Source: Hydrolagus colliei (taxonomy: Eukaryota). From it: a stretch of DNA of 64,000 nucleotides. Positions 1-64,000 of this stretch are shown here, piece by piece; position 1 is the first letter of the stretch; each line of letters opens with the position of its first letter. The notes beneath the pieces were generated by a model. That model did not search any database, had not been told where the DNA came from, and saw only the letters and a program-made list of their open reading frames with translations. The DNA lies in assembly GCA_035084275.1 (NCBI GenBank), contig CM068745.1, forward strand, positions 70,184,001 to 70,248,000, read 5' to 3'. Made by a program: the position numbers and the translations under genes.

Positions 1-1079
1 GTGTTTATCTGACAGAAGCACGAATGTTTTTAATAAAAGTGTATTTTATGAGGAGAAAAGAGAATTCCACAATCTTAAGTTTCTGGAGAGGAATGAGTTT
101 GAGTAGGAGACAGTCTAATGCATTTCACTTCAGCACAGTCATAATACAGGAATAAAACTGGAGAAGAACTGAATATAATTGTCTTCGGCTTCTGAATATC
201 CATCCCGAAACTAGGCTTTATTGAAAGCTGATTTGTGTGTGCTGGTGTTTTTGATGCAAAATAATAGAGATGATTTTTATTTAATTTCCTACCCTGTGGC
301 CATATGCTCCTGCCCCTATTCATCATTGCAGCACACAAAATGATCATTTTGGTATTGGAAAGACAGCATATCACACCTAGTAACTCACAGATCATCTCTT
401 TCCTGTCATTAACATTTTTGGCCTTTACTAAATCAAATCTGCTTTCAGCTCTATTTTTCTTGAGAGCATTTTTGCTGTCTCGATGTTTCAGTAATTGAGA
501 GCATTTTTGCTGTCTCGATGTTTAAGTCATTTAAAGCAATTTGCAATCGTTCCTGAAATAAAATTGGTCGTTCATTTAATGGCTGTCTGTGGGACACGCC
601 TGTGTACAATTCAACTGCTTGGTTCGCCTACAAATACAGAGTCAATCCATTTCACTGTAAATCCTGTAAAGCTCTGTGGGACGCTCTCCTTTGTGAATGG
701 CACTATAACAAATGTAAGGTTTAAAGATTAGTATGATCTGGCTGTCACAGCAATATTGAGTTGTATCAGGAGTTTTACTGAATGAATAAGTTGCCTGATT
801 GGAATGACTTGATCATTCAATGGAATATAAAAAAACAGCAAATGGAAATTTTAGTCTATTTAATAATAATAATAATGCATTTTATGTAGCGCTTTGTCAT
901 GTTGAAAAGGGTTTCACAAAATAAGTTCTTAAAAAATAATAATAGTACTGTAACAGACAAATGGGGCATTTAATTTATACCACCTAGTCTTAGCCTATCA
1001 TTAGCCTAAAACAGTTATACCGTGAAATTCAAGATCACTCACAATTGTGGAAAATTATAAAATTCAATCTTACAATACA

Positions 1080-1880
1080 ATATAATATTACAGTTGTAAA
1101 GTGCCTTTCGCGCCAGGAGGACGCCCTCAGATGCTGAACAGTTAAGGATTAGGATCCGATTAGGGTGGGGCGGTGGGGGGGTTTGGGGTCAGGGAGGGTG
1201 GAAGGTAGAGAAGGTAGGAGGATGGCTGGGTTGGGAGAAGGCAGAACAGGTCATGGCATGGATGTGGGGGAGAAAGGACAGTTGAGGGTCAAACAAGATG
1301 CCCAGATTCCTGACTGGTTTGGTGAGTTGGAGTGTCCATCCTTGGATGCTGATGCTGCCAGTGGCTGAGGTGTGGAGGTGCTTACGCGAGTCATTCAAGA
1401 GGGCCTTGGTCTTGCTGACATTCAACTGTAGAAAGTTGGCTCTCTTCCAGGACTTGATGTCTGATAGGCAGTGGTCCTGGAGTCAAGGGTGGAGGCAGAT
1501 ATATAAAGTTGGGTGTGGTTCGCAAGCATGTGGAAGTTGACCCCATGTCTGCAGATGATATCATCGAGAGGCAGAATATATAGGTTGAAGAGGAGAAAAC
1601 TGAGGACAGAACATTGAGGAACACAAATTCTGCATGCGATGGTGTAGGCTGGAGGAGAAGCCGTTTGCGGAGACAAAGTTGAGCCGGTGTGAGAAGTAGG
1701 ACCTGAACCATTCAAGGACAGAATCATGAAGGTTGAGGTGAGACGAGAAGCAGTGGAGAAGGATAGAGTGGTCCACAGTGTCAAAGGCAGCAGAGAAGTC
1801 GAAGAGGACAAGGAAACATAGGGAGCCCTGGTCACAGATAGACGAAATATCATCAATGTCATCGGATGGACAGAATGTCA
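1080..1880 (-). mobile_element. L2 LINE fragment (RT C-terminal part plus 3' tail, internally deleted)
   Basis: Minus-strand ORFs contain L2 RT motifs ([19 protein letters not shown]; VRNLGILFDPQLSFLPHI). L2-type tail at about 1080-1215. Confidence 0.9.
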
Positions 1881-2148
1881 ATCTTAATTTGAAGCTGGGT
1901 TTCTCTTAAAATGCCTAAAATATGTGTGGATTTAAGAATTTTCTAGACATCTATTGAATTTTCAGGCAACATTTATCTTACTGGCTATTACTAGGTGGAA
2001 TTTCAGGCTTTCAGAGAATTCCTTTGGAAATATGCCATACTTTTAGATCTTTAATATTCACCTGGACCATGACAGAAAACACCTCTGTGTTAATGTTTGC
2101 CTGAAAATGGTATTTCTAATAAGTCTCTACTAGTATTGCACTGGAGTA

Positions 2149-3250
2149 TCATAAGAACAAAAGCATTTGCTTGATGAAAGAAGACCATCTAGTTCACCGT
2201 CCATCAATCTGGCTCTTGACATCTTATGTCTCAAACTATATACTGTAACCCAAAATATTATTTTCTATCAGAAATCTATCTAATTTGTTCTTGAAACAAA
2301 CAACATTTTCTGCTTCCTCTGTCTCCCTATGGAGCCTATTCCATAAGTTTACTACCCGCTCAAGTTAACCCTTCTTCGATTGCAGGCCATGTCCTTTGGA
2401 CCTTGGGACGTCCTCCCAACATGAAAGGCGCTCTATAAATGTAACTTTGTTGTTGTTGTTGTTCGGTTCTACCGTTCAGAGCAATAAAGCTTATTCTAGT
2501 CCTCTCATTCTACTGTTCACTGCACGATCAAACAGTTTATCATGATCTTCATTATCTGTTCCCTTCAGAATCGTAATCACCATAATCATATCGCCCCTCA
2601 ACCTTCTCTTCTCAAGTGTGAACATGCCCAGTTAGTCTAATCACTCCTTGTAGTCCAGTCCCTCCATCCCCTCAATCATTTTGGTTGCCCTCCTCTGTAT
2701 CCTCTCAATCATTGCAATATTCTAATTACAGTATATTGAGATGACCAGAACTGCACATAGTATTCCAAGTGTGATCACACCAGTGATTATGGCAGGATTA
2801 CCCCCAATATTTCAGCTCATTATTGCCCTTTTAATACAGATTAGCATCTGGTTTGCCGTACTCACTGCTACTGAGCACTGTTGGGATCCCTTTTAATTTG
2901 TTATCGATCAGTGTCCCCAAGTCTGTTTCATTTTCTGTACGGATTATTCTCTTACCATTTAAATAATAGTCCCCATGTAAAGCATCTTCCATTGATCTGC
3001 CCAATGCGTAAGAATGTTCAAGTCCTCCTATAATCAATCCTGTTTATCTTTGCAGTCTACTGCCTGCATTAGCTATGTGTCATCTGCAAATTTTACCACT
3101 GTGCTTGTGACTCATTTGTGAAGATGTTAAATAAAAGAGGTCCCAAAGCAGACCCCAGTGGAACTTCACTCACGTAACATTCTCCCAGCCTGATGCCACT
3201 CCCAGCCTGGTACCTGTGTTCTATCAGTCAGCCAATTAGTATCCATTGAA
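2149..3250 (-). mobile_element. Degraded CR1 LINE 3' fragment, with a + strand L2 tail inserted at about 2399-2463
   Basis: Reverse complement gives the KFADD-like gtggtaaaatttgcagatgac, an ENETDLG motif and a CR1-type 3' end (cataagaac). The nested piece ends ...aaaggcgctctataaatgtaactt(tgt)n. Confidence 0.8.
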
Positions 3251-3699
3251 AGACACTTCCTCTGATTCCCGCTTTCGTTTACACTACGTTACAAGGTCAA
3301 ATTCTGGTGTGAGGCTTAAACCCACAACATTGTGTCCCAGAAGTCAGGGTTCTACCGGATTAACCAAACTGACAGTATGTATCAATCTGTTTCTGGATTA
3401 TAAACTTTTCAGTGTCTATCCTAACCTCAGAGATTCAAGTTAGAAGACTGACGTGAAATTGAATAATATATACTTCATCAAAGGTAGTGATCCTGAGATT
3501 GCAACTCCAAAAATCATATAAATCACAGCAAAGGAGGAGAGCATTCAGCCCATTGAACATATGATAGTGCTAGCTCCTACACCAGAACTAACTGTTCTGA
3601 TCCCAATTCCCTGCAATTTCCCATTAACTTAATATTCTTCCTTTTTAAATGTTTAAGAGGCATCAAATTGCAGCATTGTTAAGTGCTCCGAAACGCTAA

Positions 3700-4115
3700 G
3701 CCATATGAAGGGCTCTATATTAATGGAGGAACTGAACCTATTTTCACTGAAACAGAGAAGATTAAGGGTAACTCTTTATAATATGATATGATATAACTCT
3801 TTAAATTGATGAGAGTATTTGATACAGTCAATGAGGACACATTATTTCCACTGGTCGCTGAATCATTTTAAGATTAATTAGAAAGGGAGCAAATGGGAAG
3901 ATTAGGAGGTGTTTTTTTAACATGAAGATTATATGGAATGCCCTGCCAAATAATTTTGTGTAATGGCAGACTTCATATTATCTTTCACAAGAGAACAAGA
4001 TAGATGTCTATAAAATAGTAATTTGCAGGGATTTGGGGAAAGGTCAGGTAAATGAGACTGGATGGATTGCTCTTTTAATGGTCTTCTTCTGTGCTGTATA
4101 TTTTTATGTTTCAAT
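3700..4115 (+). mobile_element. Degraded CR1 LINE 3' fragment
   Basis: agagaagattaagggg...tatggaatgccctgcc...tggtcttcttctgtgctgta...tatgtttcaatg resembles the 3' end of the 7757-8728 copy. Confidence 0.65.
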
Positions 4116-4354
4116 GGTTCTAATTCTTTTTGATTGTTTCATTCTTAATGGCCACTTGTTTTTAACTATTCGACTTTCTAATAAATCTGGACATCACAAA
4201 TGTTTCTTCTAATCATAACTCTTCCAATGTCTATCCTAACATCATGTCTCCTTATTATCAATTTACCTAACAGCAAGAAGAATATTTCTCTCTCAAAAAA
4301 CATTTAAAATCTTCAAAAAAAAAACATTATCAATGGAAAAAACAAAATTGTGTG

Positions 4355-4635
4355 TTACATTGTCAGAGGTGCCATCCTTTGGATGAGACATTAAACGTGG
4401 ACATATCTGCCTGCAAATGGATGTTAAAGATCTCATGGCACGATTCAACAAGAGAAGGGTATTTCTCCCGGTGTCTTGGGCAACAACACCCCAAAATAAA
4501 ATTGCTCACTCCATGGCTGTTTGTGGGACACTGGTGTACACAATTAGCTGAGGCGTTTTTCCCACAAAATAAACAGTCAATCCACTTTACAGTATTGAAG
4601 CACTTTGAGAAGGATCAAATGCAAGGAATATAAAT
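4355..4635 (+). mobile_element. DeuSINE-like SINE, 5'-truncated
   Basis: Deu-domain-like gaggtgccatcctttggatgagacattaaac...gttaaagatctcatggcac followed by the shared tail. Confidence 0.7.
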
Positions 4636-4693
4636 TATTATATCCTGCAAAGAGCTGTGAGACAATGCCTCAACAATTAATAAGGCACCATAA

Positions 4694-5235
4694 GGAGCTC
4701 CTGTAGCTCAGTGGTTAGAGCACTCACCTTACAAGCGTGAGACCTGTGTTCGAATCCAGGCAGATCAGGGCAAAACCTTGGGCAAGTTTCCTTACAACAA
4801 CAACAAAAAAAAAATTACATTTAAAGAGCGCCTTTCATGTCGGGAAGATGTCCCAAAGTGCTGAACAATCGGGACGAGACCTGAGCAGGGAGGGAAGGGT
4901 CGGGGTAGGGGGAAGGGGAGGAAAGTAGGAGAAGGGGAAGAGTTAGGAGGGGAGCAGAAGGCACGGTCGAAGAGGAAGGTCTTGAGACCGGCCTTGAAGG
5001 AGGAAACAATTCCTTACTACACATGCCTAATAATAATCCATAAAAAAAAAAACAATAATAAAAATTGGTCATTTTCAATGCACGAAAGTTTGTGGGACAT
5101 TGCTGTGCACAATTGGCTGGCGCATTTCACCCACAAATATACAGTCAATTCACTTTACAGCATATTCTGTGAAGCGCTTTGAGACATCGATAAGATGTGA
5201 AAAGCACTATATCAAAATGTGAGGATTATTGTTAT
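4694..5235 (+). mobile_element. tRNA-derived SINE (family A, short form) interrupted by an antisense L2 3' end at 4796-5009
   Basis: Head GGAGCTCCTGTAGCTCAGTGGTTAGAGC (A box) and GTTCGAATCC (B box). The insert is flanked by the 8-bp duplication TTCCTTAC (4788-4795 and 5010-5017). Confidence 0.9.
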
Positions 5236-7756
5236 ATCAAATTCAAGGATTATTATTCTTATGAAAAGCTACTTATACCAAGTTGATGGCTACTATGATC
5301 CAATTGTACAGCATGAGAAATCTATTTACACCAGATGAATACCAAACTGCTGTATATTTTCTGCTTATGGGTTCGTTTTCCAAAGAACTATATTAAAAAT
5401 ATATAAATTTATAAAATGTCTTATCTCACAAGGTTATAAAGCACAATTAGTGTTCCATGTTGTTTCAAGTCTTTTATTTACAAGTCCAAAAGCAATATAG
5501 TTTTGAATATAAAAATAGCATGTTTAAAACACTTAAAACGGGTGGAAACCTTAATACAGTACGGAAATTTGCCTGTATCTGGAATGGATGGTGCCCTCTC
5601 TACCTGAAGGTACACATCCTGTTTGCCTAATTCAAAGAGCATTCAAAGTGCAGGCTTGTAAGAGGCAAGGAGACCCCAAAGGGTGATTTGTGGCACTGCT
5701 GGAGTTTAATCAACTAAAACCACATAGTTTACCATTATGGGACCTGTCACACAAGTTTCTTACTGCTTGTCCAGCCAGAACCACCATGACTGTTAATAAT
5801 AATAATCCATGTGTTTGTTATAGCACTTCATCGTGTCTTCTAGAAGTCTCAAGGCACTTCACAGAATATACCGTAAAGTGAATTGACTGTACATTTATGG
5901 GCGAAACACAGCAGCCAATTGCATACAGCAGTTAAAGCTTTGACTTGCAGAAGAAACCAAGTGGGAAGTATCATTGTTTGGGAACAAATCCCAATTTTCC
6001 TGATCAAATCGTCAGATCCAAAAGCATGTTAGCAAAAGTAAAAGGAGAGAGAGGCTTACATCTGAATATACTGTATACCCAAGTCTATCCTGTGACCCCT
6101 CAATCTAAATTTAACATGGTTATTTTGTGGCTGTTTCTCAGATTTTTAGTGATACAGCAATAACTCTGTAATTGTTCTGTTGAGAACTGTGGAAGCCAGG
6201 CTACTGTCAGCTGTTACCAAATCATTAACATTGATTTCCCTGGCACTCACGCCTGGAAGTGAGTCAGGAAAGGTAAAACTTGGCAGGAGATTAGCCTTAA
6301 GGTTGAGAAGAAAACAAAGTGGAACCAGCTTTTAATTTAAGGCATTCAAGAGGTTTACTGATGCAAACTTCTCTAATTTTCATGTATTGGTGAGATACAT
6401 AGAACTCTCAGTTTAGTTGGAATATTCTGATGTATGGAGTTGGGTTTCCGCATGTGACAGACATCTGGCTGACCCCAAAAGAAGTCTGGAACAGCAGATG
6501 TATGACGATAACCGCAAGTTCAATTACTACTGACCTGCTATCATGCAATTTTATGATCCATTGCTTCTCATGCATTTTAAATGAATGTTGCTTCTGGAAC
6601 TTTGGCAGCGAAGAGAGGGAAATGGTAACCAAGCATGAATTCCAATAAAGAGTATGTTTTAGTGAGACAGTATTATATGGCTGGGTAAAGACCGCAAATC
6701 CATTTTATTGGCAGTAAAACAAAAATGCCTCCAAAGAAAGGCCCAACCTGTTACAATCAATAAAATCTATGATTTTCCAAGTGCACTGCATGAGGCAGAG
6801 GATTGCAAAAAAAAAGATTTCAATAGGTTGCTGGTAATAATTATATTGACTTAAGTATATCAATAAAAACAAAAGGCAAAGGGATTGGAGTTTATGTAAG
6901 AGGTGGTTTAAAAGGATTAAAATTTTGGAACATGGCAGGCCAATCAAACCTAATGGGATTTGCCTCTAAAATTGCAGCTAAGTTTTTTTTTGTTCACTGG
7001 TAGTAAGTACTGTAAATGTATGATGAAAAGTTTACATGACCCTCAAAGACCTTGAGACCTGACCAGTTAATGTTCACACAAGACATTGCAGAGGTCTTGG
7101 GATCATCAAGCATTTGATTTTCCTTGTCTATAGGCATTCATATAACTGACAATTTCATTCCGGCTGTTCATCCAGCATTTTTTTAAAAGGAATGAATCAA
7201 CAAAACATTCAGGGATTTTGCTGGGAGTCTGATTTAAATATCACTACTCCATTGGGGGTGGGGGAGGGGGGGAGAAATATCTTTTGATTACTGTATTAAT
7301 CTTGCTTGAAATTGTTCATTGTTGGAATTGTGCCCTCTATTTCTGCATCCAGGCACAACAACCTGCACTTGTCATAAAATATCTTCACATAGGATGCAGT
7401 GCTGCACAGTGGCGGATTACCAAGCAAGGAGGAAAGGAGAGAATACTTAAAGATGTTGATCAGAAGCTTGGTCAAAGAGACAAATTACTAGGGCATTTTT
7501 AAAGGCAGGGAATGAAGGGACAAAGCAAAATAATTTGGGGGGAATTCCAGAGTGGTTGAAGGCTCGCCACGAGCAATGCAATGGAAAAACTGCAACTACA
7601 TGCTTTTGGTGTTTGAGTGAGTGCCTAGTTCAAAATCAGAGTAATATTGGTCTGTTGAAGTTTCAACAATAAAAGCTTGATAATATTTAATAGAGAGATA
7701 TCTTATTAATGTTAATGCAGAGCAGGAAACAATACCACTTTTATTACTGCATGATT

Positions 7757-8728
7757 TTAATATGCATTAATGATTTGGATTTCAGTTTAGGGAGTATGGT
7801 TTCCAAATTTGCAGATGATACAAAGTTAGGGAGAATAGTAAATAGTGAGGAGGATAGTAGCCATCTGCAAGAGGATATAGATAAAATGGTAAAGTGGGCG
7901 GCAGACACCCAGATGAAGTTTAATACAGAGAAGTGTAAGGTGATACACTTTGGGAGAAGAAATGAGGGGAGGCAATATAGGCTAGCTAGTACAATTTTAA
8001 AGGGTGTGAAGGATCAGAGAGACCTGGGGATTTGTGTTAGTGACTCTTTGAAAGTGGCAGGACAGGTAGACAAAGCCGTTAAGAAGGCATATGGGATACT
8101 AGGCTTTATAAATAGGGGTATAGAATACAAAAGTCAGGAAGTGCTGCTTAACCTCTATAAGACTTTGGTTAGGCCTCAGCTGGAGTACTGTGTACAATTC
8201 TGGTCACCACACTTTAGGAAGGATATTAAGGCATTGGAAAGGGTGCAGAGGAGATTTACTAGGATGGTACCAGGAATGAGGACTTCAGCTACGAGGAAAG
8301 ACTAGATAGGCTAGGCTTATTCTCTCTAGAAAAAAGAAGATAGAGAGGAGACCTAATAGAGGTTTGTGAGATTATGAGAGGTTTCAAGAGGGTGAATAGG
8401 GAAAGACTGTTTCCACTGGTGGGCGAATCAGTGACTCGTGGTCACAGATTTAAAATAGTTTCAAAACAAAGCAGAGAGGAGCTGAGGAGAAATGTTTTCA
8501 CTCAGCGGGTTGTTCGAATCTGGAATGCATTGCCTGAAAAGGTGGTGGAGGCAGATTCCATAACAGCTTTTAAAAGGAAACTAGATCTTTATTTAGGAAG
8601 AGCAGGTTTGTTAGGTTATGGGGAGAAAGCTGTTCAGTGGGATTGAGTTGCTCTGTTCAAAGCGCCAGCACAGACTAGATGGGCTGAATGGCCTCCTTTT
8701 GTGCCGTATAATTCTATGATTCTATGAT
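7757..8728 (+). mobile_element. CR1 LINE, 5'-truncated (RT C-terminus plus 3'UTR), frameshifted near 8284
   Basis: INDLD...SKFADDTKLG...KFNTEKCKVIHFG...RDLG...LYKTLVRPQLEYCVQFWSP...RGHRFK...FTQRVVRIWNALP; ends in the CR1 terminal (ATTCTATG)n repeat. Confidence 0.95.
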
Positions 8729-10059
8729 TAATTATTTACCCATGACAATTATAGCCGTAAAATAAATCATCTGAAGAATGTGTGCAGTGGTCTTGTCAAA
8801 GTTAATGAATAGGACTGTTAGCCTGTGTACATGTGTGTGATGGTGCAAATGAGGATTTTGTGAGTCAGTTATAATAGTCTATTATCATGAGGCATTCAGG
8901 CATTGCTAACTCATTTGTAGGAGCTCTGCTTCCCAAAAACCACAAGACACTCAACTATCAGTGAGAAGTGCCTGTAATGTATCATCTCACCAGAGATTTC
9001 CTATTTTCATAGCAACTCTCATTGGAGAGCGATCAACCATGGACAACAGCAGCAAACGTTTTTGTAATCCATAATTAATTTGCAAACGTAAAGCCGTTTC
9101 ATATATCTGTTGAGGAGAAGCATGGAAGTGCTATTGACCATATGCTGAACTGTTATTTGGGAATCAAAGCAGTCCTTCATGTTAGGATGTTACACTTCTT
9201 AGGGTGAAGGACTAATTAGGTCAGTAAATCTGAAGAAGGCATATCAAGTATCTCTGTGTAAGTATTCATCAATGAACAGAAGCCCAGCAATCAAGGTGTG
9301 TGAGAATCAACACTCTCTTGACTGTCACTGTCAACAAATTCTGACACGAAGCTGGGAAAAGCAGCACAACTTAAAGGAAAAATGAAGGTCAAATAATAAT
9401 ACTGTTGGATGACAGGGCTATTGTATAAACATACTGTATTGAGGATAGTTGAATCAACAGTGTCTACACTATGGTCCACATGTCCCATATATGGTTCACA
9501 AACGTCTTATGCATTTTCAGGATTGAGGCTGAGGAGATCAGGTATAATAGTCAGTCTCAGATACAGGAGGCTGGGATTGAAGTTCAGTTGGTTAGTTGCT
9601 TCACTGTGGAATCCCTTGAGTCACAAATAAGGATAAAAATTAGGGTTAGGGTGGTTTATTTACAAGCCAGTCACACAGCGCTTCGCAGGATATGTGCTGG
9701 AAGCTGACCCCCACACCCCCTCAACACAAATGTTAAGCCTATACTCTCAAGCTTGAATCCTACCCCACCCTCTGAGTTCCATAATGTAAAGTGTACTGGT
9801 ATTAGTGTACTCTGCTAGTGCAGGGGTTTGCAGGATTCACAAGCTGGTTGAATGGTGTTTGCATATTGGCAGCAGCCTGTAGTTTGAACACTTTTGCAAG
9901 TGGCATAAACAGATGTGATTGGGAGCACAGAGCAGTGCCTTTCCTTTGGTCTCTGAAGCCTTTTCTTTCTGCGCTCACAAACAACCAGAAATAAGTGAGA
10001 CTGTGAAGGAGAGGATGGATTCACAGATGAATCCATCCTCTCCTTCACAATCTCACTGT

Positions 10060-10890
10060 ACCTCAGGGACCAGCAGCATCAGCATCTACGGATGCACACT
10101 TCACCTAACCAAGCCAGTCAGGAATCTTGGTGTCTTGTTTAATCCTGAATTGTCCTTTCTCCGCCATATCCATGCCATGAACAGCACCACCTTCTACTAT
10201 CTCCGCAACATTGCCCGGCTCCGTCACTGCCTCACCCCTCGGGCTGCTGAAACCCTTAAACATGCATTTGTCACAACTACTGCAACTCTCTCCTTGACAG
10301 CCTCTCCAACTCTTCCCTCCACAAGCTGGGGATCATCCCAAACTCTGTAGCTCATGTCCTCTCCCCCACCAGGCTCTGCGACCCCATCAACCCACCCTCG
10401 CCCGACTCCACTGGCTCCCCATTCCTCAGAGGATCGAATTCAAGATTCTTATCCATCCCATTGAAAGTTATCCTCACTTTCAAGGCCCTCCACAGCCTTG
10501 CCCCCTCCTACCTCTCTGACTCGCTGACCTGTCCGTATCAACCTGTCCGTTCCCTCCATTCAGCGGGCTTCGGCCTGCATCATGTCTTCCACCCAACCCG
10601 CCCTATCATCGGCGGCCGGGCTTTCAGCCTCTCTGCCCCTAAACTTTGGAACACCATTCCACAATCCCTTCACCTTGCTCCTTCCCTTGCCTCCTTCAAG
10701 GCCGGTCTTCTTCTCTTGCCTCCTCTTCAACCATGCCTTCAGTCACTGTCCTACTTCTCGGCCCTCCATCATGCCAAACCTGTTCCCCCCCTACCCACCC
10801 CCCGCTCGGGTCCCGACCAGTGAATGTTCAGGGCATTAGCATGTCCTCCCGACCTGCTCTACAAATGGAATTTTGTTGTTGTTTTTGTTT
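10060..10890 (+). mobile_element. L2 LINE, 5'-truncated
   Basis: VRNLGVLFNPELSF...YLRNIARLRHCLT...GRAFSLSAPKLWNTIP; tail ending in (TTG)n. Confidence 0.9.
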
Positions 10891-12595
10891 TTACTCAGAT
10901 CTGCCTCGACATTTGTCACCTGTTCTCCTCACTAACTCAATCTCTGACCTGGGATTATATATTCACTTCATCGGAAATATCAGTGGTGGAAATCTTCACT
11001 TTCTGCATTTCTCTTCAATAACTTTTAACAGGACATTGACAAACCCATTTGGAGTGAAGTTTCACAAACTCTTTTTATTCTGGATTGAGAGGCACTGTTG
11101 CAGGACAGCACTAATAGTTATTAATGTAATATTCCTCTCCTATTATGTATTATGTGCTTGTATTTACTCTACTGTTATTCAGCAGAGGCATTTTGGACCC
11201 CTTACCCTATCTCAAAACATACAAGAGAAATGTTATTAACTGTTGCAAAATCTGTTCTGTTTGTGACATTAACCTTCACCTTGGCTATGTACAACGTGTA
11301 ATAACGTCAGATTCAGGAAGCCCTTACTTAAATGATTAATTCATGTCTTCAGTCCTGCATTCCGCGCTTTTACTCTGCATTCTTCTTGTTGGATAGGTCA
11401 TCTCTCGAAGAGCCTTTGTTTGAAACTTAAATTCAATAATAGCCTGACCTATCCGTCCTTGTTCAGCCCTTGGGATGAGACATGTAATAGTTTATTTTAA
11501 TTCTATAACTAGAAAGTACATGGCTTGTGCCTACAACCGTTTTAACTTTTGATGAATTCTTACATACAAAAAATGAAATGTTCTGATGTCTAAAAGGTCG
11601 CAATTACATGGATAACTAAACAGCTAGTATCCTGCAGCAGCTTCCAGAGATTGATTCATGTTTAAAGCAATTTCCACAAACACTAAGCGTCAGTGGTCTT
11701 TTTATTCACCGTTAATAGTAATCAGACTTTTGGGAATGATGCTAACCAGATTAATTTTGACAGAACAATATTATCAAGAACCTAAACTAATTCTTAGCTC
11801 CATTATTCACAGTAGTTATGCCATGTTTAGAAATGCATTATTGTTGTACAATGGTTCTCAATTTAACGTGTTTCAGAATGTACAAGTCACAGCTATAAAT
11901 GGTAACATGTAATATTTTATTTTAATTTTATTTAGTATATTCTGCGAAGCGCTTTGAGACGTCTAGAAGATGTGGAAAGTGCTATATCAAATGCAAGGAT
12001 TTTTATTCTTATTTGGCCGCATTGCTATGTAATTTACTCTACTAAAATAGGCATTTTTAATTGGTTGTCTCGCTTTGTGTAACATCTGTTGAAATCATTA
12101 TTTTATTATTTTATTACCGGTGAAACCCTTAAGTATAAATTTAAATCAATCAAAGGAGAGTGTGGTGGTGGTGGGTGGGGGGAAGGCATAGGGAAAGACT
12201 AACAACAACAAAATTACATTTATAGAGCACCTTTCATGTCAGGAGGAAGTCCCAAGGCGCTAAATAACCTGTTATGGCTCCCTTCCATGTGAAAACCTGA
12301 GTGGCATTTACTTGCAAACCATTCTGCAATTGTATCCCTAGCAACAAACTGTTCCTGTTATTATGAATTACAGTATCAAGGGATAAGATGCCAAGAACAT
12401 ACTCCAATAAAATAATTGTGAAATCTACAAAGCTGCAAAAGCATTTTTCATGAATAATATTATAATACTTTTTTTTTCAAATAAGCCCAAACCATTTCCC
12501 AACTTTTTTGAATCCCAAGTCATATTAGTTTCCAAAAGATTTTATGTAAAATGTGAACTGAGTAATAAAAACAAGTACTGTTTAGCAACATCCCC

Positions 12596-12755
12596 TCTGT
12601 TGACTCAATAAGCTTATTCAGTGAATAACTGAGCCATATGGATAAGGAAGATGCCTATGTTGGCTGATCTCAGTCAGGGCAGCAATACAGAGTGCTACAA
12701 TTAGCCTCACCATCCTGTGTTAGTGAAGAAAATCAGTTGGCTTCTCACTCTTGCA
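12596..12755 (+). mobile_element. Old SINE-like repeat, family C (fragment)
   Basis: Shares CTGATCT.AG...G.GCAGCAAT....TGCTACAATT.GCCTC with 14493-14935. Confidence 0.55.
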
Positions 12756-14492
12756 ATGCTTGTATTGTCAATACTGTGGAACCTCACACATAAATAATGA
12801 CACATTGAATAAACTGCCAGACTGCAACCTGGCTTTCTCTTCCACAAGGAAATGGTAGTTATAAATGCCTTTGAGAAAGGAGAACATGGTACAAATTGAA
12901 GGAGAAAATAAGGGAAAGAAAAATAGCATATATTTGTCACCTACATAAAACTTCATAGTAGGTTTTAGAGACCCATAATAACAGATATTTTGCCTTGGCT
13001 TCTTTGACTAAATGTAACTTTTTTTTTAGATGTAACAAGAAATATAGGAGTTTAACAAACAAATCATTAAACCATGGAGTCTAAAGTAAGCAGTAAGACC
13101 TCAGGTCCATTAACTAAACATAAAAGAAAACAAGCTACTGTACATAGAATTTTAACAAACAGCAGTTATCCTGTGATAATTCATAATATCAGGAAGGGTT
13201 TGTTGCTATGGACACAATTGCACATGGTTTGCAGGCAGCCATGTTATCATGTTAAATGCCTCAAGGAGCTTCACATAATATGATTTTTTAAGTGTAATGA
13301 CTGTTCATATGGCAAACACTGAAGCTAAAATACTCCAGGAGTGACCTATAAACAACATTGAGACAAATGAGCAATTAGTCGGTGTTCTTTTAAGTTTAAG
13401 ATCGTTATCTTGCTCTTGCAGGCAACAATTTTGCTTTTTTTTTGCTATCTTCTCTTTTGCAGCCATATTGGTGGTAGCTTCCTGCAGTCTGCTGCATTGC
13501 TGGAATGATTGTATTTTGGGGAAGTTTTGCTGGCACGTTAAGATGCTTCGCTGTGCAAGTGTGTGATTTCAGGAGACTGTAATTACATCTTTTTTCATCT
13601 TTCCTTTTAATAAATTCTTTGATTAAAATGTCAAGTTTGCCTCCCTGAAATGTGGTTTCCTCCTTGAGGGAGTTTACTCTGCCATCTATCCCAGTGTGAC
13701 ACCAGTGAAAATAGCCAAGGTCAAGTGACTCATTCATTTGCGTGGTTTCAGGTCTCATTTCATTGGATGACTTATTTTGTTACCAGCAGTATCTTTCTAT
13801 GACTGAAAAAGCAACATTTTGTATACGCCCTTGGCAAGTCATGGGTGATATTCCTGTTTAATTAACATCTAAATATTGTATTTCTGGTCCGCCAATTAAT
13901 GGAAACCCTGGCCTACTTTCTTTATATATCAGCACCTTTATTATAGGTAAACTATGGGGTAAAGAGAAGAGTACAGTATACCCATTTCCTTTGAGTATTG
14001 ATGCTTTTGTCTGTCTTGTGGGATTGGGTCTTGTGGCAGAATCTTTTTTTTGTTTTATTACAGCCTAAAAAGCTGTTATTTGTTATCTGTATGGCAGTTT
14101 GCTCAAGGTGTACACACAGTGTTTATGTGTGTTTCATTTCTAGACTTCCTCCTGACATGAAAGGCGCTATACAAATGTAATATTGTTGTTGTTATGGGGT
14201 GTTAAATGGTTTGTGAGTAGCATCACTGAAATGTACATTCCATAATGGATCCTTTGGCTATAAGCACAGCTTGCAACAGGTACAGCTAGTGCTGGATAAA
14301 GTGACACAAATACACTTTATAACAAATTATAAATATAACAATTTACATTTAAATTATCAATGCAAATCTGCGAAATAATCTTTAATGTCTTACTCCTAGA
14401 TCCATGCTTTTAAATCTAGTGGACGCTGATAGATTAATGCTTTTTCAGTGCAATTCCACTGCATGCTTTCATTAAATTTGCAATCCATGTAT

Positions 14493-14935
14493 GGCTCCTC
14501 CGATGGTCCATTAGCTAAAGGCGCTGCATCCCATAATGTATCTCTAAGCGTTATAGACCAAAAGGTTTGAATCCTGGTCTAATTAGTTAAGTAACTGATC
14601 TGAGTGGAGCAGCAATTACCTGCTACAATTGGCCTCGGTGGCGCAGTCTTAGGAAGTAAAGAAACCCTCCTATCATTGTTGCTTGTGATCAATACCTAGA
14701 GACATCCCACCTTTCCACTGGATGAGGCACATGTGTGTGCAATATAGTCACCCTGCTGTTGAATACATGTTTGTGGAGGGCAAGGTTACATTTAGTTTGA
14801 TAAAGCTGAATAACCTGCCAACTACCATTGTCAGACCTCACATGTGAATAATGGTCACTTGGACCAGGTATTGAATGAAAATGGTGTGAAAACCCTTTAG
14901 GAGACACGAGGTGAGAAAATTAGAGGAAGAATAAT
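14493..14935 (+). mobile_element. Old SINE-like repeat, family C (near full length)
   Basis: Degenerate tRNA-like head (gatggtccattagctaaagg...ggtttgaatcc); internal motif shared with the 12596 and 58706 copies. Confidence 0.55.
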
Positions 14936-15204
14936 TAGTGAGAAACAGACCTACCATCAAGTAGTTCAACAAAAGGAATTCCTTTTCTTCGAGCTACTTC
15001 TCAAAACACTTCAAAATTGCAACCTTTTGTTACTGTAAGCAGTGATGGACTGGCTGCCTGAGAGGGCTTGGCCTTGTCATGTAAAATGGCCGAAAAACAT
15101 AAAACATCTGCGTGTTTAACAACTTTTCCAGGCTTAAATGGAACTTCAGAACTAGGCCACATGGTGGTGTCGCAGCTAGCGGCAGTGTTGGGAAGGTTCA
15201 TAAA

Positions 15205-15532
15205 AATAATAATATTCCTTGCATTTGATGTTGGGCATTATCACATTGTTGATGTATCTCAAAGCGCTTCATAAAATATGTTGTAAAGTGGATTGACTGT
15301 GTATTTTGTGAGCAAAATTGAGCACAGCAGTGTCCCACAAACAGTCGTGGGTTGAGTGATTTTGGGGAGGGATGATTAACCCTGGAAAGTGATCTGGCAA
15401 TCAACTAACAAAGGTTTTCCTACTTATTGCTAGGTAAACAGAGGTTTGTGGAGTAATCTAAGATTTTGTCCTGCCGGGAAATCAAATCTGGGTCCTCTTG
15501 CTTGTGAGATGTGTGTGTTAACCACTATTCTA
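15205..15532 (-). mobile_element. SINE family A, long form, degraded
   Basis: Reverse complement contains the head, CCTCTGTTTACCTAGCA and the shared tail. Confidence 0.75.
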
Positions 15533-17530
15533 GGGCCTGAGCAGCCACTGAATGTGTCCTGCCCGGAGCACTGCATAACTTGAATATGACTTTGGAGTAT
15601 GAACTCAATTGAAAGTGTCTCAGAATTGGATAACCAAGAAGATTGGAGTGGATTTCAATAGCAGGCTGTATAGCAGTGGCTTGGTTACCTCAGCACTCTG
15701 ATTTACATCAATGGCAATTCTAATAATGGTAAACCGACAAAAGGACACTTGAGACAAAAGGCTTTTTCAGCAGATTTGAAGCTTGTTGCTGCAGGGAAAG
15801 AATAGTGCTCAAAGAGCTGAATGTCCCCCAGACTCAACACAATACTTAAGTGATTCAACTAGAAAAGTAAATTGTGCCTTTCTCAGAGAGTGGAAGTCAT
15901 TTTGAACATTACTGTATTTTTATTTTTAGTATCTCTTCAATAAGGTCAGCTTCAGCATTATGGAAATGGGACTTGCAACGGCCTCTCAACAGCTGTTTCA
16001 ACTTCATTTCCCATTTTGGAATAATTCCAGTGAAACAAATTGCACGGTGCACAATGAAACAACTCCCATATGCTAACTCTATGTTGAGTTTGTGATGCAT
16101 TCACTGGAAATGGAGAGCTCTTTGGCTCTTGCAAAATCGCTTTGGCACAAATTAGATGCTGCAGAGGGAATGTATGAATTTGCTGGCAGGCTGCAAATGC
16201 AAAAGAGAACAGTGATAAATATGTAAAACATTTATACCACGGTCTACAGAACTATTGTATAATCGACTGGCGATAAATTGTATGCACAAATATGCAATTT
16301 TGGTGGCATTTTGAATAGACAGGCTAAGGGATAAATGTTAATGTGCAATTGCAACAAGAATCAATGTGCAAAGTAAAGGGAGTATCCATCACGATAGATA
16401 CTGAAGTATAAAGTATTTTGAAGGTGGCATATTGCCCATTTAGTGCAAGTCTGAAAGTATTCCAGTCAATATGAAGTTGCAGGCAACAAATTTAATCACA
16501 TCTTAGGATGCTTTCCAAGGTCAAAATGGTCTCAAAGGAAACTGTGGGAACAAAAAATTTTATGAAGCCCAACAGAACTCGCATTTCTAGTGTCTTGTCA
16601 TGTTGAAATGTTTCATATTACATTCCAATAATTGTAGTTAGGTGTAGTGACTTTCTTTGTAGACAAATACACATTGTGAAGTCCCACAACAGCCAATAGC
16701 TGAATCACCTGCTTTTTATCTGAAGAATTGTTGACCAGGACAGGACACAAGGTAAAACTCTCCTCTTGAACAGTGTCATGGCTTTCTTAAAGTCCATCTG
16801 AAGTACAGGCCGATAGATTCTCTGATGACTCATCTAAAGGATGGTGCTTCTGACAATGGTGCATTCTGTCAACACTTGCACGCAAGTGTCAATCTCAAAT
16901 ATGAGCCTAAACACGTAAAATAAATTTTAAAAATGTAAATATAACTTTATTTTAAATCTCTTTAATTCTTATGCTATCAGTCAGTCTTTTTTTTCTTTTC
17001 TGATAATATTCATTTTGCTCTGGTCCAGGTAAACTAAGATATATTTTAATATATTATTTTGTTAAAAATTTTTACTTTAAAAATACTTACTTACCAATCT
17101 ACACCAACAAAGCGATTTAACAGTGAATTAATTAATCTGGAAGATTCTTCATGGGGAGCCTGGGAGAAACTCCCACACTTTTTTAACAGTGTCAAATAAT
17201 TTTTCTTTGTGTTAAAACATCCATCTGAGGACTATCACATTTGCCCTACAGTGCATTTCTCAACGCTGCATTCAACTTTCTATACCAGTGACCAATTTTA
17301 TGTACAGTTTCCAATGGCATCTAACAGTGCCTTTTCAGTAAGTTTGTTAACTAATGCGATTTGTACTCGGATGGTATGACCAGGATCTTGTTTGCTCACC
17401 TTAAACTGCAACTGTGCATTGGACTGTATGTAGTTGATTAATGGCACACATTATTTCCTATTTTGTTTTTTTGATTGGTATCTTGCCCTCATCCTAATTC
17501 TTTGGCATTTGTCAACATTGAACAGCATCT

Positions 17531-17867
17531 ATAATAATAATAATCCTTGCATTTCATATAGCGCTTTTCACATCTTATCAACGTCCCAAAGCGCTTCACA
17601 GAATATACTGTAAAGTGAATTGACTGCATATTAGTGGGCGAATCGCGGCAGCCAATTGCGCACAGCAGTGTCCCACAAACAGTCGTGGATTGAAATGACC
17701 AATTTTATTATTGTGTTTTTTTGGGACGGATTATTATTAGGCGTGTGGAGTAAGGAAACTTGCCTAAGGTTTCGCTCTGATCTGCCTGGATTTGAACACA
17801 GTTCTCCCCAGCTTGGTCTCCCCAGCTTGCAAGACAAGTACTCTAACCACTGAGCCACAGGAGCTCC
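17531..17867 (-). mobile_element. SINE family A, short form, full length
   Basis: Reverse complement of the family-A consensus from GGAGCTCCTG to (TTA)n; small internal duplication CTCCCCAGCTTG. Confidence 0.9.
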
Positions 17868-19072
17868 ATCTGCCACCTATTGGTCCATTTACCCCCCAAA
17901 AAATCTCCAATTCTCAATCTAATTGCATTATTTGATTTCCCTCCAATTATGATACCCTTACCCAAGTGATTTATATACATTATAATTAACAGGGGTCTTA
18001 AGGGTAATCCCAGGAATAGAAAGTATAATAGTTGTCTACATTGGAACAATCGCACCTCAAATCAAAATATCTCAAGGTATTTTGTGTTGATGTTTTTTTT
18101 ATATATAAAGATATTCTCAGGTAGTTTAAGTTAAATTAATTTCATATACTATTAATGAATTGTTAAGTTCATCGTTTAATAGTATTGCTATGATATGAAT
18201 TATGTTCTATTAATGATACCACGTGAAGTTTTTTAATTACATTCCATAACGTTTAATTAAATCCTTTTTTACTTTAATACAGTATTCATTAATTGTATGT
18301 GTCATAAAATATTGATTGTAAATCCTCCACTATAATGGAAACAAAATTACCTCAGTAATAGTGTATAATACATAATTATTAGGTCTCTTTCATACCTAGC
18401 ATGAGTATCTCACTGGCAGCCTCCTTGCCCTGTTGTTTGCCTGGAAAAAGAGAAAGAATGCTTCTAAAATACAGATTTGGTGCTCATTCTAAAAACTCAC
18501 ATGATGTTCTCCAGGTGAAAATGGTTTAAAGCGATGGGGTCCAACCTACAATGCGCCCTAATAGATTTTTTAAATTAGGATTGAGAAATCCAAATTGGCA
18601 CTCTTTTTACCAGCCAGAATTATGTCATGTCAAAGGGGAAGAGTAGCAAATGCAAAATATACTGGCCAAAATACTTTCAATATGAAACAATAAGAGTGTA
18701 ATCAGGGAAACCATTAAAACCCAAAGCGATTCAAAGGAAGGTGGGTGGGGTGGTGGGTGAGGAGTGATAAAGAAAATGAACAAGACAAAGCAACCATACC
18801 ACAGTAAATGACACCTATATCCGGCAAACATTGTTTGAGCTCCTTGACTTTAACATAACTGAGATTTTGGATAGGCTCAAGGGGCTGACAACAAACAAAT
18901 CACCTGGGACCAATAATGTGAAGGATACTGTCACAACAGGTCCTTTGTACAGAGACTGTTGAATAAAGAATTTCAGTCTGATGTTTTCAGTGAGAATGTT
19001 TGTAAAGCACTGCTTAGTGGCGTTACAATCCTGCAATTTAGCAGCTTCACTCAGACTTTACCCTTCATTATA

Positions 19073-19482
19073 ACAACAACAACAAAATTACACTTGTATG
19101 GTGCCTTCCACGTCAGGAGGACGTCCCAAGGTGTTGGACAGTCATTGTTTCAGACCTGAGCTGGGGTCAGGAATGGGGAGGGTGGAGGGAAAGGGGGGGA
19201 TTTGGGATGACCAATGGGACCATCGAAGAGTAGGCCAGGGAGGGGGCGAGGCGAAGATACTGCGGGATAGAGTTCCAGAGGATGGGGGCAGAGTGGCTGA
19301 ATGGTGGGATGGGTGGGTCAGGGGACGTGGAATAGGCCAGAGCCTGCTGAGCAAAGAGGGCGGGCAGGTTGGTAGAGGTTTAGGAGATCGCAGAAGTAGG
19401 GTGGGGTGAGGCCATGGAGGGCTTTGAATGTGAGGACCAGGATCTTGAATTGGATCCGCTGGGTGATGGGGAGTCAGGGGAG
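19073..19482 (-). mobile_element. L2 LINE 3' fragment
   Basis: (CAA)n tail, then aaattacacttgtatggtgccttccacgtcaggaggacgtcccaagg, and gaggaccaggatcttgaattggatcc (the RIQFKILVL motif on the minus strand). Confidence 0.85.
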
Positions 19483-20183
19483 TCGGATTATAAGATTATT
19501 GGCTATTACTTTACAGAAACACTGCCAAGCGTTTGGAGTTGTGTAGACATTACTGGTGTGATAGCAAGTGCAAGTATTGTTATTTACTACCGATGGTCTT
19601 ATTAGTCCCATAGAAAAAGTAGCATTCTAGTCTGCAGAAACTAAACACTGAAACCTATTCACGTTTGACTGAGGTTGAGACGCAGGAGATTTGCACTTGG
19701 CGGGTATACATGGTTGATACAAATATCCTGCTAAATTAAGATGACAATCAAAATTTAGCACATTCTTTCAGCAAATGGAATAATTCCTCTCAAACAAAGT
19801 AACTCGAACAGTCTATTGCATAAATTGTTTAAGATCTCATTCAGTAAAGGTCATCCACACAAACAGAATACTGATGCTATAGAGATGTTATAAGCGAGGC
19901 TCAAGAGAGTTTCCTACGCAATGAATTGAATACCTTCCCCTTTTACATGGAACTCTTTCTATGAGTCTACCTCCTATGATTTGAATTACACTAACTGAAA
20001 AACTGGCACTAGCACTTACAATTTGTCTTTTAATTATTTATAAAGATTCCTAACTGTTATTTTACAAATTTGTCTTTGTGAGGTGTGCATCGCATTGCAA
20101 GGGCACCTTCAGTTCCCCAAGAGATATCTATTTAAAGCTTGAGATTGGCTGCTTCAGCATGGTGAGTCATAGTCCTGTATTGT

Positions 20184-20489
20184 GAAGTCCTGTAGCTCAG
20201 TGGTTAGAGCACTCTACTTGCAAGTGAGAGATTCCAGGCAGGGCAAAATCTTTGGCAAGTTTCCTTACTCCACAAGCCTGATAATAATCCCTCAAGAAAA
20301 AAACCAACAATGCATTGGTCATTTCAATCTATAACTATTTGTGGGACACTGCTGTGGGCAATTGGCTGCCCCGTTTTGCCCAGAAATATACAGTCAATTT
20401 ACTTTACAGTATATTCGGTGAAATGCTTTGAGACATCTGGAAAATGTGAAAAATGCTATATCAAATGCAAGGATTATTATTATTATTAT
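20184..20489 (+). mobile_element. SINE family A, short form
   Basis: Matches the family-A consensus from head to (ATT)n tail. Confidence 0.9.
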
Positions 20490-21862
20490 GATAGTCAGAA
20501 ATCCAATGTATTGCACTTGTTTTTAGTTTGGTCATTGGTGACTGGCATTTTGTCACTGCTCCAAAATAATCCACAATTTTGACTCATACATTGTATCTTC
20601 CATTCAATACATTCAATGTCTTCTGTCGAGGACATGATGTCTTGTCTCAGAACCATGATTCCGCACTTGGTGGTACCTAGCATGATGTCCGACTGGGTGG
20701 CCCATTGTTCAAGATATTGCGTTCAGTGTGTAAATCCCCAGGTAAGTTAAAATACACAATTAACCAAAGTCAATTTGGAAACATTTCCTAAATCCAGATC
20801 CATGACAGTACCATCTGTGATTTTCAATCTAATTTAAATAGATTCCAATTGAGATTTGGCAATAAGCAGTCTTGTCTTTGCCATTTTTCCTTTCACTTGA
20901 CCTTCACCCAACATGCTCTGAAGAACAGTGTTCATCAACTGGTATTCATCCTATTCCTTTCAGTGTCTTTTATTTAATCTGTTATCAATGGAACTTGCTG
21001 TAGAATTTGGGAGCTTTATGAAAATGATTCTGCCTTTTATTCTTGGACCAAAGTTTCATGAAAAATTTGCACTTTTCAATAAAGAACAATTATGTACTGG
21101 GTTCTTCAGACTCTCTTGAACTAAAACAAAATCCATGAATATCACATAGAATTTGCACATGGCACAGTTGAGTTGTCTTAGAATAGGTGAGTTAAATATA
21201 GTTTAGAATGCAATATTCACAAACTAGAAATTTCTGCTAGAAGCGACTTCTGGTTTCTGAATCAAATTACGGGTTTCACTTTGAAATCTGTTTTTAAAAA
21301 TCACAAAAAAGGGGGAAAAATAGTGTTGATCTTGCAGATCTACGAAATCCCTTTTGCAGCTGCTTAACTTTTTGCTTTCTAAACTTTTATTGAACTGTTT
21401 CAGCCTTTTCTCGGCTGAGAAATCACCTGAAAGCAAAAAGCTGACACCAGCTTGATTTCCAGTTTGTACATATGGCTTTTCAACCTCTAAATCACTATTA
21501 TTTTGTAGATCACAAAAGGTGCCTTACGTTTGAAGTATTAGATGCACAAGCTGGTTTCTGTTCTATAATTCTTAAGTGGTTTGTAATGGGGCCAAGATCT
21601 GTCGTGTTGTCCACTAGCAGGAGGTAGCTGCAGTTTCCTGAGGAATTCATTGGAGCGTTCTTGTTCCAAGTTAGAGAATGGCTCTGTGAATATCAGGCAC
21701 AAGATGTCAATACGTAGTTAAATTGAGGCACAGTCATTCTCCAAGGGAAAGAATATACCCTTCCAAGAATTATACATAATCTAAGGTGATATTCTAATGC
21801 AGTGCTGGGCATGTGCTGCATTGTTGCAAGTACCTTCCTTCAATAGCATGTTAAACCAAAAC

Positions 21863-22170
21863 GAAGTCCTGTAGCTCAATGGTTAGAGCACTCATCTCAC
21901 AAGCGAGAGACCTGGGTTTGATTCCCGGCAGGGAAAAATGTGGGGCAAATTTCCTTACTCCACATGTTCCTGTTTACCTAGCACTAAATAGAAACTCAGT
22001 GCTATTGGCAGATAGGTTTTCTGGGGGTAATAATTCCTTCAAAAAATTCGGTCACAACTGATTAGTGGGACATTGCTGTGCGCAATTGGCTGCAGCGTTT
22101 TGCCCACAAAATATATAGTCAATTTACTTTATAGTATATTGTGTGGAACTCTTTGAGATGATTATTATCA
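21863..22170 (+). mobile_element. SINE family A, long form, adjoining a DeuSINE-like fragment (about 21780-21862)
   Basis: Head plus the central cctgtttacctagca segment plus tail. Confidence 0.8.
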
Positions 22171-22496
22171 TTAAAGATCACACGGCACTGTTCAAACAGA
22201 AAAGGGAGATTAATTTCATAGCTGTTTTATGGGACTTTGCTTTGGACAAATTGCCTGTCGCATTCTCTCACAAAATACACAGTAATTTCACTTTGCAGTG
22301 TCCCCAGTGAAACACTTTGAGATGTCCTCCCAGTGTGAAAGGCACAATATCGAATGTAAGGCTTATTACTGTATTATAATTTTTGCATAGCCTCTGCTAT
22401 CCAGTGCCTTCAGGCTTGGCTTCCTGACACCAGAATACTTTCTAAGAATAATCACAAGAGCACTGATCATTGTAGCATGATGTAAGCTTGCCTTGC

Positions 22497-23768
22497 CTTG
22501 TGACCAGGGCTCCCTCTGCCTCCTCGTCCTCCTGACCTATCTGCCGTCCTTGACAACATGGACCATTCAATTCTCCTCCACTGCCTCGCACCCCACCTCA
22601 ACCTTCAAGGTTCTGTCCTTGACTGGTTCAGGTCCTATCTTTCGCAACGTCTCCACTTTATGTTTACCAATGGCTATTCATCCAGCCACCACACCGTCTT
22701 GTGCGGCATTCCTCGGGGTTCTGTCCTCGGTCCCCTCCTCTTTACCCTCTGTACACTCTCCCTCGGTGACATCATCCACAGACATAGAGTAAATTTCCAC
22801 ATGTACACGGATGACACCCAACTCTATCTCTCCGCTTGCACCCTCAACTCCAGAACTACTGGCGACCTGACTGCCTGCCTATCTGACATTGAGTCCTGGA
22901 TAAGGGACAACTTTCTCCAGCTGAACATCAGCAACAGTGAGGCCCTCCTGATTGGCTCGTGTCAGTGCCTCCGCACCTCAGCCGCTGGCAGCATCAGTAT
23001 CCATGGCTGCACAGTCAGTGCAGTCAGTCAGTATCTTGTTTGACCCTGGGTGTCTTGTTTGACCCTAACCTATCCTTTCTCCCCCACATCCGCGCCATGA
23101 CCAGCACTGCCTTCCATCACCTCCCCAACATTGCCAGAATCCGCCACTGCCTCACCCCTCAGGCTGCTGAAACCTTTACCCATGCATTTGTCACATCAAG
23201 GTCTGACTACAGAAACTCCCTCCTCATCAGCCTTCCCAGCTCTTCCCTTCACAAGCTGCAGATCATTCAAAACTCTGCAGCTCATGTCCTCTCTCGCACC
23301 AAGCTGCTCGACTCAAATACTCCCACCCTCGCCTGACTCCATTGGCTCCCCATTCCTCAGAGAATCAAATTCAAGATCCTCATCCTCTCTTTCAATTCCA
23401 TCCACAGCCTTGCCCCTTCGTATCTCTCTGACCTGGTGACTCCCTCCTCTTTGTTCACTGGGCTCCAGTCTGCTCCATGTCTCCCACCCTACCATCGGTG
23501 GCCGGGCTTTCAGCCTCTCTGCCCCCACACTAGAACCCCATTCCACAGTCCTTTTGCCTCGTTTCCTCCCATGCCTCCTTCAAGGCCAGTCTCAAGACCC
23601 TCCTTTTCAATCGTGCCTTCTGCTGCCCTCCGTATTCTCTCACTGCCCCTCCCCCCTATCCTGCCCCTGCCCCATGCTCGGGTCCCAACCCTTGACTGTT
23701 CAGTGCCTTTGGACATCCTCCCAACCTTAAATGAGCTCTATAAATATAATTTTGTTGTTTGTTGTTTT
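22497..23768 (+). mobile_element. L2 LINE, 5'-truncated, longest copy in the window
   Basis: DHSILL...GIPRGSVLGPLLFTL...HMYTDDTQLY...FLQLNISNSE...HAFVTSRSDYRNSLL...LQIIQNSAA; frameshifts; (TTG)n tail. Confidence 0.95.
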
Positions 23769-24618
23769 TGATACTTTTATTGAAGTAAATAATAAGCAAC
23801 AGACCCTTCCTGCACATTGTGAGTGCTTACTGGCACTAGTGTGACAAACACCCATCACATTACCATTCACATATTCAGCCACAATCAATATTACAACTGC
23901 TGACATTGACCGAGCTACTGTTAACTCCCAATCAACAGTGCTCTTCAATGAGATTTCGTATCTGCTGAGCTCCCATCCGTCTCAGTGAAAAAATTTCCCA
24001 ATATCGAACGCATGTCAAGTGGACGCATTGATACCTGGTTTATGCGGAAGATGCATGTTCATATCGGTTTTACAACAAAGTCCAGCATCATTGTATGCCT
24101 CGATCAGAATGGAAAGATAGTCCTGCTTTCATGAGTTCATTAATATTCCTTTGAATTAGCCAATGACGATGCATATTTTCTCAAAGCACAGCTTCGTATG
24201 ATTCTACTGTCTGGAAAGACATCCTTCACGAGGGAATTAATTTGATTAGTCATTGCCAGAGGGCATTATATTTCACAAGCAATGTAGCAATTTAACTTCT
24301 GCATGTGTAATCTATTCAGACAGTAGATTAATAGCTGTACATATTATCCTATGTTGGCCCTTAACAGCCTGGGTTTGGGATTTATGAATATTTGGGTTCG
24401 GAAGATGTAACGGGTCTGTGTCCCCTCAGTGGATGCAGCTGACAATCGTCTAACAGCATAATATGAATAATGTGGATGATGAAAAGCTTCTCTTTCCAAA
24501 AGTGAATGTTGCTGGTTATTGTGCCTGGAGCTAACCACTTGGTTAGGGTGAGGCTGTGCACATACAGAAGCGGTATATTCAACAGGATGCCAATTAGTAC
24601 ATTTAAGGCTTCACTCAT

Positions 24619-24947
24619 GGAATCCTGTAGCTCATTGGTTAGAGTACTCACCTCACAAGAGAGAGGACCTGGGTTCTATTCCCAGCAGGGCGAAACGTTG
24701 GACAAGTTTCCTCATTCCACACGCCTCTGTTTACCTAGCAGCAAGCAGGAACCCGGTCAATTGGCAGATTGCTTTTCGGAGTTAATAATCCCACAATATG
24801 GTCATTCAATTCATGACTGTTTGTGGATACTGCTGTGCAAAATTGGCCACCACATATCGCCCACAAATTATACAGCCAATTTACTTTACAGTGTATTCTG
24901 TGAAGCTCTTTGAGGTGTCTCGATGAAGTGATAAGGCGCTATATCAA
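24619..24947 (+). mobile_element. SINE family A, long form
   Basis: GGAATCCTGTAGCTCATTGGTTAGAG...CACGCCTCTGTTTACCTAGCAGC...tail. Confidence 0.9.
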
Positions 24948-25500
24948 CAAATTACATTTGTATAGCACCTTTCACATCAGGAGGACATCCCAAGATGCTG
25001 GATAGTCAGGGATTTGGACCTGAGCAGTGGTTTTCAGATCTGAGAGCGGAGGACAGTAAGGGTATGGTTAGAAAGATGGCTGAAGGCATGGTCGAAGTGC
25101 AGATTCTTGAGATGTGCCTTGAAGGAGGCAAGGGAGAGAGCAAGGTGAATGGACTGTGGGATGGAGTTCCAAAGTGGGGGGCAGAGAGGCTGAAGGCCTA
25201 ACCACTGCTGGTCGCTGCTTTTTATCCCCTGAGTGGGGAACCTGCTGGAACCTGCTGAGCAGAGGGAGCAGTGAGGTTGATTAGGGGTTATCAGGTTATC
25301 AAGGTAGGAGGGAGCAAGGACGTGGAGGGCCTTGAAGGTGAGGACAAGAATTTGGAAATCTATTTCCTGAGAGATGGGGAGTCGGTGGAGCCGGGTGAGA
25401 GGGTGGGGGTGATAGTGGTGCAGGAGAGGACGCAAGCTGCAGAGTTCTTGATGATCTGCAGCTTGTGAAGGGAAGAGATGGGCAGGCCAACAAGCAGGGA
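24946..25500 (-). mobile_element. L2 LINE 3' fragment, tail-to-tail with the preceding SINE
   Basis: Minus-strand ORF contains LHRLPISQEIDFQILVLTFKALHVLAPSYL...LWNSIP...FKAHLK. Confidence 0.9.
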
Positions 25501-25508
25501 GTCGCATG

Positions 25509-25636
25509 TTTTTTTGAGGGATTATTGTTAGGCGTGTGGAGTAAGAAAACTTGCCCAAGGTATCGCGCTGCCTGGATTCGAACACAGATCTCACTCTTGT
25601 AAGGCAAGTGCTCTAACCCCTGAGCTACAGGACTCC
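25509..25636 (-). mobile_element. SINE family A head (5' part only)
   Basis: Reverse complement reads GGAGTCCTGTAGCTCAGGGGTTAGAGC...GTTCGAATCC... Confidence 0.85.
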
Positions 25637-25889
25637 ACTATTATTATTAATTGAGGATACTTAACAGGGAATGTGACCACCACGTACACCTTTTCAAAGC
25701 CAACGGATCTCTAAGATCACAAATATTTTTTTCTACCATGTGTTTTTAAAATTCTAAACTAAATACAGTACCTGCAATATTCCTGCCTTACATCACAAGT
25801 TAGTGCTGTGCTATGCATGACTTCAACCCCTTCCCCTCTTTTGGGTTGAAGCTCATATTCCATGATGGAAAGAGTGTAGGTTTACTAGT

Positions 25890-26255
25890 GTGATACCAAG
25901 GCTGACATTTTGTTATTATCAGGATAGACTGGATAGACTAGGCCTTTGTTTTGCAAGAGAGGGGACCTAATAAATTTATAAAAGGGTTCAAGCTTTTGCG
26001 GAGTCTTGCTGCAGAGTCCATAATTCGGGGACACAAGTATAAGATAGTGACAAAAGATCTAAAAGAGAATTTAAGAGGAACTACTTCACAGAGTAGAAGC
26101 AGTTGCCTGAAGTGATGGTTGAATCAGACACTATGGATGCATTCAAGAGGAAGCTAAACACTCACATGAGGGAGAGTGATTATGGAGAGGGTAAGGAATG
26201 GTTGATCCGAGTGGACTGGTTCAGCCAAATGGCTTGTTTCCGTGCTCTATATATT
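25890..26255 (+). mobile_element. Degraded CR1 3' fragment
   Basis: cggggacacaagtataag...ttgcctgaagtgatggttgaatcagac...tggcttgtttccgtgctcta (RGHKYK motif plus 3'UTR). Confidence 0.65.
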
Positions 26256-27394
26256 TGTTGGAAATCTTTGTGCACAGCTGGTGGTAAGAGACCTGACATT
26301 ATGGGTATCACTGAACTCCCTAAACTGGGTAGCTACAGATATCTTAAAGAAGACAGTCTAAGTTTTCTGGGGCTGTCTAGCTTTCATCTTACTGTGATGA
26401 GTCCTGCAATGTGAAATGATTCATTCTAATATCTTCTTCAGGACTGATGCTCAATATACTCCACTGGTTCTGCTTGCTGTTCTCCCTCCACGCTGTGCAA
26501 GGCTTTTGTCAGTCAAAAGTTCTTTGAGCTTTCTGATGTTTAGTTTGATGGGATTATGTGACAGCCTTGAGTGATTAATGCAGAAGATAAATATATTGAC
26601 TGTCAGTGCTGCCTTACCACCAGTACCAATGTGCAACAATATGTAAAAATGAGCAGTAACATTACAATGCATGGAATAATCCAGGCACTTTTTTAAAAAA
26701 ATGAAGGAATCTTCCTGAAAGAGACCTGCAATGTGTTCATCCATTAATATTCATATATAAGCAATTTGTGGGAGCGTTCTTGTGTCACATTGCAATGCAG
26801 GTCACAGGTCACTGGTCACTGAAATACACTATGCACTTTCATGAAAAATGCACAATTCAATCTAAGGGTAACTCACAATGTGTTATTTCAGTTGTTACAT
26901 GAAATGGTTCTCTAATATCATATACATTTTGGGTGAATTTTGCAATATTTCTCAACAACATTTTTCAATTAAGGCATTCCTAAGTCTGTAGCATAAGTTG
27001 CTATTGTCAAAGCAGGTTTCCAGATGGTGATATGTGTGGTTGTGTTTCCAATTATTGGAAGGAATCCTCACACAGATTTGTTAATTCAGAATTAAATTCT
27101 GAATATCACTGAAATTATTTCTTTTAAAGAAGGGAATTCATCAGCACAATAAATAATAATAATCCTTGCATTTGATATTGAGCCTTATTGTGTCTATGAG
27201 ACGTCTAAAAGTGCTTCACAGAACACAGAAGCATTAAAAGTGCTTCACAGAATGCACATTGGTACTGGTATATTGTAAAAATAAATTGATATTATATTTT
27301 GTGGGTGAAACACAGCAGCCCACAGCCCAGTGTTCCACAAGCAATCATGGTTTGAGCAACCACATTTTTGTAAGAGATTATTATCCACCATGGA

Positions 27395-27645
27395 TGTCCA
27401 TGGCCTCGCACACCCTAGCTCTGCAACCTCCTAACCCCTACCTGCCTGCCCGCCCCCTCCGATCAGCAGGCTCCTTCAAGTTCTGCCTCAAGGTCCTCCT
27501 CTTCAACTGTCCCATCGGTCACCCCAAATCCACTCCTTTCCCTCCACCCTCCCCGATGTCGACCCCTGCTCGGGTCTGAAACAGTGACTGTCCAGCGGCT
27601 TGGGACGTCCTCCTGACAGGAAAGGCGCAATACTAATGTAATTTT
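27395..27645 (+). mobile_element. L2 LINE 3' fragment, internally deleted
   Basis: ccttcaagttctgcctcaag...cttgggacgtcctcctgacaggaaaggcgcaatactaatgtaattt tail. Confidence 0.8.
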
Positions 27646-28649
27646 AATAATATATATGCTCGACCCCAATAACTTCAAGCAAAGTATTGTCAAGTACATA
27701 ATAGAGTTTGTTAGACTGCCTTGAAGCCACCAACCAAAATAGAATTTCCTTGTTAACTTCACCAACAAATAGCAAATTTGCACCAGGCTGAAATCATCCT
27801 GCACAGTCTCAATTTGAAGCAGGCCGCTGGCTGATAAACAGCTTATTACGGTTAACATTTTCCATAACTGTCCTGCTTCATTAAGGAAAAAAGATTTATT
27901 TTATAAGAAGATTTTAGCAACGCCCCCAGCTTTCAGAATTCAAATAAATTGTACCAAAGATGAATCTCACACATGAAACATTTGGTCATGGTGCTTTTGG
28001 CAAAAAGATGAATTGCACAGCCAGCAATTAGCATTTCCATGTTAAAGAGTCTTCTCTAGTCCTAATGGCATTTTATACAGAGCATTAAATACCAAAGGTC
28101 TGGGGCATGAATTTTGCCTTTTTATTTTGATCATCATTTTACAACACTGTGAATGTAGTTCATTCATAGGATCCTTAATAGAGGCGGGTTAGTGGTAGCA
28201 TTGTGAGCTTCTTAAGAACTTGTATTTAATATATCTATATATATATTATAATACCTTCCACATGGAGTCTCTAAGTACTTTACAAAGACCGAGTGGGAGT
28301 CCAAGCTCAAGGGAGATAGGAGCAGAAGGGGGTGGACACATAAAGTTTTTAAATGAGTTTTGAAAGCAGAGAGGGAGGGGATGAAGCAGAGAGAATTTGG
28401 AAGACAATTCCAGAGGACAGGGATAAAATGACTGAAAGTTCACTCTCAGAATGTGGGATACAGCAGTTTGAGGAGCAAGAAGCGGGATTGGTGGCTGAAG
28501 GATTAGGATACGGATGAGAGCAAACCTAGGGTGGGTAAGGCCATGAGGGCATTTGAAAGTAAGTCAAAGGACCTTAATTTTGATCTGCTGGAGAAAAATA
28601 AGCCAGTCAAGCTGGTAGAGGATGAGGTTGCTGGACTTTGGCAGCCTTA

Positions 28650-28928
28650 TATCCTTTGGATGATACATTAAATTGAGTTCTGGTCTGCCTGTTCAGATGG
28701 ACGTTAAAGATGCAATGGCACTATTCCAAAAGAGAAGGAAATTTCTCCCAGTGTTCTTGTTTCAAGCCCTCCAAATAAATTTGACTTTATGGCTGCGTAC
28801 AAACTGCAGGCCACGTTTCACCTAAAACAAAATACACAGTCAAAACCACTTTACAGGATTTTCAGTGAAGTACTTTGAGACTTCTCAACATCATGATAAG
28901 GCACTATATCAAATGCAAGAATTATTGT
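28650..28928 (+). mobile_element. DeuSINE-like fragment
   Basis: cctttggatgatacattaaattgag...cagatggacgttaaagatgcaatggcactatt plus the shared tail. Confidence 0.7.
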
Positions 28929-29646
28929 GTGAAAAGATTGCAGACTACAGAATTCTAAATGCTCTTCAGCTTGTGGAGGGTGACGCTGGAGACGCCAGTG
29001 GGCAGCACACAGGAAAAGTCAAGCTTAAAGGTAATATGCTTGAGGATTTGGACTACTAGTGGGGAAGGGGATGAGTGCTTCAAGTAAGGAAGGTGGACAA
29101 TATTGTGGAGATGGAGGAAAACTGTCCTGGTCATAGGCTAAATAAAAGGTTGAAAAGAGATTTAAGAGTTGAACCAAACAAAATTTAAATGTTATATAGT
29201 AAACTAGGTAGAGGTGTGGGAGCTATTAGGTTTCTAAGTACAGTAAAGGATAGGACAATGAGGAGGTTGGAAATTAAATAAGCGGAGGAAGAGACAATTT
29301 TATAATAAAGATAGAGAGAATATAAGCAATAACAAATTTGGGATAAGAGGAACAAGAATTGTAGTTACTGTTATTGCACTTACATAGTAGATTACTGTAT
29401 ATAAAAATAGATCTCACTCACTTTGCCAAGTCTGCAATGCAAATCCAATCATTCAGTATGACCTTTGAAGAAGTTCAAGCCAAACAATAGTTATTTAAAT
29501 GTATTTTTAAGTGCAAGACTTAGATTTTAGCCTTTGTACTGAAAATGCTGGCAGCATAGTTCCCTTTTATATCTGATAATAGGAACCATAGCAATTTTGT
29601 GCTCTTCCTAATACATTAATGTTTGTTCTTTGCTTAAGGGCATAAC

Positions 29647-29902
29647 TGTAATGGTACACAAAGATTCTATTCTTCATCTAGATCTTCATCAAAACCCATC
29701 AACTTTATGTGTAGTACATGTATCGTGTGAACTGAATTACTGTTTTCAGAAAGTGCAATGAAAATGCTCTGAAATGTAATGGTACACAAAGATTCTATTC
29801 TTCATCTAGATCTTCATCAAAACCCATCAACTTTATGTGTAGTACATGTATCGTGTGAACTGAATTACTGTTTTCAGAAAGTGCAATGAAAATGCTCTGA
29901 AA
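29647..29902. repeat. Perfect 128-bp tandem duplication
   Basis: 29647-29774 appears identical to 29775-29902. Confidence 0.95.
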
Positions 29903-29970
29903 TAACAGGTCAGTTCATATATCTTGTAAGGATTTGGAACCACAAGTTAATTTGTCCAATGAACAATGTT

Positions 29971-30480
29971 TGCATTTGGTATAATATTTTTTACATCAGG
30001 AGTATGTCCCAAAATGTTTCAGAGGATTTATTGTAAAGTGTATTGATTGTATTTTATAGCCAAATCCGGCATCCCAATTGCACACAGCAATGTCTCACAA
30101 ACAGCCTTGAAACAAATGACAAATTTTATTCAGGCATCAGCCAAGATACAGGGACAAACACCCTTCTCTTTTTGAGTAGAGCCATATTTTCCTTAACATG
30201 CATCTGAACAGATGGATCTTGTTTAACGTCTCATGTGAAGGGCTGCACCACCACCAACAACAACAATAAAATTACACATGTATAACGCCTTTCACTTCAG
30301 GAGGACGTCACAAGGCGCTGGACAGTCATCGTAACACTGTCAGCAGTGTTACAACACTGTAACACTGTCAGCACTCCATTGAAGTCAGCTTAGACTATGA
30401 GATTTCAAAGTCGTGACATGGTGCTTGAAGTACCAGTCACTCACAGACAAGAGTGGTATCAATTGAACCAGGCAGACACA
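29971..30480 (-). mobile_element. DeuSINE-like SINE with a nested L2 tail (about 30256-30330)
   Basis: Reverse complement has a tRNA-like head near 30470, a Deu-like centre and the tail. The insert begins aacaacaacaataaaattacac. Confidence 0.7.
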
Positions 30481-31844
30481 CAATGCCTATTTTTAATTAT
30501 TTGTAGATTGATTTAGAAAAAAAAATATTTTGGAATTGTTTTTGAATCTATATTAATGGCATCTTGGAACCATACCTTGGATAGCATACAAATCAAATTA
30601 ACCATAATAACTTGAGTTGTGTCAATGATGGTTTAAGATGCTAAGATGCTATAATAAATGTTAGGATGTCACATATAGATATATATATAATATAATGTGG
30701 GTGGAATGTGTTGAATATGGAATGTAAATGAATTAAATTATATAGCTAAGCAAACCAATTTAAAATCTCTGGTGAATATTATATGAAGAAATAACATGCC
30801 GTACATAATAAAATTGTGTTATTAAAAGTGGATTGAGAATTAGCATAATTTCATGCCACAACACAATCCAAAGGGTATTTGATTGTACAGCATCAGTGTT
30901 CTCATTAGGCTCAAGCACATTTCTGAGTACAATAGACCAGTACAAGTAAATGCTCCATAGGCCTCAGCAGTGCTGTAGCTTAATATTCACAATAAACTGC
31001 ATTTATATTGAATCTTGCACTCAGGATAGCATCACAGAAGTTCATAAATTCACAAGAAAGGTTCGGATAAAGAATGCCCCTCAGTCCATTTCATTTCATT
31101 CTTCTAGAACACACAACTTACTTTTTTTTCTTACAGTATTAAGTTTTTTTTAATGAATCCAGCATCCTAGTTGCCTTTCCTGGCAACCTTTTCTTGTCAT
31201 TGAACTCTGATAAAGAAATATTTCTTTATATCTGTCCTTACTCCTTGCAACCCTAAACCCTCTTGTCCTTCTGTCTTGATGCATCCACACCTATTGATCT
31301 AGACTTACTTGGAACAATCCCATTTGAAATGTTATATGTCTCTATAAGGCTCTTCCTGAGATGTGTCCTTTCAAGACTGAGTCACCTCCTGATTCCTGCC
31401 CTTGTGAGGTGAGCGTTTCGATGCTGTCTCGGGCCCGGGATCCAATATTGTGAAGCGCGTGGAGGGCGCTATATAAATCGAAGTTGTTGTTGTTGCTGCT
31501 GCATAGGATCAAAGGATCTTTTAACAACCACCTGAAGAACCTCCCTAATGTTCACTAATTATCTCAAAATGTCAGTCAGTACTTCACAATCTTTACCTTG
31601 TCTCTCTAAATATTCTGGTTTATCTGGTTCATAGTTCTAACCACATATTGAATTTCAGCCTCATGAGCGTATTGAGATCCTCTGCCTCACTGATGTCTGA
31701 GTCTCAGTGTTCATGGTTTGGATGGTATCCGTAGTTTTCTCCCAAGTAAAAACCTTCCAGGTAGTAATCATTTATTAAAATACTTCATGATTTTGATTAA
31801 GTGATCAAATAACCACGTAATATAAATTGCTCTGTATAAATGAC

Positions 31845-32211
31845 ATAATAATAATTTTTGCATTTGATATTGCATCTAATCACATCTTTGAGATGCCTCA
31901 AAGCAATTCACAGAATATACTATCAACTGAATTAACTGTATATTTTGTGGGCGAAACACGGCAACTCACAGCAGTGTCCCACAGTCATGGATTGAGTGAC
32001 CAAATTATGATTGTTATTTTACCTTTTTGAAGGGATCATTACCTCCGGAAAAGCAATCCGGTATCGATTACCAACCAGGTTTCCACTTACTGCTAGGTAA
32101 ACAGAGGTTTATGGAGTAAAGAAACTTGTCCAACGCTTCGGCCTGTTGGTAATCGAGCCCAGGTCCTTTCACTTGCGAGGCAAGTGCTCTGATCACTAAG
32201 CTATAGGACTC
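31845..32211 (-). mobile_element. SINE family A, long form
   Basis: Reverse complement contains the head, CCTCTGTTTACCTAGCAGTAAGTGG and the tail. Confidence 0.85.
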
Positions 32212-34204
32212 TACATCATTATTTACACTCCTTAAATTTAGGCCAGGAGTCTGACAAAATAAAGAAGACGCTACAAATGGATTTGAAGCTTTATGGGTGA
32301 ATTTTTCAGCCATAAATATTCTCTGTATATTCGCCCACAAATATACAGTCAATTCACTTTACAGTATATTCTGTGAAGCGCCATGAGACATCCAGAAGAT
32401 GTGAAAAGCACTACATCAAATGCAAGAATTATTATTACAGTATTATATAAGTTAATGCTTGATATAAGTTGTTTATGATGCATTATGGATGTGCTACTGC
32501 ACTGCTATGCATTTTGTCTAAAGTAGAAAATTACTGAGCATGTGTACTGCTGTGCCTTTCGTGAAATGTTTGCTTTTGTAACTTTGCTGGAAATGAATAC
32601 TGGAGTGTCTGCTTTCCTGTTTCTAAAGTCCTTACTTTTGTCGGGTGCAGTAATATAGAAGAAGGATATGTGACCAGATGGTCTTTCTTTGTAGAAATGG
32701 GACAGGGAATATTTTGATGGTCTCAAATCAGGATGTAACAGTGAAGGGGTAACCAATGTAACTTGTTTAAAGCGTTTGCATGCTTAAAATAATAGCATAG
32801 GCTTAATGATCAAGAGAGCACTTGATAAGGGTAGATGCAAACAAGATAGTGAAGTCAATGAAAATTGTAACATGATTGAATGGTGGCAACAGATTGAAGA
32901 AGGACAGATACGTCATGTCAACAACAAAACGACAACATATTACATTGGTGTAGTGCCTTTTAAGTCAGGAGGACATCCCAAGTCAGGCTGGACAGTCAGA
33001 GATTTGGACCCAAGCGGGAGATTGAAAGCACGAGGGGAGGAGGGGAGGGATTGATGGGTGTGCAAAGACACATTTGGTCTCAAGAAGACTTATGGAAATA
33101 ATTGGATATTTAAAATTATTTTAGTATTTAGTATACTATACTAGTATTTTAGTATTTTTTATGCTATGTCCTGTTCTCACTAGGCCATTAGCAAGAAATG
33201 GTTTGATCCACTGTTTTGCAATTACCCTTCAGCTGCCAAATTACTGTCTGGAACAAACAATCCCACATTGAATCGAACTTTTTAATAAGAATAATCTTTG
33301 AATTTGCGATAGCGCTTTTCACGTCAGGAGGACTCCCACAGTGCAAGGACTATTATCATCTGAAACTCCATTTTATCTACTTACAAAATTATTCTTCTAC
33401 TCCAGTCTTGGCTATTCAAACTGACAGAGAATTACACTTCAAACTGAAGGTAATGAAGGAATGCAAAAAGCAGGAGCTACCAAGATCAAAACAGCATCTT
33501 TCTGTTATCTTATTGACTGTACACAGTGAAAGCAGATTGGAAAAACCAGTGTCTTGCTACTTACCAAAGTAATTATTTTCAGTTCTTAGATTAGTTCTCA
33601 TAATTCTCACATCATCCAGCGAATAAAAAGATGGAGTTTTCAACTATATAAAGGGGTAATTCATCAAATTAAATTGTCTTTCATAGAACAGAATCTGCAT
33701 ATCAACTGGGGAAATCATTAAGCAAGTCTGACCCTTCAAAACCTACCACCGCAACCATGGGGGAATCTCATGCCCTCATTCTTTATAATTACTTAGACTC
33801 TTTTAGGTACAAAGTATAAGAGTCCTTACTGTGTACTAAACAAGCATCTGACAGTGAGAAACAGATTTTTTAAGTAAACATATAAGTAGGCTAAATGATT
33901 ATGATGGTCCTAAGATCTTATTCAAATTCAAATGCACTTACAAAATAATTCTTCCTCTCCAATCTTGGTTGGTTATGCAAACTGAAGATCGTGAAAGAAA
34001 ACAAAAAGCAGAAGCTGAAGAAATCAAGCAGCATTTTGATCATTTGGCCATTGGGGTCAAATGAAGCCTGTGTTTAATACCTAAGAAATTATCTTGATCC
34101 AAACCAAAAAAGGGCTTCATGTGGCTCTGTGGGCTGTTTTATAGTTAACCATTAGGTGCCAATTGTTATTTGGAATAAACAATTGCAACATGGATTGAAC
34201 TTTT

Positions 34205-34656
34205 ATAATAACGATAATCTTTCCATTTGCTATACATTAGCGCTTTTCACTTCGGAGGGACATCCCAAAATGTCTCACAGGATGTACTTCAAAGTGTAGT
34301 AACTGTGTGTGTTTTGTGGGTGAACGTGGCAGCCACTTTTCACACAACAGTGTTCCACAAGCAACTATAGAATAAAAGATCAATTTTATTTAGGCAATTG
34401 TTGGTCTGGACACAAAGAGAAAAGCCAATTTATTTTCGAACAACGCCATGAGATCTTTAATATTCATCTGAATAGACAGATGGGGCCTCAGTTTAATGTC
34501 TCACCTGAAGGTCAGCATCTCCAACAATGCAGTATATCTTCAGCACTGCATTGGAGTGTCACCTTAGACTGAATGAGTTCCAGTCGTGATGGAGGCATAA
34601 ACCGACCATCTTCTGACACAGATGCAAGAGTGCTACCAACTGAGCCGAGCTGTCAC
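34205..34656 (-). mobile_element. DeuSINE-like SINE, near full length
   Basis: Reverse complement reads GGCTCAGTTGGTAGCACTCTTGCATCTGTGTCAGAAG (tRNA head)...TCTAAGGTGACACTCCAATGCAGTGCTG...GATGCTGACCTTCAGGTGAGACATTAAAC (Deu-like), then the L2-type tail. It resembles SacSINE1/AmnSINE1 as I recall them. Confidence 0.8.
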
Positions 34657-36290
34657 TGAATGCTTAGTCATTTCATTTGAGATTCAAAGCACATTGGTGA
34701 AAGAATGAGCAGGATATCGTAATCAACTCAATTTAAACGAAGCTTGAATAGGCTAAATGTTATCTATGAAGTACATTTTGTGACAAAATGTATATACTGT
34801 AATCAGGTCTCTCATGTTGGTGACTTTTAATTAGTCCAGGATTTTTCATTGTGTAACGCTAATTGTCACTTCAAGTTCATTATGCAATTACAATTTAAAT
34901 CAACAGATATGTACATTCAGCAGAAAGATCAGCCTGGCAGTTCTTTGTTTTTAACACAAATAGCAGGATGCCACACTACGAAGAGACCCAGTAATCACGT
35001 AATGAACATTCAGAAATTAGAAAATCAATAAATAAAATTCACAGAGGTGTGACTTAATTTATACTGTAGTATGAGTGTACAAACGTTACATAATTTGTAT
35101 TTTCAATATTATGGAACATTGTGAGTAATTCAATAAGGCGTGTACTGACAACTAATCAATCTTATTTTGCCACAAATTTAAAGTTGGGAACCAGTGCCCC
35201 AATGTTATAAATAATGTATTGAACTGAGAACAAAGTCCTGTTTATTTTCAGTGGAAAATAACCTTTTGTGGGGTTGTTGCTTATATTCTGTTAAATATGA
35301 GTCAGAATGTTGTAGCTTCAATATTCACATTGGGACTTTGAGCATAGAGAAGAGACTTTCTCCGGGTGTCCAGTCTAAGAATCTCCAGATAAAATTGATG
35401 ATTCACTCATGACTGTTGTGTTCAAATTGTCTGTGGCATTCACCTAAAGGGGTACAGTCACTACTTATCATTATAACATATGGTTCAGCTTCCATGGGAC
35501 TCTACATGAGATATCAAAACAATCCTTGCAAGTGATCACATCTTATCACATCATTAAAATGTCTCAAATCGCAGAGTCAGTGGTAAGAGTCCTGTCACAT
35601 GAGCCAGGCTGGCATCCATACAATGCATGTGATGCAGGTATGAATGTCTATATTTACAAGCTTTATTAATGGAATTAAGATTTTTTTTTTAATTTAATTC
35701 TTGTTCAATTTCACTTTACAGTATACTCTGTGAAGTATATGCTGTTCGAGACGTCTAGAAAATATGATAAGGCACTATGTCAAATGTAAGGATAATTATT
35801 ATTATGGTATCTATACTACAAAGGGAGCTATTTTCTTAACCATTATTTTTCATTTGGTTATCCACTTAGTAAAGACGTTACTTACACGTAAAATTACAAA
35901 GAATATACAACACAGAAACAAGCCATTCTGGTCTATGCTGGCGTTTATGCTCTACTTGAGCCTTCTCCTGCCCTTCTTCAACTAAGCCTATCAGCATAAC
36001 CTCCTCTTCCTTTCTCCATCATGTACTTGTCTAGTTTCACCTCAAAACGATGTAGAAGTCCTTGGTAACCAATTTTTAACCTCCAAATTCCATGGACAGG
36101 ATCATTATTTCAAATGGGGAAATCACTAGGCATACAGTATCTATTTAAGACTTTTTCACCTAATCAGTAAGAAACCCATTCCTACTCATGTTCAGTATCT
36201 ATATAATATACAGCACCCCCAGGTGGTGATGTTGAAAAATTAGCTTAACTCCATTTGCTAGTATTTTTAAATATTAGCACCTCTTCCATT

Positions 36291-36566
36291 ATAATAATAA
36301 TCCTTGCATTTTATATAATGTTTTTCACATCTTCTGGACGTCTCAAAGTGCTTCAACGAATATACTGTAAAATGTGGCCGAAACGCTGTAGCCAATTGCT
36401 CAAACAGTTGTGGATTGAAATGACCAATTTTTTTGTTCTTGAGAGATTATTATTAGGCCTGTGGAGTAAGGAAACTTTCTCAAAGTTTTGACTTGACCTT
36501 CCTGGAATCAAACCCAGGTCTTACGCTTGCAAGGCGATTGCTCTAACCACTGAGCTGCAGGACTCC
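36291..36566 (-). mobile_element. SINE family A, short form
   Basis: Reverse complement of the family-A consensus. Confidence 0.85.
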
Positions 36567-37357
36567 ACGATAACCTTGCATCCAATTAATTGAAAAATGG
36601 TTCCAATAAAAAAAATTAAATAGCTGTTGTTGCTTGCTTGACGGATCTTTACCAGTTGGCAGGCCCAATTTTCATAGATAATATTTTTTACATAGATTAT
36701 TTTTCTGATGAAAAGTTCCATCATAATATTTTTTGTTATTAGATTGCACTTTCATGCAATTTAATAACTTCTGTACTAACATTGATCCTCAGAACATTCC
36801 TTTGAAGTGGGCAAAGCCTCATCCTTTTTGGGGGTAATATTGTTATCTGTAACAGGGGTCAGTCTAGCTGAGTTGGAAGCACTTTTGAGTTGGTAACTCA
36901 GTTAGCCATCAATTTAATTATCAAAGGTAAATGAAAAGATTAGGAGAATTGTTTTTTTGCACAGTGCATTAGGATATGGAATGCCTTACCTAGAAAACAT
37001 GGTTGAGGCATAATCCATATTATTTTTTAGGAGTGTATCAGACAACTGTCTGAAAAGGAGAAATATAAAATGAAACAGGAAGAGGAGCAAGAGTGTGCTA
37101 CTGAACACATACCGGTATGTCTTTCAGAGAGGCAGGATAGGGACAATGATTTCCTGTGCACTGCACATTTATATGGATCGAAGCGGATGTTAAGGCATGT
37201 ACCAGAAACTGATGTTGTGTATGATAATTCAGTATAATACATCATATAGAAACTTATTACTCCAGCTTTTGGAGAAGTTAAGTTATTATGAATAATATAT
37301 TACAGTACAGTACAGTATTTGTGGTACTTTAACACTGTTATCGGAGTTTGTTGTCAC

Positions 37358-37373
37358 TCACTAGGTGGCAGCA
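37358..37373 (+). promoter_or_regulatory. Candidate CTCF core motif
   Basis: TCACTAGGTGGCAGCA matches the CTCF core CCASYAGRKGGCRSY except at the first base, and lies in unique sequence. Motif match only. Confidence 0.4.
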
Positions 37374-38580
37374 CACTCCTTCCAGTAACTCATTTCCTTC
37401 TTTTCAGATGCCAGTACCTGCCATCTTTATTATTTGGATATCACAGTCAGTGTAATTGTAAATTGTAAGCTCTAGAGTGGTTATCATGGTGTTCTTTTGG
37501 TTTATTATTGATTGGCTAAGATTGATTTCCCGAGGAGGGGTAAATAGGAACAGGAGGCCATTCAGTCCATCCAGTCTGTTCCACCAGTTCATCAGATCTT
37601 GTCAAATCTTTTAATCCTGATGACACGCCTATCACCCATTAATACCTTTACTATCCAAGCACATGTCTATAGATTAGAATACATTACAATATAGAGCACA
37701 GAAACAGGCCATTCGGCTCAACTGGTCAATGCCGGTGTTTATGCTCCACATGAGCCTGTGTTCAAGGATAACACCAACAACACAATTACATTTATAGAGC
37801 TCCTTTCATGTCGGGAGGACATGAAACTGCTGGAGTTGAACATGAGCAGTTCAACTCCAGCAGTTTCCCAATGTGTACATTTGGGGGTCCCCAGGCCTTG
37901 GCTCTTACCAACCTGCACTGAATTCCTGATTTGTGAAGCTTGAACCCATAAATGTATGACTCAGAGGCAAAAGTTCTATCAACTGACCAGGGCTGAAACC
38001 TGAACAGTTGACACAGTAATCAAACATTGCAAGTAGAATTTTATCCCATTTTTGACATGATTGTTTCAAATGCCTTTGGATGGCAGTTCAAAATACAGTA
38101 TTCTATGTAGATATACTACTTATATCAGTACTTTCAAAAGACTTGTTCACAGCTCTAGACAGTGAATAATTGTCTCTCACAATTTCTTCAAGCAATGCCT
38201 TTCAAAGCTTTCTTCAATACATAATAAAGGTCAATTATTGTCAACATAATATGTGAAGCGCTTTGAGATGTCTAGAAGATGTGAAAAGCACTATACCCAA
38301 TGCAAGGTTTATTATTATTTATTATCAAACTGGACTTTTGCTAGCATTAAGGATGTTCAGAAAGTGACTTCCTATCACATTTACTGATCTCAAGCAGTAT
38401 GCAATAAAGATAATCCTTACATGAATGTCAGAATCATCAAAGCTGAATTGATAATTCTGTACATTGTTTCGGCCACAAAATATACAGTCTTAAAACCATT
38501 TGAGGCACCTTGACGACATGATAAGGTGCTATATCAAGTGCAAGGATTATTATTATTAATGTCAATGAACTTCACTCTTG

Positions 38581-38893
38581 GGAGTCCTGTAGCTCAGTGC
38601 TTAGAGCACTCGCCTCGTAAGCGAGAGACCTGGGTTCAATTCCCAGCAGGGCAAGACCTTGGGCAAGTTTCCTTACTCCACACGCTTGATAATAAATCCC
38701 TCAAGCAAATAAACAATTAATAAATTGGTCATTTCATTCCACAACTGTTTGTGGGACACTGCTGTGCGCAATTGGCTGCCGCATTTCGCCCACAAATATA
38801 CAGTCAATTCACTTTACAGTATAGTCTGTGAAGTGCTTTGTGACGTCTAGAAGATGTGAAAAGTGCTATATCAAATGCAAAGATTATTATTAT
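38581..38893 (+). mobile_element. SINE family A, short form, among the best-preserved copies
   Basis: GGAGTCCTGTAGCTCAGTGCTTAGAGCACTCGCCTCGTAAGCGAGAGACCTGGGTTCAATTCCC...CCTTGGGCAAGTTTCCTTACTCC...GATTATTATTAT. Confidence 0.92.
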
Positions 38894-39727
38894 AGCAGCT
38901 TTACAGATACTGAGTTTCCTCTTACATTAGAATCCTCAAAATATTTTCAGCAACAAAGTTAACTTCAGAAACAGCCAGCCCTTCAGTAACGTTAGCAAAA
39001 AGTCAACTGAGAAAGACAGCAAGAGTCCTGAATTGTGAATGGAAGAAGCTTGGCACTGCCTGATAGAGATTTGCAATACATATCCTAATTGCTGTTTCGG
39101 ATATGAACTAATTGTCTAGAAGCACTCTAATCTGATGTTCAAGGACATCAGAACAACTACTCACTTGTTCACTCATCCTTCTCTCTCTTTCCCATCTCGC
39201 ACCACCCACCACCCCCATATTTACGTGCTTACTTGTCTTGCTTTGTGACGTACTTCAGATATGATAAAACATTATATCAAATGCAATGATTATTATTATT
39301 AGTTGCACATTATCATGTTTTATAGTTTAAATGATTTTGGTCAGAAATCATTTAAACTACCTATTCAACTCCCTTGAGGAGTTGAATAGGTAGGTTTGGA
39401 TGGACAGGTGATCTATTGGAGCCTAAAATTATTTATGCTACTATTTAAAAGGTGTGAACAGACACACTTTTTTTTAGAACCTCATCTCCTGTGATGTCTT
39501 CAAACTCTACTCTTGTGACAGTATGAGCGAATTCTGCTCACTGTTCTCATTAACGATGACACTGGTGGAAATTTCATATCACTGAAGGGAATTGTCTGTT
39601 CCCAGGATACATATCACTAGCAGTTTTAAAACAGGACATGACAAAAACATATGAGAATGTGAACAGATCCTCCCAACATGAAAGGCACTATACAAATGTG
39701 ATTTTATTGTTGTTGGTGTCGTCTTTG

Positions 39728-40500
39728 AACAACAACTTCCATTTATAAAGCATCCTTCATGGGGAGGGAGGGGCCCTTAACAGTGTTGGAGCTTGATGCT
39801 AGGCCAGGGAGAGAGCGGAGGCGACCGCCATGGTTGAAGGGCAAGGTCTTCGGGTGTGATCTGAAGATGGACAAGGAGGGGGCATTGTGAAAGAATTGAA
39901 GCAGAGAGTTCCAGAATCTCGGGGCTGACGGTGGAGCAGTAGGGAAAAGTGATGTGCAGGAGGCTGAAGCAAGCTATGTGAAGGGGGGCACCTGGAGTAA
40001 TGAGGTGTAAGCAGTTGGAGAGGTAGGGACGTGCAAGAGCATGAAGCAATTATACATGAGTCAAAATTCAACTGTTCTGCAATAGGGAGCCAGTGGATCT
40101 TGGCATGGACTGCAGTGATGGGGGTGTGGAGTTAGGACCCATGAGGCTATTGGCAGTAGAGTTTGAATTACATATATTTGGATTTTATGGCTGGTGAGGA
40201 TGGCTTTGGAAACATCAAGGCGAGAGGTGATGAATGTATAGATAAGAGCTTTGGCCTAATTAGGTACAAGGTATGGTCGGAAGCAGGCAATGTGATGGAG
40301 GTGGAGATAAGTGGTCCTGGACAGGGATAAAATGTGGGGTAGCAAGGAGACCTGAGGATGAAAACTGACCCCCTTAAGTTGCATATAGGTGCAGTAACTC
40401 TGAAGGATAGGCAGAGAAGTTTAAGGAAATCAGAGTCTCCTTCTCCAAGTGAGAAGACATTGATAATAGCCAGAGGATGGCTTCCATCTTGTCAACATTT
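39728..40500 (-). mobile_element. Older L2 LINE fragment, tail-to-tail with a short + strand L2 tail at about 39665-39720
   Basis: aacaacaacttccatttataaagc tail; the minus-strand ORF begins LHALARPYLSNCL. Confidence 0.7.
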
Positions 40501-40505
40501 AATGT

Positions 40506-40808
40506 AGTCTTGAAGCTCAGTGGTTAGAGCACTCGCCTTATAAGAAAAAAACCTGTGTTTGATTCCAGGTAGGCCGAAATCTTGGGCAAGTTTCCTTACA
40601 CCACATGCCTGATAATAATCTCTCTTAAACAAAAATTGGTCATTTCAATCTATGACTGTTTGTGGGTCACTGCTGTGCACTATTGGCTGCCACGTTTCTC
40701 CCAAAAATATACAGTCAATTAGCTTTACAGCATGTTCTGTGAAGCGCTTTGAAACGTCTTGAAGACGTCATAAGATGCTATATCAAACGTAAGGAGTATT
40801 ATTATTAT
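40506..40808 (+). mobile_element. SINE family A, short form
   Basis: Matches the family-A consensus. Confidence 0.88.
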
Positions 40809-43800
40809 TTAAGAACATTTAGGATCATGTGGCAATATGCTAAGACACTTATGTGTGACAATGTGCTGCTAAATGGACATCTGCTACAGCTGCTCACATC
40901 TCAGTGCTCAATGAAGAAAGTGGTGCCACAGCTGCATTTACTAAACCAACAATTCAAGAGTATTTATTTACTGACTGGTAATTAGATCAGCAGAAGTAAG
41001 AGGGTCAATTTTGTTTTGCTCACTTAAATTTCCATTGCTTCACATGATTTATATAAACATATGCTATTATTAAGGTAGTAAAGTAAGATGTCTCCTGATC
41101 TGGACTTAGTAGGATGCTCTAAAGCATTAGAAATTGTCTGCTTTAATTATTCACAGGTTTGAGATATACTCTAACATCTAAGTACCATTAATAATAATAA
41201 TCCTTGAATTTGAAATAGATAGACATCACATTTTTGATACGTCTCAAAGGGTTTTTCTTGGAATATATGCAGTACTGTAAAGTGAATTCATTGTATTAAA
41301 GTTGCCTTTAATTCATAAAATCAAAACCTGGATATTTTGTTGAGATATATTTTTTTGCCGGAAAGAAGGAAATCAAGATGAAAAATTTATCCCCAAAACA
41401 CCTCAAATACATTTGGTGAAAATTCTGATTTGTTTTGGGCTACTCACTTAACTCTCGCATCTCAAAACCAGCCTCACTACAATGTCAGTTCCAGTTTCTA
41501 TTTAATCATTGGATAGAAATTAAAGAGAGAGCCATGATTGCAAACATAAATAGCATTCAACAAAACCTTGTTGAATGCATCAAATTTCATTTTAGCTTTA
41601 GAAAAATTCCTGTTTTATTTATAACCAATTTCTTTGACAGCTTTTTACCTGGGTGTTCCTGGAAATAAAATAACTCATTTTGGTAAACTATTAATTATTA
41701 AATGCTACATTTAATAAACTGTTGCAGCTTTCTATTAGTTCTGCTCTTTGCTGCAGAAATGACGTAAAAAGACCTCTCCTAGATCAAGTGATGCATTGCC
41801 ACCAGTTAAGTCAGTTACTGTGTTTGCAATTACTATGAGTAATTGGATGTCATTCCACATATTATACTATTTAATTGATCAACATAACATCACATTCATA
41901 GCAAAGGCAGATATTATGATAGATACATTGAAGGCTCAATATAAATGCAAGTTGTTATTGATAAACATGTAGCATATTGTTAATAATAATAAGCCTTGCA
42001 TTTGATATAGTGCCTATCACATCTTCAAGATGTCTCAAAGTGCTTCACAGAATATACTGTAAAGTGTAGTGACTGCATATTATGTATGAAACGCAGCAGC
42101 CAATTACACACAGCAGTGTCCCACAAATAGTCATGTTGTTTTGTATTGTTCACATTATAAAACAAAATTGTACCTTCATTACTTCACAGCATTTTTGCGC
42201 ACTGAGCAGAAGTGCGCAAAAATAGAGCAGAAATTCTAAGCGTAGCAATGAAACTGCTAATCTGCAAAAGGTATGTCATTTAGTGAGTATATATGGATAT
42301 AGGAGGTAAATATAGACAAAATTATTTTGAACTGTTTTAGAATTTTTTGATGGTTGTGGTACTAATTCCAAATCAATCATCTCCTCATTTAACAAAAGGC
42401 AAAATACTGCAGATAAAAAAGAAGTCACTGGGAGCACAGCAGGTCAGGCAGCATCGCCTCATTTAATTTGATTGAGCTAGTTGAGCATTTGTTCACCTAT
42501 CAAATTGCATGATTTGGAGTACAACACAATCAGAGACTAACTGGGAATGACAGACTCCAGTGCACATAATCCTTTTGGAGATTCTGAGTGGAGGTTTTCC
42601 TAGTGGCAACAGATACTGATTTTAAGGCACATCCAAGCAGTTATTTGGAGAAGAGCATGGATTAGACACCCATTCTCGTCATTTAAAATACTCCTACAGG
42701 CCCACAAGATCCCTGGTTTAGCCATCTAGTAAAGACCCTGAAGCATGATAGCCCTAATCCTAATTCTTCTTTCTCTTGGAGCATTAGTCTTTATGTCGGC
42801 TAGAGGACACCACCTGATACAACAACAAAACAACAAAATTACATTTGTAGAGCGCCTTTCATGTTGGTGTTTTCTCCTGATGAGGAGATATCAAATGGAT
42901 GTGGAGGAAGAGTTGCTAGTCCTGTCCCTTCACTTGCTCATCAATGTGGAATATGCTGGAAAGAAATCATAGTTTCCACATTGCCATAAAATGGTTAAAT
43001 GTAGTTGCGAAGGAAATGTTAGGGTATTAACTTTGTGGGCATTTTGCCCACAAAATATATAGTCAATTAATTTATAGTATGTTTTGCGAAGCGCTTTAAG
43101 ACGTCTCACAGACAAGTTAAGGCAGTATATCAAAGGATTATTACTATCAACAGATGGAACAAGGGTGACTATTTATTTGTGACTATTTGGATGTCACCCA
43201 GTTCATCCTTCCAGTGCTCCTCAGATAATTATATTTATATTCCTCACCCTCTGGAATTCCATCCTGGAATCATTCCCTTTGCCTCTTTTAAGGCCTGTCT
43301 CAAGACCTATCTCTTTGACCATGGCTTCTAGGACACACTTCTGTCATTTCCCCTCCCTTTCCATGAAGCCATGGTGCCATTAAACACTCTAGGACGCTAC
43401 CCAGGCAAAGGGCGCTATATAAATGCAAGTTGTTGTTGGTGGTGGCATTTTTAGTTAACCTTGACATGCAATCAAGCATTTTTATCTAAAAATTGCAGGT
43501 GACTGCTGACTTGTCAATACAATGTGAATTGTATTTATTAAAAGAGCTTCTGAAATGATCTATTTGAATGAAGTTCCTCTTCTTTTTCAATGTCCTCCCT
43601 ACCAGGCACTATGCCATTCTGAGGCAGTATGAAAGCTACTCTGAAACCACCAACTAGATATGTGAAACAAGAATGTGTTAACGTATCCTACCATGTTCTG
43701 TATCTAAGTGTTGGAAGATTGGGAATTCCATTCATTGGGAATTTTAATTGAAAACCTGTAGTTTTCTTCCTGCCCCCTCCTCAGTGAAACAAGTTTATTA

Positions 43801-44139
43801 AGGAACTCAATCCAAAGATTTGGAAGTTACTTTTGGAATTGGGATGGAGAAAAGAAACAGCCTGTTTTAATGTGAATGAAAAACATAGTTGTGCAGCAAC
43901 CATAACAAATTGCATTTAGATAGTTCCTTTCACATAAAATAAAGTATCAATGTTCCTGCATTTGATATACAGTACTGTACTGTAGAACCTATGAAGTTGA
44001 AACGTCTAAATCACAGTAATTTGAAATTACTTTGTTGGCAATCACAGTAGCAAATTTGCACACCAGTGTGTTCCACATACAACCAGATGGTAAATGATAC
44101 AAGTTTAACTGGAGGATTGCCGGCCAATATACCAGATCA

Positions 44140-44625
44140 TATGCTTTGTATGATGGCTTTTTGGCCCATCCAATCTCATCCACCCATAATACCCACCCGA
44201 CCATCCTTGTATCACAGCATCAAGCTACTTGATGGATGAGTCCACGTCTTGGCCTCTGCCACCCTCCCTGGTAACCTGTTCCAGTTATTAGTTAAAGAGG
44301 AACTTCCCGGTATCTGTCCTGAAATTACCCTTTACAACTCTAAATAGAGGTCCACTTCGATTGTCTTGATGCATCTTAAAGTGTTGCTTGTGGGTTTACT
44401 TTTTCAAACCCATTTAAAAATGAGATACCCACTGAGTCTTTTCTCAAGACTGAAGAGCCCTAGCTTGTCTAATGGTTGCTCATAGTTCATTCCTTCAACA
44501 TTGAGAATCAACCTTATTGCTCTCCCCCATCCCGCCTCTAGATCCTGTGCTGAACTCCAAGTGTTGGCTTGACCAATGCACTACCGGTCTGAGTATAACC
44601 TCTGGCAATCTCAGATCAACTGATT
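44140..44625 (-). mobile_element. Degraded CR1 3' fragment
   Basis: ttggcccatc...ccaccctccctggtaacctgttcca...ctcaagactgaagagccctagc...ctccaagtgttgg is the reverse complement of a CR1 C-terminus/3'UTR. Confidence 0.7.
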
Positions 44626-45593
44626 ACTGGGAGAAAATGTGTTCTCTTTTCAAATACTGTGGTGAATTGTTTTGTTGCAGGACATCAGTTCAACATCTCA
44701 TCCTGAGAATGGCACCTCCAACAACGCAGCCCTTCCCCAGCATTACAATGGGTTGTCAACCTAGACTCTCTGAGCTCAAAGGCCCCAACAGGACACACAT
44801 GAACACACAATCTCCAGGCAAGTGATCTACCCGCCCCACAAAGCTGACACTTGGATGAAATAAGGGATTTAAAGAAGTTGACCAAAGGAAGTATTGTAGT
44901 CCCTTTCATTTTGGTTTCAGATATTCAAATGTTTACCATGGAACAACAATAATGTTTACCAGGAATAGTAATAATAATAATCATCCTTGCAGTTGATATG
45001 CAGTAGTGCTTTTCACATCTTCTAAATGTCTCAAAGCGCTTCACAGAATATACTGTAAAGTGAATTGACTGTACATTTGTGGGCGAAATAGACAAATTAT
45101 TTAGAGGAATTTAGGATTCAGACACCCCCAAAGTGCCAGCTTTATGAAAACAATAAACATACAGTTATATACCATTTGTGAGGACTTTTGCTTAGACGCC
45201 AAACGTTTGAGATGCAGTGTGAAGTTAATCTGGTTAATGGAATAACTGGAAACTCATGCAGTAATTCACAGGAGCTCTGTGTTTGCGAGTGAAAATCAAA
45301 AAGATTTACACTGATCAGAAAGACTCCTTCAACGCCGAAGCAGCCTGAGTGAGTCTCGACTCAGCTCAAGTTAAGACACATTTCTGTGTGATATATTACT
45401 TTGTTGTTGTTTTTTTTTTAAATGGGGTCTAAAACATTTGCAATGTCTGTGAAATCACGCATGCCATTCGATTATCCGCTTTACCCCCTGTGCTGAGCTT
45501 GTCTTAAACTTTGTGCAAATCGGGCCTCACAAAAAAACATATACTGTACAAAAAAACAACTGTCTTGTGTAATGGACCGTCCTCCACATAGGC

Positions 45594-46047
45594 TGTGTGT
45601 GTGTGTGTGAGACACGTGTGTGTATATGTATGTGAGAGACGTGTGAGTGTGAGAGACCTGTGTGTGTGTGAGAGACCTATGTGTATATGTGTGTGAGACC
45701 TGTGTGTGTGTGAGACCTGTGTGTATATGTGTGTGAGACCTGTGTGTATATGTGTGTGAGACCTGTGTGTATATGTGTGAGAGACCTGTGTGTATATGTG
45801 TGTGAGACCTGTGTGTATATGTGTGAGACCTGAGTGTGTGTGAGACCTGTGTGTATATGTGTGTGAGACCTGTGTGTATATGTGTGAGAGACCTGTGTGT
45901 ATATGTGTGTGAGACCTGTGTGTATATGTGTGAGAGACCTGAGTGTGTGTGAGACCTGTGTGTATATGTGAGAGACCTGTGTGTGTGTGAGACCTGTGTG
46001 TATATGTGTGTGAGACCTGAGTGTGTGTGTGAGAGAGAGAGAGACCT
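45594..46047. repeat. Minisatellite, ~15-23 bp unit GTGTGTATATGTGTGTGAGACCT
   Basis: About 20 tandem variants of (GT)n-ATAT-(GT)n-GAGACCT are directly visible. Confidence 0.95.
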
Positions 46048-46320
46048 GCTGTTGCTATGCGCGCAGCATTGCTGTGTTGCCGCGCTGTGTGGTACCCTGT
46101 GTTGTAGAGCCAGGCAGACATGCTCTGCTCTCACTCGACAGCGCCGCGGATCCCCGGGCTCTGCTTTGCTGTAGCGGCTTGTTACGGATGCCTTATTGCA
46201 CAGTAAGTGTTAGTTTGCAGTCGGCGGCGGTTTAGTGCACACAGTGCAACGCTCCCCCTCTCTGCTGTAGCGTCGAATCAGCCAACTCTCCAGCCCAGTC
46301 CAATAGCGCCATCACAGCTC

Positions 46321-46544
46321 TGCTTCTCTGCCTCCCGCCTGCCGTGCCTCCCTCCCTCCCTCCCTCCCTGCCTTCCTTGCCTGCCCTTCCTTGCCTACCC
46401 TCCCTACCCTGCTTCCCTCCCTCCCTGCCTGCCTGCCTCCCTCCCTTCCTTCCTTGCCTGCCCTGCCTTCCTTCCTTGCCTGCCTCCTTCCCTCCCTGCT
46501 TCCCTTCCTTCCTTGCCTGCCCTGCCTACCCTGCCCTGCCTGCC
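46321..46544. repeat. Pyrimidine-rich low-complexity tract (CCTG/CCTT/CCTC/CCTA)
   Basis: About 220 bp almost entirely C/T on the + strand. Confidence 0.9.
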
Positions 46545-46645
46545 AGTGATTAAAGGGGATGATGCTAATGGAGCGTCTAATAAAAAGCACAAGGTAGATT
46601 TTACGAATCGATTCTCCCAGGACACTGTCTCCCTGAAAGATAAGA

Positions 46646-46963
46646 CTCACTCAGTCACTCAGTCACTCACTCACCGTGTGTGTTATTCTGTGTGTGTGTG
46701 TGTGTGTAGGGGGGGGGGGGGGGAGGGCAGACATGCATCAGCAGCAGCAGCAATGATATGGACCCACACGCAGAGAGAGGAAGAGGAGGAGGAGGAGATG
46801 GAGATGAGGTGGCTGCCGGTGGCACAGCTTTGAATTGAAAAATCAGGAGAGGAAGAAGCAGCAGAAGAAAACAGAAAGATAAAGAAGGAGTGGGAGGGAG
46901 AGAGAGAGAGAGAGAGAGAGAGGGTGAGGGGGGGGGGGGGGGGGGGGAAGTAAACCCCCCCCC
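46646..46963. repeat. Simple-repeat cluster: (TCAC)n, (GT)n, G15, (CAG)n, (GAG)n, (GA)n, G20, C9
   Basis: G15 at 46709-46723, G20 at 46928-46947, C9 at 46955-46963, (GA)n at about 46900-46921. Confidence 0.9.
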
Positions 46964-47098
46964 ACAGTAAAGTATATTGGCGGCACCTTGGTTTGGTTTG
47001 AAGGAGGCGGGAGTTTCCCCCGATGCCGGCTGGAGCCTATGGTTTGGTCCTGGCTGCTCAGACCGGGTGTGATCGTCGCCCTGCTGCTGGGCTGGAGA

Positions 47099-47455
47099 AT
47101 GCTGCGGCAGCTTTTGCACCGGGGGCTGAAGACCTGCTTCTACAGGCTGGGCTTCTTCATCGGGAACCACCCGGTGTTTTTCGCCTCGGCGCCCGTGCTG
47201 CTGGCCATCCTGTTCGGGGCCAGTTTCAGCCGCTACCGGGTGGAGGATAACGTGGAGTACCTGTTCGCCCCCAGGCACAGCCTGGCCAAGATCGAGCGCA
47301 CCTTGGTCAACAGCCTCTTCCCGGTCAACGCGTCCAAACACCTGCTGTACTCCGACCTGCAGAGCCCGGGACCGTACGGCCGCATCATCATCATCGGCTC
47401 CCCTCCCGCAGCCGGCAATCTGCTGGATACACACCACACCCGGCTCATCCTCAAG
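47099..47455 (+). CDS. PTCHD1: Patched domain-containing protein 1, coding exon 1 (119 codons, phase-0 end); alternative in-frame start at 47039
   Basis: Translation [46 protein letters not shown]...[36 protein letters not shown]...HHTRLILK closely matches the PTCHD1 N-terminus as I recall it (MLRQVLHRGLRTCFSRLG...HHTDLILK). The ATG has A at -3. Donor AAG|GTGATC at 47455/47456. Confidence 0.95.
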
Positions 47456-47506
47456 GTGATCCCTCTCTCCCTCTCCCTCTCTCCCTCTCTCTCCCACTCT
47501 CTCTCC

Positions 47507-47701
47507 NNNNNNNNNNNNNNNNNNNNNNNNNNNNNNNNNNNNNNNNNNNNNNNNNNNNNNNNNNNNNNNNNNNNNNNNNNNNNNNNNNNNNNNNNNNNNN
47601 NNNNNNNNNNNNNNNNNNNNNNNNNNNNNNNNNNNNNNNNNNNNNNNNNNNNNNNNNNNNNNNNNNNNNNNNNNNNNNNNNNNNNNNNNNNNNNNNNNNN
47701 N
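47507..47701. other. Assembly gap (195 N)
   Basis: Run of N. Confidence 1.
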
Positions 47702-48092
47702 CTATCTCTCTGTCCCTGTCTATCTCTCTGTCCCTGTCTATCTCTCTGTCCCTGTCTATCTCTCTGTCCCTGTCTCTCTCTGTCTCTGTCTATCTCTCTG
47801 TCCCTGTCTATCTCTCTGTCCCTGTCTATCTCTCTGTCCCTGTCTATCTCTNNNNNNNNNNNNNNNNNNNNNNNNNNNNNNNNNNNNNNNNNNNNNNNNN
47901 NNNNNNNNNNNNNNNNNNNNNNNNNNNNNNNNNNNNNNNNNNNNNNNNNNNNNNNNNNNNNNNNNNNNNNNNNNNNNNNNNNNNNNNNNNNNNCTCTGTC
48001 CCTGTGTATCTCTCTGTCCCTGTGTATCTCTCTGTCCCTGTGTATCTCTCTGTCCCTGTCTATCTCTCTGTCCCTGTCTCTCTCTATCTCTC
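47702..48092. repeat. 18-bp minisatellite CTATCTCTCTGTCCCTGT in PTCHD1 intron 1, interrupted by a gap
   Basis: Tandem copies on both sides of the second N run. Confidence 0.9.
47852..47993. other. Assembly gap (142 N)
   Basis: Run of N. Confidence 1.
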
Positions 48093-48159
48093 CACCAGCA
48101 ACCCACCCCTCATGCTTTGCCGTTACCTATTGCATGTTGATAAGTAGGAGAAATCTGAA

Positions 48160-48510
48160 CCTGAAGCCTCACAGCAAACAGTTGAACGTGGGGAGGGGTG
48201 GGTTGGTGTTAGTGTGTGTTTTGTCCAACGATCAGCTCATATTATTATTAATAGTGTTCGTATTATATCAGTTTCAATTAAGGGGAAAGGCAGAGAGACA
48301 CAGGAGCCCACAAAGCCCACAGTGAACGCCGTTTTTGTGTAGTGTGTGTGTGTGTTCTGTCCAAAGATCAGCTCATATTATTATTGATATTATTATGATA
48401 TCCAATTTTAATGGGGGAAGGGAGGAGAAATATTAACCGCAAAGCCCACAGCACTGATTTTTTGTTGGTAGTGTGTGTGTGTGTTTCGTCCGAAGATCAT
48501 CACATATTCA
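48160..48510. repeat. Diverged ~130-bp tandem repeat (2-3 units)
   Basis: Motif AAAGCCCACAG...TAGTGTGTGT...TGTCCAA(A/C)GATCAGCTCATATTATTATT recurs, with its TAGTGTGTGT part at about 48210, 48340 and 48469. Confidence 0.75.
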
Positions 48511-49846
48511 TATGTATAATTTGAAACTGTATCCAACAATATATGTATTATTTACTTGTTCGGAATGATGGTATATTGTTGTAACAATTATGTGATCACC
48601 TATAAAATAACAAATCATTATTCTTAATAATATTTTATAGTTTTAAAGGGATGGTGATGGGGGTGGGGGAGGGAGGGAGGGGGAGTCGCAGTTAACTGGC
48701 TTCATTTATTTGCTGAGTGGTGATACTGAAGGAATTTAAATGACTGAAGAAAATGTTAAATTAAATACATGGGGGGCGATGGGGGTTGAGATTTGCTGAA
48801 TTGGTCTGAATGGCTGTAAACAGTGAAACAGCTGATTAATGAAAGGGAAAAGGAAGAAAAAAAAATCTAGAGGTGATACTTCGCATTGAAAGAATGACTG
48901 ATGCCTGACAGAATGACTGGAGCAATGCCATTCCCAGCTGTTGTCCCGTTTGCTGGTAAGTTGGGATGGATCCTTTTGGGATTGGCTCCCGAGGCAGAAT
49001 GCGCTTTGCTTATCCCTGACCACGGCTGATGTGAGGGAGGGAGAGACAGACAGAGAGAGAGAGAGAGAGAGCATCTCTGTACGATCCGGGTATTATAGGC
49101 AGTAACCCAGCCTCGATGGACGTGCTCTCAGTTTCCACTCGGATGCCATCCAGAGCATCTCTCACAGACAACCAGTGCAGAGCGTGACTGTGCGACAGGA
49201 AGCGTTTGCTGGACAGCTCAGGCCACTGTACACCCACCCAGGGCAGGGCAGGGAGCCAGGCGGCGTGTGGGTCTCGCCAGCCAGTGATCGTGTGTGAATC
49301 AGGGACTGATGGTCACCATCTCCTCAGCTCCCCCGCTCGCAGGTGGAAATGTGCTCTTCAGGGCAATGGCTGGACATCTCTGCTTCCAAGTTCTGTGCAG
49401 TAACGTTGATATTTGTTGCCAGTTAGCCCCCCCCCCCCCCCCCCCTCACACTGACCCATTTACAACCCATGTGATGCCAACTGCCTTTATTCCCTCACTG
49501 ACATATCCTCTTTTCAGAATTACGAATAAGTTCATTTTATGCGAAGAAATACAAATATGCTGTAAACACATGTCCCGAGGATATGTCATTGGCTATAGAT
49601 GTATTTTATACGGCCATTATTGCTCTTTCAAAATAAAAGCGGAATAAAATCTGGCCTCTTCCTAGGTTACCTTAACATGACCAACATTACCAATGGTTAA
49701 AAGCGAAGTCTAGATGAAGTACTTTCAATGAAAAGTATTATCTCCAGATTTTTTGTTCCCTTTCAATGACCTTTGGGCTGTTTTACTGTTTGCGGCTGTT
49801 GAGATCAGCCAAGAAACTTGTTTTCTATGTGTTGGGTTCAATATTT

Positions 49847-50103
49847 GGAATCCTGTAGCTCAGTGGTTAGAGCACTTGCCTTGTAAGCAAGAGACCTGGG
49901 TTCAGATCCAGGCAGGACAAAACCTTGGGCAAGTTTCCTTACTCCACACGCCTGATAATAATCCCTAAAAATAAATAATAAATTGGTCATTTCAATCCAC
50001 GACTGTTTATGGGACACTGCTGTGCGCAATTGGCTGTCGCATTTTGCCCACAAATACACAGTCAATTCACTTTACGGTATATTCTGTGAAGCGCTTTGAG
50101 ACG
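49847..50103 (+). mobile_element. SINE family A, short form, in intron 1; followed by a minus-strand L2 fragment (about 50108-50280)
   Basis: Matches the family-A consensus up to GCGCTTTGAGACG. Confidence 0.9.
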
Positions 50104-51296
50104 CTCTGCACCTGAGCTGGTTGGGATCAGAAGGGGTATAGGGCAGTGAGGGTAGGGATAGGAGGTTAACTGAAGGCATGGTCTAAGAAGAGGGTTTTGA
50201 GACAGATCGTGAAGGAAGCAAGGGAGCGAGTGAGATGGAGGGACTGTGGAATGGAGTTCAGTGAGTGAAAGATTTGGAGAGGAGGAAAGGAAGCTGAGGA
50301 TTCGTAAATATTATGCATTTGAAATGAGTTACCCTACAAGCAAACCATTAGCAGTTTCAAATTTGTTTTTGATCTACAACAACAACTTCGATTTACATAG
50401 TGCCCTCCACGCCAGACGGCGTCTCAGAGCGCTTCAAATAAGTGAAGCATATACTGTATTATATGTTACCTCGTGCAATCCAACAGAGCTGCCTGCTCAC
50501 TTTCCTAAAACAATAATAAATTGGTCATTTCAATCCTTGACTGTTTGTGGGACCCTGCTGTGCACAAGTAGCTGCTGCATTTCTCCCACAAAATACATTC
50601 AATTCACTTTTCAGCATATTCTGTGAAGCGCTTTGAGACGTCTAGAAGACGTGAAAAGCGCTATATCAAATACAAGTATTGTTATTATTAATATTATCGT
50701 ATTAAGGTTGGATTATTCTGTAGCTTAAGATGCTCATTTCACATGAAAAAATGGGCATGTTCTCATTGAGTGAGCTGTTATGAGATTTGTTGTTTTCCTA
50801 TGTTTTCTAGGCTTCCAAGCTTAAGAGTAGGCAGTTTTACAAGGTTAATGAAGTGTAGACTGTCTCTCCTAAATTGAATACGTACATACATTGTTGTTGT
50901 TCCAGTTTTAAAAAAAACAATGGGACGGAGAACACAACAGCAGTGTTCTGAGACTATAATGTTCTGTTCAGTTGTTTATCCTGAATTGTAATCTTAAGCT
51001 ACTAATGCTAAACAGAAAGCTTTATTCTACTCCATGTACGATTAGCAATGATAAAATCAGATTAGTGAGATGACTGAAGTTTACCTCAATTGTATATTTC
51101 ACCATCAGTAATGCTAACATCATGATTACTACTGTTAATTACTTTCAAATTTCAATCAATAGTTTTTTCTGATAAGTTGTGAAGTTTTACTTAGAAATGC
51201 AAGTGAAATTCCTGTAAAATATAAGAATGATGTAGAATTGCTGCTTTTTTTGGTATACGATTACTCCTACAAAATCTTTTTATTTCTTCTTTCAAG

Positions 51297-51957
51297 TTAC
51301 ACTCCTCTGTGACCAGAATCCAAATTCCGATGATGGGCTTCAATTACTCCTTTGCCCATATGTGCATTTTAAAGGACGATAAGATGTGCGCATTGGATGA
51401 CATTGTTCAAGTGCTGGAAGAGCTGAGAGCGGCTCGTGCTGTGAATCGCACTGGGATTATCATCAACTACCCAAATACCTATCTTAGAGATGGCCAGGAG
51501 GTGTTTATAGGGCATCAACTTGGAGGAGTTATGTTACAGAGCAAAGATCGGGTTAAATCTGCCAGAGCTGTGCAGATTACCTACTATCTTCAAACTCGCA
51601 ATTCTTTAAGTGATTTGGTGGCAGAGAAATGGGAATCCGTCTTCTGTGAGACTGTGGAAAACTTCCAGAAATCCAACAAAGAGCTAAAGCTCTATCCATT
51701 CACATCATCGTCTTTGAGGGAGGATTTCCAGAAGACCAGTCAAGTGTCAGAATGGTATCTGATAACCAGCCTGGTGGTGGTGTTGGTTTTGGCTGTGCTG
51801 TGCTGCTCCATGCAAGACTGTGTCCGTAGCAAGCCCTGGCTCGGGCTCCTGGGTCTGGTGACCATGGGCCTCGCGACCCTCACCTCTGCAGGGATAATCA
51901 ACTTGATGGGAGGGAAATACAACTCTACCTTCCTAGGAATTCCCTACATTGTCTTAG
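51297..51957 (+). CDS. PTCHD1: PTCHD1 exon 2 (661 nt; first luminal loop and start of the sterol-sensing domain)
   Basis: Pyrimidine tract plus ttcaag| acceptor; phase 0 matches exon 1. Reads [11 protein letters not shown]...FNYSFAHMC...GHQLGGV...[12 protein letters not shown]...[21 protein letters not shown]...[16 protein letters not shown](G). Phase-1 donor TTAG|GTAATT at 51957/51958. Confidence 0.95.
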
Positions 51958-52811
51958 GTAATTATGCATCTGTAACTGGCATCCATATTTGAGTTTTGGC
52001 AACTTTCTAACATAGAGACATCCTCACGGAACTAAGACCACTCAATTGACCCTTTAAGGACTGACAAATGCATAACCTCTCAAAAGCAAGCTTGGTTTAT
52101 CTCAAATGTGTCTTCTAAAATAATCTTCTGCAAAAATTGATACAGACCACATAGATTGCAATTCCTGAGAACAATAGAAATATAGAATTTGATCTTGAAT
52201 GACTGGGAACTAAAATTTAAATGTGGTCCCATTTCCTAAAATCCTGTGGTAAAGAGAATGACTGATGTTTCCTTAAATTTCCTTATTTCAAAGTCTTGGT
52301 ACAGATTTCAGATAGCATGTTATTGTGTGTTTGATTCATGGTTGATGAACACATAGGAATTTATGGCACAGAAGAAGGCCATTCAACCTTGTGTCTGTGC
52401 TGGACATTTGAAAGAGTCATTCATTTATTATTCAGTCCCATTTATTTGCCTTTTTCCCATACTTCAATGAATCATGAATCAAGCAGAATTGTGTGCCTTA
52501 GATGTGAAAAGTTCTCATGGTTGGCTTTGACCATGGACCTTGGGTGTAGCTGCAGTCCTGAACGGGTTAAACATGTTAAACAGGTCATAATGTGATTTAC
52601 TTGTGAGGATCCATTATTTCCCATCAACGCTGAAATTAATTTTCGGTCATACAGATAGAAATTGTTTCTGATCTTGCAGGCTTCTTTCTTTCAGTCTTTT
52701 CTCACCATTCCTAAAGCTCAGTTTACATTTTTATAACAAATGTGAAACATTTACATTTTTCACAACCACAAAATTTACAACCGCTGTCTTTGAATGTAGA
52801 AACAATAAATA

Positions 52812-53881
52812 CAGGTATCCGTCCCCAATCGCGGGGGATACATTCCTGTAAACCTCCATGGTTGGTAAAACCGCGGTTGGAAAATACAGGACCCTATGGG
52901 AAACATGGGGATACAGGGAGTAAGTTCGTGTTTCGTAGAACTAAACACAAAAAAAACACATACAGTTATAACATACATGGGGATAGTGGGAGTAAGTTTG
53001 GGCGCATCTGGAGCAATCCGCGTGGCTGTCTGACTGACTAATCTACACACAGATAGAGAAGAGAGAGAAAAGATGAAAGAGAGAAGGGGGTTTGGGGGAG
53101 AGGGGGGCAGTGGGGCAAGAGAAGGTGAAATAGAGAGAAGGTGAGAGAGAGAAGGGGGTTGGGAGTGGGGGGAAGAGAAGGTGAAATAGAGAGAAGGTGA
53201 GAGAGAGAAGGGGAGGTGGGGGGAAGAGAAGGTGAAATAGAGAGAAGGTAAGAGAGAAGGGGGGTGGGGGAGGGTGGGGGGGAGGGAAGAGAAGGTGAAA
53301 TAGAGAGAAGATGAGAGAGAGAAGGGCGGGTGGTGGAGGGGGAGCAGAGAAGGTGAAATAGAGAGAAGATGAGAGAGAGAAGGGGGGAGTGGGGGGAAGA
53401 GAAGGTGAAATAGAGAGGTGAGATAGAGACTTTTCTAAAATCCGAGATGCACACAGAAAGAGAGAGAAAGATAGAGAGATCCCTCTTCAGCCTGAGATAC
53501 AGAGAAAGAGACTTCTACAGCCTGTGGTACACATACAGAGAGAGAGAGATCTGCAGATCCTGGCAGCCAATGCTCCCAAACTTACTAGCTAGGCTGCGGA
53601 GAAGCGACAATAAATTAATGTTACTGTATTAACCTTAATCCTAAGAGAGAAGCTTTGTCGCTGGTTGATTGCAACATCGCAACTGGGTCCTAGCACTATA
53701 CGTTAGCGCGAAGCGACATCGAGCTGGTTGATGCAACTGGGTCCTAGCGCTAAACGCTAGTGTTAAAACCCGTGGATAAGCAAGGGTTATAAGCCGTGGT
53801 TGGCAAAGGTTGTCGCATTTAGCAAACCGTGGATGCGTGAGTTTTGTGGTTGACGAGGCCGCTGTTGGGGAGGGATACCTA
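52812..53881. mobile_element. Non-autonomous Tc1/mariner-superfamily (Tigger/pogo-like) DNA transposon
   Basis: Left end TA|CAGGTATCCGTCCCCAATCGCGG and right end CCGCTGTTGGGGAGGGATACCTA|TA are imperfect 23-bp inverted repeats with a TA target duplication. CpG-retaining ends; no transposase ORF. Confidence 0.85.
53052..53430. repeat. Purine-rich ~45-55 bp minisatellite inside the transposon
   Basis: GAGAAGGTGAAATAGAGAGAAGGTGAGAGAGAGAAGGGGG... repeated about 6-7 times. Confidence 0.9.
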
Positions 53882-53883
53882 TA

Positions 53884-54062
53884 TAGTCAAACCTGTTAAA
53901 TCAACAACCTTTATTTAGCAACCACCTCTTGTCAAAAATCACCCTCGAACAGTCCTGACAGATTTTCCGTAAGAAACCAGCTCTATTTAGCAACCAGCTC
54001 CCTGAAGAAGTGGCCACATTTTTTAAGCCTTAATGGTGTTTTGACACCCTTTTAATGGCCAG
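53884..54062. mobile_element. Possible second, older Tc1/mariner-type terminus
   Basis: TAGTCAAACCTGT...TATTTAGCAACCA (twice) resembles CAGTCAAACC-type termini. The partner end was not found. Confidence 0.4.
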
Positions 54063-56730
54063 TTCTAAGTGAATTTAAGCATAAAGATCTCTGTAGGCCC
54101 ATATATAGATTCCCGTTAGACTCCCAGATAGAGAAGGATTTAGTGTGGTTCAAGGGAATTGCTAGACATTTACCTTAGGATTTGATTTCCTTCGAAGATA
54201 TGGAATGAATTACAAAAACAGGACAGTGGAATCTAAGAAATAGAGGTAACAATTTATCAGTTTCCCTCTTTGTAATTTAGTATTAACATGTATTGGTATA
54301 CACTAACAAAATTAATTAGTGCAGTAAATTCATCTTATTAATAAAAACTAGTATGCCAAGTTTGATTGATGGGTTCATTTGTGCATGTATTTTTCTATAC
54401 ACGCAGAAATTGTACCTACACCAATGAATCCTTACTCAGCCTTACATAAAGGCCACTTTGATGCAGAACACTATGTAATTGCTGAAGACAGACAGGATTG
54501 TCTGTGGTTAAACACAATGCAATGAAGTCCTCTGTTTGTCATAGTTATCTCAGGCGAATTTAATCTCAAGACTGTAGCTGCAAAGATTTTTATTAGAAAA
54601 GTGTGGTGGGGGGGACAATAGGTGTAGAATCTGCTTTCTACTACTAGATATTACTAGGTCACATTTTAAGTACTATTCTGTACAGCATGCCTAAATACTG
54701 CTATTAACATCTACTGGCAATGTATAAGCACTACACCAATTTTAAACACCATACCAACATAAATTTGTGGTGCAGGAATTTTACATTAAGGGCTCTGTTT
54801 TTCCAGTTTCCTTCCCCAGAAGCTTATACTATAGTAAGCTTGCTTCAGAGTAAGTACAAGATTTTATTTTCCAAGGTGAACTTTATTTTGGTCCCGATTC
54901 CCAGGGAGGAAAAATCTCAACATTGAAAATCTCATTTGATTAACTGTGGTGCTATTTGCACTTGACTTGTGGCTGCTTTTAAAGTTATAACCAGAAAGGA
55001 CCAACAATAAACCTTGTCTTTAACAACTCACTATCCCAAAGGTTAGTGAAACTAGATATCTCAGGGCTGATTTATGCCAATTATTTTGCGGTCATAGAGT
55101 TTTTACAGAGCAATTCACCAAATGATTATAGAATTTGATCTTATATAACTGGGAGCTAAATTTCAAGTGGGGTTTCACCTCCTGAATCACATGTTTTCTT
55201 AAATGTCCTAATTCAAAGTCTGTGTACCGATTTCAGATAACATGTTATTGTCTGTTCATGTTTGATGAAGATATGGAATGAATGGCAAATAAACCAGATA
55301 ATTCCCTTTCAAAGCCAGTGCCAAGAATATGTACCTCTCATTTTTACCACACATCGAGAACTAACCAAAGTACTAACACTGTATTTACAATGTAAACAAG
55401 AAGCAGTATCACATGATTTTTCCCATGTTAAGATAATACTGTACACAAAGTTGATGCAGGAGGAAGTGTTGCAAAGCTGGCTCCTATATAGAACTGCATT
55501 ACTTTCGAATTATCCTACACAGGAATCATGCTGCATTGCAGAATAGTGTGGACTGTTTTTGGTGGATCGGTGAATCCTACAAATCACTTTTGCGCTCCTG
55601 TTCAAGATTAAAGTAGGGCAGCGGAATTAATCTCAGCCATAATTATTTTGCATTGTACTTGATCTTCATAGCTCCAGGCATGGAAATCTAAGAAAAATAA
55701 AACATTGTATCTGCATTAAATAGATACATTCTATGCACCAGGGGCCTGAAAAGTTCCTGAATCCTCGACTGAAAACTCTTCAAATTTAGGATTATGCAAT
55801 TTTGTAACATTTTAAATTTAGAAACAGGTTTTCTGAAGTTCCTAAAAGGGATTAAAACTGAATTGAAGATTTTTCCACAAAGGGCAAATAATAATGTATC
55901 AAAGAATAATTTTTTAAATGGAGAAAGGAGGATGCTTTGATGCATTATTATTTGCCTTTTGTGCTTTTAATCCAGTCGTAAAGTCAATAAGAACAAGTCA
56001 GCATATTACTTTTAATATATTATATATAAACTATAATTTGACTCAATTACACAGCATAACATTGTTACGGTTTATAGTAAATAATAGCACAGCATATTTT
56101 TGGTAACTTTAATAACACAACTAGATTGAATCTAGTTATGTTATTCATGTTGAATGGGAAAAAAAGATAAAATGTGAAAATTCTAACGTTGTGGTGTACT
56201 GAAATTTTGGGTGCTTGAAGTATTTATTAGTTTTACCTACATATTCTTGAATTGTTCTACTTTTTGAAATATGAATGAGTTACTGATTTCTGAAGCAGTC
56301 TGTTTGATATTTCGAGGATCAATTTATTTTTCCGAACTGATTGTTAAAATTGACAATGACCTCTTCTAGAGATGTGAATTTAATTATCTGTGGGATAGGT
56401 AATGATACCCTTAGGTTATGATGGCTCATATGGCAGGCTTGGTAATGTGAGTGTTTAACTCAGTGAATGTACATCTTATGATATTTTCATAAGACAGCAA
56501 AACAACAGGTTCAGAGTTCTAAAGGGTAATTTTAGGAATGATACCAGGAAATATTACTTCACACGGTTGGTAATTAGTGACTGTGATGGGTTACCAGGAA
56601 AGGTGGTGCGCAGGGCACTGATTATTTAAGAAATAGCTATGTTGTCGGTAGAGAAAATCAAATAAGTTAAGGAATATTGTTCCTTTATGGCCTTTTTCCA
56701 CATCAGGGTACACAGTTATTTAATGTTGGC

Positions 56731-57284
56731 TCAGTCTGGCTCAGTTCGTCACCCCAACACCTCTGAATCAGAAGATTGTGGCTTCAAAACCCATATCTGG
56801 ACTTTGAACTGATATAGTCTAGGCTGACGTTCCATCACACTGCTATGGGAATGCTGTATTGTTGAAAGGGCCATCCTTCAGTTGATTGAACCACTTTTCC
56901 AGGTAGACATTATATATACTGTGGAACTATTTGAAAAGAGAAGGGAGAATCTCCCAGGGTCCTAGCCAATAGTCCTCCAAACAAAATTGTCACTCATTTT
57001 GTAGCAGTTTGTGGTATTCTGCTATATGCAATTAGCTGACATGTTCACCTACAAAATATACAGGCAAGGGATATGGGGATAGGGCGGGTAAATAGAATTA
57101 GGATAAAAGATCAGCCATGATCTTATTAAATGGTGGGGCAGGGTCGAGGGGCCGAATGAATGGCCTACTCCTGCTCCTACTTCTTATGTTCTTATGCGAT
57201 CCACATTACAATGTATCCTGTAAAGCATTTTGAGATGCCCTCCGAGTGTGAAAGCTTCTATATCAGATGCAAGGATTATGATTA
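56731..57284 (+). mobile_element. DeuSINE-like SINE with a nested CR1 3' end (57064-57196)
   Basis: tRNA head TGGCTCAGTT...CTCTGAATCAGAAGATTGTGGCTTCAAA and a Deu-like centre. The tail resumes after the insert, which ends in (TTCTTATG)2. Confidence 0.8.
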
Positions 57285-58705
57285 ATAACAGTTGTTGTTT
57301 TCTGTCCAATAAATTGCGATTGCAGATATTAATACAATGGGGAGATAGAATAAAAAGAGATTCAGAAGGAGTCAATAAACACACCTGGCTATTTTCATAT
57401 TGAGAAGCCCAAGTAAAGAAATTCCTTAGAGCTTCCTTAGAGAAATAGTAGGCAAAGGCAATAGAAACAAGAAGCTTGTGTGAAAAGGCGAAGACTGAGG
57501 GAGATAAGAAGCTTCATAGTCTTACTGCAATCAAAGGAAGCAATTGGCTATGGAATTCAGTCCAATAATCTTTGATTTCAATATAATGAGGAGAAGAAAG
57601 AGTGTGTTACGTGATATATGTGATGCTTGGAAAGAACAAGGGAGGGCAGTTCAATTAAGAAATTAGAATACATGTTGTTGAAAAATTGGGTGCTGAATCT
57701 ACAAATACCCAAGGCATACACTTCACAGAAAATGTTTGTGACAAAGTACTATATCAAATCCAAGTATCTTTATTCTTCCATTATGAAATCATTTTGAATG
57801 CAGAGTCAAATACTGTACATAGATTAGAATGCATATGATAAGCAACTGTGTACCATAAGAATACAGTATTCACATTATTAAAAAGCTTCTTTTATTCCTA
57901 GGCCTCAATCACTCACCCCACCTTCATGATCATCAATTTTCAACTTTCATTACCAAATTTCAGATGAAGTGCTCAACACAGTTCAATTAAACAAGGGCAC
58001 GCTATTGCAACATAACAACACACGATTTTGCACAGTTTATAGTCCAGACTGCATGGCTTGCTTCAAACTATTTCGGACAACATACATCAGGCCTGGCTCC
58101 ATCACATTGTACTTCAGCTAACCTATTTAATCTATACTAATGTTAGACTGGAAACAAAGTTTTAAGAATAATAGAAAACCAGCTCTAAGATTAAGAGGTT
58201 ATTTCAAAGTTTGCTAAAATTCTGAAATGTTACATAAACAGAGTAAATCTAAACCCAGGTGGAATTTCTTCCCTGTTGTGTTTGAAACACTCTTGTTACG
58301 TGCTACCAGTACCATTACAGTGTTGATGCCGAATATCATTTTATTTTTTATTTCGAGTGTATTCTTCTCGTAAAAGCATTCTTGATAGGATTCACTTTTG
58401 AGTGGATTGAAAGGGCAAAACCAAGTTTTCTAGTGCTGTCTGAACACTGAGATATGTGGCTACTTGAAACATTCTCAAAGCAATGCTATTGTTTATTACT
58501 GTATGTGGGTGTTGTTAGTGAGATTGTTACACTGTTTTGAGCCAGTTTTTTTTGTGGGGGAGGGAAGTGGGCTAGTATAGCATAGGTACCAGTAGTTGGG
58601 AAATTCCTGAATAATTTGATTTAAACTGATACAATGCTAGGTCTCATTTCATTGCACGTTACTGTGCATATCACATCTTGTATTTACTTGAAAGGAATCT
58701 AACCA

Positions 58706-58855
58706 ACTCTGATGGCTCAGTTGGTAAAGGCTACTGCTCTGTGTGAAACTGCCCTGAACAGATCTGGAATGTCCTGGATCTGTCTGATCCATGGTCTGGG
58801 TAAGTTGACATCTCAATTGGTCTGCAACAGTTAGCTTCAGCACCCCAGGCTTGTC
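58706..58855 (+). mobile_element. Old SINE-like repeat, family C (5' fragment)
   Basis: CTCTGATGGCTCAGTTGGTAAAGG head, similar to the 14493 copy. Confidence 0.45.
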
Positions 58856-59177
58856 AAGGTTAGCTCTAGGAGGGCTTGAATGCCAACTGTAACCAAAGCC
58901 CTATGTATACTAATATTGATGGGCTCTAACACTGAGTGTCATGTCACATAGTGAGCTCTGGTTCATAAAAGCACTAGTCCACAGCTTCATAATTGTATTG
59001 CAAGTAATTATTATTGACATTGAGTGAGCTTTGGTGGCATCTTGTGCTTTATTAAGGGTGCAGGAGATGTTGACACAAACTTCAGGAAAAACTCATGTAG
59101 CAATATAGTTGAGAGATGAATAAACTCTCATTCCAATGATTGTGCTTCCCAACTCGGGAATCGCGTAACCTAAAGTG

Positions 59178-59632
59178 ACATTCCAATGCAGCACTGGAGG
59201 TGTGCTACATTGCCAAAGGTGGCGTCCTTTGAATGAGATGTTAAACCGAGGTCCCTTCTGCCAATTCAGATGAACATTAAAGATCCCATGGAACTATTTG
59301 AAAAGAGAAGGGAGTTTCTCCCATTTCCTGGCCAACAAGTGGAGTCCTGTAGTTCAGTGGTTAGAATGCAAACCAAGCTGTTGAGTAAGGCTGTAGAGTA
59401 AGGAAACTTGCCCAAGGTTTCACCCTGCCGGAATTGAACCCAGGTGTCTTGCTTGCGAGGCGAGTGCTCTGAGCTACAGGACTTCATGGCTGTTTGTGGA
59501 ACATTGCTGAATGCAACTGGCTGAATGCAACAAAATACTCAAGTCAATGTGCTTTACAATCCGGTGGAATGCTTTTTATACATTGCTACGATGTGAAAAG
59601 CCATTATATCGAATGCAAGGAATATTATTAGT
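59178..59632 (+). mobile_element. DeuSINE-like element carrying two oppositely oriented family-A SINE heads (59341-59485)
   Basis: Deu-like 59178-59340; GGAGTCCTGTAGTTCAG...CTGAGCTACAGGACTTC insert; the tail resumes at 59486. Confidence 0.75.
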
Positions 59633-59892
59633 GCTTTTATTTAATTTATTATTAGTAGCTGTATTATTACAGGAGACCACAAATTCATTTGAACAACAGC
59701 TTGGAGAAGGATGGGGATTCTGGAACGATCAAACAGGTTAAAAGGCCTTCTTCATCTAAAGCTTTCTTGTGATCTTGAATTTCTGCTTAATGAGGCTGCT
59801 TTGTTTGTTCACAAAAGTGAACTTTCAAGCACTGTTTTGCAGGATATTGATTTACTTAAGTCATTATCATGTAAATCAACATTGAAATGCTC

Positions 59893-60131
59893 AAAACACA
59901 AAATACTACAAGGCTGGAAATCTGAAACAAAAACAGAAGTTGCTGAGAAAACTCAGCAGGTCAGGCAGCATCCATGGAGAAAGGAAAGTGAGTCAACGTT
60001 TTGGGTCCATGGCCATTCGTTAGTACTCGCTTCTGATGAAGGGTCGTGGACCTGAAACGTTGACTCACTTTCCTTTCTCCATGGATGCTGCCTGACCTGC
60101 TGAGTTTTCCCAGCAACTTCTGTTTTTATTT
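59893..60131. mobile_element. Palindromic Penelope-like (PLE) terminal-repeat-derived element
   Basis: Arms 59925-60024 and 60032-60131 are reverse complements, nearly perfect over the outer ~77 bp. The arm sequence (...GAAACGTTGACTC...GATGCTGCCTGACCTGCTGAG...) resembles recalled shark PLE ends. A degraded fragment lies at about 42395-42457. Confidence 0.7.
60028..60066 (+). ncRNA. Minimal type-I hammerhead ribozyme motif (PLE type); activity unknown
   Basis: CUGAUGA(A) at 60033-60040; stem II GGGUC-gug-GACCU at 60041-60053; GAAA at 60054-60057; palindromic AACGUU in place of stem III; stem I is weak in this arm. Confidence 0.55.
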
Positions 60132-61469
60132 GTGATTGAAATCCTCTAACCTGAGAAGGAAAATGATCACCAGAAATCAAGCAAGCTCTGGGTCATTTGA
60201 CATATTTGTAATTTGGGCTTGCAATCTTTGCATCCGTTATCTTTCACTTTGTTTTTAGCCAACAGGTAACTTGCACAGAATCCTGGCCCTGATATGAGTT
60301 AGCTCGGTCTTCCATGGATCCATCTAGCAAGACTAAAAATAAAAGGAGGAAACTAGCAGTTGGAACCTTCAAAATTAACAACCATGAACTGTAAAGGTGG
60401 CTGTTTTTATAATGGTCATTTCCATCTTGGATTTGATTCTTTCAATGCTGCTTTACATGGTGATGATGAGTTAAACAAAATCATGTTGTGTAAAGTAGCA
60501 CCTGAATGTCCACTCAGAATTAAACACACATGATCTGCTATACCAGCAGTTTTGGGTCCTTTATTTAGGCAGAGGTGTTACTGGGGAAGTTACTTGAAAA
60601 CACATTTTAGTTTCTTTCTTAAATTTAGGATCAGAATGCGCTTTGGTTTACTACAATTTTGACCCCACAATCCCATTGTCAAGCACTCCAGGATTCTACC
60701 CTGTATGAAGTCCGCTATATAAATGCAAGTACTGTAGTTATTGTTGTTCAGAAGGGGAACGGTAATCAGAAAGATCAGATTGAATTACTCTAGATCCCCC
60801 TGGGAAGCAGTGGAAATGGATAGTGTCAACAAATTTCAATGTATAGGTATGAAGATACATGATAGTGGGAGAGATCGGGGGGTAGTTTTCAATGGCCTTG
60901 TAGAAAATCGAACGTGTCATAATCATAATGTTTTATGATTTAAGTGCAATTCCTTGTTCCTATTTTCAATAAATACTGTCAACTAATTACCAGTAAGTCA
61001 ATTCATACTGTCAGAAGTCCCCAGCCACTCAACGCATTCAGTCACAAGAGGACCAGTTACTTAATGCTTATTGTCACCAGAATATTAAGGATTCAGTGCA
61101 TATAGTCACCAGACTATCAGGAAATCAATGAATACAGTCATTTGACTCTGAGAACACTGAATCAATTCTGTCACCAGATTCCTAGGGACTCAAACGATAC
61201 TGCCACTAAACTACTAGATACTCCAGAAGACCTCAGGAACAAAAGCTTATTTGTGGGCTGGGAAGGGTGTGATTTTGCTCTTCTTCACCAGATTGTGGAG
61301 AGGAAATAAATATGAAACCATTTGATTTTTTAATTAAAACTGTTCCAGAGGTTACAATTTAAAATAAATGAATTGTCACTTAAAATTCAAGTTGACATCA
61401 ATCCTAAAATGAAAGAAACACAGACGAGAGAAACCAGTCCCTGGTAGTTTGCTGGTAGAGCGAGCCATT

Positions 61470-61895
61470 CCTGCATTTAATATAGCACCATTTCACATCA
61501 TCAAGACATCTGAAAGAAAGTTCTGTGAAGTACAGTGTCTGTGTATTTGAAGGCAAACATGGCAACCAATTTACACACAGCAATGCACCAAACCCATGAA
61601 TGGGTGACCATTTTTAAAATCTGATTGATTGTTGCCTTATAGAGTGGAAGAAACTCCCCTCTCTTTTCAAGTTCAGTACTGTACTGTAATGCCTTGGAAT
61701 CTTTCATGTACACCCAAACAGACAGACTGGACCTTGGTTTAACATCTCATTAAAGCAAAACACAATGCAGTACACCAGCATATCTCCAGGACCACATTGA
61801 CATGTAAGCCTAGATTATAAAATCATTGTCTTGACATAGGGCTTGAACCCAGTACCTTCTGACTCAGAGATGAGAGTATTATCAATGTATCCAGA
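61470..61895 (-). mobile_element. DeuSINE-like SINE, near full length
   Basis: Reverse complement reads ACTCTCATCTCTGAGTCAGAAGGTACTGGGTTCAAGCCC...ATAATCTAGGCT...GAGATGTTAAACCAAGGTCC...tail. Confidence 0.78.
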
Positions 61896-64000
61896 CCTAA
61901 ATATAGGGCTTATTGGAACATATTTGACCTATTCCATCCCCTAAAATGTATAAGCACATTTTTGATTTCCTCACTTAATTCGTGCAGTTCATAATAGTTA
62001 CTTGTTCTCAAGAAGCAATTGCTTGGGAACATCTAACATCAATACCTGAGCACAGTATTTCAATAATAATTATGACTTTCTTGTAATTGAATAGGACATT
62101 CATCAATTCTATATGATATATAGCTCCTCGAATGTTGATCTTGCTCATTCGGGGAGACTTAGTAACTTTCCCTTGCAAGGCTTTCAGTGAATTTATTACT
62201 ATTTGTATTAGTATTTGTAACCCAGAGATACAAATGTACAATTCCCAAATCTGTATTATGGTTACTCCACTACTCTCCATCATGAAACTCCTTTTAGGCT
62301 AGGAGTGATTCTCCCCAGGTGCCTAATCTTGCTTTCCAGCAAGCTTAACATTCATAATGGCTCCATGCAGTCCTGAAAGAAATCGTATTCATAGCAAAGG
62401 GAGTCAATGTTATTTACAAGCTCATAGAGCACAGAAGGAGACGATTCGGTCCATCATGTCTTTGAAAAGAGCTATCCAAATCAATACCACTCCTCCGCAC
62501 TCTCCCCATAGCTCTGCAAACCTATCATACCCAAATAATTTTCTTATTATCTAAAGAATAATAAAGCATGCATTTTCATGCCCCCAAGAACCTTATAAAG
62601 GGAACAGAAATAGTTCTACAGTAAAATCCCAAATATGCAGTAATTTTGGTAAGTTAGTGATTAAAAGATGCCTTTTGTGGTTTGCTTTAATTGACAGGAA
62701 CTATACTCCTATGGTTTGTGTGCCAGAAACCCAACAACTGAAGTAGATTCTAATTAGTATCTGGGCTGTTAAAAGCCAAGTATTTGACAAGCAGGAAGCT
62801 TATTTCTATCTCCGGTATAGAAGCCTCTAATCATTGGCAGTACAGTGGCCCTGTCAGTTTCTACTTGTCAGAATATTGCAACATCGCAAAAAAAAGGTAT
62901 GAGGAGATAAAATGCTTCCTTGCTGTTTATTTTGGAGAGGAGGCTGAATATCATCTCCACACGTATTTCATACTGCAGAGCAGTAACTGTGACTGTTATT
63001 GATCTTATGGAATTCATTTGAGAATCCCATAGTCTTTTTAATAAAATGTGGATATTGAAGACTTATCCTTTGGGTCTTTGTTGTACCTTTTGAGTAGTAT
63101 CACTGGGTCTTCAATTAGGTTATCTGGGAAGGGCGCTGTCAACTCTCACAAGGTTGATTTGTTTGGCCACACATCATACTGCTACTACCACTTTCATCAT
63201 CCAAGTTTTACACAAAAAATCCTCGAGTGCAATATGATTTTAAAAAATCTATTCTATGAATACCAAGGGATATAATGTTCGCTGCTTCCATACAACAATC
63301 GATTTGTTGCTATTGTTTAAGTGCTATTTTGCTCTCCTGAGTAAAGTTTGTGAATTTATCCTTGGGGACTTATAAATTGTCACAGTCCAATCTTAATTTA
63401 TCATATAACTTTAACAAAATGAAATGATACATTTAGATTTCTATTACAATTATTTATAAGTACACAGGGGCAAATCCATCAAACCGGTGGAATAGCATTG
63501 AGCCCACAACATAACAAAACCCTGCATTAGAGAGCACCACGCAGAAATATTGAGCCCAAATACTTAAAAGATAAATGTGAAATGACCCACCACAGTAGTG
63601 ACTATCTCTTGAAAGATAAATGTGAAATGCGAAAGTTGGGGGAGTAGATAATTGGGGTTCCATTGTGACATGCCTAGCAGTGGAGGATCAGAATCAAGTT
63701 GATCCTCTGGAGCAGAGGCGTTTTTAACGTCGGTGCAATCGGTGCAGCCCACCAACGGGCCCCTCATATTGCCGAGCCCCAGAGTAATGCAAAAAATCAT
63801 CGAAATGGGAGGATTTGAGTGTGCTGCGCTCTTGTCTTTTGTTTAATACTGTATAGCGAAAACCAGAGCTCTCCCCAGCCCGGCAGACCAGGCGGTCCGC
63901 CTCACCTAATCTCATCCCTCCAGAAGACCATATCCTCCTGTACTAAAATATTTATTTGATCTAACAGTTAATCTCCCAACTCATTTAGTTCTCTGCCTAC

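Follow-up and report, generated by a model that had tools for sequence, protein, structure and literature searches.

Inserts of Penelope-like elements (PLEs) typically combine an inverted terminal repeat (pLTR), a tail on one side only, a TSD and solo pLTRs (PMC3846280, PMC8557442, PMC2377424), and in one of these accounts the inversion of the pLTR is explained by self-priming (PMC3846280). Hammerhead motifs have been described on opposite strands of PLEs, 100-700 bp apart (PMC4209133), and cleavage of PLE hammerheads as dimers has been reported (PMC5785218, as cited in PMC6765202). For the Poseidon element of Anolis (PAc), the PLE protein is described as cutting and extending both strands in vitro, with the RT using uncleaved RNA and starting at two internal sites, which delimit the tail (PMC11167929). 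The origin of the inverted repeats and tails of PLEs is regarded as an open question in the field (PMC8557442, PMC11167929). A literature search judged by title and start of abstract, covering few subscription journals and with Repbase and Dfam outside its scope, returned nothing relevant on twin priming in PLEs or on such inserts in cartilaginous fish.

The insert described here lies in a window of 64,000 nucleotides, the whole stretch of Hydrolagus colliei DNA that was analysed, and all coordinates are positions in that window. It is very probably a head-to-head pair of pLTRs from a decayed, endonuclease-bearing PLE, likely placed by one insertion event and now predicted to be inert.

The insert, its host intron and its parent element

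Two inverted arms (59919-60023 and 60033-60137), each of 105 nt and 90% complementary, fold as RNA at -181 kcal/mol (z = -20; equally stable shuffles 0/200), bearing out an original prediction of inverted arms of about 100 bp. The extent of 59925-60131 given in that prediction was too small and overlooked both a tail and the TSD. By comparison with other family copies, the full insert spans 59893-60134 (242 bases), is flanked by a 12-bp TSD with 1 mismatch between its copies, and has a tail of about 30 nt confined to the left arm. The features are as follows, with family positions numbered relative to the C of CUGA and the predicted cut between +28 and +29.

51231-51989, plus strand: open frame containing the host exon that precedes the insert (Patched SSD domain), with a GT donor after about 51957
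59881-59892: left TSD, 12 bp, 1 mismatch to the right copy
59893-59921, minus strand: tail of the PLE, spanning about +102 to +133 and confined to the left arm, by family comparison
59893-60028, minus strand: left arm, a pLTR copy from -4 to +133 plus a G at -5, by family alignment
59995-60023, minus strand: left-arm hammerhead, broken at G5 (now A), G12 (now A) and G10.1 (now U) and by one more stem II change
60029-60030: filler of 2 bases at the head-to-head junction, which differs in every copy
60031-60131, plus strand: right arm, a pLTR copy from -2 to about +98 without the tail, by family alignment
60033-60061, plus strand: right-arm minimal type I hammerhead core, by motif, with the cut predicted after 60061
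60135-60146: right TSD, 12 bp, 1 mismatch to the left copy

Compared with the family reference, the left arm has 8 differences in 136 aligned positions and the right arm 5 in 107. The G at -5 of the left arm is absent from the parent, which has C there in 37 of 38 copies. This pLTR family has another, short copy in the window, at 42394-42465 on the minus strand, where the tail and about 45 nt are present, internally deleted, within a TSD of about 10 bp judged by eye.

The host, a Patched-domain gene, lies on the plus strand, and its next exon lies about 7.5 kb beyond the window end (L031:7546). GT and AG at its exon borders locate the insert between coding exons 2 and 3, on the sense strand of that intron, in agreement with the intron 2 position claimed earlier; PTCHD1, the name given with that claim, is a putative identification from the protein sequence. 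The left arm also supplies the host sense strand with a donor-like AAA/GTGAGT (59985-59993), which would be buried in the hairpin. Another repeat, present as two inverted copies at 59229-59323 and 61645-61754, brackets the palindrome about 2.3 kb apart (68 nt at 76% and 26 nt at 92%) and could give the intron a second duplex. Contigs of sequencing run X3 span both insert junctions, and X3 may be the source sample; the contigs of runs X1 and X2, which may be RNA, leave the unique flanks uncovered, a result that carries no information on expression.

On sequence comparison, the insert is the terminal repeat of a decayed PLE encoding RT and a GIY-YIG domain, longer copies of which occur in the same genome. 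The same arm sequence serves as both the 3′ and the 5′ repeat of RT + GIY-YIG copies, which supports the derivation from a PLE terminus put forward in the original prediction. Upstream of some arms comes a pyrimidine-rich stretch and, beyond it, DNA coding for the endonuclease, and the repeat lies about 270 nt after the stop codon in 22 of 25 endonuclease-matching loci. Parent translations contain RT motifs, a C-x4-CxxC linker (present in L189, L191 and L192) and a GIY-YIG-type domain, and are interrupted by numerous stops and frameshifts. PF01541 matches coincide with at least 10 of the 40 endonuclease-DNA matches, tblastn of the parent to an intact RT + GIY-YIG ORF gave E values down to 3e-21, and a Pfam search of one 232-aa parent fragment returned no match. 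Three near-full-length copies, about 3.1 kb long, consist of a direct 5′ pLTR with tail, the ORF and a 3′ pLTR, with TSDs of 13-14 bp judged by eye; elsewhere in the family, parent copies carry pLTRs in direct and inverted orientation and as partial tandems. All parent copies seen are broken, and because they are 85-92% alike and full of stops the family looks inactive. A Cx2-5CxxC linker between RT and EN is given as defining the Neptune clade and is also reported in Nematis (PMC8557442), and the linker read from the parent translations points to one of these two clades.

Intact GIY-YIG elements near contig ends were considered as the parent and rejected, the arm having no blastn match to them. 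A second, unrelated PLE family (L095-L122) combines an intact 783-aa frame for RT + GIY-YIG with a second frame upstream of it, up to 566 aa long, that gives a weak GDSL lipase hint (E 0.19). Its tandem units of 5.5-6.6 kb are interspersed with TTAGGG repeats and lie no more than about 100 kb from the ends of many contigs, in plus orientation at contig starts and minus at contig ends of known length, so that the 5′ end faces the terminus (examples at G000:C21:18683000-18703000, C38:36000-56000, C2:137370001-137380000 and C20:14001-24000). This arrangement suggests an endonuclease-bearing, telomere-associated PLE in a vertebrate that is probably active. A hammerhead-like motif in the second family has U3-A8 replacing C3-G8 (L115, minus strand, 2111; L120, plus strand, 1592), a core covariation reported for Schistosoma PLEs (PMC4209133).

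The hammerhead motif and the decay of the hairpin

The right-arm motif, CUGAUGA-A-GGGUC-gug-GACCU-GAAA-CG-UU at 60033-60061, has the letters originally reported and keeps all 11 catalytic positions. The accompanying description of this core as intact holds for these positions but not for stem II (60041-60045/60049-60053), whose closing pair is G-U, the conserved G10.1-C11.1 pair having decayed to a wobble. Stem I comprises just 60031-60032/60062-60063 (2 bp); it had been described as damaged, but was instead cut short at insertion. The left core, for which a minus-strand reading with core mutations had been proposed, has the letters claimed and lacks G5 and G12, the latter described as the general base of the hammerhead (PMC6155905). 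When the whole insert is folded, stem II has a probability of 0.0 and forcing the ribozyme core open costs 32 kcal/mol; even the isolated right-arm motif forms stem II with a probability of only about 0.3. Cleavage at 60061 is therefore predicted to be unlikely, because the hairpin would bury stem II, stem I has 2 bp and the pair at 10.1-11.1 is G-U. The folding model thus agrees with the suggestion that the hairpin sequesters the ribozyme, and the motif of this insert is predicted to be trapped and inactive.

The parent motif was read from 38 copies, those spanning it among 49 picked by coding DNA. The majority letters leave all 11 core positions intact, and 21 of the 38 copies are individually fully intact. 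Stem I of the parent is 4 bp, AGUU/GACU, paired in 33-38 of 38 copies at each position, with a fifth pair in 0/38, and it differs from the intact stem I GAGTT/AACTC that had been suggested. A longer parent stem I, of 6 bp and beginning with TTTGAG (32 matches), was also rejected, since copies with real upstream DNA show CCCCAG and the TTTG belongs to the filler at the junction. Stem II is 5 bp, paired in 32-36 of the 38. Changes that keep pairs are one-sided: in stem I, U-G became C-G in 6 copies and U-A in 4, while stem II varies between C-G and U-G, with 2 U-A. No recurrent two-sided change was seen among the 38 copies, whose majority letters retain the CUGANGA/GAAA core. Motif and family copies support the minimal hammerhead with a palindromic stem III that was originally recognised. 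Non-CpG divergence, with subfamily differences counted in, is 2.4% in the hammerhead core versus 4.7% and 9.1% in its flanks, a pattern that fits selection during the active time of the element. A search of the Rfam hammerhead families, which had been proposed as a check, gave no match at E up to 10, either here or in the parent-like copies L136, L153 and L175, and the sole Rfam matches at the insert were miRNA-type hairpins below the gathering score. The ribozyme call rests, for this reason, on the motif and on the published description of minimal hammerheads.

The mismatches between the arms were said to cluster in the inner ribozyme region, and they do, with 7 in 60002-60023 and 2 in the outer 77 bp (59925-60001). 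All four arm CpGs lie within the inner 32 nt, 4 of the 7 inner mismatches are at CpG, and the cluster is CpG decay, with no support for a meaning beyond it. Across 21 palindromes (23 distinct loci of 29 fetched, minus two segmental duplicates), differences from the reference amount to 69/330 at CpG, 30/987 at other inner sites and 120/2871 at outer sites, the last figure being inflated by one subfamily letter. Outside CpG, arm-to-arm mismatch is 29/483 in the inner part versus 72/1422 in the outer (p = 0.41). Divergence between the arms of one palindrome (5.3%) is close to that between palindromes (5.4%, p = 0.28). Neither gene conversion between arms, looked for in the 21 palindromes, nor compensatory retention of arm pairing across the family was seen, and the arms have likely decayed neutrally since insertion.

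These figures also bear on adoption of the hairpin or ribozyme by the host, as an editing substrate, as a source of small RNAs or for intron cleavage by dimers formed in trans with transcripts of other copies. The insert does lie on the sense strand of an intron, where it would form a duplex of about 105 bp, its right core keeps the 11 catalytic positions, and the genome holds hundreds of potential partner cores. However, both arms have drifted from the family reference (8/136 and 5/107) as other copies have, and the family retains no compensatory pairing. The left core without G5 and G12, the right core with its 2-bp stem I and wobble at 10.1-11.1, and the low probability (about 0.3) of stem II in the isolated motif likewise argue against a function, making host adoption extremely improbable. 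Incidental A-to-I editing of the hairpin, as distinct from a function, is plausible.

Palindrome geometry and the route of insertion

A genome search with the palindrome gave 3762 first-look candidates, and the 40 places that were scored, not counting the copy in the window, were all full palindromes at 83-92% identity. The exact 27-nt core occurs 404 times, and its reversed control 0 times. Eighty-nine arms were examined (the first 91 listed of the 404, minus a second arm and one duplicate, L002), a sample that favours young or intact copies, being defined by the exact core on two contigs. An inverted partner was present in 40 of the 89 arms and absent from 49, with tail-less partners under about 17 nt escaping detection. 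TSDs of 9-17 bp flank 36 of the 66 copies with mappable ends (23 of the 89 were dropped) versus 24 of 654 shuffled pairs. Copies L038, L056, L061, L165, L166, L195 and L201 occupy one and the same position in another abundant repeat, adjoining CACTTTACAG, which hints at a preferred target. Contigs X1/X2, from a second organism, also carry the pLTR family, mostly with other subfamily letters; C at 59950 accounts for about 90% of summed depth in X1/X2 versus 41% in X3, depth not being copy number, and the letters hint that the subfamily of the window copy spread in one lineage.

The original prediction took the insert for a non-autonomous hairpin derivative, and many of the family's palindromes are indeed full ones, similar in size and at 87-92% identity, with arms that agree in subfamily letters, as would be expected if a ready-made palindrome spread from one or a few master copies in the manner of a MITE or retrozyme. 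A search for a common internal junction and uniform length among copies failed: the centres (52-76 nt) differ in 21 of 21 palindromes, and arm lengths vary. Spread as a hairpin is further contradicted by the 49 of 89 arms that are unpaired, by partner ends so varied that their lengths form a continuum, and by TSDs of 9-17 bp like those of target-primed insertion, and a 105-bp hairpin would be a poor template. A master-copy hairpin is accordingly very unlikely.

The tail, about 33 nt in the family, follows a one-arm rule. In 37 of 40 pairs a single arm carries it, against both arms in 0 and neither in 3 (Fisher p = 8e-8; the tail of L077 is doubtful, and L165 and L168 have upstream DNA in common), and in the second set it is on one arm in 21 of 21 palindromes. 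On their 3′ side, arms stop at about +95 to +105 or at +125 to +134, which is true both of partners and of single arms. The starts of partner arms are spread from -65 to +103, with 8 of 40 beginning at +85 to +103 and holding little beyond the tail; in 3 of the 40 pairs the two arms have no sequence in common.

Such ends also allow copying by self-priming or cDNA fold-back after a single target priming to be weighed. This route has been proposed in print for rotifer Penelope elements (PMC3846280), and it would suit the short reiterated or palindromic pieces seen in some centres and the agreement of subfamily letters between arms (90/105 sites in 39 pairs versus 49% in shuffled pairs), which by sequence fits equally one RNA or one source gene at a time. 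Against it, fold-back copying cannot give the 3 pairs without any common sequence, which need two primings on the RNA, nor the 8 partners that are nearly tail only, and the tail-less arm ends where tail-less single copies end. We consider fold-back unlikely, though less so than the master-copy hairpin.

At the other end, the 5′ ends of the 89 arms are concentrated at -6 to 0 (58 arms), with 2 at -11 to -7, 21 further upstream and 8 downstream. An ORF-bearing set, comprising 21 copies with a direct 5′ pLTR among 30 fetched, has 6 starts at -2 to -7 and 11 downstream of the cleavage site, with L266 starting exactly at it; L266 and the 11 downstream starts may possibly reflect some cleaved templates. 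An accumulation of 5′ ends at +29, the cleavage site, was looked for and rejected (0/40 partners, 1/21 ORF-bearing copies). Among internally joined copies, 9 of 15 rejoin near the same 5′ boundary, without GT donors. The upstream tract resembles that of a 3′ splice site, a reading of the boundary that is not favoured, as GT stands at the parent breakpoint in 0/15 joined copies; no GT..AG joints were found among the joints listed for these copies. Short partial tandems (L238, L239, L243, L244, L245, L253 and L261) have a 5′ pLTR, 130-1000 nt of ORF start and a pLTR restarting at about -4, often across A/T-rich filler ending in G, and look like template jumps from the RNA 5′ end.

Where the parent C at -5 is absent, the letter in its place is G in 56, A in 28 and T in 16 of the first 100 listed of 419 cases, an excess of G (p = 4e-11 versus 25%, hand count). 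Of 15 G cases read in context, about 6 allow microhomology with target or partner and 2 are a clean single untemplated G. In L1, an untemplated G is taken to indicate that the cap has been copied (PMC9341517); here the excess could also stem from a master copy that begins with G or from an RT that prefers to add C.

The simplest model for this geometry would be priming from two nicks, near the 5′ end of a capped and uncleaved transcript. We infer it from the one-tail rule, the two 3′ end sites, the non-overlapping arms and the in vitro PLE results, within limits set by the exact-core filter, by the difficulty of detecting tail-less partners when they are very short, and by the in vitro reaction, which shows no strand preference. 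In LINE-1 twin priming, the element RNA is primed from both nicked strands of the target, which yields an inverted 5′ piece. In the PLE, the element RNA would start at the 5′ boundary, at an initiator-like CCAGTTC, be capped, and be copied uncleaved. The endonuclease would nick both target strands about 12 bp apart, and each nick would prime RT at one of two internal start sites near the RNA 5′ end, a position that would limit the cDNAs to only 100-140 nt each. The two cDNA ends would then be joined via microhomology or filler, so that the palindrome would be a by-product made afresh with every insertion. Within the host pre-mRNA, the duplex of about 105 bp would bury a ribozyme already short of half its stem I.

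A fuller joint reading, on which we are evenly balanced, would take the family as an in vivo record of PLE insertion. RNA would start at the first base of stem I, and one capped, uncleaved molecule would be primed from both nicks at two fixed sites; the tail-side cDNA would either halt on reaching the second primer, leaving an inverted tail only, or displace that primer, giving a full palindrome, and the RT would jump from the capped end into the same RNA to produce partial tandems. If this is true, one mechanism covers the tail, the inverted pLTR, the solo pLTR and the partial tandem, and the hammerhead is dispensable for insertion. The by-products would seed the genome with hundreds of long hairpins directed against the element's own RNA, which, speculatively, could feed silencing.

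Comparison with known systems

The locus is an ordinary, likely inert copy of a known insert type, one of hundreds of decayed inserts offering at most incidental intronic dsRNA, like inverted Alu pairs, and it is the geometry of the family that gives a testable lead on mechanism. The one-tail rule, the non-overlapping arms, the sharp 5′ end and the extra G are countable predictions for the two-nick model. As in LINE-1 twin priming, both nicked strands would prime on the element RNA; in LINE-1, however, there is no overlap between the pieces and the second site varies, whereas here the sites are fixed and the arms mostly overlap almost fully.

Among PLEs, the insert resembles those described for endonuclease-bearing elements with a 30-40-nt tail, such as Pen2a_Av (PMC3846280; PMC8557442), in its head-to-head pLTR, one-arm tail and TSD, and the family also has in common with them heavy 5′ truncation, partial tandems, and an initiator-like motif and hammerhead in the pLTR. 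It differs from Pen2a_Av-type inserts in consisting of two bare pLTRs (about 240 nt), in numbering hundreds of copies, and in that both arms often end at a sharp boundary, the start of stem I. The motif matches the metazoan PLE minimal type I hammerheads described in PMC4209133 in its CUGANGA and GAAA boxes, an extra base before stem II, a palindromic CG at 15.2-16.2, a 4-bp stem I in the parent and the lack of helix III, and departs from them in a stem II of 5 bp and, in the window copy, a stem I of 2 bp and a G10.1-C11.1 pair changed to G-U. Finally, two RT start sites bounding the tail, an uncleaved template and cutting of both target strands would be features common to this family and PAc as characterised in PMC11167929; unlike PAc, the parent of this family encodes a C-x4-CxxC linker, and its probable start codon, an ATG, follows the tail and is not in the hammerhead.
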